64,000 bases of DNA, taken from NCBI GenBank assembly GCA_951406725.2, contig OX597823.1, positions 65,720,001 to 65,784,000 of the forward strand, read 5' to 3'. Within the stretch, counting starts at the first letter, position 1. Every line of letters starts with the position of its first letter. Shown in pieces: positions 1 through 64,000 of the stretch. The notes beneath the pieces were generated by a model. The model ran no database searches, had not been told where the DNA came from, and saw only the letters and a program-made list of their open reading frames with translations. The position numbers and the translations under genes are program-made. This stretch comes from Octopus vulgaris. Lineage: Eukaryota.

Positions 1-363
1 ATATATATATTATATAAAATCCGTTCTGACTGCCTCTGTGTGTGTGTCTTCTTGGATCTCGGGCATCCTCCATCCGATTGCGCTCAAATTTGATATATAG
101 ATACCAACGGTATCAGAGCGTGTATAATTCTTGAAAAAATTACAAAAATCGATTCCAGGTGAGAATGCGATCGATAAAGCATTCCTTGGAGTAGGAAAAA
201 GTCTATCTTTATTTCTTCTTTTGCTGCTGCCTCAAAATTAGATTAAATCAGTGTTTCTCAAAGGGGAGGACAATGGGACGGTCGGGCAAACTGTTTTGAG
301 AAAATTTGGTTTAAATGTTTGATAACGCACCACCGTCCTTTGGACAGGGGGCGTTTTGCTCGT
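1..363 (+). mobile_element. Non-autonomous Helitron-like element
   Basis: Starts ...TATTATATAAAATCCG(TG-rich). Ends with GC-rich hairpin AACGCACCACCGTCC-TTT-GGACAGGGGGCGTT (324-355) then CTCGT, a CTAG-like end, before (TA)n. Second family copy at 60770-61205 on minus. Confidence 0.6.
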
Positions 364-364
364 A

Positions 365-395
<31 letters not shown>

Positions 396-599
396 ACACG
401 CAGGCTTCTAATTATGCACACATATATGTAAAGAGAGCTAGGAGATATCTGCAAGCGGTACTTCAGTGTAGCTGAGGTCAGTGAATGAAAACAATAGAAC
501 ATCGCATGTCCTTTAAATAGTTGAAGCCTGTAAATTGGTATAGAAAAATACTTCTGTCAAATTCCAAACGTCAATTGCACAGCGTTTTTTTTTCTGAAT

Positions 600-786
600 T
601 AAGCGAAGGTAGTTCGTTTTCAAAACCTTGGTCTAATTACAGTTGTATATTAAGAGATGAGGAAATATGCACATTATTTACATTATTTACGTTATTTATA
701 TTTGACGGATATTTGTCCTCATCTTGTTTGTTAACACAATATTTCGGCTGATATACCTTCTAGCCTTCATTAGGTGTCTTGGGGAA
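600..786 (-). mobile_element. Penelope-like pseudo-LTR fragment with decayed hammerhead (733-778)
   Basis: Minus strand GACAC CTAATGA A GGCT..AGCC GAAA TAT T GTGTT: HHR layout with core mutations. Confidence 0.5.
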
Positions 787-2674
787 CAATGCAAAAACAA
801 CAAAAAATTCTTACACGGCCAAAATTTGGCAGAGCAGAAATTTAAAGCGCTGAATTATGAAAACCGGTATATAACTGGTATTTGATTCACACTAATGGCG
901 TGTATTTTAAATTCCAACAGGACTTGAAACTTTAAAGAGGAATAAATATCCTAATGATCATGATGCCCCAACTTAATAAAATGATAAGAATAACGAGTTA
1001 ACTACTTTTGGATATACGCAATGTTTAAAAAGCGATAAAATCCGTACAAAACGATCAAATCATTGACAAGTTGAATATACATAAAGTTCAAGGGAAACAG
1101 AAACAGCTAAAATGTGCTTGCTTATATCTTAGAAGGTGTTATGTCGCAATACTATACAGTGGCTGCGTGAGCTACGAAATCCTCGTCGCCACTGTTATAT
1201 CGCCTGTTCGGATGCCTTCTACCTAACTCTCACCACTACTCTGCTACTCAACTCTCGTCTAGACTTCTCCCTCTATATCTACGTATTGGGCTAGCCTACT
1301 TCATCGTCTGGGGGCGTCCACAAGACAGAAGGATACTTGATTATAATATTTTATTATTATACTCTACCCTTCCTTGTCAACTTGTTTCAACCTTATGTGT
1401 CCCATATGCATTACTGCTATGTAGTATTCATTACTTAACAGTGAAGGGCGCATTGAACTTTAACAGTTCCTTATAATTCCTTATAATTTCGGTAGAATTG
1501 TTCTCACGGAAAATGGTTTCCAACATTGTAACAACCTTGCGCAATTAATTTCGTCCTTGGATTTTGTTATTCTGACGATCTATGAATTTCCTAGTTGAGG
1601 TTCACTTGCCAAATATGTAGTCATCAGGTGAAACAAAATATTGATTACACTCTGTGAACACCAAACGATTATAAAATATGCAGTACACCTAAGCATATAG
1701 AAAAATATTCATGTCTATTGATTGGTTTTAAAAATGCTATTCATCGATATATACTTTTATATTTTGATGTCTACATAAACAATGTTTATGATAAAGTTTG
1801 TTAAAACCTATATAGGAAACTAACTGGCTTATAAAGCAACTGTCGAACACAAGATTCCCGCGTACGTATATACACATAGATATACAAATATATATGCATG
1901 AATATATACATATAAATACTTATATGTGCATATAAAATATATAAATAGTATGATATAAATAGTTTATAATAAAGAAATGCGTGCGTCTATATGACATTGC
2001 TAAGCCATTGCGAGATGATATTTTTCCTACAAGTTTATTTTAAGTTTTTCTGGATATAATGTATTTCTGATATTGTATTTTTCAATGAATTTCCTGTTTC
2101 TGTCAACATAGTAAAATAATGATATACTTATCAAATTTCATTTTTCTTTTCCGTTTCTTGTAATATACACATTCTGTATATGTGTGTGTGCGTGTGGGTG
2201 GATGTGTGCGCGTGCGTGTCGTGTGCGAAAATAAATTCAATATTCACATAATATGGTTAGTGCAGCATTGCATAAGGAAAATGGCTTCTATGTAACATTG
2301 AATCAGTTCCCTCAAAATGTATTAGAAGTTCCACAACTAAATTTTGTAGTAAACATGTGAGAATATAATAATCTATATGAATTTATCAGACATACGTGTG
2401 TGTATGTGTGTTAGAAATTATTACCTACATATAAATATATATGTTAGAGAAGAATAATTCAGTTTGTGTTATTATGACCTCATAAATTATATAATCTTTA
2501 CACGTCTCTTAACAACCAACACTAGTATGTTGTGAATGTATCGTAATGTAGACGACTGAATAACAACAGTAAATTCTTACTTTAGAGGTAAGTAACAATT
2601 TACTCTTACTAAAATAGTGATATTATTTACCCCTTCCCCCGTCGTTTTGTTAACAGTACTAGGTTCGAACTCTG

Positions 2675-3115
2675 TTTTACTCTTTTACTCTTTTACTTGT
2701 TTCAGTCATATGACTGCAGCCATGCTGGAGCACCGCCTTTAGTCGAAGAAATCGACCCCGGGACTTATTCTTTGTAAGCCTAGTACTTATTCTATCTTTC
2801 TCTGTTGTCGAACTGCTAAGTTACGGGGATGTAAACACACGTCCCCGTAGCTTACCGATGTTGGGGGGACAACATCGGTTGTCAAGCGATGGGGGGGGGG
2901 GGGCAAACACAGACACGTAAACATATACATAAACATACATATATATACATATATACGACGGGCTTCTTTCAGCTTCCATCTACTAAATCCGCTCACAAGG
3001 CTTTGGTCGGCCCGAGGCTATAGTAGAAGACATTTGCCCAAGGTGCCACGCAGTGGGACTGAACCCGGAACCATTTGGTTGGTAAGCAAGCTACTTACCA
3101 CAAAGCCACACCTGC
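2675..3115 (-). mobile_element. tRNA-derived SINE family A
   Basis: Head GCAGGTGTGGCTTTGTGG..GGTTCAGTCCC (A/B-box-like), internal microsatellite, tail GGCGGTGCTCCAGCATGG..CAGTC.GACTGAAAC; high similarity to 13943-14351 and 49492-49904. Confidence 0.9.
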
Positions 3116-3448
3116 AAAGTTGAAAGAACATTATGTAGCAGTTTCGGAAATTAAGGTTATCAATTTCATTTGCAAAATAATGATAGAGTGAAGGAAAAGG
3201 AAATATTTTAGTTTGGATGTGTAATGAAACAAAGGGAGCTTCGTTAAGTAAGACGTTATTATTTTAAACCTGTGCACATTTGGGAGGGAGATACAGTGTC
3301 ACATAGTGATGTAATCTGTGATACCTGTCGTGGTTACAGTTTTGGAGAGAACTTATTTCTAGACAGACGTTGTTAGCAGGAAACGAAAGAAAGTGATGTT
3401 TAGAAGGCATAAGTGGTTTTAGAAAGCAGGAATTTATTTTATATGTAA

Positions 3449-3458
3449 TATAATAATA

Positions 3459-3523
<65 letters not shown>

Positions 3524-3533
3524 GTGATGATGG

Positions 3534-3590
<57 letters not shown>
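3449..3590. repeat. Compound microsatellite (AAT)n-(GAT)n
   Basis: Seen directly. Confidence 0.95.
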
Positions 3591-3719
3591 CAATAGCAGT
3601 AATCTTAACTGATTGGAAGTGTTATCATGTACATTTCGTCTTGGTGTAAAAATGATGGGCTACAGCAAATATTCTAGTCAATACTACAGACTTGCTTCTC
3701 ACTTGCCTGAAAACACCTC

Positions 3720-4187
3720 GTAATTGTCGCTCCTGAAAACACCTCGTAGACGCTGAGATTGGTGCCGATCATTTATAGTTGGTTCTGATCCGACACCTCA
3801 AAGCCGACAGGCATCTCCCTCATCGTAGCTTACTCGGGATGCATCTCAACGTCTCCAGTTTGTGCATTAGTGGCTCGAGAGTCTGTACGTACAAGAGAGA
3901 CGGGTGGGGAAACCTTCCGTAACCGCGTACATGATGTTGAAAGGCTCTGAGAAGTGACCGCTCACTCTGACCACCAGATACCTGTGCTGTACATTCCCTC
4001 ACTCCCTCCGTAAAATTGACGTTGCCTGAAATATTGCACAGTGTACAACGCGTCAGGTGTCGAAGTAATCTTAGAGCAATGTCAGATGAATTGTTTTGCT
4101 CAAGAGCAAAAAGCACCACCCGCTCTAAGAATTGAAACAACGATCTCACGATCGTGACTGCAGCATCCTGTCCACTAGACTATGCTT
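3720..4187 (-). mobile_element. tRNA-headed SINE-like element (family D-related)
   Basis: Minus strand TAGTCTAGTGG...GATCGTGAGATCGTTGTTTCAATTC...CTTGAGCAAAACA resembles heads at 34088 and 34548. Confidence 0.5.
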
Positions 4188-4237
<50 letters not shown>

Positions 4238-5094
4238 GCACACGCGCGTGTGTATGTAACTATGTGTGTATGTTCATGGATGCTCACCTGCGTGATACAC
4301 TAAAATAGCGATTTTGCATCTTGTATTGACATTTGGTATTCTGTTTTTGTTTCCTACTTTTGTCATCAGGCTTGAACATTGAAGGGAGGAAGCTGGTCGA
4401 TTTCATCAGCCTCAGGGCTCAATTGATGTTTATGTTACCGGTCCAGAAAAAGACGAAAGGCAAATGGACTCCAGAAAAATTTGAAATTAGAATGCAAAGC
4501 CTGAAGAAATGTTGCTAATCTTTTTATCCGGCGTGCTAAAGATTCCGCCACCTCACCATGCTACTTTAGTATTGTACATTGTGTCTGTTAGTGCATATGA
4601 TAGCGTTTTCTTATTTTGATCATAGGAAGAGAAAGTACAATTATATATGTTTCAATTGGTTCGTCTGTTTGATTTTTTTTCGCTTTTTCTTCTATTTAAT
4701 AAATATACAGCCACATTTTTGGAAGCTACTTAATTATTAATATGCCAATGGAAACAAATAAACGTTACAATATGAATTATTTAAGCAGGATTCCGTTCGT
4801 TGTTTTAGTGGTACAGTCGTCGATAAAAAAGAAATCCCCCCACTGGCATTTTTGCTGCTGCCGCTGACTTGTGCGTTTCAAACATAGAACTATAAAACAA
4901 GTGAAATTACGTATCGGCCAAGTTTATACCTTTTCATAATGTAGACATGGTTAAGCTGTATATATAAATACGTAAACACGTGGCCATAAATGGCCTTCAT
5001 AACTTTCATAATTTGTTGTGTCTATTAAATTTAAGATCAATCAATTAACATTGGATGTAAAATAAATATTTTTAGTTTTACTTTATGTACTAAA

Positions 5095-5227
5095 GCGTGG
5101 CTGTGTGGTAAGAAATTTGCTTCCCAGCCACTGCATGGCACCTTGGACAAGTGTCTTCTACTATTGCCGCGGGCCGACTAAAGCCTTGTGAGAGGACTTG
5201 GCAGAAGGACATTGAAAGAATTTCATC

Positions 5228-5232
<5 letters not shown>
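5095..5232 (+). mobile_element. SINE family A, 5' half (interrupted)
   Basis: GTGGCTGTGTGGTAAG...AAGCCTTGTGAG homologous to family A up to its internal (TA)n; the 3' half resumes near 7110. Confidence 0.8.
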
Positions 5233-5270
<38 letters not shown>

Positions 5271-5381
5271 AGTGAAAGAGTTAGAAGAAACAAACTTCTT
5301 GATCCCCAAACATGCTTGGTAAACTGTCGTTGTGCCGATAGCGGGAAATTATACATATGTATGTATATATCTATCTATCTA

Positions 5382-5449
<68 letters not shown>

Positions 5450-5583
5450 AAGTAGATAAATGAATTATCTTATGACGGATAATTCAAATGATAACCGATA
5501 CCTGGGTAGCAAAAATCACAACAGAAAAAGCACGGTTGAGGTTACGAGCATGGGGCCTAAAATCCGTGCCTTAGTGCGGAAAT

Positions 5584-6342
5584 TTGAAGTTTTATATATT
5601 AGCAACCTCCATACCAACAGATATTAGCAACCTCCATACCAACATTGGAGTTAGTAATAGTAATAAGGATAAGAGCAATGATCTCGTCATTAACGTAGGG
5701 GGAGTAAGTAATGGTAATAAGGATAAGAGCACTGATCTAGTCATTAATGTAGGGAGTCCCAACAATAATATTAGCAGCGGTTTTAACAACAGTAGTATTA
5801 CGGACATTATCAATCACAGCATTCACAGTAACAGGGAATATGCAGGTGATAATGGGGTGAATAATATCGAATCCAGCGGTAGTTTTTACAATCATCATAG
5901 TAATAAGAACGCTGTATTAATATCGGAAACCAATCCCAATAGATTAAGGTTCTTATCTAGTAACTCCAAGATTAGAAACGCCATTTACCAGTGCAGAGTT
6001 TATACTGATTCAGATATCTACATATATATCGGAGCTTCATCATCGAAATTGGCTGTTAGAATATCGAATAATTTTTCCACGTTCCGTGATAAGGAAAAGC
6101 AACACGCTACGGGGCTAAGCAAATTAGTCTGGCGTTTGAGGAACGCGAATTCAACTTTTAGACTGGAATGGTCAATTTTATCGGTGTCTTTACCGTTTGA
6201 TAAGGGAAAAAAAATCTGTGCTCTTTGTAACTCGGAACTCCTTCATATTCTGTTCGCCCGAGGGCACCTTGTTAACTCGATTGTGCAAAATACTTTCAGA
6301 TGCCCTCACTGGAAACGGCATACATTTCTCTCATACCAATGA
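5584..6342 (+). CDS. GIY-YIG endonuclease of Penelope-like type with Asn/Ser-rich N-terminal region; true start uncertain
   Basis: AIYQCRV...YIG...LAVR...TGLSKLVWRL...LEWSIL...CALCNSE...LVN...CPH matches the PLE GIY-YIG motif order. Frame open for 759 bp. The listed TTG start lies at the inversion junction. Confidence 0.8.
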   Translation: MKFYILATSIPTDISNLHTNIGVSNSNKDKSNDLVINVGGVSNGNKDKSTDLVINVGSPNNNISSGFNNSSITDIINHSIHSNREYAGDNGVNNIESSGSFYNHHSNKNAVLISETNPNRLRFLSSNSKIRNAIYQCRVYTDSDIYIYIGASSSKLAVRISNNFSTFRDKEKQHATGLSKLVWRLRNANSTFRLEWSILSVSLPFDKGKKICALCNSELLHILFARGHLVNSIVQNTFRCPHWKRHTFLSYQ

Positions 6343-6935
6343 AGTCTAATATAGTTAACCCCTTGATTTCCTAAGAAAATTGAAAAAAATTTGAATTAAA
6401 TTTGTAAGGGGATATCCCTTCCCTGTTAGTATAAGAACTGCTAGTTGTCTAGAACTGCTGACATCCCTGACAGCAGCACTGTATCCTGCCATGACCATTG
6501 TGGACACCCCCTCTCTCTATCAAGTGGTTACAGACGAACACACAGACACAGTCTTTTCTGTTGCTTGACCATTAATACCTGCTATATCCCTCTCTCTTGC
6601 TGCTTTCGAAACACACTGCCACACATACATAGACGAACACACACATACATGAAATCAATTTCTCACACTCAAACACTCTAGCACTCATTCTTAAAATAAT
6701 TCAAATATTAACACCAGTCATACAGAATACATTCACACTCTTTGATTTTCCTGTACTCCCCTTCTGCTAACCGGATTTTGACCTTGAATTATCTCAACGG
6801 ACCTTCTCGTCTGCTTTCACCCAGCCTGGTGTCAACGCATATAGATAGACAGTTTGTGCCATTTATTCCATGGGCTCCTCGTGAGCGTTTGTCGAAAAGT
6901 TTGCTGTGCATTTTGTTGGAGAATTAAGTTCCTGG

Positions 6936-7021
6936 ATTTTCCTGAAGAGAAGGCTGCAAAATGGACTCCTTATTCAATCCGAATTAGGGACTTTGCAGCC
7001 TTTGAAACATATGTAGAAAAT
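6936..7021 (+). ncRNA. Type I hammerhead ribozyme
   Basis: ATTTTC CTGAAGA GAAGGCTGCAAA..TTTGCAGCCTTT GAA ACATATGT A GAAAAT: stem I 6 bp, intact core, 12 bp stem II, palindromic stem III, GUA site at 7013-7015. Confidence 0.85.
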
Positions 7022-7109
7022 AATAAAAAGGAATTTTGTTAAATCTTCGTTCAGCTCCATTTCTTCCTACACTAAATATATATATATATATATATATATA
7101 TTATTTAAT

Positions 7110-7330
7110 GTATGTGTGTGTGTGTCTTTGTCTCTGTGTGTCCTCCCCCACTGCTTGACAACCAGTGCTGGTGTGCTTAGTTCCCTGTAACTGCGCGGAT
7201 CGACAATAGAGTCAGGAAGAATAAGTAACCGACTTTTTAAAAAATGCTTCTGCGATCGATGCGTTTGACCAAACATTCTACAAGGTGATATCCTAGCATG
7301 GTCACAGTCTAACGACTAAAACAGGTAAAC
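7110..7330 (+). mobile_element. SINE family A, 3' half (diverged)
   Basis: GCTTGACAACCAGTGCTGGTGTG...AGCATGGTCACAGTCTAACGACTAAAAC homologous to the family A 3' half. Confidence 0.75.
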
Positions 7331-7339
7331 AAAGGTTAG

Positions 7340-7814
7340 AAATCACTTTTTTTGTCTTTAAACTTGTAATGAAAATGAAGGCTTTTCTGGAAAGATTTGT
7401 TTGAGTGATGAAGCAGCATTTCATGTATCAAAAATGATATATAAGCAGAACATCAGGGTGAAGGTTTCGGAAAAGTCACGGTGTTGCATCTATTTGACAG
7501 AGTGATCTGCCTAATTTTCTTTGCTGACGAAACCAATATTTCAGTACTCAGCTTTATCTTGTATATACATTTGTTTGACTGTAGCTGTACCACTAGCAAC
7601 CAACGTTTATTATCAGTCAAGATGGTGCACCGCCCTATTGGGGGTCAAGTGCTTGATAGTTTCTTTATGAAGGGGAAATCTGTTTCTCTGACTACCTCGG
7701 TCACCTGACGTAACTTCTGTTTTGTTTGCCCAAGTTTTAATCTGTTGAGTTATTATTTTTCATATTTCTTTCTGATTTTTTCAAGTTGGGATTGCAATTT
7801 ATGGACACCCTGTA
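7340..7814 (+). mobile_element. Decayed Tc1/mariner-type transposon 3' fragment
   Basis: SDEAAFH and QDGAPPYW motifs; TIR-like end TGGACACCCTG-TA. Confidence 0.6.
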
Positions 7815-8224
7815 TATTTGTGTCTCGAGAATAATTCTCGATCAAAAGTTTTCACATATTTAGCCACCTTAGCTACCAAACGTATAAAATAGGCATGTTA
7901 ATGGCTGGTTATTCAAGCCATATAAATACTTTCAATTTAAATGACAGGTAGAACAACGTGACAAAATTTTATATGAATTCCGTCTATTCGATGTCACTGA
8001 AGAATCATGCATTGACTCGTGTTTAAAGCACAAGACACTTGATACCATAGCATGCAATTCAATCCTGGAAATTATGAAGAAACCAGCTTCGTAAACTATT
8101 TTGAATGCTCTGCTGTAATACATCTACATAAATACATTTTAACCATATCAGTCACTCTTGATTTTATAAGCATGTGTTTCTATACGAACACACACAATAC
8201 ACACGTAGCACACACACACCTATG

Positions 8225-8242
8225 TACATACATATATATATG

Positions 8243-8301
<59 letters not shown>

Positions 8302-8379
8302 GTTATCGCCATACTAATATGCCATTCTTATAAATATATATATATATATATAGATAGATAGATAGATATATATATATAT

Positions 8380-8467
<88 letters not shown>

Positions 8468-8485
8468 ACGGATAGATAGGTAGAT
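8225..8485. repeat. (TA)n/(TAGA)n microsatellite block
   Basis: Seen directly. Confidence 0.95.
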
Positions 8486-9139
8486 GCGTTAATATATGAA
8501 AAAAGCTTAGCGAAAATCAGGAATGCAAAGCTAAATATTCGATATCAAAGCATGCTAAAATAAAAATCTGAGTGAGCTGCAGGTCAATTGTGTCATATTA
8601 CAGAAGAGAAAAGTTCCACATTCACACATGCATCAACATTAAATAAGACAGTGTTTCTTCCATATTTCAAAGAATCTTCCTAAAAGCTAGAATACTTAAA
8701 TGCTTTTCTTTTACATCTAAATTATTTTATGGAAGCGATACTTGTTAAAAGTAACCTTGGTTCTCTTATCTTCAGTAAAAGGCAGCGCGCCTCAGCATTT
8801 CAATTCTGACTTTCAAAAAATCTTTCTTTTTATCTATTGAGCTGTGAAAACTCTTTGAGCTTCCTGGAAAAACAAAACGCACAGCGAGATACCTATAATC
8901 AATATCAGTTATTCGGAAGAAGGCAATAACTTTTTGAGCAGAGCATATTTTTATTGCAGCTTTTGTATCTTATGTCAGCACACTTTAAACTGAACTACCA
9001 ATACGCAGCTAAAGACACAAAGACTTACACACATATATAAACAGATGCTAAGAGGCAGATATAGAGTTATGCGCATAAAATTGTACAAACCAAAATGGAA
9101 AATTATACACGCGTTTACATTTGTAAGCGTGATAACATA

Positions 9140-10315
9140 TACGACGGTCGGTTGAAAAGTTCATAAGCTGACTGAGGTGCTCTCAGGGAATGTGACCAAA
9201 CGAGGTTTATTTTTCACACTCTTTTCCTTGAGGTTCACACACTTATTCTATCAGCGCTGCGATGCTTGGATATCATTGCTAAAGTAGCCTTTATCCTGTA
9301 TGTAATAAAAACAAGTCACTACCAGCGTATACGACGTCATCATCACTGCGACAATAGTGCGATGGTATGTGATTTTTTTATGTTGATTAACACTTGATAG
9401 TCAGATGGGGCCAAATAAAGAGAAATGGATGGGGGCTGATCGGAAAGCTCAAAACCACAGACACGCACAACAGCCAATGAAATCAACGATTTATGTGCTG
9501 GAGCATTGTCCCGATAAAACAATACCCCTTGCGTTAGTTTTCCTGCCCGTTTGGTTATAAAAGGCTTTCGAAACTGGTTCAGCAATTTGGCACCGTACTC
9601 TCCATTGATAGCGTGGTTCTTTTGAAGGTAGTCAATAAACACAATACCTTTTCAATCCTAAAGGACTGAGTTCATCAACTTACCTGCAAAGGAAACGACC
9701 TTGGGCTTCTATGGAACGGGTTAGGAGAGAGGTTTACTAAGCATGGATTGTCTCTTTATTTCTGGCTGAAAGTGATATCGCCAGCTGGATCTGATTTCTT
9801 CGTGATACGCTGTGATGAGTCTACTGCGCTTTTGATCCGGTGTAAGAAGATGTGTCACCCGCCGAGCAGAAACCTTCATCATGCGAAGTTACTTGTGCAG
9901 AACATTCTCAGGTCTCTCACCTATAGAGTATTCTAATAACGTTGACTATTTGATTTATAGCCAATTGCCTGTCATCCATCAGCATGTGATGATCGCCATC
10001 AGTGCTACCTTGGTGGTAGCATGTATATGGCGTTCATAACTTGAATAATCTTCCATACTCACCCCCCGAAAATTAAGCCTCCCACTTCTGCACTGTTGAT
10101 AAAATTGGACTTCATCTTCTATTGTAGCAAACATGTCAAAATGAACACCCTTGGGGGTCTACCTGTTTGTGCGGTTACTTGATAAAGCCCAATGCCAAGT
10201 CATGCCTATTTTCAGGAGATGTCAGTACTAGTTACTTTTGAAGTCTTCTTTGAACAGACAGCTTTAGCATCCCTCCTTCATAGTCAAGCTATGAACTTTT
10301 CAGCCCACCCACGTA
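9140..10315 (-). mobile_element. Decayed mariner with both TIRs
   Basis: TACGACGGTCGGTTGAAAAGTTCATAAGCTGAC and GTCAAGCTATGAACTTTTCAGCCCACCCACGTA form inverted ends. ORF 9343-9642 has IDYL..INGEY..DNAPAH..LAPSDY mariner motifs. Confidence 0.85.
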
Positions 10316-10453
10316 TGACTTTGACTGTGGATATAGTAGCAGAGACATTTCTATGAAGCAGCTAAGACTGACAGGATGGTATCAAAATTTTAGCCTTTTG
10401 TGAATTATTCATATTCTTCATGTGAACGGGTTTGGTGAATGAAACTAAAAGAA

Positions 10454-10496
<43 letters not shown>

Positions 10497-12156
10497 ATGT
10501 CTTTGTGTGTGTACGTATGAGTATGTGTGTGCGTGTGCGCATGTGTGTGCTTGTCTTTGTATTTGAATTTCGTCCCCATCACAAAATTTGACAAATATAT
10601 TTTTACGCACCCCGTACCTTAGCAGTTCTGCAAGAGAAATATAGAATATGTAGCAGATCTTTAAAAAAATGTAAGTACGGGACTTAGTTGTTGTTGCTAA
10701 CACGTTCATATATCGTTTATATTTTGCAATTCTATGAAATAGATTTTGGTTGTGCGTATTTGAGCAATTGTATTCCCACATTCCTTAAACCTTTGCAAAT
10801 TATACTCACCAATGAACTATATGTAAATTGAACTACGCGTAAATTGAAAGTAAATTTGTTGTTGAAAATGTACAGAGTTATGATTACCTTGCCTACAGTT
10901 ACAAAAATAAAAGTCTGGAAATCAATTGCTAAAACTTGTGACTAATTTTCCTTCAAATTTTGTCCTAAATTGTTAGAAATACTGCTTATAACAGATAAAA
11001 TGTTTCTCAATGTAATATATCGAGTAAGAATTATGGATTAGGCATCGAATTCGATGCCAGTCGAACAATGTAGGTGCGATACACAGATCCTCTGAAAACA
11101 TATGGTATCGCAGTTCATATTCATATATTATTTGAAGAAAATGGATGCAGATATGTTTTTGACATATCTAGAATTCTGCACTAGTATTAATACCTTTTCA
11201 AGTACCTATAGCATTAAAGAAGTCTGGTACTCTCTGGACCCTAGATTATTTGAATGCATTTGAAACCATAATGGTGATTGTTAATATATGAGAAGATAAT
11301 CTTCAACAATCTGGAGCAGGATATCTGAAATTATCTCCGGAAATGTACGATTCCTATACTTCTTCCTCAATGGCATCGAGCGTAACATTTTATTTGTACA
11401 GTACAATGGCGTTATGAACGAAACTATCAATGATCTGAACTACGTTTGTAATAATAATATAATATTATGATATGCAATATCGCCTGCCAACTGGACACCA
11501 AAATGTACCTTATCATGCAAACGAAATCGAATTCAATAAAACGATTCACTTAGATTCATACAAACATGAACAGTTTAGTGATATTATTTCAGCTCAATGT
11601 GGGAAAATTAGAATCAATGAAATATACCAGAAACTTATATTAAAAGAGAATATTTGCATTCCGCTAAAGTTATATATTTGAGAGCAAATATATAGTAGGT
11701 ATCCAGAAGTGTTGAAATTACATTATACATGCGGTGAATTATTTTAAAATCTGCCGCCTTGATCTTGAAAGGAAATGCTGAAGTCAAATTAAATGCGTTT
11801 AAAATTGAGTCAAGATAATTAAAACTAACAAAGTCTTGCCGGAGAATATTCTACAGTTACTTGGAAAACTATAATATTACTGCATAGAAAGATCCACAAA
11901 TCACACAATAAATGTTCGAAGTTATTTTGTTCTAAAACATCTGACCCTTCGAGCAGTGTAAAGTACACATATTTAAAACTATAATTATAGTCTTAATATA
12001 GAAGAGCCTCGAAAAGTATGTTCATTGTTATACACGCAACACCTTTGCAAACTTGAAAGACAATATAATATAATATTTAATTATATTATCCACTATACTG
12101 TAAAGGATAGCAATGTATAAATTAAACAATATAACCTATGGAACGGAATAGAATGC

Positions 12157-12875
12157 ACACGAGGCTGAGTTGAAAAGTTAATAGGTTGTCTATGAAGGAA
12201 TGAGGCTAGAGCTGTTAATTCTTGTATGCATTAGTTTCTTATTTTCTAATTAATAACTGCATTGTTTCGTTACAGGTAAACTGATATCTGACTGTTCAAA
12301 GAAGACTTCAGATGTAACTAGTAGCATTTTTCTTGAAAATGGACAAAATTTGGCATTGTAGTGTTAGGAAATACCTGCAGAAAAACGCTTTATCTTCAAT
12401 GGCATTCATGCTGACATGGTTGCTACATTACCACGTGGCATTCCAGCTTTATTAAGAGTGCAAAAGTTGAGAGCTGAATTTAGAACGTGAAAGGAGGCAC
12501 TTGAAGATGACCTAAGGTCAGGATATTATGCAGCTGCTACAACTGAGGAAAACATTGATGGTGTTCACCACATGCTGATGGTTGATATGCGGTTGACCAG
12601 AAATCAACTAGACAACGTTATAAACATACGTTGTGAGAGACTTGAGAATATTCTGCTCATAGAACTTGGCATGAGAAAGGTGCTTTTTAGGAAGCAAAAA
12701 TCATTGTGTTTATTGACTATCTTCAAAATGGGTACACCATCAAATCAGAGTACTATGCCAAACTGCTAAGGCAGTTGCGGAAGTCTATCATGACAAAACG
12801 TTTAGAAAGAATTGACGAAATAGGTATTGCTTCATCAGGACAATGCTCTAGCACAGAAGACGTTGGTTTTAATGA
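12157..12875 (+). mobile_element. Decayed mariner, same family as 9140-10315
   Basis: TIR CACGAGGCTGAGTTGAAAAGTT; FIDYLQNGYTIKSEYYAKLL; HQDNA. Confidence 0.8.
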
Positions 12876-13565
12876 ATTTCTTTCACCTGTAGATGTAGCT
12901 TACATTTTGCATTATTTTGAAGGATATTTTTCATTTTGCGTTAATACAAACATGTAACTTATTTATTATTGAATATAATATAAATTATTTACGTGTTTTA
13001 AGTTACGAAACAATATGTCATGATATTAGAATTTTCTTATTCTTAAATAAGATGTGATCACACTATTTCTCTCTCGTTATGACTTTACACACAAACCCAC
13101 ACACACTCACAGACACAACACACACAAACATATATATATATATATAATTTTATTTTATTTATTAAGGAACTATAGTCCCTCATGGGATGCGAGCACTCTA
13201 GTTCTCCGGTTTACATCAGTGTTCAGTGCAAACTAAGTGTATTCGATTATCATAGAAACATACGGGTATTTAAAAAAACACTTTAAGAATGAGGAAAGGA
13301 AAGTGATAAAAAAATTGATGTGCAAACTTTATTTATTCAAAGATATTTGAATTCACTTTGAGAAATTCCTGTCTACAGCTTTTTCCACATTCAATCAGTT
13401 CAATTACAAAAATAAAATATTTTAATTCAAATTCTCATCTTTGAAACCAGTCAATTGGTTATTTCTTCAGGGAGAGTTTCCAAACCATGATTTTGAATAT
13501 GTTTCAATAAATAACACCTATAGGTCAATTTTTCGACTTTCTTTCTTTTTCCATTCATCTGGCTG

Positions 13566-13932
<367 letters not shown>

Positions 13933-13942
13933 TCTTTCTTTT

Positions 13943-14351
13943 TTTTTACTCTTTTTACTTGTTTCAGTCATTTGACTGCGGCCATGTTGGAGCAACGCCT
14001 TTAGTCGAGCAAATCGACCCCGGGACTTATTCTTTGTAAGCCCAGTACTTATTCTATCTGTCTCTTTTGCCGAACCGCTAAGTTACGGGGACGTAAACAC
14101 ACCAGCATCGGTTGTCAAGCAATGCTAGGGGAACAAACACAGACACACAAACATATTCACACACACTTATATATATATACATATATACGACAGGCTTCTT
14201 TCAGTTTCCGTCTACCAAATCCACTCACAAGGCATTGGTCGGCCCGGGGCTATAGCAGAAGACACGTGCCCAAGATGCCACGCAGTGGGACTGAACCCGG
14301 AACCATGTGGTTGATTAGCAAGCTACTTACCAAACAGCCACTCCTGCGCCT
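13943..14351 (-). mobile_element. SINE family A, full length
   Basis: Complete head to tail, near-identical to 49492-49904. Confidence 0.92.
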
Positions 14352-15013
14352 ATATATATATATAGGTATATATATACATATAAATATGTATATATACTTC
14401 ATATTGTTTCCTCATGAAAAGGACTCCAAACATTTTTCGTATTAGGTTGGATGATGTGCAATGCAATTTCTGAGTAATGCGATATTGTAACTAAGGCTCA
14501 GTGATGATTGTAGTTTTGTCAATGTTGCCGATCACTATTTTCGATAACCACTTTCTTCTTAACTTAGATCTCCCCTCTCAATTCATATTTTTCCCTCCAC
14601 CTCATTCTCGACTACGCCCACATTTCCTCCTTATTCCATTCCCTTCTCTCTACTACCTTCCTCACACTGTTTCGATTTACTACCACTTCCTATTAACGCA
14701 TGAAAATTATGTGCACCTGGGTCCCTTCTCAGTTGCAGCAGGCTTTTCTAACTCTGCTGTCTCATTTTTATATGTCTCTTATCGATTTAGTTTTTGAAGA
14801 AATACTCTGTCCGAAGCGATAGATTTCCCACTCCTCTGCGCCAAGTTCATTATACTCGGTTTGCCGTTTCTATTACATAAAACAAGTCTTACCGACGTAT
14901 GTCAATACCATTCAGTTTCAAGTCTGTGTGTATGCGTATGCTTGTGCGCGCGTTAATGCATATAAGGGGATTCCTTATGTGTTTAGATATACACTATATC
15001 GTATGACTATATC

Positions 15014-15063
<50 letters not shown>

Positions 15064-15142
15064 GTGTGTGTGTGTGCCTATGTATGTGCATGCCTGTGAG
15101 GGTATTGTGTGTGTGGAAAACATTATTTGAAATCACAGGTTA

Positions 15143-15373
15143 AGGCGGCGAGCTGGCAGAACCGTTAGCAACGCCGGGCGAAATGCGTAGCCGTATTTCG
15201 TAGGCCGTTACGTTCTGAGTTCAAAATTCCGCCGAGGTCGACTTAGCCTTTCATCCTTTCGGGATCGATAAATTAAGTACCAGTTACGCACTGGGGTCGA
15301 TGTAATTGACTTAATCCGTTTGTCTGTACTTGTTTGTCCCCTCTGTGTTTAGCCCCTTGTGAGTAATAAAGAA
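15143..15373 (+). mobile_element. tRNA-derived SINE family B
   Basis: GGCGGCGAGCTGGCAGAA head, GAGTTCAAA B-box-like motif, central GAGGTCGACT..GCCTTTCATCCTTTCGGG..GATAAA..AGTACC domain; copies at 26637 and 48686. Confidence 0.9.
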
Positions 15374-15679
15374 ACAAATGCATATAAGTCTGTAAGTATA
15401 TATATATATATATATATATATAATCATATCAAAGGGAAATGAAATTTAATTAAAATTAAAAACATTTAATCAAAATTTATATTTCCAGTGGTCTAACGTG
15501 TAAAACAAATTTAGTCAAAAAGACTATATATTAGCCATACGATATAGAGTATATTTAAACACATAGATTATCCGTAATTTTTGTGGTTACAGAACCTAGC
15601 CGTTCTTTCTAGCGTGTAGAATCCTTATAAGTGGCTTGCTTATGTGTTTAAATATACACTATATCGTATGACTATATCG

Positions 15680-15712
<33 letters not shown>

Positions 15713-16231
15713 ATATAAACGTGTGTGTGTGCCTATGTCTGTGCATGCCTGTGAGGGTATTGTGTGTGTGGAAAACATTATTTGAAATCACAGGTTAATT
15801 ATTGCAAGTAAATGAATGTACGAATTATGTTTCAGTTCAAGGACGATATTCAAACGCCATTATCTATATAGGATACAATTGAAACGAAATAAGCAAACAT
15901 TACACGATTCTCTCCAGAAGGGACACATCGCAGATTATTGAGAGGGGGCACAGAATTTCTGTAAATATGACGTGATGTTTATAATTTGAAAGCCCCTGCG
16001 CATAGGTCAGATTAATCAAGGATGACCTGGAGTTAAACATTGACATTAGCTATAACGGTTTATTGGAAATTGTCAATAATCTGATCACAGGCAATTTTCA
16101 ATGAATGCAAAACAAACAAATATGCTTCAATATACTGCTTTTAACTCAAGTGTCTACCTAACGTTTGGAATAATGATCGTAGGGCAAATAAATCATAATA
16201 TTGATATCATATATTCTTTCTTTCATCATTT

Positions 16232-16360
<129 letters not shown>

Positions 16361-18133
16361 TTTTTTTCCCCTTCTCCTTTTCCTCCCTCCAGTTTGAACT
16401 AGTCTAAATGTAAGAGATGTTAGTTTTGCTAACCAATTCGGTTATTGTATCTCGTTTCTTATCTATGACCACATAGTAACTTCACTAAATCTGATATTAC
16501 ATTGGAAAATTTCAGAAACGTCTCCCGTCAAAGACCAATATAAAACAAAGCCGTATAATGTGTATGCATGTGTGTATATGCATGCAAGTATGCATATATG
16601 GATGTCTAGAGACGTGAATGAGTATATGATATTGTGTAAAAGGACATGTTATCATATCGTGATTACCACTCGGTATTAGTAGTCTCTCCGCAATATATAA
16701 TAATATGAAATCAGAGTTGTATATAACAATATTGATATATTCTCATATCTAAAGCTCATTCTCAACTCTCACCAAATTAATTTATCCTTATTTCTACTTG
16801 ATTATCACTGCCTGTCAATAATCGAAAAATCCGAAAGCCTGAGATAGTCCTTTTGCATTAACATTGCTTTGTCAAATATTATGCTTCTTTATTCATATTG
16901 TTTTGAATTAATCATGCATTATATTCTAGCTTAATAGGACGTGTTTGGTCTTCCACAAAAATAAGATTTTGCAGAGAATTAAAATATTTGAGCCAGATAT
17001 AATCATTATATTTTAAACATATGATTGAAGGATACTTTGATAGAAATATGAGTTGGTCACTATATTGTTATTTACTAGAAAACATATATGATGATGAGCA
17101 ATGTTTCCATATAATTTCATATTATATAATTCTTGATTTTGTTAATAGTCAGTTATCTGTTTAACCGGAAAGAAATAATACAGTTATTAATAAGAAAATC
17201 AAAAAATAATGCATACTGGACTTCATAGTTGTAGCCTCACTCCTTCATAGACATCCTATAAACATTTAACCCACCCTCGTATTTCTTCGAATTAGTTAAT
17301 TTTCATAAATGTGCAATTTAATGGAAACTAGATCACCTACACTGAGGGGTAATAGTTTAGAATAATCTGGAATTTCATTCATTCCTTTTTTCATTTGCAG
17401 AACACCAGGTGAGAGAGTTTGTAAATCATTATTCATTTAAACGGTGAGGTGAACTTCAGAAAGCTGAGAACCACAGCGCTCATATAGCGAAATCGAGCAA
17501 AAACACTGTTTCAATCAATTTGTGATTCATGGAAATACATCTCATTTCCAGTGTTTTGATAGTTTATCATTTACTTAAGACACCAAAATAATTTTTCAGA
17601 TTCATTTCTACTTGATATGGTTCGTACAACTTGATAACATTGCAACATAGAGTGAAATCTAATGAACAGCTTGGAAGATATCCAAATAGATGAACAAAAG
17701 CAATTCATCATTAATCACTGTCTAGTCTACTCTAGTATGATGCTGATAGAATAGAATGTAGGACTATATTGTTAGCATTTTATTATAACCAACTTGCTCA
17801 AAGAAAAATCTGAACAAGGCGATATGAAGAACTCATCAGATTGTAGACACATTTCTTGTAGCTATCATTGTAGGTTTTGTGTATTGATAAAATCAAGTAC
17901 GCTATTCCCAAATACAACCATTTTATATAGAGAAAGGCACAGAGGAAGCCATTTTCAATGCCGTGACATATTCACATGCTCTCATCTACGTTCTGATTTC
18001 AAATCATACCAGGCTTTGCTGTAAACTCTTTTGGGGTCGATATGTCGGTATTATGAAGTAGCAGTGAAATACTAGTTCAATGTAATCTATTAAGACCCCC
18101 TGCAACCACAGAATGCTGCACATCTTGTAATAT

Positions 18134-18247
<114 letters not shown>

Positions 18248-18827
18248 AAAGGGCAGCAGTTTGGGACAATCACAAGATCGTCGGAAAATACTTCAGAGTA
18301 TTACTTCTGGGTCCGGAAAATGAAGTACTATTCGAGTATTGCGATCGACGTAACCAACTACTAGCCTCTTTCCCATCGAGATTTTAAACGACATGGCTAT
18401 GTTGGTAAAAAATTGACATATTTGTTATTTCGGGGTCGGTGGCCAACTCACAGAATCGCTAGAGATTCACTCAAAATTCCTAGCAGTACTTACACTGAGT
18501 TCAAATTCCGCCCAGCAAAACATTAACTTTAATCCATTCAAAATCGACGATGAAATAATAGTCAGATACTCGACTAAACCTGTCACCTAGTCAACTGGTG
18601 GCATTTTGCCAAGAATCTAAAAGGGGCAGTGAGCTAGCAGAATTGTTGGCGTGTCGAACAAAACACCGAGCAGCATTTCTTTCGTCGTTAGGTTCTAAGC
18701 TCAAATGCCGCCAAGGTATCGATGAAATAAGTACCTGTTAATCACTGGGGCCCATGAGATATAATGTCACACCCTACCTCCGAATTTCAGATTTTGAACC
18801 AATAGTAATTATTATTATTATTATCAT

Positions 18828-20015
18828 TGAGAGAACAGTGCATGCCATCAAAGTAACACTGGAGTAAAAATACACGAAGTTCAATATACCCATCATGATT
18901 ACCCGTCTGTTAAGGGCGCACTAGGCACATGAATCACACCGATATGTGCACAACATGGTGATCTGATATAAAGATAAATAGAGCATGACCTTACAGGTGG
19001 GGCCTAGTTACACTTTTCTTCAGATTGAGTAGACCATCCTGCTCAAAAGATCCATAAATAAGGGTTGTTTAAGGATCTTGAAAAAACAATAATGTTTCAG
19101 AGGTAAATTATCCCAACCCCAATGAATTCCTCTTAACACATGGCTATGATGCTCCCCCATTACTTCTGCTGGTGATCATCAGCAGCTAATAGACATTCTT
19201 ATCTGGTTAAGATCAAGCAACTGACAAGAAAATATGTGTTACTGAGTAAAATATTTGCTGTAGCTCACCTTTTATATCAAGACAAAATATATACATGATA
19301 ACACTTCCAGCAAGTTGAGAACAGAAACCATGAGAGCCAGTGCCTGGTTGAAGATCAGGACATTCATTAATATTTTTATTGAATTAGAGAGAAGTGCACA
19401 CCATCAAAAAGATACTGGGATAAAATGTACGAAGCCCAGTATACCCATCATGACTACTATCTGATAAAGGTACACTAGGCACATGCATCTCGACCATATG
19501 TGCACGACAAGTAGATATACCAAGATAAGCAGTTAGAATTATCTTCAGGCTGAGTGGCCCATCTCGCTCAAATGGTCCCTGGAAAAGGGTTGTTTAAGGA
19601 TGTTGAATGAAACACCCATTTTTACAGAGGTGAATTATCCAAACCCCAAAGAATTCCTCTCAACACATGGCTATAATGCTCCCCCACTACTTCTACTCTT
19701 GATCAGAGTTACACATATCAGGCAGCAAGGGACACACTCAATTGGTTATGGTCAAACAACTTACAAACATATCTGTGGTACTGAGCAGAATATTTGCTGT
19801 AGACAATCTTTTATACCAAGACAAAACAATGTACATGATAACACTCAGAAGCCATGAGAGCCAGTGCTTGGTACTCTATCAGGGCATTAACAAATCTGTG
19901 GTTTTGAGCAGAATATTTCCTAGAGCCTATCTTTTGTACCAAAAAAAACCCAAAACCAATATACATGATAACACTTCCAGTCAGTTAAGTCACTGTCTGG
20001 TACTGCATCAAAGCA
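18828..20015 (-). mobile_element. Tandem diverged copies of ~550 bp (AAT)n-associated interspersed repeat family C
   Basis: About 18828-19365 and 19385-19890 plus partial 19890-20015 are reverse complements of 36361-36917. Confidence 0.85.
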
Positions 20016-20016
20016 C

Positions 20017-20200
<184 letters not shown>

Positions 20201-20780
20201 GTTACTCTTCTTCTTGTTCTTCTTAATTCAGGCTTTGGTGGAGCCCCTGGAGTTTTGCGTGCATAGCGGATTTGCTACCTGCATCCTACAGCACCATCCT
20301 ATCTGTTCTTTTTCAACTCTCCAAAAATTTCCTGGGTATTGTAGGCGTACCAAGGAGGTGAACCTTTTGCAACGGTTCTAATGGGCACACTATTCTGATT
20401 TCCTTTATATTCTTCTAGATGCATTCTGATTCTATCTCCAATGACCCAACAATAGCCTTCACCTTCATCATCATTTTCCATGGCCGAGCTATTTAGTACT
20501 TAAGATTGTATTTATTAATTTTTTTCGCCTTCCTTGTTGACTATTTGTAGGTCAAATGGGTAGGTAACATTAACTATATAGCACATGCGGTGCTTCTTGT
20601 CCATCGTCACTAGGTCCGGTCTGTTATTTTCTAGTTCCTGATCTATTTGGATTGGGAAATCCCACATGTTTTTGCAGATCTCCAACTCAGCCACTCTCTG
20701 CCGTGTGTTGAAGTTGAAGTTCAAGTTACACGTTTGCCTTTGATCTTCCTGATTCGTCTACAATGGACCCCCATTGCAAC
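20201..20780 (-). mobile_element. R4/Dong-like LINE 3' fragment (restriction-like endonuclease), decayed
   Basis: MWDFPIQID..NNRPDLVTMDKK..CYIVNVTYPFD..KEGEK is the RLE PD-(D/E)xK region; ends in (AAT)n. Confidence 0.8.
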
Positions 20781-21432
20781 AATAATCTGGCTCTGTGCCT
20801 ATGTTAGAAACAATAATTTTTATTTCTTCCTGGAAGATTAGAAAAAAACAAGAAAAGTATTGGAAGTTGCACAACAACAATAAATCCTTACGGTGGTGAT
20901 GAAAAAATCAAAGAACTGCAGTCCGTTCATCCCAGCTAGCAACAAGAAAACAAGATTAAAATCATAAACAAGAGGGGAAGCTAAACGAATTACCGGTGAA
21001 AATAAAAACAACTTCATGAAAAGCCAAATGAAGATCAACAATAGAGAACCGGATAAAGATTTCAAATTTTGGCACAAGGCCAGAAATTTAAAAGGGGTTA
21101 AGTCAATTGAATCGAACCCATTGCTCAACTGGTACTTACTTTATCAACCCTGAGAGGGTAAAAAGGAAAGTCGACCTCGGCGAAATTTTAACTGCGAACG
21201 TGAAGATTAAGAATATTGCCGTGAAGCATTTCCCCTGCATGCAAATGATTCTGCCAGCTCAACGCCTGAAGGCAAAACTGATAATGAGACATCTACTCCT
21301 CAAAATACTTTTGGTAATAAAAGAAACGTAAATTTGTTAATTTTGTTTTCGACACGTAGGACTAAGGTCGATTACCTGGAGGGGTTGAAGGTTGAGGAAA
21401 GGGGGTCAAGTCGATTAAATTGAATTCGATAA

Positions 21433-21616
<184 letters not shown>

Positions 21617-24600
21617 TCTTATTATTATCGTCCACATCCTTCTTCTACTTTTCTCTCTTGGAATCCCAATTTTAAGACTTTCTAGCATATATATTTTAGT
21701 ATTGTTACCATTCTTAACTATTCACTTGCATTTCTTATAGTATCTCTTTATCACCTATAATATTAGAACGAAAACACTTTTTTCAAATACACTACATCAA
21801 TTTTTAATATCTATTTCAGCAAAGTACTGAATATTCTATTTAGAGAGCAACATATAGCCGATATTAAGGTATCGCGTTTAATTTGTCGTAATACATCACA
21901 CACACACAGATACTCACAGAAACACACTCTTTCTCTCTCACACACACAAAGACACGCACACAGTATTATTGTCTCCAATGTTTTAGCAAAATAATCTGAT
22001 TTCCCAATTCATAGGTAACTCGCAATCATATTGACTAGCATTGCGCCCTCTACATATATCTGGTGTCCTTCATATTTGTTTCAAATATTTTAAAACACAC
22101 ACACGCACACACACACAACACACACACACATTCGTATATGTGTGTATGTATGTAGGTATACGTGTGTGTATGTATGTAGGTATACGTGTGTGTGTGTGTG
22201 CGCGAGTGTTTGTATATATATATATATATGTATGTGTGCCACATTCTTTACCTGCAAACCAAGACAGGCAAATATTGTATCGGAAATTATTAGTATTTTT
22301 ATGAATAATGTAAAAAAAAAGTAAAACGAGAAGTAGATTATTCATTGATTTTCTTTAAATAATCTTGCTAACAATTTTGCTGGTATTTTCACAAAGAACT
22401 GCCTAGAGGAAGCCAATTTTAACTTTAATAGAAAGTAACCGCTTTCGTTCATAGACGAAAGTGTATAAATCAAAGAAAATTACGAGTAAATAAGTATAAA
22501 CTGAAAATTGTAAATCAATGGGCAGGATAAGTTGAGATATATTCAAAAGTAGATGGTGGGGAATTATCAATTTGACAGCAACATATTGACAAACAAAACG
22601 CATTGTAGGAAATATCAGACCAATTCATTGTCTCTTCCACATACCGAGGCCGCTTCACCTGTGGAGTGATCTATCTATGTTATTGTGGTTTCGATAACAA
22701 AAAATCCTGGTCGATATACTAGTGAATTTCATTGTTTCCATTCACCGTCACTAGTTCAGAGAGACGTGTATCTAGCAGCGATGTGTACTAGCGTTACTTG
22801 TTATCCTCGATCTTCACCTTATAATTCAGCGAGCAGATTGAAGTCTCCTAGGTATATGTAGAATTGAACTAAAATTCGTTTTGAAGTACAAATGCCACTG
22901 ACGTTATGTATATATATATGGAGACTACTATAAAATAAAATATAATTTGCCGAAGGCGAAGAAAATAGTATCGAAGAATTTACACATTTCCAACGATTAT
23001 AATACTATAAAATAAATGTGTTAAGAAGAAATCGATCAGTTATGGTTTCCTTCTCGCACTAGCTGAAAGAAATTGGTATAAACCCTAATTAGTAGAAGTA
23101 AAAGAAAAGACAAATTGTAGACGGCGTGTGTAAATGAGGCTGTAAGATTGAAAATAAAATTAATTTAGGTACATTCAAGCTAGAAGACCTTAAAGGTAAA
23201 GATGTTTGCAATTCTACTTAAGTAGTCAAATAGAGTGTAAGGATTCGAACCGTAACCAAAAGAATCATGATCGAGTCATCACAGGCTCACGTGATAGATC
23301 TATAATCGACAATATAACATATATATAAATAGATAAAAATAAATAAATAAAATATATATAAATAAATAAAAATTATATATACATAAATAAATAGAAGTAA
23401 GGTCTTGGTTATCGTTACTATCGACCTGAATGTTCAGTTGTTTGTCACATCTTTTGTTTTTCTTTATTTAAGCTAGAAAGTGCGTTTTCTTAACATGGAG
23501 TGTATTCACACATCAGAAAAATGTTAGAAGAATCTTGGAGCTAGTGCCTTAATTTAACAGTTTTCGATTGGTGTTGATATATGCAACTTTCCTTTCTTTT
23601 TTAAAACACGAATCAGCAAATAATTTCTCATATCTGATCCTCGCGTCGAGTTGGATACAAATCAAACCAGTTTGGACGTTGAGAGAGACGTATTAGAAAA
23701 TTATCTTCAATCCATTCCGCTTCAACAATTAAATAAAATTTAACTGTAGCAGTTTTGTAAATTCTTTCAATAAAGAATAGTTTTCTTTTATTTTATTTAT
23801 AATTTTTTTTGGTTCAAACTGCCATGGTATGAATGAGATTTACGATGGTTGGGTTTATGTGAACGAACCAAATTACCTCAAAATATTTTTTTCAACAATC
23901 TGTCATAGTATTTCAGAAAGACACATTCATAGAGTAAAAATATATAACAATTCATTATTGGCGTTGAGACTGCTCCGTTTAGGTAGCAAAGGGAGCATTA
24001 CTGTTGATTTTTACCAATGCAGAAAACTTAGTTTCAAATATATCATACTTCCAATCTGATGGCTAAAGTCGAAACATCTAACAGCATCGATAAGAAAATA
24101 TGGCAAAACTTTGTACTAGAATCTGCTACAATTTTTGCAGGAAAATATGTGTAAATTAAACACCAAAGTTTAATGGCATTTTGCGAATCAAATGCAGGTA
24201 TAAAACAAACTTAGAATAAGTTATTTTTCACAGCAGATGTCAGTTAATTCAACCAATATTTCTCTTTGTAATTAACAGAGTATTCTTCATCGATATAACA
24301 AAAGTGAAAAGCGCGCATCCTGCGAAACAGCAACTGATAACGTATGCTCTGCGTGTAGTTAACCTGGTAAAACATCATTTCAGCTTAAAAGCATTGGATA
24401 TGCACATCAACGGCTCAGTATGAACTGAGGGTGGCCACATCGATTATATTAGGATTGTACATAAATATCATTTACTGTGTGTGTAGTGTGTTTCGACTAT
24501 ATCTGGGAAGGCGGTAAATATCAATACATGACGCTTGATAGAAGAATCTTCATTCACATTCGTTAGGTTTCAAAAAATTGCCCAAAAATATTATACAATA

Positions 24601-26636
24601 TGTTTTGATTGGTTGCGTTCAGGTAGTGAACGATCTTTCAATCACTAATTTCAAACAATTTGTGATGCATGGTGGTTGTATGCTTACAATATCTAGACGT
24701 ATAAAGATCTTACTTTGGACGTGTTTTGATGCCCTCAGGCTTAATGAAGAGTTCAGGGATATTTTAAGCAAACAGAAAATTATCTTTCTGCTAGCTCCGT
24801 TCTCAAAGTTTAGACAGATGCTGGAAAACTTGTCAGATACGTTCATCCATTGAATGAACTAATTATTTCACTTCATGTAACTATTGCTTGTGAGAAGCTA
24901 GCCTCCTTCAACAAGTAAAAATCAGAGAAAATAAATTTGGAGATTTTCAACGTGCTCGGATGCAGGCGCAATCACATATGAAATATACCATCATAAACTG
25001 ATCTAGAAATATCATTTTCTTGAAGATTCCTTTTTTATTTGGAGGTTTTGACGCCCGTATCTGCTGAATTAAAGAATTCTTTGCGGTTCGAAATTAGGGA
25101 TATACCTAATGAAGAGTTTTCAGGAGAAAACCTCATGACCATTCAAAATAATTGGCATCAGAAATATATGTTGATCGAAAATTCCTACCACAATTTTAGG
25201 AGAATCACAGATTCAAACATTTACAGATTTAGTAAATAAAGCCTTTCGTTTGTGTTCGACTACACAACGTTGGTAACTAGAATTTTGCTCCTAATTTCAG
25301 TAACATTTCAGACATTCAATATGATATGGAGATTGTTCTTAATACCAACATAACTCACATTTCAGTGTTAGTTGAATTAATGCTATCTATTTATCAAATA
25401 TTTCATTATTAGTAATACCATAATACTGAGAGTTGTAATCTTGACACTGGTTAACATTGTTACAGGTAATTTTACTTGAAACTTTGTAATATTTAATTTA
25501 CCAGTTTGAAATGTTAATTTTCTTTATTATTATATTAACCTTCGAATCAGGGTATGGAAGAAGGATTTGAACCTCTAGATCATATGTAAATTCTGAAAAT
25601 CTTTAAGAAACGCTGTATTTGATGTCTACTGAATTTTAATATTAGGAAAGGAAATCAACCTAACAACTGTTAAATATAGTTTTATTCTCATGCGTAACTG
25701 CGGTAGGAAATATTATATTTACTATGATCGCGACACATCTACTTCTTAATAATGAAAAAAAAAACCGACAAACAGTATGTAAACTAAAACCTGCTATAGA
25801 TAAAGAAGGAAAAGACGAATATTTTAAAAACACTGTTTATTTTCGCCAAAACGAAAACTAAGATAAGATAAATATTAAATTATCGTAGTCAGACTAAAGA
25901 AAGATTTTGGAAAGGAAGTGGAAGCTAGATCCATCAGATACAACTGTGTTTAGCACAGAAATATATATATATTTTTTTTAGTTTCTGCCTGAAGCATAGA
26001 CAAGATTAATGTAGAATACTTTGACGTCTACAATAAGAACACGGAGGAAAACAGAAATGTAAATATAGAAATCAAAGGTAAGTAAACAGTATGATAAGAC
26101 AATAAAAAAGTTCACTACAGACGGTAGAAAATGGCAAGACTTTATTAGAAATATATTAGAAATATTTTCAAGAAAGTACAATATTGCTTCTGGCTGCTGC
26201 AACAGTGACAATGTGGCAGAGTAAGTGACAAATTACTCACCTACAATAAGCAATAACATTAAAATTCAAATATATTAACCCTAAAAAATCAAGAATTACT
26301 GATACCTGTAAAGTAAATGAAAAGAAATAATTGCATCATCATTAACTTGACTGTTGAAATAAAAGAAACAACACCACAAGTGCATGATAACCTTAAAAGA
26401 CATTTCATCATTAACATAAATGTGACAATAAAATTTATATCAGGTGTTTGGAATAATGTGTTAGACTTACGCTAAAACGCAATAATTAAAATGAAAAACA
26501 TAGCAGCCACAAAACATACCAGCAATGATATGATGAGGAGTTTCAAGTTAAAGAACGTAAATAACATTTGAAGTGGTTCTGTCATTTTCTTATTTTTAGT
26601 ACATTCCAAATAAAACTGATATATGTTTTAATAGAA

Positions 26637-27224
26637 GGCGGCGAGCTGGCAGAAACGTTAGCACACCGGGCGAAATGCGTAGCCGTATTTCGTCTGCCGT
26701 TACGTTCTGAGTTGAAATTCCGCCGAGGTCGACTATGCCTTTCATCCTTTCCGGGTCGATAAATTAAGTATCAGTTACGCACTGGGGTCGATGTAATCGA
26801 CTTAATCTGTTTGTCTGTCCTTGTTTGTCCTCTCTGTGTTTAGCTCCTTGTGGGTAGTAAAGAAATAGGTATTTCGTCCGCCGCTACGTTGTGAGTTCAA
26901 ATTCCGCCGAGGTTGACTTTGCCTTTCATCCTTTCGGGGTCGATAAATTAAGTATCAGTTACGCACTGGGGTCGATGTAATCGACTTAATCCGTTTGTCT
27001 GTCCGTGTTTGTCCTCTCTGTGTTTAGCTCCTTGAGGGTAGTAAAGAAATAGGTATTTCGTCCGTCGCTACATTGTGAGTTCAAATTCCGCCGAGGTTGA
27101 CTTTGCCTTTCATCCTTTCGGGGTCGATAAATTAAGTACCAGTTACGCACTGGGATCGATAATCCGTTTGTCTCTCCTTGTTTATCCCCTCTATGCTTAG
27201 CTCCTTGTGGGTAATAAAGAAACA
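26637..27224 (+). mobile_element. Trimeric SINE family B with 17 bp TSD
   Basis: One full unit plus two head-less ~183 bp repeats; GATATATGTTTTAATAG at 26618-26634 and 27225-27241. Confidence 0.9.
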
Positions 27225-27889
27225 GATATATGTTTTAATAGTTACGTATCTGCGTGATCGAGAATGCATTTAGACGATGGATGCTCTGTAAACTCTTTTG
27301 CTACTAAATTATTATTCTTTAGCATATGGTCTTCGTAAATATTTCTTGTTTTCCAGGACATTAAATGACGATGTCATTCTGTTTAAAATGTATTAAGTTC
27401 TACTGCGGATTTGAATTGTTATAGAAACACAAGCATTTGGTTACTCAGCGAATTTAAGAAATTTATCGGTACGCGTTAGATTGTATTCAACAACTTGTCA
27501 CTTGAAAAGCGTAGCTATATGAAATATGTACATACAGCACACCGCTCTATGTGGTAGAAATAATGTATAACTGGGCCGTGTTGTGTTAAGATTTAGTTAA
27601 TGCACGAAATTCAAAGAATTGAATTGGAAATTAATGCATCAACAAAATTTAATCCAAAAATATTAAGGTAGCATACGTGAATGTATTATTAAGCCATTCT
27701 ATACATAGCCATGATGTTTCTCATTCACTGGAACACATAAATGAATTCCTTCTACTAGAGTTGCTACAGTCTCATCGTTTACATATGTGTAAAATTAGGC
27801 ACAAGAAACTAATAAATCCCTCATAAGTATATGTATGTCTATGTGTGTATTTATGCACATGTGTGTGTATAAATGTATCTACAAGTGCT

Positions 27890-27923
<34 letters not shown>

Positions 27924-28088
27924 TGTGTACAAATGCTTCACAACATATTTTCTCTATTTCATCACTCCTCTAGTACAAACCTCTTAAAATATTCTAATGT
28001 GGTCACATCTCCAACACTTTCATTTAGTTTATCAACATTTTTCTTCGCACATTGACCCCAGTAATGTAATTTCATTATTTTGTCCAAG

Positions 28089-28660
<572 letters not shown>

Positions 28661-28724
28661 TCAATATATATATATATACAAATCAGTAAATGGTTGGGTT
28701 GTGTTAACCGCACGTGGAAAAATG

Positions 28725-28899
28725 ATAGGAGAGGAAAAATTATTAGGCAGAATGCTAAATTGAAAGTAAATTTTAATAAAAATGGGTGTATGGAAAATTT
28801 AAAAAATATTTTTTCTTTTTAAATTTTCCATACACTCATTTTTATTAAAATTTACTTTCAATTTAGCATTCTGCCTTATTATAATTTTTCCTCTCCTAT
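28725..28899. repeat. Near-perfect inverted repeat, ~80 bp arms, between (TA)n tracts
   Basis: ATAGGAGAGGAAAAATT..ATGGAAAATTTAAAA pairs with TTTTAAATTTTCCAT..AATTTTTCCTCTCCTAT. Confidence 0.9.
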
Positions 28900-28900
28900 A

Positions 28901-28958
<58 letters not shown>

Positions 28959-28962
<4 letters not shown>

Positions 28963-29272
28963 CCATTTTAGCCAATAAAAACACACGCACTGTATATTTG
29001 GTGTTAATTTGCTTCAGCTTTATATATTTTTCACATTAATCTTTATCTTATTTCGGCCAGAGTTCTTTCGTCACACTTCTGTGACCACATCAGTGGTCCT
29101 TTGCTTTCTTCTTCCATATCTGTGTGTCTCCAAAGAAGAAAGCAAAGCTGAGGTGACAGAAGTGTGACGAAAGAATGGCCGAAATAAGATTAAGATTAGT
29201 GTAAACAATAAACCTGAAGCAAATTAACACCAAATATATAGTGCGTGTGTTTTTATTGGCTAAACTGGCAAC
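28959..29272. mobile_element. PLE-like inverted repeat with degenerate hammerhead (29055-29099 minus)
   Basis: Arms about 28959-29085 and 29151-29272. Minus strand GGACCA CTGATGT G GTCAC..GTGAC GAAA GAAC TC TGGCC. Confidence 0.6.
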
Positions 29273-30193
29273 TTGACCATTCATAAATACAATAATATCT
29301 GTTTCAACACACGTTTTCACATCAAGAATCTTGAAAAACAAATATATAAACGTATATATATATATATATATATATATATTTCCATTAATATTTTATTGTA
29401 AATTATTTCTATTTTCACTGTTTTTGTGTCTTTCGTCAAACTCCTATCGTGATCCGTCATTTTTTTCATTGGATACTTTCAATATTTATTCTCTCTTTCA
29501 CATTTGATTACTTATCCTTTTTCTTTTTTTAAATCTTTTTCCTTTCTTTTACTTATATTCTTTATTAACCATGTTTTGACACGTTCACACACGCCTTTCA
29601 CCATCTTGTCTTCCTAACGTGCCCCAATCATCTCTTGCATTAGTTTTGTAATGAAATTTTGCTTCTCTGACTTCTCGCTCCGCCATCAGCACCTGACAAC
29701 AAATTTGCCGGTTCACACATTTATCCCACCTTTCCTCCCATTTCACAATCGTACCCTCAACCACTTCATCATATCTTCGCATATAGTATGATTACATATA
29801 CAGACAAACTACATCGCCACATATTCGAAATCCACGCCACTTCACTTGCGCATTTAAACACCAATACGCACACACGTCACTTCCCAAAGTAAATTACACA
29901 CATCTCTCCCGGATTACGCTAATCTCCATACATGGATACTTTCGCATACGTGCACATACCCTCTCTCCCATATTAAGCTTCCCTGTTGAAACGTATTCCT
30001 ACTTGGCCCCGTAATCTTTCACTCGTATTTTCTTATGAGACGAGTTTTTCTATTTCACTCTTCTACACTTTACTTATATGCGATTCGCCTGAAGAATCAC
30101 TAGTGTCCGAAGCGTTACTTTCATTTCAGGCTTTATGCTAATAGCTAACATAATATTTATTAAAATTTGTCTATACTGTGCCATCTTACTAAG

Positions 30194-30195
<2 letters not shown>

Positions 30196-30257
<62 letters not shown>

Positions 30258-30284
30258 GTGTGTGTGTGTGTATATATATACAGG

Positions 30285-30320
<36 letters not shown>

Positions 30321-30392
30321 TGTGAGCGAACGAGAGATGGAGAGATAGGTAGATAGACAGAGAGAGAAGCAGACGTAGACAGGCAGCTAGAC

Positions 30393-30461
<69 letters not shown>

Positions 30462-30480
30462 TATAGATAGATAGATAGAT
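30196..30480. repeat. (TA)n/(TG)n/(GA)n/(TAGA)n block
   Basis: Seen directly. Confidence 0.95.
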
Positions 30481-30708
30481 AAGCATGTATGTTTGGCTAA
30501 TACACGGAAATTTTATATCTCTTGCCAGCTTGTGATTTAAGTATATGCTGTATTGAAAGCATTGCTGTGATGGAATTGTATTACGTTTACCAAGAAATGC
30601 TCATATTTTGTCATGTGTTCCTTGTCGATCTCCATGGACACGACAATGTATGCGTATGTGTCCGAGTGTGCATGTATGTGCTTGGGAGAGATTGAGTGTG
30701 AGAGAAAG

Positions 30709-30755
<47 letters not shown>

Positions 30756-31387
30756 TGTGTGTATGTGTAGTCTATACCTGTCAACAATATTTTCGTGAGT
30801 ATTTAAATTTATGCAGATGTCAATATCGATTAAGTGGAACGGTAAATTCTGTACCCAATATATCGATCCTTTCAAATATACCAATGCAAGAAAAATCCAC
30901 AATATTCTTCGTTTTCTCTTATTTTAACTGTCATTCACGATAGCGAAGTGTTTAGCTTTTCAAATCCAGACGTCGAGTCACGCTAAGGCACTGGATTTAA
31001 AGTATCTTTAAAACATCGAACAGAAATGATTCTAGTTTCGGTTCTTTACACTCTGCTGTTTAGGCCCAGTTCTAATTTGCATTTCATTCTTTCAGGGCCG
31101 ATAATATAATATACCAATAAAATACCGTGGTGGCTTTAATGAACTGACATCAAAGTTTCCCTGGATTTTTAAAGTCTAAAACTGAGTGAATCATCTTAGA
31201 AATGCTTGCATTTATGCGACACATAAAGGTTTCGTTCTAGTCTTCTGGTTTATTGTAATTATTCCTTTTTTTTAATAGAGATATCGAATATGATTAGCTT
31301 CAAAAACATATAATAATTGATAACATGAATACGAGATCAGAAAATTTTCACTGTTGCTTTTGCTGTTTAGATTAGGTGTTGTAAACC

Positions 31388-31772
31388 CTTACATAGCCCT
31401 TCAATTGTTCAAGGACATTTGGAGGCTAATATTTATTAATCTTTACCTGTAGTTCTCCCTTTTTCCACTTCACAATCCAGATTTTGCCTTCACATATATT
31501 GAAGGGAAATGTAGTTTTCTGTGCAACACTATTTATTATATAATATCAACAGCTCTATATTAATTTCACACTAGCATTCTTACATAGCCCTTCAATTGTT
31601 CAAGGACATTTGGAGGCTAATATTTATTAATCTTTACCTGTAGTTCTCCCTTTTTCCACTTCACAATCCAGATTTTGCCTTCACATATATTGAAGGGAAA
31701 TGTAGTTTTCTGTGCAGCACTATTTATTATATAATATCAACAGCTCAATATTAATTTCACACTAGCATTCTT
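31388..31772. repeat. Near-perfect 191 bp tandem duplication
   Basis: CTTACATAGCCC.. at 31388 and 31579; only about 2 differences seen. Confidence 0.95.
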
Positions 31773-34547
31773 CGAAACAACACTAAAGAAAATAAAACCT
31801 GTGAATAGCGACGCTAAATTTGTCAGCGTAAATTATAATTACTGCAGTGGAATTCATAAATTTCTCCCTGAGTTTCTAAACACTTTTTCCCCATTTAATA
31901 TAAATAGTTGTTGTTAACTTAGTAGTTGTCAAAATTTGACTGTATCCGCTTTCAATAACAACTGCGAAACATAATCCAAATCCTAAAACAAATAGCAACC
32001 GAATTTGAAACAAGTTAAATATTTTCGTAAGTGTTTCTAATATAAGCTCAAGGTCTGATATTTGAAGGAGATGGGTTGGTCGATGCATTTGATTCTAGTA
32101 CTTGAATGATACATTATTTTAAACCAGAAGTGTTGCGAACTCAGGACGTAAAATGTCGGATCAATCACGACAATGAATTATTCCGGCAATTCAAAGATTC
32201 CTCTAGCTCTCTGCCTTCAATTTACAAATAGAATTAAGAAAAATATAACTATGGATTTATTTATTCTTTAAGGTATACTTTCCCAAATCAAATATCTTCT
32301 GAGAGTAATGAATTTATCCTTTCAGAAATTCGAGATATTTAGACCAAATGTGTTTTTGGTAACAAGCTCCGTGCGCTGTGTTGGAGAACGTCCTCATTCA
32401 AAGTATTAGTCACTCGACTAAATGTACCACAATATACAATTTTATGCTCGTATCTCTATAATCAAAATATTTAGGTATATCCTATGAGAAGGTAGTATCG
32501 TTAGTATATATTAAGATAAAAACATAAACATACAAAATCTAATGTACACACAGGTAATATTGCAAATGGTATATAGACATCTGCAAGTAACATGATTATT
32601 ATAGTAGCATACGTATCCTTGTTATTTATATTTCAAAGGCAATAAATTTCAGTGCAGACCATCATTAACCTAATAATACTTGCCAATATTTCAATAGTAG
32701 ATAAATCTACTGAAACAGTCAAAATTATGTTGGAATACAATTTGTCTTAATTTATTTATCTCTAACCTCTTCGCTTCGAAAAATCAAAGTGCTTTATCAA
32801 AACTATCTCGTAATCATTCAGGATTAGAAAATGACATTCTCTCACAATAACATAGGACACTTTGAATAAGGTAATCTTTGAAACAACATACCTGAAAGAA
32901 AAATATGGCAAGGTCATGATTAGAACACTTTTTCCCATTCAGTGTTCAATGCGAACTGCCCAGAGGTTCAACGTTAACAACAGGAATGAATTTTGTGACA
33001 TATGCTCTTAAACCAGTTTTGATTTGTAAACGTCTATGATCGAGGACAAATTTAACAGTTACTCTTTTATATTTGTCCGCCTAATCTAAATATCAACGTT
33101 TGTTTATTATTATTGAGATATTAGGTAGGTCGTTTACTGGATCACCAGCGATCAAAGTTTCCCTGTGATCTCTCTCTCTCTCTTTCTCTGACGTTTTATC
33201 TCATTATTTCTCTTTGATTACAACGACGAAGCAAACGGAATCCGATTTTTAGACTTCCTCATTGTTAGTGATGATTGTGTTCAAAGTATCGGTTTATAGA
33301 TAAAAGTCTTTATCTAGGTCACTGCAATATTAATGACAGCATGTGTAACCTTCAGGTAGCTGATATTTTAGCGTATGGTCCAAAGCGTGACGGACATAAA
33401 ATGTGTACTTTGAGATGTTAAGGAATTAGCCAGCAGTCAATTATACTCTTCTCTGCAATACTGATCGAGGACAGGAATATCAGACGTTTGGTCTGCAATC
33501 ACGACAAATCAACAAATACAAAGCAATTATTCAACAAACAAGCTTAGGAAACAACAAAAATGCACAGTAAACCGTCTAAAATAGCTCAGTGTTTCATACT
33601 TTTTAGTTATCAAACTCTAAAGGGAAGTTAAAACTTTGACACAAAACACATTTATGCAAGCCATTGACTTAAGGTCCAGAGGAAAGGCATGAAACATAAC
33701 ATAATAAAGAGAGTTCCCTTAAGACAATTCATCAAAAACAAAAATAAAATCATGTTTTTTTGTTATCATTCGCTAGATAAAATTTTTATTAAAAAGTATT
33801 TTTAATGATAAAATTATACTTCGCAGAGGGTAAAAGTTTCGTTGATTTTAGATAGTTTACACAAAACGTTAGCATGATAGAAACATACCACGTAATCTGG
33901 CGTTGCAAGCAAAGTTAGTAGAGAAACAGGTGTAAAGAATCATTAAAGATGTATTAAAGGATTTCTTTGTGTTATAATTTGCATTATGGTTTACTCTTAG
34001 CTACACCAACACAAAGGTTTTGTCGTACAGGACAACCGTCGGTTTACCACATCTTCAAACATGTGCCGAGAGTGATAAAAATATATATTGTGGGGGTGCG
34101 GGGCTTAGTGGTTAGGGTGTTGAACTCATGATCGTAAGGTTGTGGTTTTGATTCCTGGACCAGGTTTGTTACCCTTCAGGAGTGAAAAAAAAACCCAGCA
34201 AATTTTTACACAGTGGAAAATTCATGATCTAACCAAATACACACACACTCGCACATGCACACTCGTGCATGCATGCATACACACACACACACACTCTCTC
34301 TTACATTCATGCACTCACATATAGAAACAAGCAAATACATACAGAATCACTCACTTATATACACACACGCACACACACATACACATGCACACTCATACAC
34401 TGACATGCACGCATACGCGCATGCGCATGCATGCTCTGCACCACATTATCCAAACAGTATGAATTACAAATTCACATGAACACACACACATGAATAGATT
34501 TATATGTGCAAACACAACACACACACTGTGTATATGTGTGTGTGGGA

Positions 34548-34695
34548 AGATGCACGACTTAGTGGTTAGGGTGTTGCATTCATGATTGCGATGTCGTGGT
34601 TTCGATTCCCAGACCGGGCGTTGCATTGTGTTCTTGAGCAAAACACTTCATTTCACATTGCACCAGTCTACTCAGCTGACAAAAATGAGTAATCC
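34548..34695 (+). mobile_element. tRNA-headed SINE family D fragment
   Basis: TTAGTGGTTAGGGTG..GGTTTCGATTCCC..TTGAGCAAAACACTTCATTTCACATTG; related head at 34088-34165 and minus copy at ~50850-51055. Confidence 0.65.
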
Positions 34696-34696
34696 T

Positions 34697-35292
34697 GCGT
34701 GAGTGATGAAAATTAAACATTCAGTCAACATCATGGTGTTTTGTGATGGCAACGTTATGCCTCCACTCAACTTCCCACACGGCCTCAGACTTAACACGGA
34801 GGCATACATCAAAATCTGCCCTGGATCAAGAGGGTGGCTGCTGGAAGACCTAATGTCTGGCAACAGGATTCTGCACCATGCCACACATGCAGGAGAACCA
34901 TGGCATAACTCTGATATTTTCTGCGATCACACCACCCCTAACATGTGGTCACTTAATTTCCGAGACTGCAACCCCTTTGATTATTATGTGTGGGGCGCAG
35001 TTGAGCGGGAGACCAACAAAACTCCTTGTAACAAAAAGGTAAACTGAAGGAAAAGATAATGGCAACATTCACCAACTTAAACAAGGAGATCATCGGAAAG
35101 AGTTGCAGGAGATTCTGAAGTCATTAGAAGGTCATGGCTGAACCTATTGGCAATTATATTGAATATATTTACTCATTAATATATCAAGATATTTTTAATG
35201 TAATTTTGGTAAATATATCTGTTAAAATGAGATGTCAGTGTTATCTTCCTTTTTGCGTAATTTCGACGACAATATATTCCCCGCACCCTGCA
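34697..35292 (+). mobile_element. Decayed Tc1/mariner-superfamily (maT/DD37D-like) 3' part
   Basis: NIMVF..DGNVMPP..LNTEAYIK..DCNPFDYYVWGAVERETNK; ends CCGCACCCTG; same family as 52665-53445. Confidence 0.75.
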
Positions 35293-35692
35293 TTTATATT
35301 ATCTATATGTATGTATATTAAGCAGCGTGTACATCTACCCATGTGCCATCCTTTTGATTCTACCCTATGCGCATGTCTATATGCGCATACTTTTTTCTAC
35401 CTCAGGCTAGAACTTTTCATAGCCGTCTTATGCAAACGTTCTCACTTATATCGCCTATATGTTCTCAAAATGTAACTTTCCCAAATACAGAGCACTTCAT
35501 ATGAGGAAGCTGTAGGATGTTATCCTGGTACTCAACTAAAAGTCCACCGAAACATTACAGCAGCAAGAGCTGTAAACTAACGAAGTTCATTACATAACAT
35601 TTAGTTTTATCAGGTGTCTTCTTGTTTTCTAAACGGTTATTGAGTTTTACACCAGGTTATTACTTTCCCTATGACTAAGCGAAATATTAAAT

Positions 35693-35755
<63 letters not shown>

Positions 35756-36178
35756 AGTCTTTTTTACTTATCATATATTGTTTATTCATTTTTTGTACGT
35801 CTTGTGATCTAGGTATATGTTTTATAGTATATTTTATTTTTTCTTTATGATATGGTTTATGTCTATCGTTGTTTGAATTACATAATAGTGGTTTTTCTCT
35901 AATTTATATATATATATATACAAACACAAAATGCGGACTGGACTATCAAACAAGTAATAATCGACACATTCATTCATTTATTATACATATACTTCTATGC
36001 TCTCATACGTCTGTTGCTACTACAACGATAGCTTGATATATCGTGCAAGAGAGTAGTATCGATAATAAATATTGGCATAAGAGCGTAAACATTCAGCATA
36101 CTATAAGACTTACCAGAGGTATCAAATTTGAGATGAAGTACATGGTAAGAATTATGATAACATACCACCACCACCACC

Positions 36179-36272
<94 letters not shown>

Positions 36273-36276
36273 TAAA

Positions 36277-36360
<84 letters not shown>

Positions 36361-36364
<4 letters not shown>

Positions 36365-36917
36365 GCCCTGATGCAGTACCAGGCAGTGGCTCTCATGGCT
36401 TCTGATCTTAACTGATTAGAACTGTTATCATGTACATTGTTTTGTCTTGGTATAAAAGATGGGCTACAGCAAATATTCTGCTCAATACCACATATCTACT
36501 TGTCAGTTGTTTGACCATAACCAGATGAGCATGTCCCTTAGTGGCTGACGATATGTGCATCTCTGATCACGAGAAGTAGTGGGGGAGCATCATAGCCGTG
36601 TGTTGAAAGGAATTCTTGGAGGTTTGAATAATTCACCTTTGGAAACATGGGTGGTTCGTTCAACATCCCTAAACAATCCTTATTCAGGGACCGTATGAGC
36701 GGGATGGGCTACTCGACCAGAAGAATTTTGTAGCTGAGCCCTAACTGCAAGGTCATGCGCTGTTTATCTTGATATGAGATGACCATATCGCGCACATATG
36801 GTTGTGATGCATGTGCCTGGTGTACCCTTATCAGACGGGTAGTCATGATGGGTATACTGGGCTTCGTATATTTTACCCCAGTGTCATTTTGATGGCATGC
36901 ACTGCTCTCTCACTCAA
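36361..36917 (+). mobile_element. Family C ~550 bp non-coding element within (AAT)n
   Basis: Flanked on both sides by long (AAT)n; further copies or fragments at ~3600, 18828-20015 and 37160-37310. Confidence 0.85.
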
Positions 36918-36919
36918 TG

Positions 36920-36987
<68 letters not shown>

Positions 36988-37073
36988 TATTATTATTATT
37001 ATTATTATTATCAATATTATTATTATAATTATTATTATTATTATTACTATTATTATTGTTATTATTATTGTTG

Positions 37074-37140
<67 letters not shown>

Positions 37141-37309
37141 CATTATTATTATTATTATTGTTAAGGTCAAACAACTGACAAGTAGATATGTGGTATTGAG
37201 CAGAATATTCGTTGTAAGCCCGTATTTTATACCAAGACAAAACAATGTACATGATAACACTTCCAATCAGTTATGATGAGAAGACATGAGCGTCACTGTC
37301 TGGTACTGC

Positions 37310-37760
37310 GGAATTGTAAAATCATGTGGCTGCAATGACCCAGAGCGATTATTCGACCAGACATCGGAAACCGGACATCGTTGTGGTGAATAAAAAGAAA
37401 GAACGACTTAGCTTGCCCAGGAGACAACATCATCAATGCGAAAGAAGAAGAAAAAATAAACACTATGACTAGTTGAAATACTAGGAAATACGAAGTTTGT
37501 AGTCAATCTAGAAAGTAGACGTGATACGATTAGTAATTTGTGCTCTTGGAAATATCAGAACTCAACTACCAATATGGCTGAAAAAGATTGATGCAAGTAT
37601 GAAGGTAAAACACTTACAAAAATCAGCATTGCTTCGAACTGGAAGAATTCTTCGCAGGGTTCTTGAAGCATGACCAGTAAACAAATGTCACCATAGTCTA
37701 CTGGCTGTGGACAGCTTACACTTTCCATCATACACAGCAAGATAAGCTGTGAGTTTTCAT

Positions 37761-37762
<2 letters not shown>
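37310..37762 (+). mobile_element. R4/Dong-like LINE 3' end (RLE domain and 3'UTR)
   Basis: KIMW..RHRKPDIVVVNKK..ACPGD..KEEEK..ICALG..LQKSALLRTGRILRRVLEA* followed by (TAA)n. Confidence 0.8.
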
Positions 37763-37801
<39 letters not shown>

Positions 37802-38010
37802 TCCTAATGTAAACAGGGCATTAGACGTTTACATTGACGCCAGAACTTTGCTGGTACTTTATCTTATTGAGCTAGAAAGAATAGAAGGCCAAGTTTTGTC
37901 CGGAAGGGGCTTGAGTTTAGAACATGAAAAAAAAAGCAGAGTAAATTTTATACCGAAAAAGATTGTCCAACGCGTTAAAGAATTGTCAGCTCACCACCTT
38001 TAAAAATATG

Positions 38011-38125
38011 TACCCCGGGTGAGGATTGAACTCACAACCCGCGTATAGCTTTCACTCTGTGAGTTGAATCACAAGGATATTACTGTCAATAAGTACGGCA
38101 CGCTAACCGATTGTGCTACCGGGGC
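38011..38125 (-). tRNA. Intron-containing tRNA-Ile(UAU), probably pseudogenised
   Basis: GCCCCGGTAGCACAATCGGTTAGCGTGCCGTACTTAT-[~41 nt intron starting TGACAG]-ATACGCGGGTTGTGAGTTCAATCCTCACCCGGGGTA, then TTTTT. Anticodon TAT at 38089-38091; several stem mismatches. Confidence 0.8.
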
Positions 38126-38970
38126 AGCTGGTACGTATAGTGATAAATATACTGTTAGTGAGAAAATTAGAGTTATAGATTAAATTAATACAATTGTTCA
38201 AATCATCAGAAGTATATTTGCTGAGTGAATGTAGTAATATTGAGCTAATGCAATAGAGAATTGATGGATTTAAACCTTACATGAATTTAATTGTGTTATT
38301 AATGTCATTATTGTGTAAGTTGATTTTATCAGTGTCATTTGGTCATGTACAAACATATATATGTGAATTTAGCTGCTATAACAATGCATCGTGTAGATAC
38401 TTAGCAATTATCGTTATAAACGAGCAACATAAATCAGAATAACCAATTCAATCATTATAATATAATGAGTCAATGCATCAAAAGGGACCTGTTCCATTTT
38501 GAATTTATAATATTAATGTTATTATCAATTGCGAGTAGATTTAGTGAAAGTCATTTGTAAATACGTATGTATATGTATAGATGTATGTATGTCTAGTAAT
38601 GTAATATTGTTCATAATATCAGCTTAAATATAATTGTAATTTCTTCATTTCCTTAATAAATAAATATCCAAGAATGAAATGTACGCTTGCATTAATTTAT
38701 TTATTCGTTCTTTCTTGCTTAATAACCTTTAATCTGTCCTTACAATCCCCAGTACTTAACGTTGCTAATTTTTGTTTAGCGCATTTCCTTCTCATACTTA
38801 GCTCCAAGGATATACAAATTGCCCCTAATAAACACAGGAATAAAAATTAGAGGCTCTACTTATTTCTTATCCTATGAAAAATATAAAAATTAAACCTGCG
38901 TATCTAGATTTCTTCCAACATATACACAACGCGTTAAAGAATTGTCAGCTCACCACCTTTAAAAATATGT

Positions 38971-39014
38971 ACCCCGGGTGAGGATTGAACTCACGTCCCG
39001 TGTATAGCTTTCAC
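38971..39014 (-). pseudogene. Truncated copy of the tRNA-Ile 3' half
   Basis: Part of a copied segment: 37968-38055 reappears at 38927-39014. Confidence 0.8.
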
Positions 39015-39827
39015 ACGTGGTGTATACGTTTCTTTCACTCGCATACATAGGCACACATAAATTATACGTATATACACTATAGGCGCAGGAGTGGCTATGC
39101 CATGACCCCTAAATCAGTTAGCTATTTACAATATTACACTTTATTTTATAAGTTATACTTTTAGATTTTTGAACCAAATATATACATTGTTATAAAGGTT
39201 GTATGTTTAATATTAGATTTAGAAAATAAGCGGATACAAAAGCGAGTTCTTTTAAACTAATTGTTGTCGATGCGTAATACATATTGACATTCTAACGGGT
39301 TCACGTGGTACATTTGTAAGCAATTTTACGCAGGTAATTCCAATTTAAGGAGCAATTATATGCCGCCAAATACTTATACCTTTATCGACTTCCCTAACAT
39401 ATTGAGAATAATTCACTGATAGAAGACCGCTAATGTCAATATTAGCAACATGACTCATATAACAATTGTCGAAGCTACTATTCGCTCAAATACAGACATT
39501 GCGGAGAAAGCAATAGTTGATTTTATCGACCCAGATACTTGACGAGAAATCTATTCAACGTATCCGAAAGAATGAAAGAGAAGGATAACCAACGAGCGAT
39601 TTGAGTGGAAGATGAAAAACGTCGTAATAAGAACTGCTAACCATTTTCCAGCGCTCTACTTATATCTCATTCTATGGAAAATATAGAAATAAACCAGCGT
39701 AGCTAGATTTGTTCCAACATACACACAACGCGTAAATATACACGTGGTGTATACGTTTCTTTCACACGCAGACATAAGCACACGTATATAAATTATATAT
39801 ATATATATATATATATAGATATATTAT

Positions 39828-40015
39828 AGGCGCAGGAGTAGCTACGTTATAAGTAGCTTGCTTACCAACTACATGGTCCCAGGTTCAATCCCACTGCGTG
39901 GCACCTTCGGAAAAAGAGGCTTACAAAGAATAAGTCCTTGGGTCGATTCGTTCGACTAAAGGCGGTGCTCCAGCATGCCCGCAGTCAAATGATTAAAACT
40001 AATAAAAGAATAAAA
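39828..40015 (+). mobile_element. SINE family A with internal deletion
   Basis: Head joined directly to the GGCTTACAAAGAATAAG tail. Confidence 0.85.
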
Positions 40016-40223
40016 AACATTGTAAACGCAGGCAATGCGTTTGCGCACTCACATGATAACCGCAGACATTCTTACATCAACATGGTTACCGCACATATAC
40101 ATACCAGTACATGTAACGCATATCAATCCACTTAATGACGCACCGGGTAATTTACACACGTACACACACAAGCACATATTTTTCAGCTCTCTCACACATG
40201 CATACTCACAGACTCACCATTCA

Positions 40224-41050
40224 CACGTTTACCGTTTCATTCCGTTCAAGCATTTCGTCATGGATAATCCCTTCCCCGTCCCACCTACGCACGACATCGT
40301 TTTACTCGATGAAAATCTTGTTTCGTGCGCGGTGTCACTTGTTTACCGGGACTAAGCCATTCCTTACGCTGTTTCATATTGATGTACAGGCACCATTTTT
40401 GTCGCCAGTAACGATCTAGTAAAGAAATCGATACTTGTGTCCATGAGTTGAGCGGTGATGAGCAAGCAAACCAGCAGAGATTGCGGCTCGTTGATTTTTG
40501 TTGTCGTTACTTAAAGCATACGGAACACATGCTCCATACTTCTGAACCTTTCCCATCGAGTGAAGATGTTTCTCTATAGCAGTGTGGGAGCATGCCATTT
40601 TCTCTGCTAGTTCCCTTGTTTGACGAGAATTTTCGTGCAAAAGTTGGTTTAATCGCTCTTTATCAAATTCAACTGGACGGCCAGTACGAGGTGCGTCTTT
40701 GAGGTCAACATTTCCATTTTCGAACTTGGCATACCAATCACGAGTGGTTCTTTCAGTTATGGCACTGTCTCCATACACAGCACAAATATCGAGAGCAGCT
40801 TTTGCGGCCTTAGAACCTTGATTAAAAACAAAAAGAAGGAGGTGTCGAAAATGTTCGTTCTTATTAACTTGACATTCCATTTTAATGATCTGAAAATAAA
40901 CAAAAATTTAGTAGAAAAGAAAACAAACAAAATAGATTCCATAATGATTCAAAAATAGAATTCTCGAACAAAATAGATTCCAAAATTTAAAAACGCAATA
41001 AATTCCAAAATTTAAAGAAAAATGGCGGAAACTTAGTTGCCAACCCAATA
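40224..41050 (-). mobile_element. Mariner 5' part (HTH domain and first catalytic motif), decayed
   Basis: ORF 40416-40880 (HFRHLLLF..ICAVYGD..WYAKF..DAPRTGRP) then IVTGD; TIR TATTGGGTTGGCAACTAAG. Confidence 0.85.
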
Positions 41051-42057
41051 CATACATGCACATATTGTTACACATCGCTATATATATTTTATATGCAGGT
41101 ATATGTATGAATCTCTGTGTTTTTGTGTATAAACATACGGATTAAAATTCAAAAATATTCTCCTATACACGTGTAGATATTCTCTCACACACACACACTC
41201 ACGCACTCAAACACACCTACACACACTCACACACACATAGACACACAAACATATAGACACATAGTGCTGTAGTTTATATATCCAAACGTATAGTTGTGTG
41301 TCGATAAGGTATTTACTTCTGTATTGTTCAGTATGTCATCATGCTTTGTACTAGAAATAGCAATGAAGATTTCTTCAGAGTACAACCGACATATTCTTAA
41401 AGAATTACGTTTTGAAGTAGATATCCGTCACACATGATCGTCCGTTTCTTTTTTATTTTTATTCGCGCATTGCACTCTTGAAAAATCAACCTAGCAAATT
41501 TCTGCTGACTCTAAAAATCAAGTTCATAAAAAGGTTAAACCATTAATTGACAAGATGAATTACGTACACAAGTCGACCCACTTTTCTCAGTGCAAATGTT
41601 TTGCGTATACAAATTGAAAGTTGTCAGTGTCCTTATAGGCTCCCACTTGAGCTAATTAGAAAGACTGTTAGTAAATAGCGGCAAGATCGATAAATAATGG
41701 AAAGGAAAAGAAATCTCAAGCAAAATAAATATATATATGGCGAAGAGAAATGAGTATATGATATAACACGACATAGAAATACTTAGTAAAGTGAATTACA
41801 ATTTGATAAATTGAAAATTTAATTAAATGGAAAGAAAATAACATCCAAATAATGTTGACAGAAAAATTAGCTGCTGGAACCCAGCAGTGAAATTTCTTAA
41901 ACAAGTCAAAAGAAAATAATGCATAGCGTGATAACGGGACACCGTCTTATATTGCTCAGACTCTTAGTGCGTCTGCTGCTGTATACATACATAGATGCAT
42001 ACATACATACATACATACATACAAACATGTGTGTGTATTTATGTACATATGTACGTG

Positions 42058-42119
<62 letters not shown>

Positions 42120-42611
42120 CACAGATATGCAGAAAGTAAATAGACAACTTTAATTTTCAAAATTCTGATCTAAGCGTTTTCATGTTTTCAGCGATGTAGA
42201 ATTTACAATGTAATTAATCTTTTTCATTCCAGGTGCCATTATATTAAACATTTGGGAAGAAGGGTAAACATGCCACGCACAGAAAATTCAGAAAATAGAA
42301 AATCTTTGTTGTCTCCTTTCATTTGTTCTTTCTTCTCAGAACCTTGCAGTAGTTCGGAGCAGTCAGTTGATGAGCTCCACTACCTCAAATGTTCTTAAAA
42401 TTTAAATCCACATTTTTGTCTATATATCTACCTTCTCTATAATGTTACCATTTGATATGAAAATTATGTATTAATGGAAAACCTCTATCAATGGCTGATG
42501 AGTGCTCAGCATTTTAAAACTGTTGTAATACTTACAACATTTAGTAAAATGATGTAGTGCGAAACGAACGTACCAAATTACCGGAGTTATTCTTGTTGCT
42601 TATTTTGATTA

Positions 42612-43240
42612 TTATATATATATATATAGAGGGTACTATTATTCATAGGTACCGCACGCTAGGAGGGACTCTTGCAGTCAAAACTACTAAAATAAACAAA
42701 TTGTACCGAATGCAAAACTTCAAAGCAAGTCATTTAAAAACAGAATTTAGTTACATATCACCTGTGATTTCGCAATCAATGCAGAATATGCATTCTATGC
42801 TCTTCAGTGCAACGAACTCAAGACATGTAATGGAAAAAACACAATATAGCATACCCGACAGCCAACCGTAGAATTCGTCGTAGCATGTACGAATGTTTAT
42901 CTTTACATATCTATGAAAATGGCGGGCTTATTCGCAATGCTTTTCGTTAACAATTTGCCTATTCGGAACAAAAATTCAGTATTGAACTATTCCGGTGAAA
43001 AATTATAAATTTAAAATTAAGGATAAAATCTTTATAAGAAATTATCAGTAGTTAGCGTGAAAAACCTCGTAAGAGAAAAAATCTGTAAATTTTTCCACTT
43101 TGAAAATATTTATTTATATTATATAGAGGGTACTATTATTCATAGGTACCGCACATATTTTCAGATTTTTTCTCTTACGAGGTTTTTCACGATAACTACT
43201 GATAATTTCTTATAAAAATTTTATCCTTAATTTTAAAATA
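42612..43240 (-). mobile_element. Non-coding HHR element (497 nt unit, terminal inversion) in (TA)n
   Basis: Direct repeat GAGGGTACTATTATTCATAGGTACCGCAC at 42629 and 43126; 43160-43238 inverts 43010-43085; HHR inside. Confidence 0.75.
42750..42813 (-). ncRNA. Type I hammerhead ribozyme
   Basis: GTTGCA CTGAAGA GCA.AATGCA..TGCATT.TGC GAA ATCAC AG GTGAT A TGTAAC; all three stems pair; AUA site. Confidence 0.85.
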
Positions 43241-44019
43241 TATATATATACACATATGTATATGTATACATATATATACATATGTATATGTATATATATA
43301 TATACACATGTATATGTATATATATATATACACATATATATATATATATATACATATACATATGCATATGTATATATATATGCATATATGTATACATATG
43401 TATATATACACATATAAACATATATATACAAACACACTCACATACGTCTATATATATATATATATATATATATGAAATGGCACTACGTTGATTACAACGG
43501 CGAATGGATCTAGTTGATGCGGTCAATAGAGAACCCTTCTCATGAAATTAGAGTGAAAGTGTTTGAGACTCCATAGGCACGTGTACCCTTAACGTAGGTT
43601 CCAGAAAGTATGAGTGTGACACCACGGGATGAGAGGAGGTTTCCCATTTGAATTCCAGTTACAAGTCATTTTTAATATGCTTGTGTGTGTGTTTGTGTAT
43701 TGTGTATGTGTGTGTGTTTGTGTATTGTGTATGTGTATGTGTGTGTGTTGTGTGTGTGTGTTGAGTGGGAAGCAACTCTCAAAAGAAATGTACAGCAGAA
43801 GATTTTCAGAGAAGGCTAGTGTTTCGGCTCTTAACTTCTTACACTCTAAGGAGCAAAGTCTGCATTCCTAGCTAAGACTCCCGGGTGCTCTTCTGTTGAT
43901 ATATTTTCGCCCCTTGTGTATCAGAGACTTATGCATTTTAACCGATAGGAGATTCCATTATATTCGAACTTCAATAGGTTGATTCAACTTTCAAGTTGAA
44001 CCAACAGAACTAGTCGTCG

Positions 44020-45600
44020 TGTGGTACCGGTGAAGCCACAACATTATCACAGTGACTCACGCAGAGTTGCTTCCCTTAGCTGTAAAATACAAAACTATTG
44101 CCTTCAAACTGGACTGAGGTCGTGTTTTTTTCCTCCTCAACCATATCTAGTTAAAACACTCGATATTGTCACGGTGAGTTCAATGAAAATCAGTTTCTTC
44201 GATGAAGTGGAACGGAATACAATATGTGGTTTTAAGCCACGCTTTCTGTTGATGCCTGAAGATCTTCTGAGCATTTTCACTCCTCTTCACCACCCAGAAC
44301 ACGCCATTCTTGTGACCTGTAAGGCATAACTCTTTCGGACAATAACTTGCTGCTTCTTGCCGTTTAGAATGCTGGAAACTTGTGATACATATTTTACTCT
44401 TGCCATACGTATCACTAGTACGATCTCCTTAAGCACTTGACTATGCCCGATGTGTATTCCAAATTTTGTCTTTACCGGTAGATCCCTGGCCCATGATCAT
44501 CTGATTTGCCGCTTTTCAGTAGGTTCGTATTCGAAGGTAGAAGATCATAGACAAATCTGAAGATAAAGCTTTTTCTACGAGGCACCAAATGCTCCAAAAC
44601 GTTCCGAATTAAACATTTCTGGAGTGCACCTAACACTGTCATCCACTGGACCTATTGGCTCTGCTGTACTACCTTCTGGATTCTTATAGCATTTTCCTCC
44701 TGTCTCACCTCTTGTAAAATATTATCTCTCTTCATATTTTCCCTGACCTCTGACCACAATTCCATTTTTGCTTGGTTCAGTCTCTTCCTATTGAACTGAA
44801 TGTATCCCATTGTCTCTCTGATCGCGCTGCTTTCGTTTGCCGTCTCCTGGACTTTCCATTTCCAGCCTGTTTTCAGTTTGGGGCAGATCGAATTTTCAAC
44901 CTTGTCTCTCGAGTCTTCAAGCATAGTTAAATGCCTTACTTTTCAGACTTTGTATTTCTCAACAAGGAAATTGAAAGGTAGCTTCAAATTGCCCTGGCGT
45001 AAGTCGAGTGCAACATCAGTAAGACCAGGTGGGGCATGGAAACACTTCCTTGTGTACTTGTTAATTTCGTCCTCCCTGTCTTCCAATGTACTAGTGCTGA
45101 TATCTTAAAACAGCAGAAGCCAGAGAAGTCTTGAGATTAACACGAGCTGCAAACACTACATCTTGTATTTGCCAGAAACCACACTAGTCTATGATCTGCA
45201 GACCTTTTTTTGCCATTTGTTTCGGGTGAGTTCTCCTTTTTTATCTTTCAGGGAGTCGTCATACCAACTTCCGAAGCTTTTGATTGATTCCCCTGCCACT
45301 GTTAGGATATTATATTTTGGTTGACTACTGAGAACATGACAGTTTCCACAAATTTCCTTTTCTACAAAGAGAGGTTTGAAGATTTATTTGGTTAGAACCT
45401 CATTGTAGAAGATGCAACTGCCTCATCCAACTATTTCAGCATCCTCTATGTTTCATTCCCCTTTACTGAAAGACTGTTCTGTCATCCGTAAAGGCTTTTA
45501 GCGGTGGTGTCCGAAATCACTATTCAAGTTCTGTTGAAGCTAACTCTCCTATTGCTGCCTTTAGGGTGACCTCCAATGTCTACACCGTATAGGGAAGATC
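44020..45600 (-). mobile_element. Decayed RLE-type LINE (HERO/NeSL-like)
   Basis: LKTGWKWKV..EVRQEENAIRIQKVVQQSQ and LKPHIVF..KLIFIELTV motifs; many stops. Confidence 0.65.
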
Positions 45601-45649
45601 CAGGTGGTTGTATACCTTTTGTGAGCGTCATCCTTTATCTTATTTCCGA

Positions 45650-46243
45650 CCACCGTGTGGAGACAGCCAAAAGAAGCATTTGATCCAGACTACCTTCTTC
45701 TAACTGTTAAACATGGAGGAGGATCTGTGATGATCTGGTGGGCTATATCTTGGAAATCGGCCAGCCCAATGGTTTCCCTTCATGGCAGAATTAATGGTCA
45801 AGACTTTTTGAGCATTTTATCTGATCTAATTCATCCTGAATTTGCGGAACTGTTTCCGAAAGCAAATGCAATATGTCAGGATGATAATGCACCAATTCAC
45901 ATTGTTACAATTCAAATTGTTACTGAATAGCACGAGAAATATTACAGTGAAGTTGAACATCTAATCTGGCCGCCACCGTCCCCAGATATCAATGTTATTG
46001 AACATATATGGTGCATTTTATTAAAACATGTAAGGAGTCGATATCCTGCACCATCATCAAGAACTGGGGACTGTTTAAGGTGAAGAATGGACAAAAATTA
46101 CTTTGGAAACAATTCAATGTTTGTATGAGTACATAACTCGTAGAATTCAAGCTTTAATTACTGCCAAAGGCGCTCCTGCCCCATATTAAAATAAATTTCT
46201 TTGAAATTTTAAGGTGTTTCTATAATTTTGTCCAGCTCCTGTA
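45650..46243 (+). mobile_element. Tc1 transposon 3' part
   Basis: TVKHGGGSVMIW..QDDNAPIH..WPPPSPDINVIEHIW; TIR ..TTTTGTCCAGCTCCTG-TA; matching left TIR-like end at ~50660. Confidence 0.85.
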
Positions 46244-46851
46244 CATAATTGAATTAAACATGCGTAATTGCATTGTCATTGAAAGTTTTAGTTTATGTGT
46301 TTCTTGGTTTCCGCTATGTCCGGTTTAATTAAGTAGACCTAAAACCAATGAGATTTAAGAGTTGAACAACCCTTGTACTGGAAATAGTGCAATCTGAATA
46401 AGAATACGTAGATATTTTGTTTTAGAGATGATGGCAGGTGTGGATCAAGGGAGATTTGCACTTTGCTTTTTCTAGAATTTCAAGTAAGCATGCAGATGCT
46501 ACCTTGTCAAAGCAAGTCCATAAAAAATAAAACGGAAGCTATTCTGGTAGATTATTCTCCATGTTATGTTATGAATCTTAATGCTATTGAGCATTTGCAT
46601 ACATTTCTAATATAAAGACACAGTTAAGTCAAACTCTCTAGCATATCCTGCAGTGGATATATCTGTATTCGTGGTTGTTCTTACAAAGCAGCATCCAATA
46701 ACCATTATATCAAACCAGGAATATTCAGGGATTGATAGATAAACACACACAAATATTTTAGCTGGAATGCTCCTGAACATAGTTATGCTCGATCATGCTA
46801 CTAGCCAATTTGACCAAATATACAAATATGTACAGATATATTCACACACAG

Positions 46852-46917
<66 letters not shown>

Positions 46918-47075
46918 GCATTAACGTAGGTATATGAATATATATATCACATATACACACGTATATATATATGTGTGTGTTGAATGTATACATGTGTACA
47001 CACGCATATATCTATATGTATCTTTATGTAAATACGTATACGTGTATATATGTCTATCTCACTCTCTCTCTCCTG

Positions 47076-47158
<83 letters not shown>

Positions 47159-47639
47159 ATAAGTATATTTTTATAGTGTATTTATATAGTGTATTGATAT
47201 ATATATATGGAAGTATATAAGTGTTATGTATATGCTAAAAAGTAAGTTCGTTTACAAGAAAAAATCTACACGTATGAATACACTTGATCCTCAATAGAAA
47301 TACATATAATGCCATAGCTACAAATACATGCATGCATGCATGCCAATCTGAAAACATGTATATATACACATTCACACAAACAAGAAGAATGGGATTCCAA
47401 CATCCATTATAGAGTTTGCAACATTTCGAAGCTTCAAGCTAGATTGTAAGTTATAATATTGAGAATATTTCTGTTTGATATTTTAACAATATCAAACATT
47501 GAAATATAAGGTTTCTTTTTATTGTGTATAAATAATACAATCTTCATTTTACTCTTGGAATGATTTGATAAGTTTGGAAATATTGCTGTTTTTATTCTGT
47601 CTGTTATATTATTATTATTATTTATTATTTTCTGACTTT

Positions 47640-47875
<236 letters not shown>

Positions 47876-48685
47876 TTTGTTTTTGGGGAACAATTCTTTC
47901 CCCTTGCGTATTACTTTTATTGCTAACCATGAGCTATTTTCGAAAATATTGGTTTAGAATTTTGAGATTAACAACGAAAATAAAATGCATTGTAATTCTT
48001 ACGTTCTTTCTTTTGACTGTTATATGAAGTAACATAAAAAATATTGTTACATTTAAGAGCATAATCCAAATAACACAAATATCGCATAGCTGCAGGTGTT
48101 AAACAACAATGAAACCACAAAAACGCATTCAGGATATCCCTTCTCCATGATATTACCGACGTTCTTGTAAAAAATATTTTATGTAGCTCGAGTGAATGAT
48201 AGAGATGTTTACCAGCGCTGTTCATGCAATCGCATGTTCATCAGTGACGTAAGCAGCAAATTCAAACAGATATAAAGTAAAGAAGAATGCGTGAAGTAAC
48301 TGCTGGAAACCTGTTTTCACTTACACACACGTATATACATAAACACATACAAAAACACATAGAAATATGTATTTATATGAGTATGCATATTGGCAAAAAC
48401 CAGCTACGAGAAACAGCCCTGAGTAACCAATGCGAACGACATATGTATATCATATACCATAACACGTATAGTCTTGCTTATCCCATTTGTATAAAAGAGA
48501 ACATAGTTCCAAGAAACAAGAATTCTCCGAAGTTGACAGCTATACTCTGGAGATGTTACGGCATTTAATGACAGCTGTGTAGTACTTAGTAAACGTTATT
48601 AGATCAACAATTATCAGCAGACAAAGACACTTAGACAATGGAGTATCACACATTCATAGCCTATGCAATATTCATTCTTTTGAAA

Positions 48686-48908
48686 GGCGGCGAGCTAGCA
48701 GAAACTCTAGCACGCCGGGCGAAGTGCTTAGCAGTATTTCGTCTGTATTTACATTCTGAGTTCAAATTCGCCGAGGTCGACTTTGCCTTTCATCCTTTCG
48801 GTTTCGATAAATTAAGAGCGAGTCACGTACTTAGGGTTAGGTTTAGGGTCTAATCGACTGGCCCCTCCCCCAAAATTTTAGGCCTTGTGCCTAGAGGAGA
48901 GAAGAAAA
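48686..48908 (+). mobile_element. SINE family B variant
   Basis: Same head and central domain as 15143; different tail. Confidence 0.85.
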
Positions 48909-49025
48909 TTCATAATTTGAACAAATGTGTGCAAAGAAAAATAACTCAGATTGGTCTCTGGCATAAATATCTGTGCATATGCATTCATATACATATCCTT
49001 GAGTGTGTGATTATGCATGTGTATG

Positions 49026-49257
<232 letters not shown>

Positions 49258-49452
49258 GGGGTTTAGCAACAGGTTGCTTAATTATATTTATAAACTCATA
49301 TAAACACTTTTTGTGTACGTTTTTAGCGATAATGTTTTTTTTCCATACCGAAATTACTTGGTAAAATTTAATTAATAATTCTTGACCCTATACTGTCAGG
49401 ATTATTCATACATACATACATACATACATACATACATACATACATACATACA

Positions 49453-49488
<36 letters not shown>

Positions 49489-49491
49489 TAT

Positions 49492-49665
49492 ACAGGAGTG
49501 GCTGTGTGGTAAGTAGCTTGCTAACCAACCACATGGTACCGGGTTCAGTCCCACTGCGTGGCATCTTGGGTAAGTGTCTTCTGCTATAGCCCCCGGCCGA
49601 CCAATGCCTTGTGAGTGAATTTGGTAGACGGAAACTGAAAGAAGCCTGTCGTATAAATGTATATC

Positions 49666-49698
<33 letters not shown>

Positions 49699-49904
49699 TT
49701 GTGTGTCTGTGTTTGTCCCCCTAGCATTGCTTGACAACCGATGCTGGTGTGTTTACGTCCCCGTCACTTAGCGGTTCGGCAAAAGAGACCGATAGAATAT
49801 GTACTGGGCTTACAAAGAATAAGTCCCGGGGTCGATTTGCTCGACTAAAGGCGGTGCTCCAGCATGTCCGCAGTCAAATGACTGAAACAAGTAAAAGAGT
49901 AAAT
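49492..49904 (+). mobile_element. SINE family A, full length
   Basis: Complete head, core and tail. Confidence 0.92.
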
Positions 49905-50118
49905 AGTAATATATATATATATATATATGCTGGTTGTCTACTCCTTATGAAGAGACTAACCAATCCATGATGGCTTCTGATTTCGCTTTTTGACCCGGAC
50001 AGTGCATTGACAAAACACTCGTATAGGAGGCATATCTGATTTGGACCACCAAGTGATGCAGTGATCTTAAAATGTGTTTGCGACTTCCGTTAGATTTGCC
50101 GACCTTATGGCATACACA

Positions 50119-50180
<62 letters not shown>

Positions 50181-50468
50181 TGGCAAAGCTTGACTGCTAG
50201 GAAGTCGGCCGTATGCTAGAAACAGATCATCAACGATCAAACTACAAAGGAATTCTCTAGAGGAAAAATTCAGCGAACACCAGAACCAAATTTGGCGGGC
50301 AGGACAGATGAAAATTTATATAAAAAACAATAAATTTTCATCTGTCCTGCCCGCCAAATTTGGTTCTGGTGTTCGCTGAATTTTTCCTCTAGAGAATTCC
50401 TTTGTAGTTTGATCGTTGATGATCTGTTTCTAGCATACGGCCGACTTCCTAGCAGTCAAGCCCTGCCA
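50181..50468. repeat. Near-perfect palindrome, ~138 bp arms, ~10 nt loop
   Basis: TGGCAAAGCTTGACTGC..GATGAAAATTTAT pairs with ATAAATTTTCATC..GCAGTCAAGCCCTGCCA. Confidence 0.95.
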
Positions 50469-50576
50469 ATATACACATATATTAGAATTTTCACTGACTT
50501 CTCAGATTTTTTGTATGCTAGACCACTGGTTTTAAATTGATATTAAAAATAATATTAATTTATCTCCCTCATTATT

Positions 50577-50645
<69 letters not shown>

Positions 50646-51076
50646 GTATGTATATACATACACAGACTGGACAAACTAATGGAAACACTAGCATCATGGC
50701 ATCATAATTTTTGAATATCTATAAAAATGTTAAAAGCTTGTTTATTTTGTGTTTTGATTTATTATTAGTGTTGCTTGATACATTTTGTTAAAATTGCCAT
50801 CTCTTTTTTTCAGATATCATCATATAAAGGTAATTAAAATTAATTCAATGACGATGGGTTTGCACCTAGAACTTTCCCCTCCGAGGCACAGATCCACTGA
50901 TGTTTATGGAAGACCAGCAGTCGCCCATGCATATCAGCTTCCCCTCTCCACGCGACCAGCGTTTTCCAAGGGAAAGGCAAAAATCAATAGGGCTTGGCAT
51001 TAGTGACGACGTATCTCATTTCTACAACTGAGTGAACTGGAGTAATGTGAAATGCATATATATATGTATATATATA

Positions 51077-51997
51077 CCGAACTCAACTCCAGTCTGATCT
51101 ATATGCTGTGAGTCAATGGGCAGACAGAAACAAAATGCAACTGAATGAGGGAAAATTTGAGCTGATGCATTTTGGAAGAAATTCCTCACTAAAACAACCA
51201 TACTCTCTTCCTTCAGGGGAACCGCTCACAGCCTCTAACAATATCAGAGACCTGGGTGTAATTGTTGATTACGCTCTCAGTTGGAGTGCACACATCAACA
51301 AGAAGGTCGATATAGCTCGTAAGATGAGTTCCTGGATCTTAAGGACTTTCTGGTCCAGAGAACAAGTTGTCATCACACCACTTTTCTCCTCCTTTGTACG
51401 GCCACACCTTGAATACTGCTGCCCACTGTGGTCTCCCCATACAAGACAAAACATCTCCAGGATTGAGTCACCCCAGAGGGCACTCACTAAACGAATTGAA
51501 GGCATGGCTGCTCTCGATTATTGGGATCGCCTTAAAGCCTTGAAACTTTACTCCCTCCAGCGTCGCCGTGAGCGGTACATCATTTGTACGATGTGGAGAA
51601 TATACCGCCAACTTTGCCCAAACGACCTTAACATTAGCTGCAAGGTTCATCCAAGACTCGGACCACGGGCCATACGTCCCCTGCCCAATTCAAGATCACA
51701 ACATACATGTACACTGCAACATAATTTCTTTTCCTCAACAGGCCCTGCCCTATTTAACATTGTCCCGAGAGAGATCAAAGAGGAAAAGGATCCCATCAAT
51801 TTTAAACTGAGTCTGGATAGATTCCTTCAAAAAGTACCAGATAAGCCACCCATAATTGGATACACCTCACCCAACAAGAACTCACTACTTGAACAAAACT
51901 TGACTTAAACAGGATTCGAATAATCCTATCAGGTAGTGCTATTAAGTTAGATATGGCCTGGATCAATCTTTGGTCGAAACATATCTAAGTTATCTAA

Positions 51998-51998
<1 letters not shown>
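51077..51998 (+). mobile_element. CR1-clade LINE 3' end; ORF 51108-51908 is the ORF2 C-terminus
   Basis: MQLNEGKF..IRDLGVIVD..VRPHLEYCCPLWSP..YWDRLKALKLYSLQRRRERY; 3' tail repeat TATCTAAGT; in (TA)n. Confidence 0.9.
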
Positions 51999-52051
<53 letters not shown>

Positions 52052-52664
52052 GCGGCGATGCTTCCGTCGTAGAAAATATAGACTTATGCCAAATCCATCT
52101 TTAGATTATTTAATCAATTATCAATTATCCAACGAAATCATACTCCAACTGCGTTTGACACCAAGTAGCGCAAGCCGTGCAATGTGCTTTACTCAACACA
52201 TTAACACACTAATCGACATATACCCATTAGTCAAAATACTATATACACCCACACATATACGCGTGCACACACACATACGCACATGCACGCGCACACACAC
52301 AAACACACACACACACACACACACATGCACATACTCAGTTGAGCATGAATTTCACTCACCATCTATCTCCCTCTGTCACTTACACGGACATATGTATATA
52401 TAGGTATATGCATGTCTCTTGGTCATCTATGTATCATTCTTAATGCAAATAAATCACGTACAGCGAAAGTAACTGCGGCATTATTGGTTTTCGTGCTGTA
52501 TTTGTATTAAGTATGATACACTGATGGCTATATACATACGCATAGCTAAATGCATACGCTTGTATGTATGTAGCTATGCATAAATGTATGTATGGATGGA
52601 GGGATGGCTAGACAGATGGAAGGACGGATGTATGTGTGTAAATATATATGTATGCGTATGTATA

Positions 52665-53445
52665 TATAGCGAAAATAGCCACCATGGTGCAATTGACACA
52701 GCCAGAAATTTTGAAACGACATGTTGTACTTTCGACCATTCGCGCCGGAAGCTCCAGTACGAACATTTCCGTGTGTCTGGGTGTCATCAGTCTCAGGAAA
52801 GTGCAATCTGAGGACATGTACCGAGAGTGATAAAAATAAAACATCCAGTCAACATGATGGTATTTTGAGTGATCACTAGTGATGGCGACGTTATTCTTTC
52901 ATCCATTTTCTCACACGGCTACATACCCAACACGGAGGCCTACATCAAGTGGCTGGAAGAGGTAGTGCTGCCCTGGGTCAAAGAGGATGGCCGCTCGAAG
53001 AGCTTATGTCTGGTAAAAGGACCCTGGCCCATGTCACACAAGCAGGAGAACCCAGTCATAGCTGTCAGACAATTTCAGCGACCGTATCACCCCTAACATC
53101 TGGCCACTTAACTTCCCAGCCTGCAAATCCATGGATTATTATGTGTGAGACGCAGTTGTCCGAGAGACCAACAAAACTCCATGTAACACCAAAGATGAAC
53201 TGAAGCAAGGGTTATGGCAGCATTCACCAACTTAAACATGGAGGCTCTCCAGAAGTGTTGCAGGAGATTCCGAAGTCGTCTGAAGACCGTGGTTAAGCCA
53301 ATAGCGATTTTATTAAATTTATTTGATCATTAGTATTTTAAGATATTTTTATATAATCTTGGTAAAAATAGCTGTTAAAATGAGATGCCAGTGTTATTTT
53401 CATTTTTGCGTAATTTAGCCGACCTTTTATTCACCGCACTCTGTA
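52665..53445 (+). mobile_element. Decayed maT/DD37D-like transposon
   Basis: ITSDGDV..NTEAYIKWLEEVVLPWV..; ends CACCGCACTCTG-TA; homologous to 34697-35292. Confidence 0.75.
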
Positions 53446-53461
53446 TATATACATATATATA

Positions 53462-53540
53462 TCTCTATATATAAAACTGAGAATGTGTGTCTGTCTGTCT
53501 GCCTGTGTGTTTTCCTTAAACTTGAGAACTACACAACCAA
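53462..53540 (+). mobile_element. Helitron-like 5' end fragment
   Basis: TCTCTATATATAAAA followed by a (GTCT)/(GT) tract. Confidence 0.4.
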
Positions 53541-53754
53541 CACCACTAATATAACTAATGATAGTCTATACACAAACATATAATTATGGACATCACTTGG
53601 AATTATGGACATCACTTGGAACCAATATGCATAAACGGACCTGTAGGTAAGCACACGAAAGTATTACTGCATCAATAATGATCTATGCTGTGTTGTTTCA
53701 TTAGATTTAATTATTCCAGCATCCAAAACTGATGCGCTACCAGCATGTATTATT

Positions 53755-54880
53755 AATGACTTCTTGGAAATATAGGAGTCAGGCAGTAGTGGTTAACGGA
53801 GCCACCTCTATGAACACACAAATAGTGAGCGGTGTTCCACAGGGCACTGTCTTGGGACCACTGCTTTTTATAGTGGCCCTCTCAGATATGCACTCAAATG
53901 CCCGGATAGCCACTCTGGCCAGCTATGCAGACGATACGAAAGTCTTGCAGAAAATACAGAACCCCAGCGATGTTGCACACCTGCAGCAGGAGTTGGACTC
54001 AATCTACAGTGGGCTAAGGATAATAATATGCAGTTTAATGCTGAAAAATTCCAGGCCCTGCGCTACCAGCATCCAAAACTGAATATTAAACTTACAGGAT
54101 ACACCGGTCCACAGGGAATTTCAATCCCAGAGCCTAATTCTGTGAGGGACCTGGGTATCGACATGAGTGATGATACCTTTTTCCAAGTGCACATTACCAG
54201 GATGGCGACAAAGTGAAGACGACTGGCTGGGTGGATCCTAAGAACATTCAGAACCAGAGATAAGGAAACCATGGTGGTCCTCTGGCGGACATTACTGCTC
54301 ACAGCTATGGTCCCCCTACAGTGTAAAATTAACAGCGGACTTTGAGGCAATCCAGAGAAGATTCAGAAAGAATATCGTCTCTTTGCAACACCTCAGCTAC
54401 TGGGAAAGGTTGAAACAGCTGGGACTCTACTCCCTGGAGAGAAGACGGGAGAGGCATGCAGTAATATATGTTTGGAAGATCCTGGAAGGAATTGTGCCAA
54501 ATTTTGGCATTGTAAGCTACACCAATGCCAGAACGGGACTGCATAGTGCCAACGATTCCAGCAATGCCATCACGCTTCAGGACCAGCTTCTGCAACAGCC
54601 TGGGTTTCAAGGGCCCACAGCTTTATAATATTCTTCCAAAGAGTCTGAGGAACTTGCACAAAGTAGATATAGCGGTTTTTAAATCAAAGGTGGACATCTT
54701 CCTGTCGAGAGTCCCAGATGAACCTACCTCACGGCAAGAGGTGCAAATGAGAGTAGCTATATCAAACTCCATTCTTCACCAAGTGCCACACATTAGAGGA
54801 GGTTCTTCACAATAACAGTGTAGCACAAAACGGCGGTGCATCAGCATGGCCGCAGCTCTGAGCTGAAACTAGAGAAAAAC
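53755..54880 (+). mobile_element. CR1-clade LINE, RT 3' half, frameshifted
   Basis: SGVPQGTVLGPLLF..YADDTK..VRDLGI..YWERLKQLGLYSLERRRER. Confidence 0.9.
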
Positions 54881-54885
54881 ATATA

Positions 54886-54947
<62 letters not shown>

Positions 54948-54981
54948 CTTACATATAAGAGACCAAAGTGTACGTTCGACG

Positions 54982-55017
<36 letters not shown>

Positions 55018-56359
55018 CAAAAGGGGACAACAAAACATCCACATAGACGATGCAAAGAAAACAAAGACAGGTCATTCAGAGTTTTCTTTCCTCAGTCGAG
55101 TTCCAGATTATCTTTGCAATTTCGGCTGGTTATACTCGAGATTGCTCCAATCTGGTCAGCTCCAAGGAAAAAAACTAAGCTAAGAGCATTAGATTTCTTG
55201 GAAGAAAGCAGCGAATATATACGAAAACAAGGACTGAAACAAAACGGTGAATTTTACACAAATACAAATAACAAGACACAACAACAGGTACCTTTCGACT
55301 AAGGACGAATTAAATTAAGCTGGCGTGTGTGGAAGTAAAGACTTACGGCAGGGGTACAAGATTTCACAGGCACAGCGAGGAATAAAGATGTTGCACGGAC
55401 AGCGGGCGAACCAGGAAAGAAAGGTTTGGCTTGGCCGAAAACCGGTCACGTAGGGAGAGAAGAGTGAGAGGAAGAGGTAGAGGCAGAGGGACAGAAGAAA
55501 TAAGGATGGTCGAGAAAAAGTGACGGGGACACAATGAAGTGAAAAGAGAGGGGAAAGTGAGCATGTAGAGAAGGCAAGAAAATGTGAGAGAGGGGGGAAC
55601 GAAAAGAACGAAGTAAGCGTGAAAGGCCTGAGATATATATATGTGTGCGTGTGCGTGTGTGTGTGTGTGTGTAAATATACGTGAGTTTGTGCGCACAACC
55701 GAACAACCACTCACATAGATAGAAAACTCACGTCTTGCCTAAATTCAAAAATTCAATAACATACCTAATCTGATTCACATCATCAACCATATCGACCTGA
55801 CTATTATCTAAAGCTATCTGAAAACTATCGGTACTATTCCTAACCTCAGTAAATAATTAAAATTGATGTGTTTCTCTGAATGCCTAATTATTTCCCTACG
55901 GTATTTTATAAATATATGTCTTTCCTTTTGCCTGTCGATGGGTATTAGTTTAATAAAGTGCAACCGCTTACTCTTAATTATTTCCAGGCGTAAATATGTA
56001 TCTGTGTAAGTACGCCTTCTCCCTTCATTGGCCTGTGTTAGGAATGTGTCTTAGTTTCTGAGATACTGTATAGGCTCGTAGATATAATTACGAGCGTGTT
56101 TGCATACGTGTGTATGCATAAGTAGATTTAAGTTTGTGAGTGTATATGCGTGTTCACCAGAAAGACGTTATATCATCATTGCATTACAGATTCCTGGAAA
56201 AATATGTAGGTTATACAAATCAATATTTCACTTGTAATTCTATGGTCTAAGCCAATTTCTGAACGCTTATAAATTCTTCACCTACTAAATACGCAATCCC
56301 ACCTACCAACTTCTACCGTATTCGCTTCTAACCGTCAACGTCACCTTTGCCACCAACAC

Positions 56360-56393
56360 CACCACCACCACAACCGCTATCACTGCTGCTGCC

Positions 56394-56471
<78 letters not shown>
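56360..56471. repeat. (CAC)n-(TAC)n microsatellite
   Basis: Seen directly. Confidence 0.93.
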
Positions 56472-57029
56472 GTAATTGCTGCTGCTTCTATTGAAGAATA
56501 CGATGATGCTTCTGTTTGTTGCTTTTGCTTGCAACTGGTGCAATCGTCGCTGCTGCTGTTTAAGCGGATGATGATTAGTATGTTGTTGTTGTTGTTGTTG
56601 CTTCTGATGATGTAGGATGTGATGAGGTTTAATTGCTCAAACAACATTAACACAGTAAACCGACGAAAAAACTTCTATGATGACATTCGACTTTTATACA
56701 CGATGGATAACGTGGGTAATGTGAGGCTGAACCCCCAGGAAACGGCTAGTATACATTTGGCTATACGTTTGTTACACCTGAAATGGAGGCAGTGTCCACC
56801 CGAATGCAAAAGTGAAGGGGCTAAAGTTTTCTTTGGATGATTGGATGGTACCGAAATTGTCATCGCCTCCGGATGTTGAGAACATTTACTATGGTAGCAA
56901 ACATACAATGAAATGTCACTTGCTCAAAAACACTTTGTATATGAATAGAACTAGAAAACCGTATTTAAGAAGACGCAGCATTATGAAAATATGGAGAAAC
57001 ATTAAACATTAAATATTGTATCATTAGTC

Positions 57030-57435
57030 GGGTGGATCGAGTTCCCACCGCCAATCTCCGACTTCGCCTGCCTCTACGGCCCCTTCCATCTGTCCTTCTG
57101 CAACGGCGTTTGCGGTGGTTTGATCAGGCATGTAGGCGTCCGGTGGGTGAACTGAGCCGTGATGTCCTTCTCCCAACTCAACTTCCCAACTGGCGGAAAC
57201 GCGCGGGCGGGCAGCTGAAGACCTGGGCTACAACGATCAAGGAAGGCCTCTCTGTGCTCACGGGTCCGCAGGTGGTCGGCCTGCGCCGATGGAACCGTGA
57301 CTGGCTCGCTATCTCCACTGAACTGGCGCAGGACCGACGTGCATGAGCTGCCATGGTTCGAGATGCCTCGAGGTTGGTAGAGGAAGCCGACTCAACCAGC
57401 CGAGGGTGAATGTCGCCAGAAGTACAAGTACAATT
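57030..57435 (+). mobile_element. RTE-clade LINE 3' end
   Basis: GC-rich; QRRLRWF..RR..WRKRAGGQLKTW..LAQDR; short tandem tail AAGTAC. Confidence 0.8.
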
Positions 57436-59203
57436 AAGTATCACTAGTTCAAAATGGCATCTTTCAATTCACTCTATGACTGCATAATAATTTTCGATGA
57501 CGGTATGTCTTTCTGTCATTGATCATTATATATTTTTTATATATTTTCCCCATGAATATTGTCGGATATTCCTGTCACTGCATCAGCTCATCATCTTTGA
57601 CAATTAAAGAGGATGTAAGAGTTATGTTAGGTCTGAAAATATAAAGTTCTTCACAAGTAATTCCTAACATCTAAACCATTTCGTATACGCTCTCAAGCAA
57701 TTATTCAGCTATTAGCTACTAATTTTCTTGTCAAATTTACTTCCCTTAAATAGTATGAGAAACCTTAATTCAAGTAAAATTGTGACGTTACTTTTCTTAA
57801 GCAGTAATAGTTTCACGCAACAAGAATGTAAAGAGAAGCTATCAACACCTTATGAATGATGATTTTATATTTTCTTTAGATCTTTCGAAGTATTAATCAG
57901 AACAACTTGTCAAATTTCATTTTAGAGAGTTGTAACAAGCGTCTGATTAGGTTTTTTCTTGTCATTCAAAAATGCCGATACGAATAAGCGGAGAAGAATT
58001 GGATTAAGTACTTGCCACAGGAATTGTCTTTCTCGGTCTTCATATATATATATGTATGTATATGTGTATGTATGTATGTATATATGTACATATATATATA
58101 TATATATGTATATATATTTATATATATATATATACATATATATACATACATACATATACACACTGGCACACACATACACGCATACACACATATATATTGT
58201 TTCGAATGACATACATTCAGTGAAAATATTGGAAATATATTTCATAGAATTATAGCATCTAAATAGAATAATTACTTACTTTTCTTAAAAAAATAGACTC
58301 ATCATGCATTAATTGAGACACTTTTTTCCGGCAAAATAGAACGGTAAATTATTCAATTATTGAAATATATAAAAAATTATGAAATGCAATCTCAAACCAA
58401 TTGAATGTATTCATTACGGTTTTAATAGGAGTTGAATATCAACGAAAAGATAGACAGATAGCTACACAGGCAGATAAATAGACAGACACAAAGACAGACA
58501 GGCGATAGCTAGATAGATTGATAGATAGATGGATAGATAGATGGATTGACAAACTGAATGGTAGTGAGAAGGAAAGAGAAATAATTAGATAGATTCAGCG
58601 AAGCTGAAAATATTTAACTGCTGCCAAAATTGTAAAATAACAACGTAGTCCAAAAAAGGTGGCAACTTTCAATTATGTAATTTTAGATAATTCATATGGA
58701 TAAAAATATTGGCTTCGAAAATTAGTAAAATTCTTTTGTCGCCGTACAAGGTGCAATTTCCAATTAGAGAAAAGAAAAAGTGGCATGCTGGGGTGTTTCA
58801 CAAAGTAAGAAAACGTCAAAGTTAGTTATATCTGACACAAATCGGAGCGATGTTACATACACACAGAGAGAGGCATATACACAGACAGACAGACACACAC
58901 ACACACACACACACACATTAAGACACACTCACACACACTAATTCTATGCAGAGAAGAAGAGGTGTCATATCACTGAATTTCAAGTTGCCAAACATTACCT
59001 CGTGGAACCTGATGTTTGTGACAGAGGGAATGATTTCCATGATAATGTTTTCCTTGTCTGTCAATCGTTTTGATTTTTATGACCAAGATATATTCACTAC
59101 CTACATATGAATATAACTCTTTACTCTTTACTAAGAACTCTTTACTCGAAAAGTTAAACTGTCCAAAGCATGGCTGACATCAAACATCATTAAATGTCTA
59201 AGG

Positions 59204-59247
<44 letters not shown>

Positions 59248-59470
59248 TCAATATAGGGTGGCAAAAAAAATTTTGTAGAATTCTTTTGCCACCAGCGGCC
59301 TAGTGGGAAAAAATTAAATAGTCATAGACCATTTTTAAGTTCAACATCAACAATCAAGGAACGGCCATAATAGGCCATTCACCCACTAGAAATAACAGCC
59401 AAAGCTTCAACCGCAAATAAAAATTAATTCCGTAAACCAGGAGAAAATTTAAAAAAACATTTACCCTGTA

Positions 59471-59577
59471 ATTTCTTATACGATATACCGTTTCATCTGC
59501 TGATTAATGGTAAACTAACCTGATTAAATTAAATCAAGCCAATCTTCCACAGGCCCTCAGATTCTTCAGTAAGAAAT
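59471..59577 (-). ncRNA. Type I hammerhead ribozyme (inverted copy)
   Basis: Reverse complement of 60035-60141. Confidence 0.88.
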
Positions 59578-60034
59578 AGCCCAAGTCGGAACAGATATTT
59601 TCACGAGGCATTTCCGACCTTGCCAAGTTTATATCTGACCTAAAATTTTTCCAGGGTAAATGTTTTTTAAATTTTCTCCTGGTTTACGGAATTAATTTTT
59701 ATTTGCGGTTGAAGCTTTGGCTGTTATTTCTAGTGGGTGAATGGCCTATTATGGCCGTTCCTTGATTGTTGATGTTGAACTTAAAAATGGTCTATGACTA
59801 TTTAATTTTTTCCCACTAGGCCGCTGGTGGCAAAAGAATTCTACAAAATTTTTTTTGCCACCCTATATTGATTAATTATGAATTTTCTGGTTAATTCCGT
59901 AATGGAATCGACGGCTTATATTTATTTGCTGCCGATAAATTTGGCGCGAGTGCGACGATTTGAAAATTTTAGGTCAGATATAAACTTGGCAAGGTCGGAA
60001 ATGCCTCGTGAAAATATCTGTTCCGACTTGGGCT

Positions 60035-60141
60035 ATTTCTTACTGAAGAATCTGAGGGCCTGTGGAAGATTGGCTTGATTTAATTTAATCAGGTTAGTTT
60101 ACCATTAATCAGCAGATGAAACGGTATATCGTATAAGAAAT
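60035..60141 (+). ncRNA. Type I hammerhead ribozyme with long stem II
   Basis: ATTTCTTA CTGAAGA ATCTG..CAGAT GAA ACG GTATAT CGT A TAAGAAAT: 8 bp stem I, GUA site at 60131-60133. Confidence 0.88.
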
Positions 60142-60321
60142 TACAGGGTAAATGTTTTTTAAATTTTCTCCTGGTTTACGGAATTAATTTTTATTTGCGG
60201 TTGAAGCTTTGGCTGTTATTTCTAGTGGGTGAATGGCCTATTATGGCCGTTCCTTGATTGTTGATATATATATATATATATATACAGACGTGTATGTGTA
60301 TGTATGTGTCTGCGCACTCGC

Positions 60322-60366
<45 letters not shown>

Positions 60367-60379
60367 AATATATATATAA

Positions 60380-60760
60380 AAACACATTTGATTAAATATA
60401 AAACCACTATTAGGCAAATCAAACAGTGAAAAACATAAACCAAAACATAAATATAAAAATAATTAATATAATATACAAAATATATAAAATATAAAAATTT
60501 AAAATTAAAATTCTTAATTTATATTTATGAATTTTTATATTTTTATAATTTTTTTTAATTAAATATATATAACTATCAAGCATTATTACAACGTTTAATA
60601 TGAGATTAAAAGTAAAACCACTAAGTACGTTTCATGCGCATAACCTAATTCGAATTACAATAATTTAAATTCAATTAATAATTCGAATTATGGTTATAGT
60701 GAATCTTCAGGTTAAAGATAATAGTTAAATAAATAAGCAAATATATTTAAACAATATTTA
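60380..60760 (-). mobile_element. HHR element related to 63340-63650, degenerate hammerhead 60616-60713
   Basis: Shares AAAACCACTATTA.GCAAATCAAACA. Minus strand CTGAAGA..long stem..GAAAC GTAC TTA GTGGTT, with stems I and III damaged. Confidence 0.6.
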
Positions 60761-60769
60761 TATATATGC

Positions 60770-61205
60770 CTCCCCTTTGAGAAACAATGATATAACCGAA
60801 ATTTGAGACACCAGCAACAGAAGAAATAAAGATAGACTTCTTTTCTTCATGCCAAGTTTGAAGAAAACATTTCTTTTGCATCTTACATTTTTGGTCTCTT
60901 AAATATACTACATTTTGTGGCATTATTTCAAGCCAGTCGGCTTTTTATGCGCAAACTGCATGTACATTTTTGTCGCGTACGCGTAGTATCGATTGCAACA
61001 GCTGATGTACTTGCACGTACAAATGCACGCTCCCCCGGCTTTATCGATCACATTCTCACCTAGAATCGATTTTTGTAATTTTTCAAGACTTGTACACGCT
61101 CTGATACCGTCGGTATCTACATATAAAATTTGAGCGCAATCGGATGGAGGATACCCGAGATCCTAGAAGACACACACACAGACAGGACGGATTTTATATA
61201 ATAGA
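60770..61205 (-). mobile_element. Helitron-like element, same family as 1-363
   Basis: Minus strand TCTATTATATAAAATCCGTCC..; carries ~190 bp absent from the first copy. Confidence 0.65.
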
Positions 61206-61440
61206 TATGCGCCACATGTTGCGCTATTCTACGATCAGATGTAGGAGACTTTACATATCTATTATTACTAAGCTGCACAATGTTTGAAATTAAATGTTCT
61301 AAAGTGATACCACAATCTTGTTTATTCTCCTTTTCTAATAAGTATTTTCTCGCTTTATACAAACCATTTCTAACCAACTATGATAGACAACCTGAACGTC
61401 AACAGTTTCCAGTTGTAGCTCTTATAGGACAAAAACCCCT

Positions 61441-61504
<64 letters not shown>

Positions 61505-61508
<4 letters not shown>

Positions 61509-61812
61509 TATTTGAGTAATTGAATGAATTATCTTATTAAGGATAATTCGAAAGATAAACGATACCTGGGTAGCAAATTCACATCAGGAAGAACACGGTT
61601 GAAGCTACGTCGCTAGGGCATAGACTACGTGTCTTCCTGCGGAAATTTGTATGTTTATTTTAAAATTATAAGTATATGAAAGAATGGAGTTGAACGACTA
61701 GTTAACAAATATCCTTTATTCTCGACATATGTTTCGAAGGCTGCATATTCCTAATTCCGAAGGAATAAGGAGTACTAGTCGTTCATCTCCATTCTTTCAT
61801 ATACTTATAATA
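61505..61812 (-). mobile_element. Truncated pLTR of the PLE family at 5443-7077
   Basis: Homologous to 5445-5590 and 6966-7075; HHR 3' half GCAGCCTTC GAA ACATATGT C GAGAAT; short terminal inversion. Confidence 0.75.
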
Positions 61813-62730
61813 TATATATATACAGAGAGAGTTCACGTAAAAAACAAAAGACGAAGACAGGTGGTGAACAAAACAAACAGACGTATTAGTATAACGCTCA
61901 GGAATAGAAAAAATCTTTTACGCTTCGGCCTACGCTCTTCTACAGAAAGGGACACAGAAAAAAGAAAACAAGAAGAGAAACAAGGAGAGAGAAAAATGTG
62001 TGTAGTGGCTACAGATCTATCATGGTGTGTGTGTTTAAACATAATTAATGGATAAAATCATCAAAATTAATTAATAAAACCAGTGGCCAGCATATAACAA
62101 ATAACCTTTTAGGTAAAATGCATATATATTATATTTAAGGGAACCAAAGCTACTATGTCTATATGCGAGCAATAGACGTCAAGTACGTCCAGCCACTTAA
62201 AATCTTCACTTTACGTATATACAGGTTGAAAGCGGGAAAGCGGACTGATTAAAAATTCAAAAGTAATTCAGATAGTTTGTGATTGATCAATTTCGAGATC
62301 AGTTTAATTATTTTCAAATTTGTAAGCAGTGCACTTTACTACTATCAACGTGTGTATATGTAAGGTGAAGATTTGTAGTGGCTGGACGTATTTGATGGCT
62401 ATTTTCAGCATATAAGCATGGCAGCCTGGAACTATGTGGCGAGCACATCTCAAATCAGTACTCCAGGCGGATGAGAACAAAGGTCCTCCACAGGATCAAC
62501 ATGACATCTTAGTCTCTTATGTCTTGTCAATGATGTGTCTTGTAATGGTAATGCGTTCCGAAGGTACGGATTTGCACAAGCACTGTTTAAATTGTTAGTT
62601 TTCTCCAATTGTAGTGTTTAACTTCCTTGGCAATCGTTTTCATAGAGCTTTAAAAAGTTCTGACATAATATCTCCAGATATTTCAGTTCTAGGTGGTATA
62701 CGCTTCCCGAAAGTGCACTTTCACCAACGT

Positions 62731-62793
<63 letters not shown>

Positions 62794-63339
62794 TCTTGTG
62801 TACAGCCCTTTTCAGCTAAAATTTTTTTACTGCTCAAGATAGTCAATAGCACTGTTGTATCATTCCTCGCAGATTTAATGATATTTCGCCTTGCAAATCG
62901 AAATGATTCTTAAACATTTCAAGCCATAGTCTAATGACTGAAACAAGTAAAACATAAACAATAAAAGGTACGTACATTTACATTGGCTAAAATGCTGATA
63001 AATAGTCGTTTGCTGAGAGAAATATGCTGTTTATGACTTCTTAGAATTTATCCGAGTTGCTACAGGAAAGGATTTTTTAACTCATCCTAAATTTAGTGGT
63101 CATAATTAAAAAATCTTCCAAAGCAGAAGCACTGCACTCTGAGGTTACCGCAACGCACAAACTGCGTGAATTGAATTTAAACGCATATAAACACGTGTGC
63201 ATTAGTAATATACATGCCGAAAAAACAGACACACATGCACACATATACAGACGTGCAGGCATGCATGCATACATATATACATAAACACACATGCACACAC
63301 GCACACACACATGTATATATAAATATATATATATATATA

Positions 63340-63642
63340 TATTATATTAAATTAGAGACAAAACCACTATTATGCAAATCAAACAAAGAAAGACTTAAGC
63401 CAATACATAAAATAATTTATATAAATTTAGAAATTTAACAATTATAAATAACCACTACGATCGTTTCATGTCTTATTTCAGCACATCTTTAAGACATTCT
63501 TCAGGTGGTTTCAAAACCTTTTTGGCGAGTTTTAAACTATGGTTTTGTCTCTAATTTAATATAATATAATATTTTACTATAAAATTGGATTCAATCCTAA
63601 ATCTGATTTTTCCCTGTAAATTTGGATTTATTCCCTAATATT

Positions 63643-63650
<8 letters not shown>
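63340..63650 (-). mobile_element. Short HHR element with inversion, in (TA)n
   Basis: TATATTAAATTAGAGACAAAACCA inverted near 63540; related fragments at 35750-35905 and 60380. Confidence 0.75.
63450..63510 (-). ncRNA. Type I hammerhead ribozyme
   Basis: AACCAC CTGAAGA ATGTCTTA..TAAGACAT GAA ACGATCGT A GTGGTT: paired stems, palindromic stem III, GUA site. Confidence 0.9.
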
Positions 63651-63675
<25 letters not shown>

Positions 63676-64000
63676 GATATCCATGCTTCGATAATTATTA
63701 CATAATACATTTCTATGACATTTTTTATTATTGTAAACAATTCTCTGAGGCCTAACGTACATATCGAACGCGCCAAAACGCACATTCACAGACACATAAA
63801 ATTCATATACAAAATCTGACGTCGTCGTTGTTGTGGTAAAAAATGTCCTTCACTATAGTTGACTATAGAAAGATTACTTTGATAATATGTTATGTTGTTT
63901 TAATCCAAATGAAGATAAAAATTACATGTTGACACTGGTGGAGTCTAATACTATTCCCTTGTAAAATTTGATTTGGTCGAGCCATTTGAGCCATTTAAGA

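Follow-up and report, generated by a model that had tools for sequence, protein, structure and literature searches.

The window analysed here, a stretch of 64,000 nt of Octopus vulgaris DNA, holds at 59208-60284 one insertion of a dispersed, non-coding 492-nt family carrying a hammerhead ribozyme (HHR), i.e. an animal non-LTR retrozyme. We are highly confident of the core of our reading, namely that this is a retrozyme inserted by the double priming known from Penelope-like elements (PLEs). The explanation that best covers the data as a whole is that the retrozyme RNA is copied in trans by a PLE RT/GIY-YIG protein, with double priming at a cut (TA)n target and with circles among the templates; we give this full reading a probability of about 0.6.

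Structure of the insertion

The locus is composed of two head-to-head arms between (TA)n tracts, with the following features (window positions):

59208-59242, no strand: left (TA)n target tract (TRF)
59240-59649, minus: arm B, unit positions 312 to 492 and on to 228; its outer end is priming site B (59240-59243)
59471-59577, minus: type I hammerhead of arm B, CUGAAGA at 59569, predicted cut after 59479
59650-59651, no strand: head-to-head junction, 2 filler bases
59652-60265, plus: arm A, 1.25 units; its outer end is priming site A (unit position 122)
59652-60143, plus: 492-nt reference unit (unit position = window position - 59651)
59773-59879, plus: tail of ~105 nt between sites A and B, from the end positions in 88 loci
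59826-59862, plus: conserved hairpin in the tail, retained in a sister family
60035-60141, plus: type I hammerhead of arm A, helix III self-complementary, predicted cut after GUA 60133
60068-60099, plus: G-U-rich 13-bp helix in the extended stem II
60266-60284, no strand: right (TA)n target tract (sequence)

The initial annotation of this DNA had described a 492-nt monomer present in about 1.25 units at 59652-60265, with one HHR per unit and no meaningful ORF, and all of this is borne out. The period is exactly 492, with 122 identical nucleotides at 59652-59773 and 60144-60265, and the plus arm is made up of one 492-nt unit and these further 122 nt, the minus arm of unit positions 312-492 followed by 1-228. 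The core and stems found are those of one HHR per unit; the GC content is 0.36, and the longest frame within the element is 68 aa. A tRNA search of the window element found none, and the RT and GIY-YIG ORF of an autonomous PLE is absent from the 492-nt element. The near-identity of the inverted copy had been taken to indicate a young insertion, which agrees with our comparison of the arms, the sole difference being one extra T in the minus arm (59240-59649). What had been missed is that one insertion event produced both arms, the inverted copy at 59240-59649 being the second, and that the two outer ends of the locus are two different fixed priming sites, following the "tail" rule of PLEs. Arm A starts 10 nt past an HHR cut position and crosses one intact cut site. 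Since the locus has one HHR per strand, the release of a monomer (or circle) from it is impossible.

The hammerhead ribozyme

In arm A, the HHR consists of stem I (60035-42/60134-41), CUGAAGA at 60043, stem II (60050-54/60113-17, a register taken directly from the sequence) and a 3' core with GAAA at 60118-21 and the GUA cut site at 60131-33; the sequence of the arm B ribozyme is identical. All forms of the family have a self-complementary helix III, as is expected of HHRs that act as dimers (PMC7229834), and 160 cut regions matched by a regular expression fall into 5 near-identical forms. Compensatory changes are seen in stems I-III. Among 13 diverged relatives (<95% identity), two-sided changes occur at 4 of 6 pairs in stem I and 4 of 4 in stem II, and 94.5% of cells pair, scores of a kind that relatedness inflates.

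The extension of stem II contains a helix of 13 bp at 60068-80/60087-99 with 5 G-U pairs and zero mismatches, just as initially annotated; one of its pairs is broken in 8 of the 13 aligned relatives, and the variation is mostly one-sided. The accompanying description of stem II as unusually long stands as far as its presence is concerned but not as a mark of uniqueness, because a long stem II likewise occurs in five Hydra-like PLE families of this genome. We also considered whether the circle as a whole folds in a strand-specific way; this is unsupported, the antisense strand (z -5.2) being similarly non-random to the sense strand (z -4.6). In Rfam nothing reached the gathering score, and the five matches at E<=10 are due to chance and include no hammerhead family; the stem II region of ~68 nt probably defeats the models. 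In a 488-nt sister family and in PLE families E and N, the core of the HHR reads CCGANGA in place of CUGANGA.

Size and age of the family

A genome-wide search with the monomer, proposed earlier as a check, revealed dispersed tandem copies: in the 2.8 Gb searched (227 contigs) the 492-nt unit gave 898 candidates, and the 40 loci scored include full-length matches at 98-100% identity and arrays of up to 9 units that are 98-100% identical. A 25-mer common to the family and its sister family has 4,273 exact matches in the genome (control 0), the first 100 of which represent 36 loci across 69 Mb; scaling from these, we estimate the family at ~1,500 loci, a figure that is also a lower bound. The family is dispersed across most large contigs. 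Its youngest copies show 0.22% divergence outside haplotype markers, and loci picked by position are 72-100% identical to the 492-nt unit. The sister family has a non-coding unit of 488 nt, ~70% identical, with 2,317 candidates, in which the HHR, hairpin and two end sites are conserved. There are also sister retrozyme families of greater age, at 70-82% identity (L131-L160, L273, L332).

In the openly searchable literature, we found no description of the 492-nt family or of the strict rule for its ends that is set out below. We regard the family as new, but of a known kind (retrozyme) and with known PLE hallmarks, its value being an unusually clean mechanistic record.

Two-armed insertions nearly always have one end of each kind

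A total of 88 loci were analysed: 40 selected by length, 13 further ones (leaving out duplicates, loci already in the length-selected set and two incomplete loci) and 35 picked by position. In 68 of the 88, two arms are inserted head-to-head inside (TA)n; (TA)n flanks nearly all ends of the family, and a poly(A) tail is absent. For the first 53 loci, outer ends were classified as site A (unit positions 113-130) or site B (220-233), and the 44 head-to-head loci among them comprise 41 A+B, one AA, one BB and one unclassifiable case. Among the 35 position-picked loci, 24 are head-to-head, 23 of them A+B (including two scored by eye, whose B ends lie at 235 and 237) and one broken. One A end is hence paired with one B end in 64 of 66 classifiable two-armed loci (p 3e-17 against free choice), and in these 64 the ~105-nt tail is present at one end only.

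The inner junctions of the arms, in turn, fall anywhere in the unit. At 44 head-to-head junctions examined by BLAST, 27 show an overlap of 1-15 nt (inflated by alignment extension), 15 contain filler and 2 are blunt. The filler in some loci is reiterated local sequence (L090-L092), and we infer that such fillers arose by templated end joining.

Probable templates: cut RNA, multimers and possibly circles

The initial annotation proposed reverse transcription past the unit junction, and this is supported: of 97 arms, 75 run across one or more HHR cut sites, 47 across at least two and one across nine, meaning that some loci, the window locus not among them, carry two or more consecutive HHRs. The internal cut sites are clean, with one indel per 233 crossings; template jumping between monomers is therefore unsupported, and the long arms derive from uncut or precisely ligated RNA. 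The inner ends accumulate at the cut. In the interval from -10 to +12, 18 of 97 are found against 4.5 expected, among them those of 11 of the 75 arms that had already crossed an intact site (p 7e-4). Among the position-picked loci, 6 of 59 inner ends fall in the narrow window (p 0.057, not significant) and 12 of 59 in the interval from 0 to +30 (p 3e-4); three windows were tried in each locus set. The ends at the cut are a direct sign of linear templates made by the HHR, whose 5' ends very likely exist in vivo.

The arrays contain two kinds of signal. On the one hand, 19 rare variants occur in every unit of their locus, which requires the multiplication of one monomer, and many haplotypes have uniform arrays; in L264 there is no substitution among 7 units, and the nearest sampled locus lies at a distance of 3.2. 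On the other hand, in only 15 of 23 cases do the units of a locus lie as close to each other as to the nearest other locus, or closer, and units are mixed within arrays (L033, L055, L069) or repeated as a 3-unit block (L275), so that array structure cannot come wholly from one monomer template. The multi-unit block repeats and mosaic unit of L275, L055 and L033 could reflect duplication or conversion after insertion, or multimeric circles. On the strength of the genomic copies, we consider it somewhat probable that circles are used as templates.

The same PLE double priming might instead act on solely linear templates, i.e. HHR-cut monomers and part-cut multimers of parent arrays, long arrays being kept up by tandem duplication and conversion after insertion and no circles being involved. 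We regard this as unlikely, though it draws on real observations: inner ends lie at the cut even in arms that have crossed an intact site, many short loci end both arms at the cut, and block repeats and mosaics do occur. However, a circle re-opened by its own HHR would likewise yield ends at the cut, and linear templates do not readily explain the many distinct haplotypes that each have homogeneous multi-unit arrays, such as L264. Internal priming moreover shortens the arrays in every round, so something must restore their length. Retrozymes of coral, mussel and axolotl do accumulate as circles (PMC7229834). A point against our main reading is that 8 of 9 Xenopus retrozymes showed no cleavage in vitro (10.64898/2026.07.22.740005).

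Penelope-like elements in the same genome

Mobilisation in trans by a PLE, another earlier proposal, is supported by the (TA)n flanks, the tandem arms and the A+B ends, all as in PLEs. A GIY-YIG fragment at window 5575-6342 led to intact PLE ORFs elsewhere in the genome, and protein searches revealed at least eight PLE families: the Hydra-like A, B, C, D, E, G and H, assigned by the motifs of PMC8557442 (section 11) without a tree, and Neptune N. The seven Hydra-like families have DKT, CxxC/CxH and mostly CxCx5C motifs, the last being absent from A and E. A rule of one short and one long end holds in 19 of 19 tail-out pairs in (TA)n from six Hydra-like families with intact ORFs (one duplicate locus counted once; family D gave no pair), and the tails of the Hydra-like families measure ~70-155 nt. 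The 105-nt tail and long stem II of the retrozyme fit this group and not Neptune, and the trans-acting partner is probably a PLE of the Hydra clade. Neptune N is a poor fit as partner, with a 32-nt tail and a minimal HHR; its pair counts were left out as unreliable owing to an internal TA run.

Several PLE copies were also observed. Window 5436-7101 is a truncated two-armed insertion of Hydra-like family A that includes the GIY-YIG frame 5575-6342, with an HHR cut near 7015 and an end 60 nt later in (TA)n, and a further fragment lies near 61523-61772. The Neptune PLE is very young (L231-L260, L296-L300), with 109 of 109 scored matches at >=99% protein identity, as is Hydra-like family H (L319-L360), which has a 727-aa frame, at least ~60 near-identical copies and a tail of ~70 nt. 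Another HHR-bearing element, not assigned to a family, at L213:2550(-) and L222:1499(+), ends in (TA)n ~108 nt past its cut.

Alignment of the 492-nt unit to the eight PLE families, a list that is not exhaustive, revealed no shared sequence, and homology to PLEs was likewise found neither by blastn nor with an nhmmer profile of 47 retrozyme tails nor in shuffled pairwise alignments, the best of which (fam2 vs E) reached p 0.01 among 12 tests. Retrozyme matches within the PLE loci L166 and L332 were rejected as homology, since they are insertions of their own, nested in the PLE or next to it, and a short motif common to the unit and the A/E tails, spotted by eye, is not significant.

It is against this background that a second explanation has to be weighed, in which the unit is no more than an orphaned pLTR (terminal repeat) belonging to an autonomous PLE outside the families found. 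Every structural hallmark matches PLE ends, and the list of PLE families might lack the relevant one; yet the arms span up to 9 complete units without coding sequence, PLE protein matches flank 9 of 88 loci with none contiguous with an arm, and the sister family at ~70% identity is non-coding as well. We consider this explanation very improbable.

Both arms share a haplotype

The same haplotype is present in both arms of 32 of 33 testable loci, compared to a mean of 0.26 and a maximum of 0.55 in 10,000 permutations; 13 rare variants are found in both arms and 70 in one arm. In the position-picked set, the arm lengths are correlated (rho 0.78, n=23) and an arm tends to cross the cut where its partner does (odds ratio 30, p 0.003), whereas the length-selected set shows no correlation of arm lengths (rho -0.02, n=27, three complex loci left out).

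A third explanation is that the inversion is a fold-back, be it a cDNA hairpin, a later inverted duplication or a sequencing artefact, the last of which had been raised as a possible objection from the start. Junctions in L083, L280 and L291 are indeed near mirror images, and no listed contig bridges the inverted junction of the window locus. However, the outer ends differ by rule, neither window arm is a subset of the other, and many other head-to-head joints are bridged in contigs of the DNA run X1, which may be the source of the assembly. In 13 of 23 loci arm A reaches a more 5' position than arm B, and the arms of L289 and L293 are without any common sequence; this excludes simple fold-back, and we see little more than a trace of probability in this class of explanation. 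Twin priming in the style of L1, on strictly non-overlapping parts, was also rejected; it fits few loci (L261, L268, L289, L293), and many have overlapping arms. Spread as a satellite by unequal exchange or by a LINE, to which tandem units and local duplications might point, can be dismissed given the dispersal over most large contigs, the fixed internal 3' ends, the lack of poly(A) and the (TA)n flanks, and is excluded by the end rule.

A model for retrozyme insertion

Returning to a retrozyme copied in trans by a PLE protein, we suggest that tandem loci would be transcribed and that the HHR would cut the RNA in vivo into monomers and part-cut multimers, a share of which might be ligated to circles. 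A PLE protein dimer would bind the tail between A and B and nick both strands of (TA)n, priming one cDNA from A and one from B on RNA of one source, either a single molecule or a paired dimer. Each RT would then reach an HHR-made 5' end or roll past intact or ligated sites, and the two cDNA ends would be joined via microhomology or templated filler, producing the inverted structure with its tail outward. Some long arrays may grow later through duplication or conversion.

A more specific version, which we put forward tentatively, is that the PLE dimer primes both (TA)n strands on one and the same circular ribozyme RNA, each at its assigned site, and continues around the circle from either start, the ribozyme setting the cDNA stops by re-opening the circle. 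If true, the ~1,500 insertions would be a genomic record of asymmetric twin rolling-circle reverse transcription, and would also document that the hammerhead is active in vivo during the PLE cycle.

Comparison with known systems

The family resembles the animal non-LTR retrozymes described previously (Cervera & de la Pena 2020, PMC7229834; Li, Clavereau & Pollet 2026, 10.64898/2026.07.22.740005) in its tandem units, which are non-coding, low in GC and equipped with a single type I HHR, in the self-complementary helix III, in the range from monomers to multimers and in the presence of PLEs in the same genome. Its unit of 492 nt exceeds the 150-450 bp of the retrozymes in PMC7229834, and up to 972 is reported in 10.64898/2026.07.22.740005. 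Insertions with two inverted arms, a fixed pair of ends and (TA)n targets find no mention in the main texts of these two papers. Of the Xenopus retrozyme families, 24 of 57 are homologous to annotated TEs, nearly all of them PLEs (10.64898/2026.07.22.740005), whereas no such homology was found for the octopus unit. Circles are reported for animal retrozymes (PMC7229834), while the octopus family is known here from assembled sequence.

With Hydra-clade PLEs (Craig et al. 2021, PMC8557442), of which an octopus family is listed in the supplement of that paper, the element shares insertion into (TA)n, a canonical HHR, an inverted 5'-truncated arm and a one-sided tail, but it has no ORF, and sequence homology was not found. 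PLE tails are given there as 30-40 nt, against ~105 nt in the element and ~70-155 nt in the Hydra-like families of this genome. The Chlamys MRC1-type elements (PMC8557442) are similar in being non-autonomous passengers of PLEs with multicopy head-to-tail insertions; unlike in the octopus family, a canonical HHR is missing from them, and their 3' end is similar to that of the autonomous partner.

The closest biochemical parallel comes from the Anolis PLE Poseidon (Frangieh et al. 2024, PMC11167929), where two internal RT starts downstream of the HHR define the tail, and where both target strands are cut and extended in vitro and a dimer is predicted. In that assay both strands use both sites, whereas octopus insertions have one A and one B each; HHR cutting is dispensable for Poseidon and no RNA-seq ends are reported at the cut (PMC11167929), whereas inner ends pile up there in the octopus family.

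PLE mobilisation of animal retrozymes has so far been argued from co-occurrence and pLTR similarity, and here it is the insertion footprint that shows it. The family also bears on the puzzle of how the inverted arms and one-sided tail of PLEs originate, with strictly one A, one B and one RNA source, and, through the cDNA ends piling up at the cut site, on whether the hammerhead cuts in vivo. As one genome holds both a 492-nt RNA and several young PLEs with intact ORFs, these points are testable in an existing in vitro assay.

Sequencing runs and other features of the window

In assembled contigs, the 492-nt unit is present in 20 of 24 listed runs, 12 of them guessed to be RNA and coming from three studies; runs of DNA or of unknown type that carry the labels of two other organisms contain 0.68-0.83 of the unit words, and three RNA-guessed runs of study P10 contain none. 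Contig starts at 60133 (one each in X6 and X16) were rejected as RNA ends, as contigs cannot show ends and the site is spanned in X2 and X4 contigs, and a dip in the depth of X8 over the cut was not counted as evidence of cleavage, since it comes from the same single study as X6 and X16. Over window 59180-60330, A>G and T>C account for 51 of the 67 differences seen in X4 (p 2e-4 against 13 of 35 in the DNA run X1), 22 of 38 in X2 (p 0.1) and 7 of 17 in X6, where there is no excess. The inverted arms may form double-stranded RNA that undergoes A-to-I editing, a possible explanation for this excess over the unmatched DNA run.

Elsewhere in the window, a fragment of a mariner/Mos1-type transposase (PF17906) lies at 40416-40907 on the minus strand. 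Frames at 51051-51908 and 53711-54628 look by eye like C-terminal parts of LINE RTs, the first without a Pfam match, and tandem repeats are present at 26685-27229 (184 nt x3) and 31388-31772 (191 nt x2).
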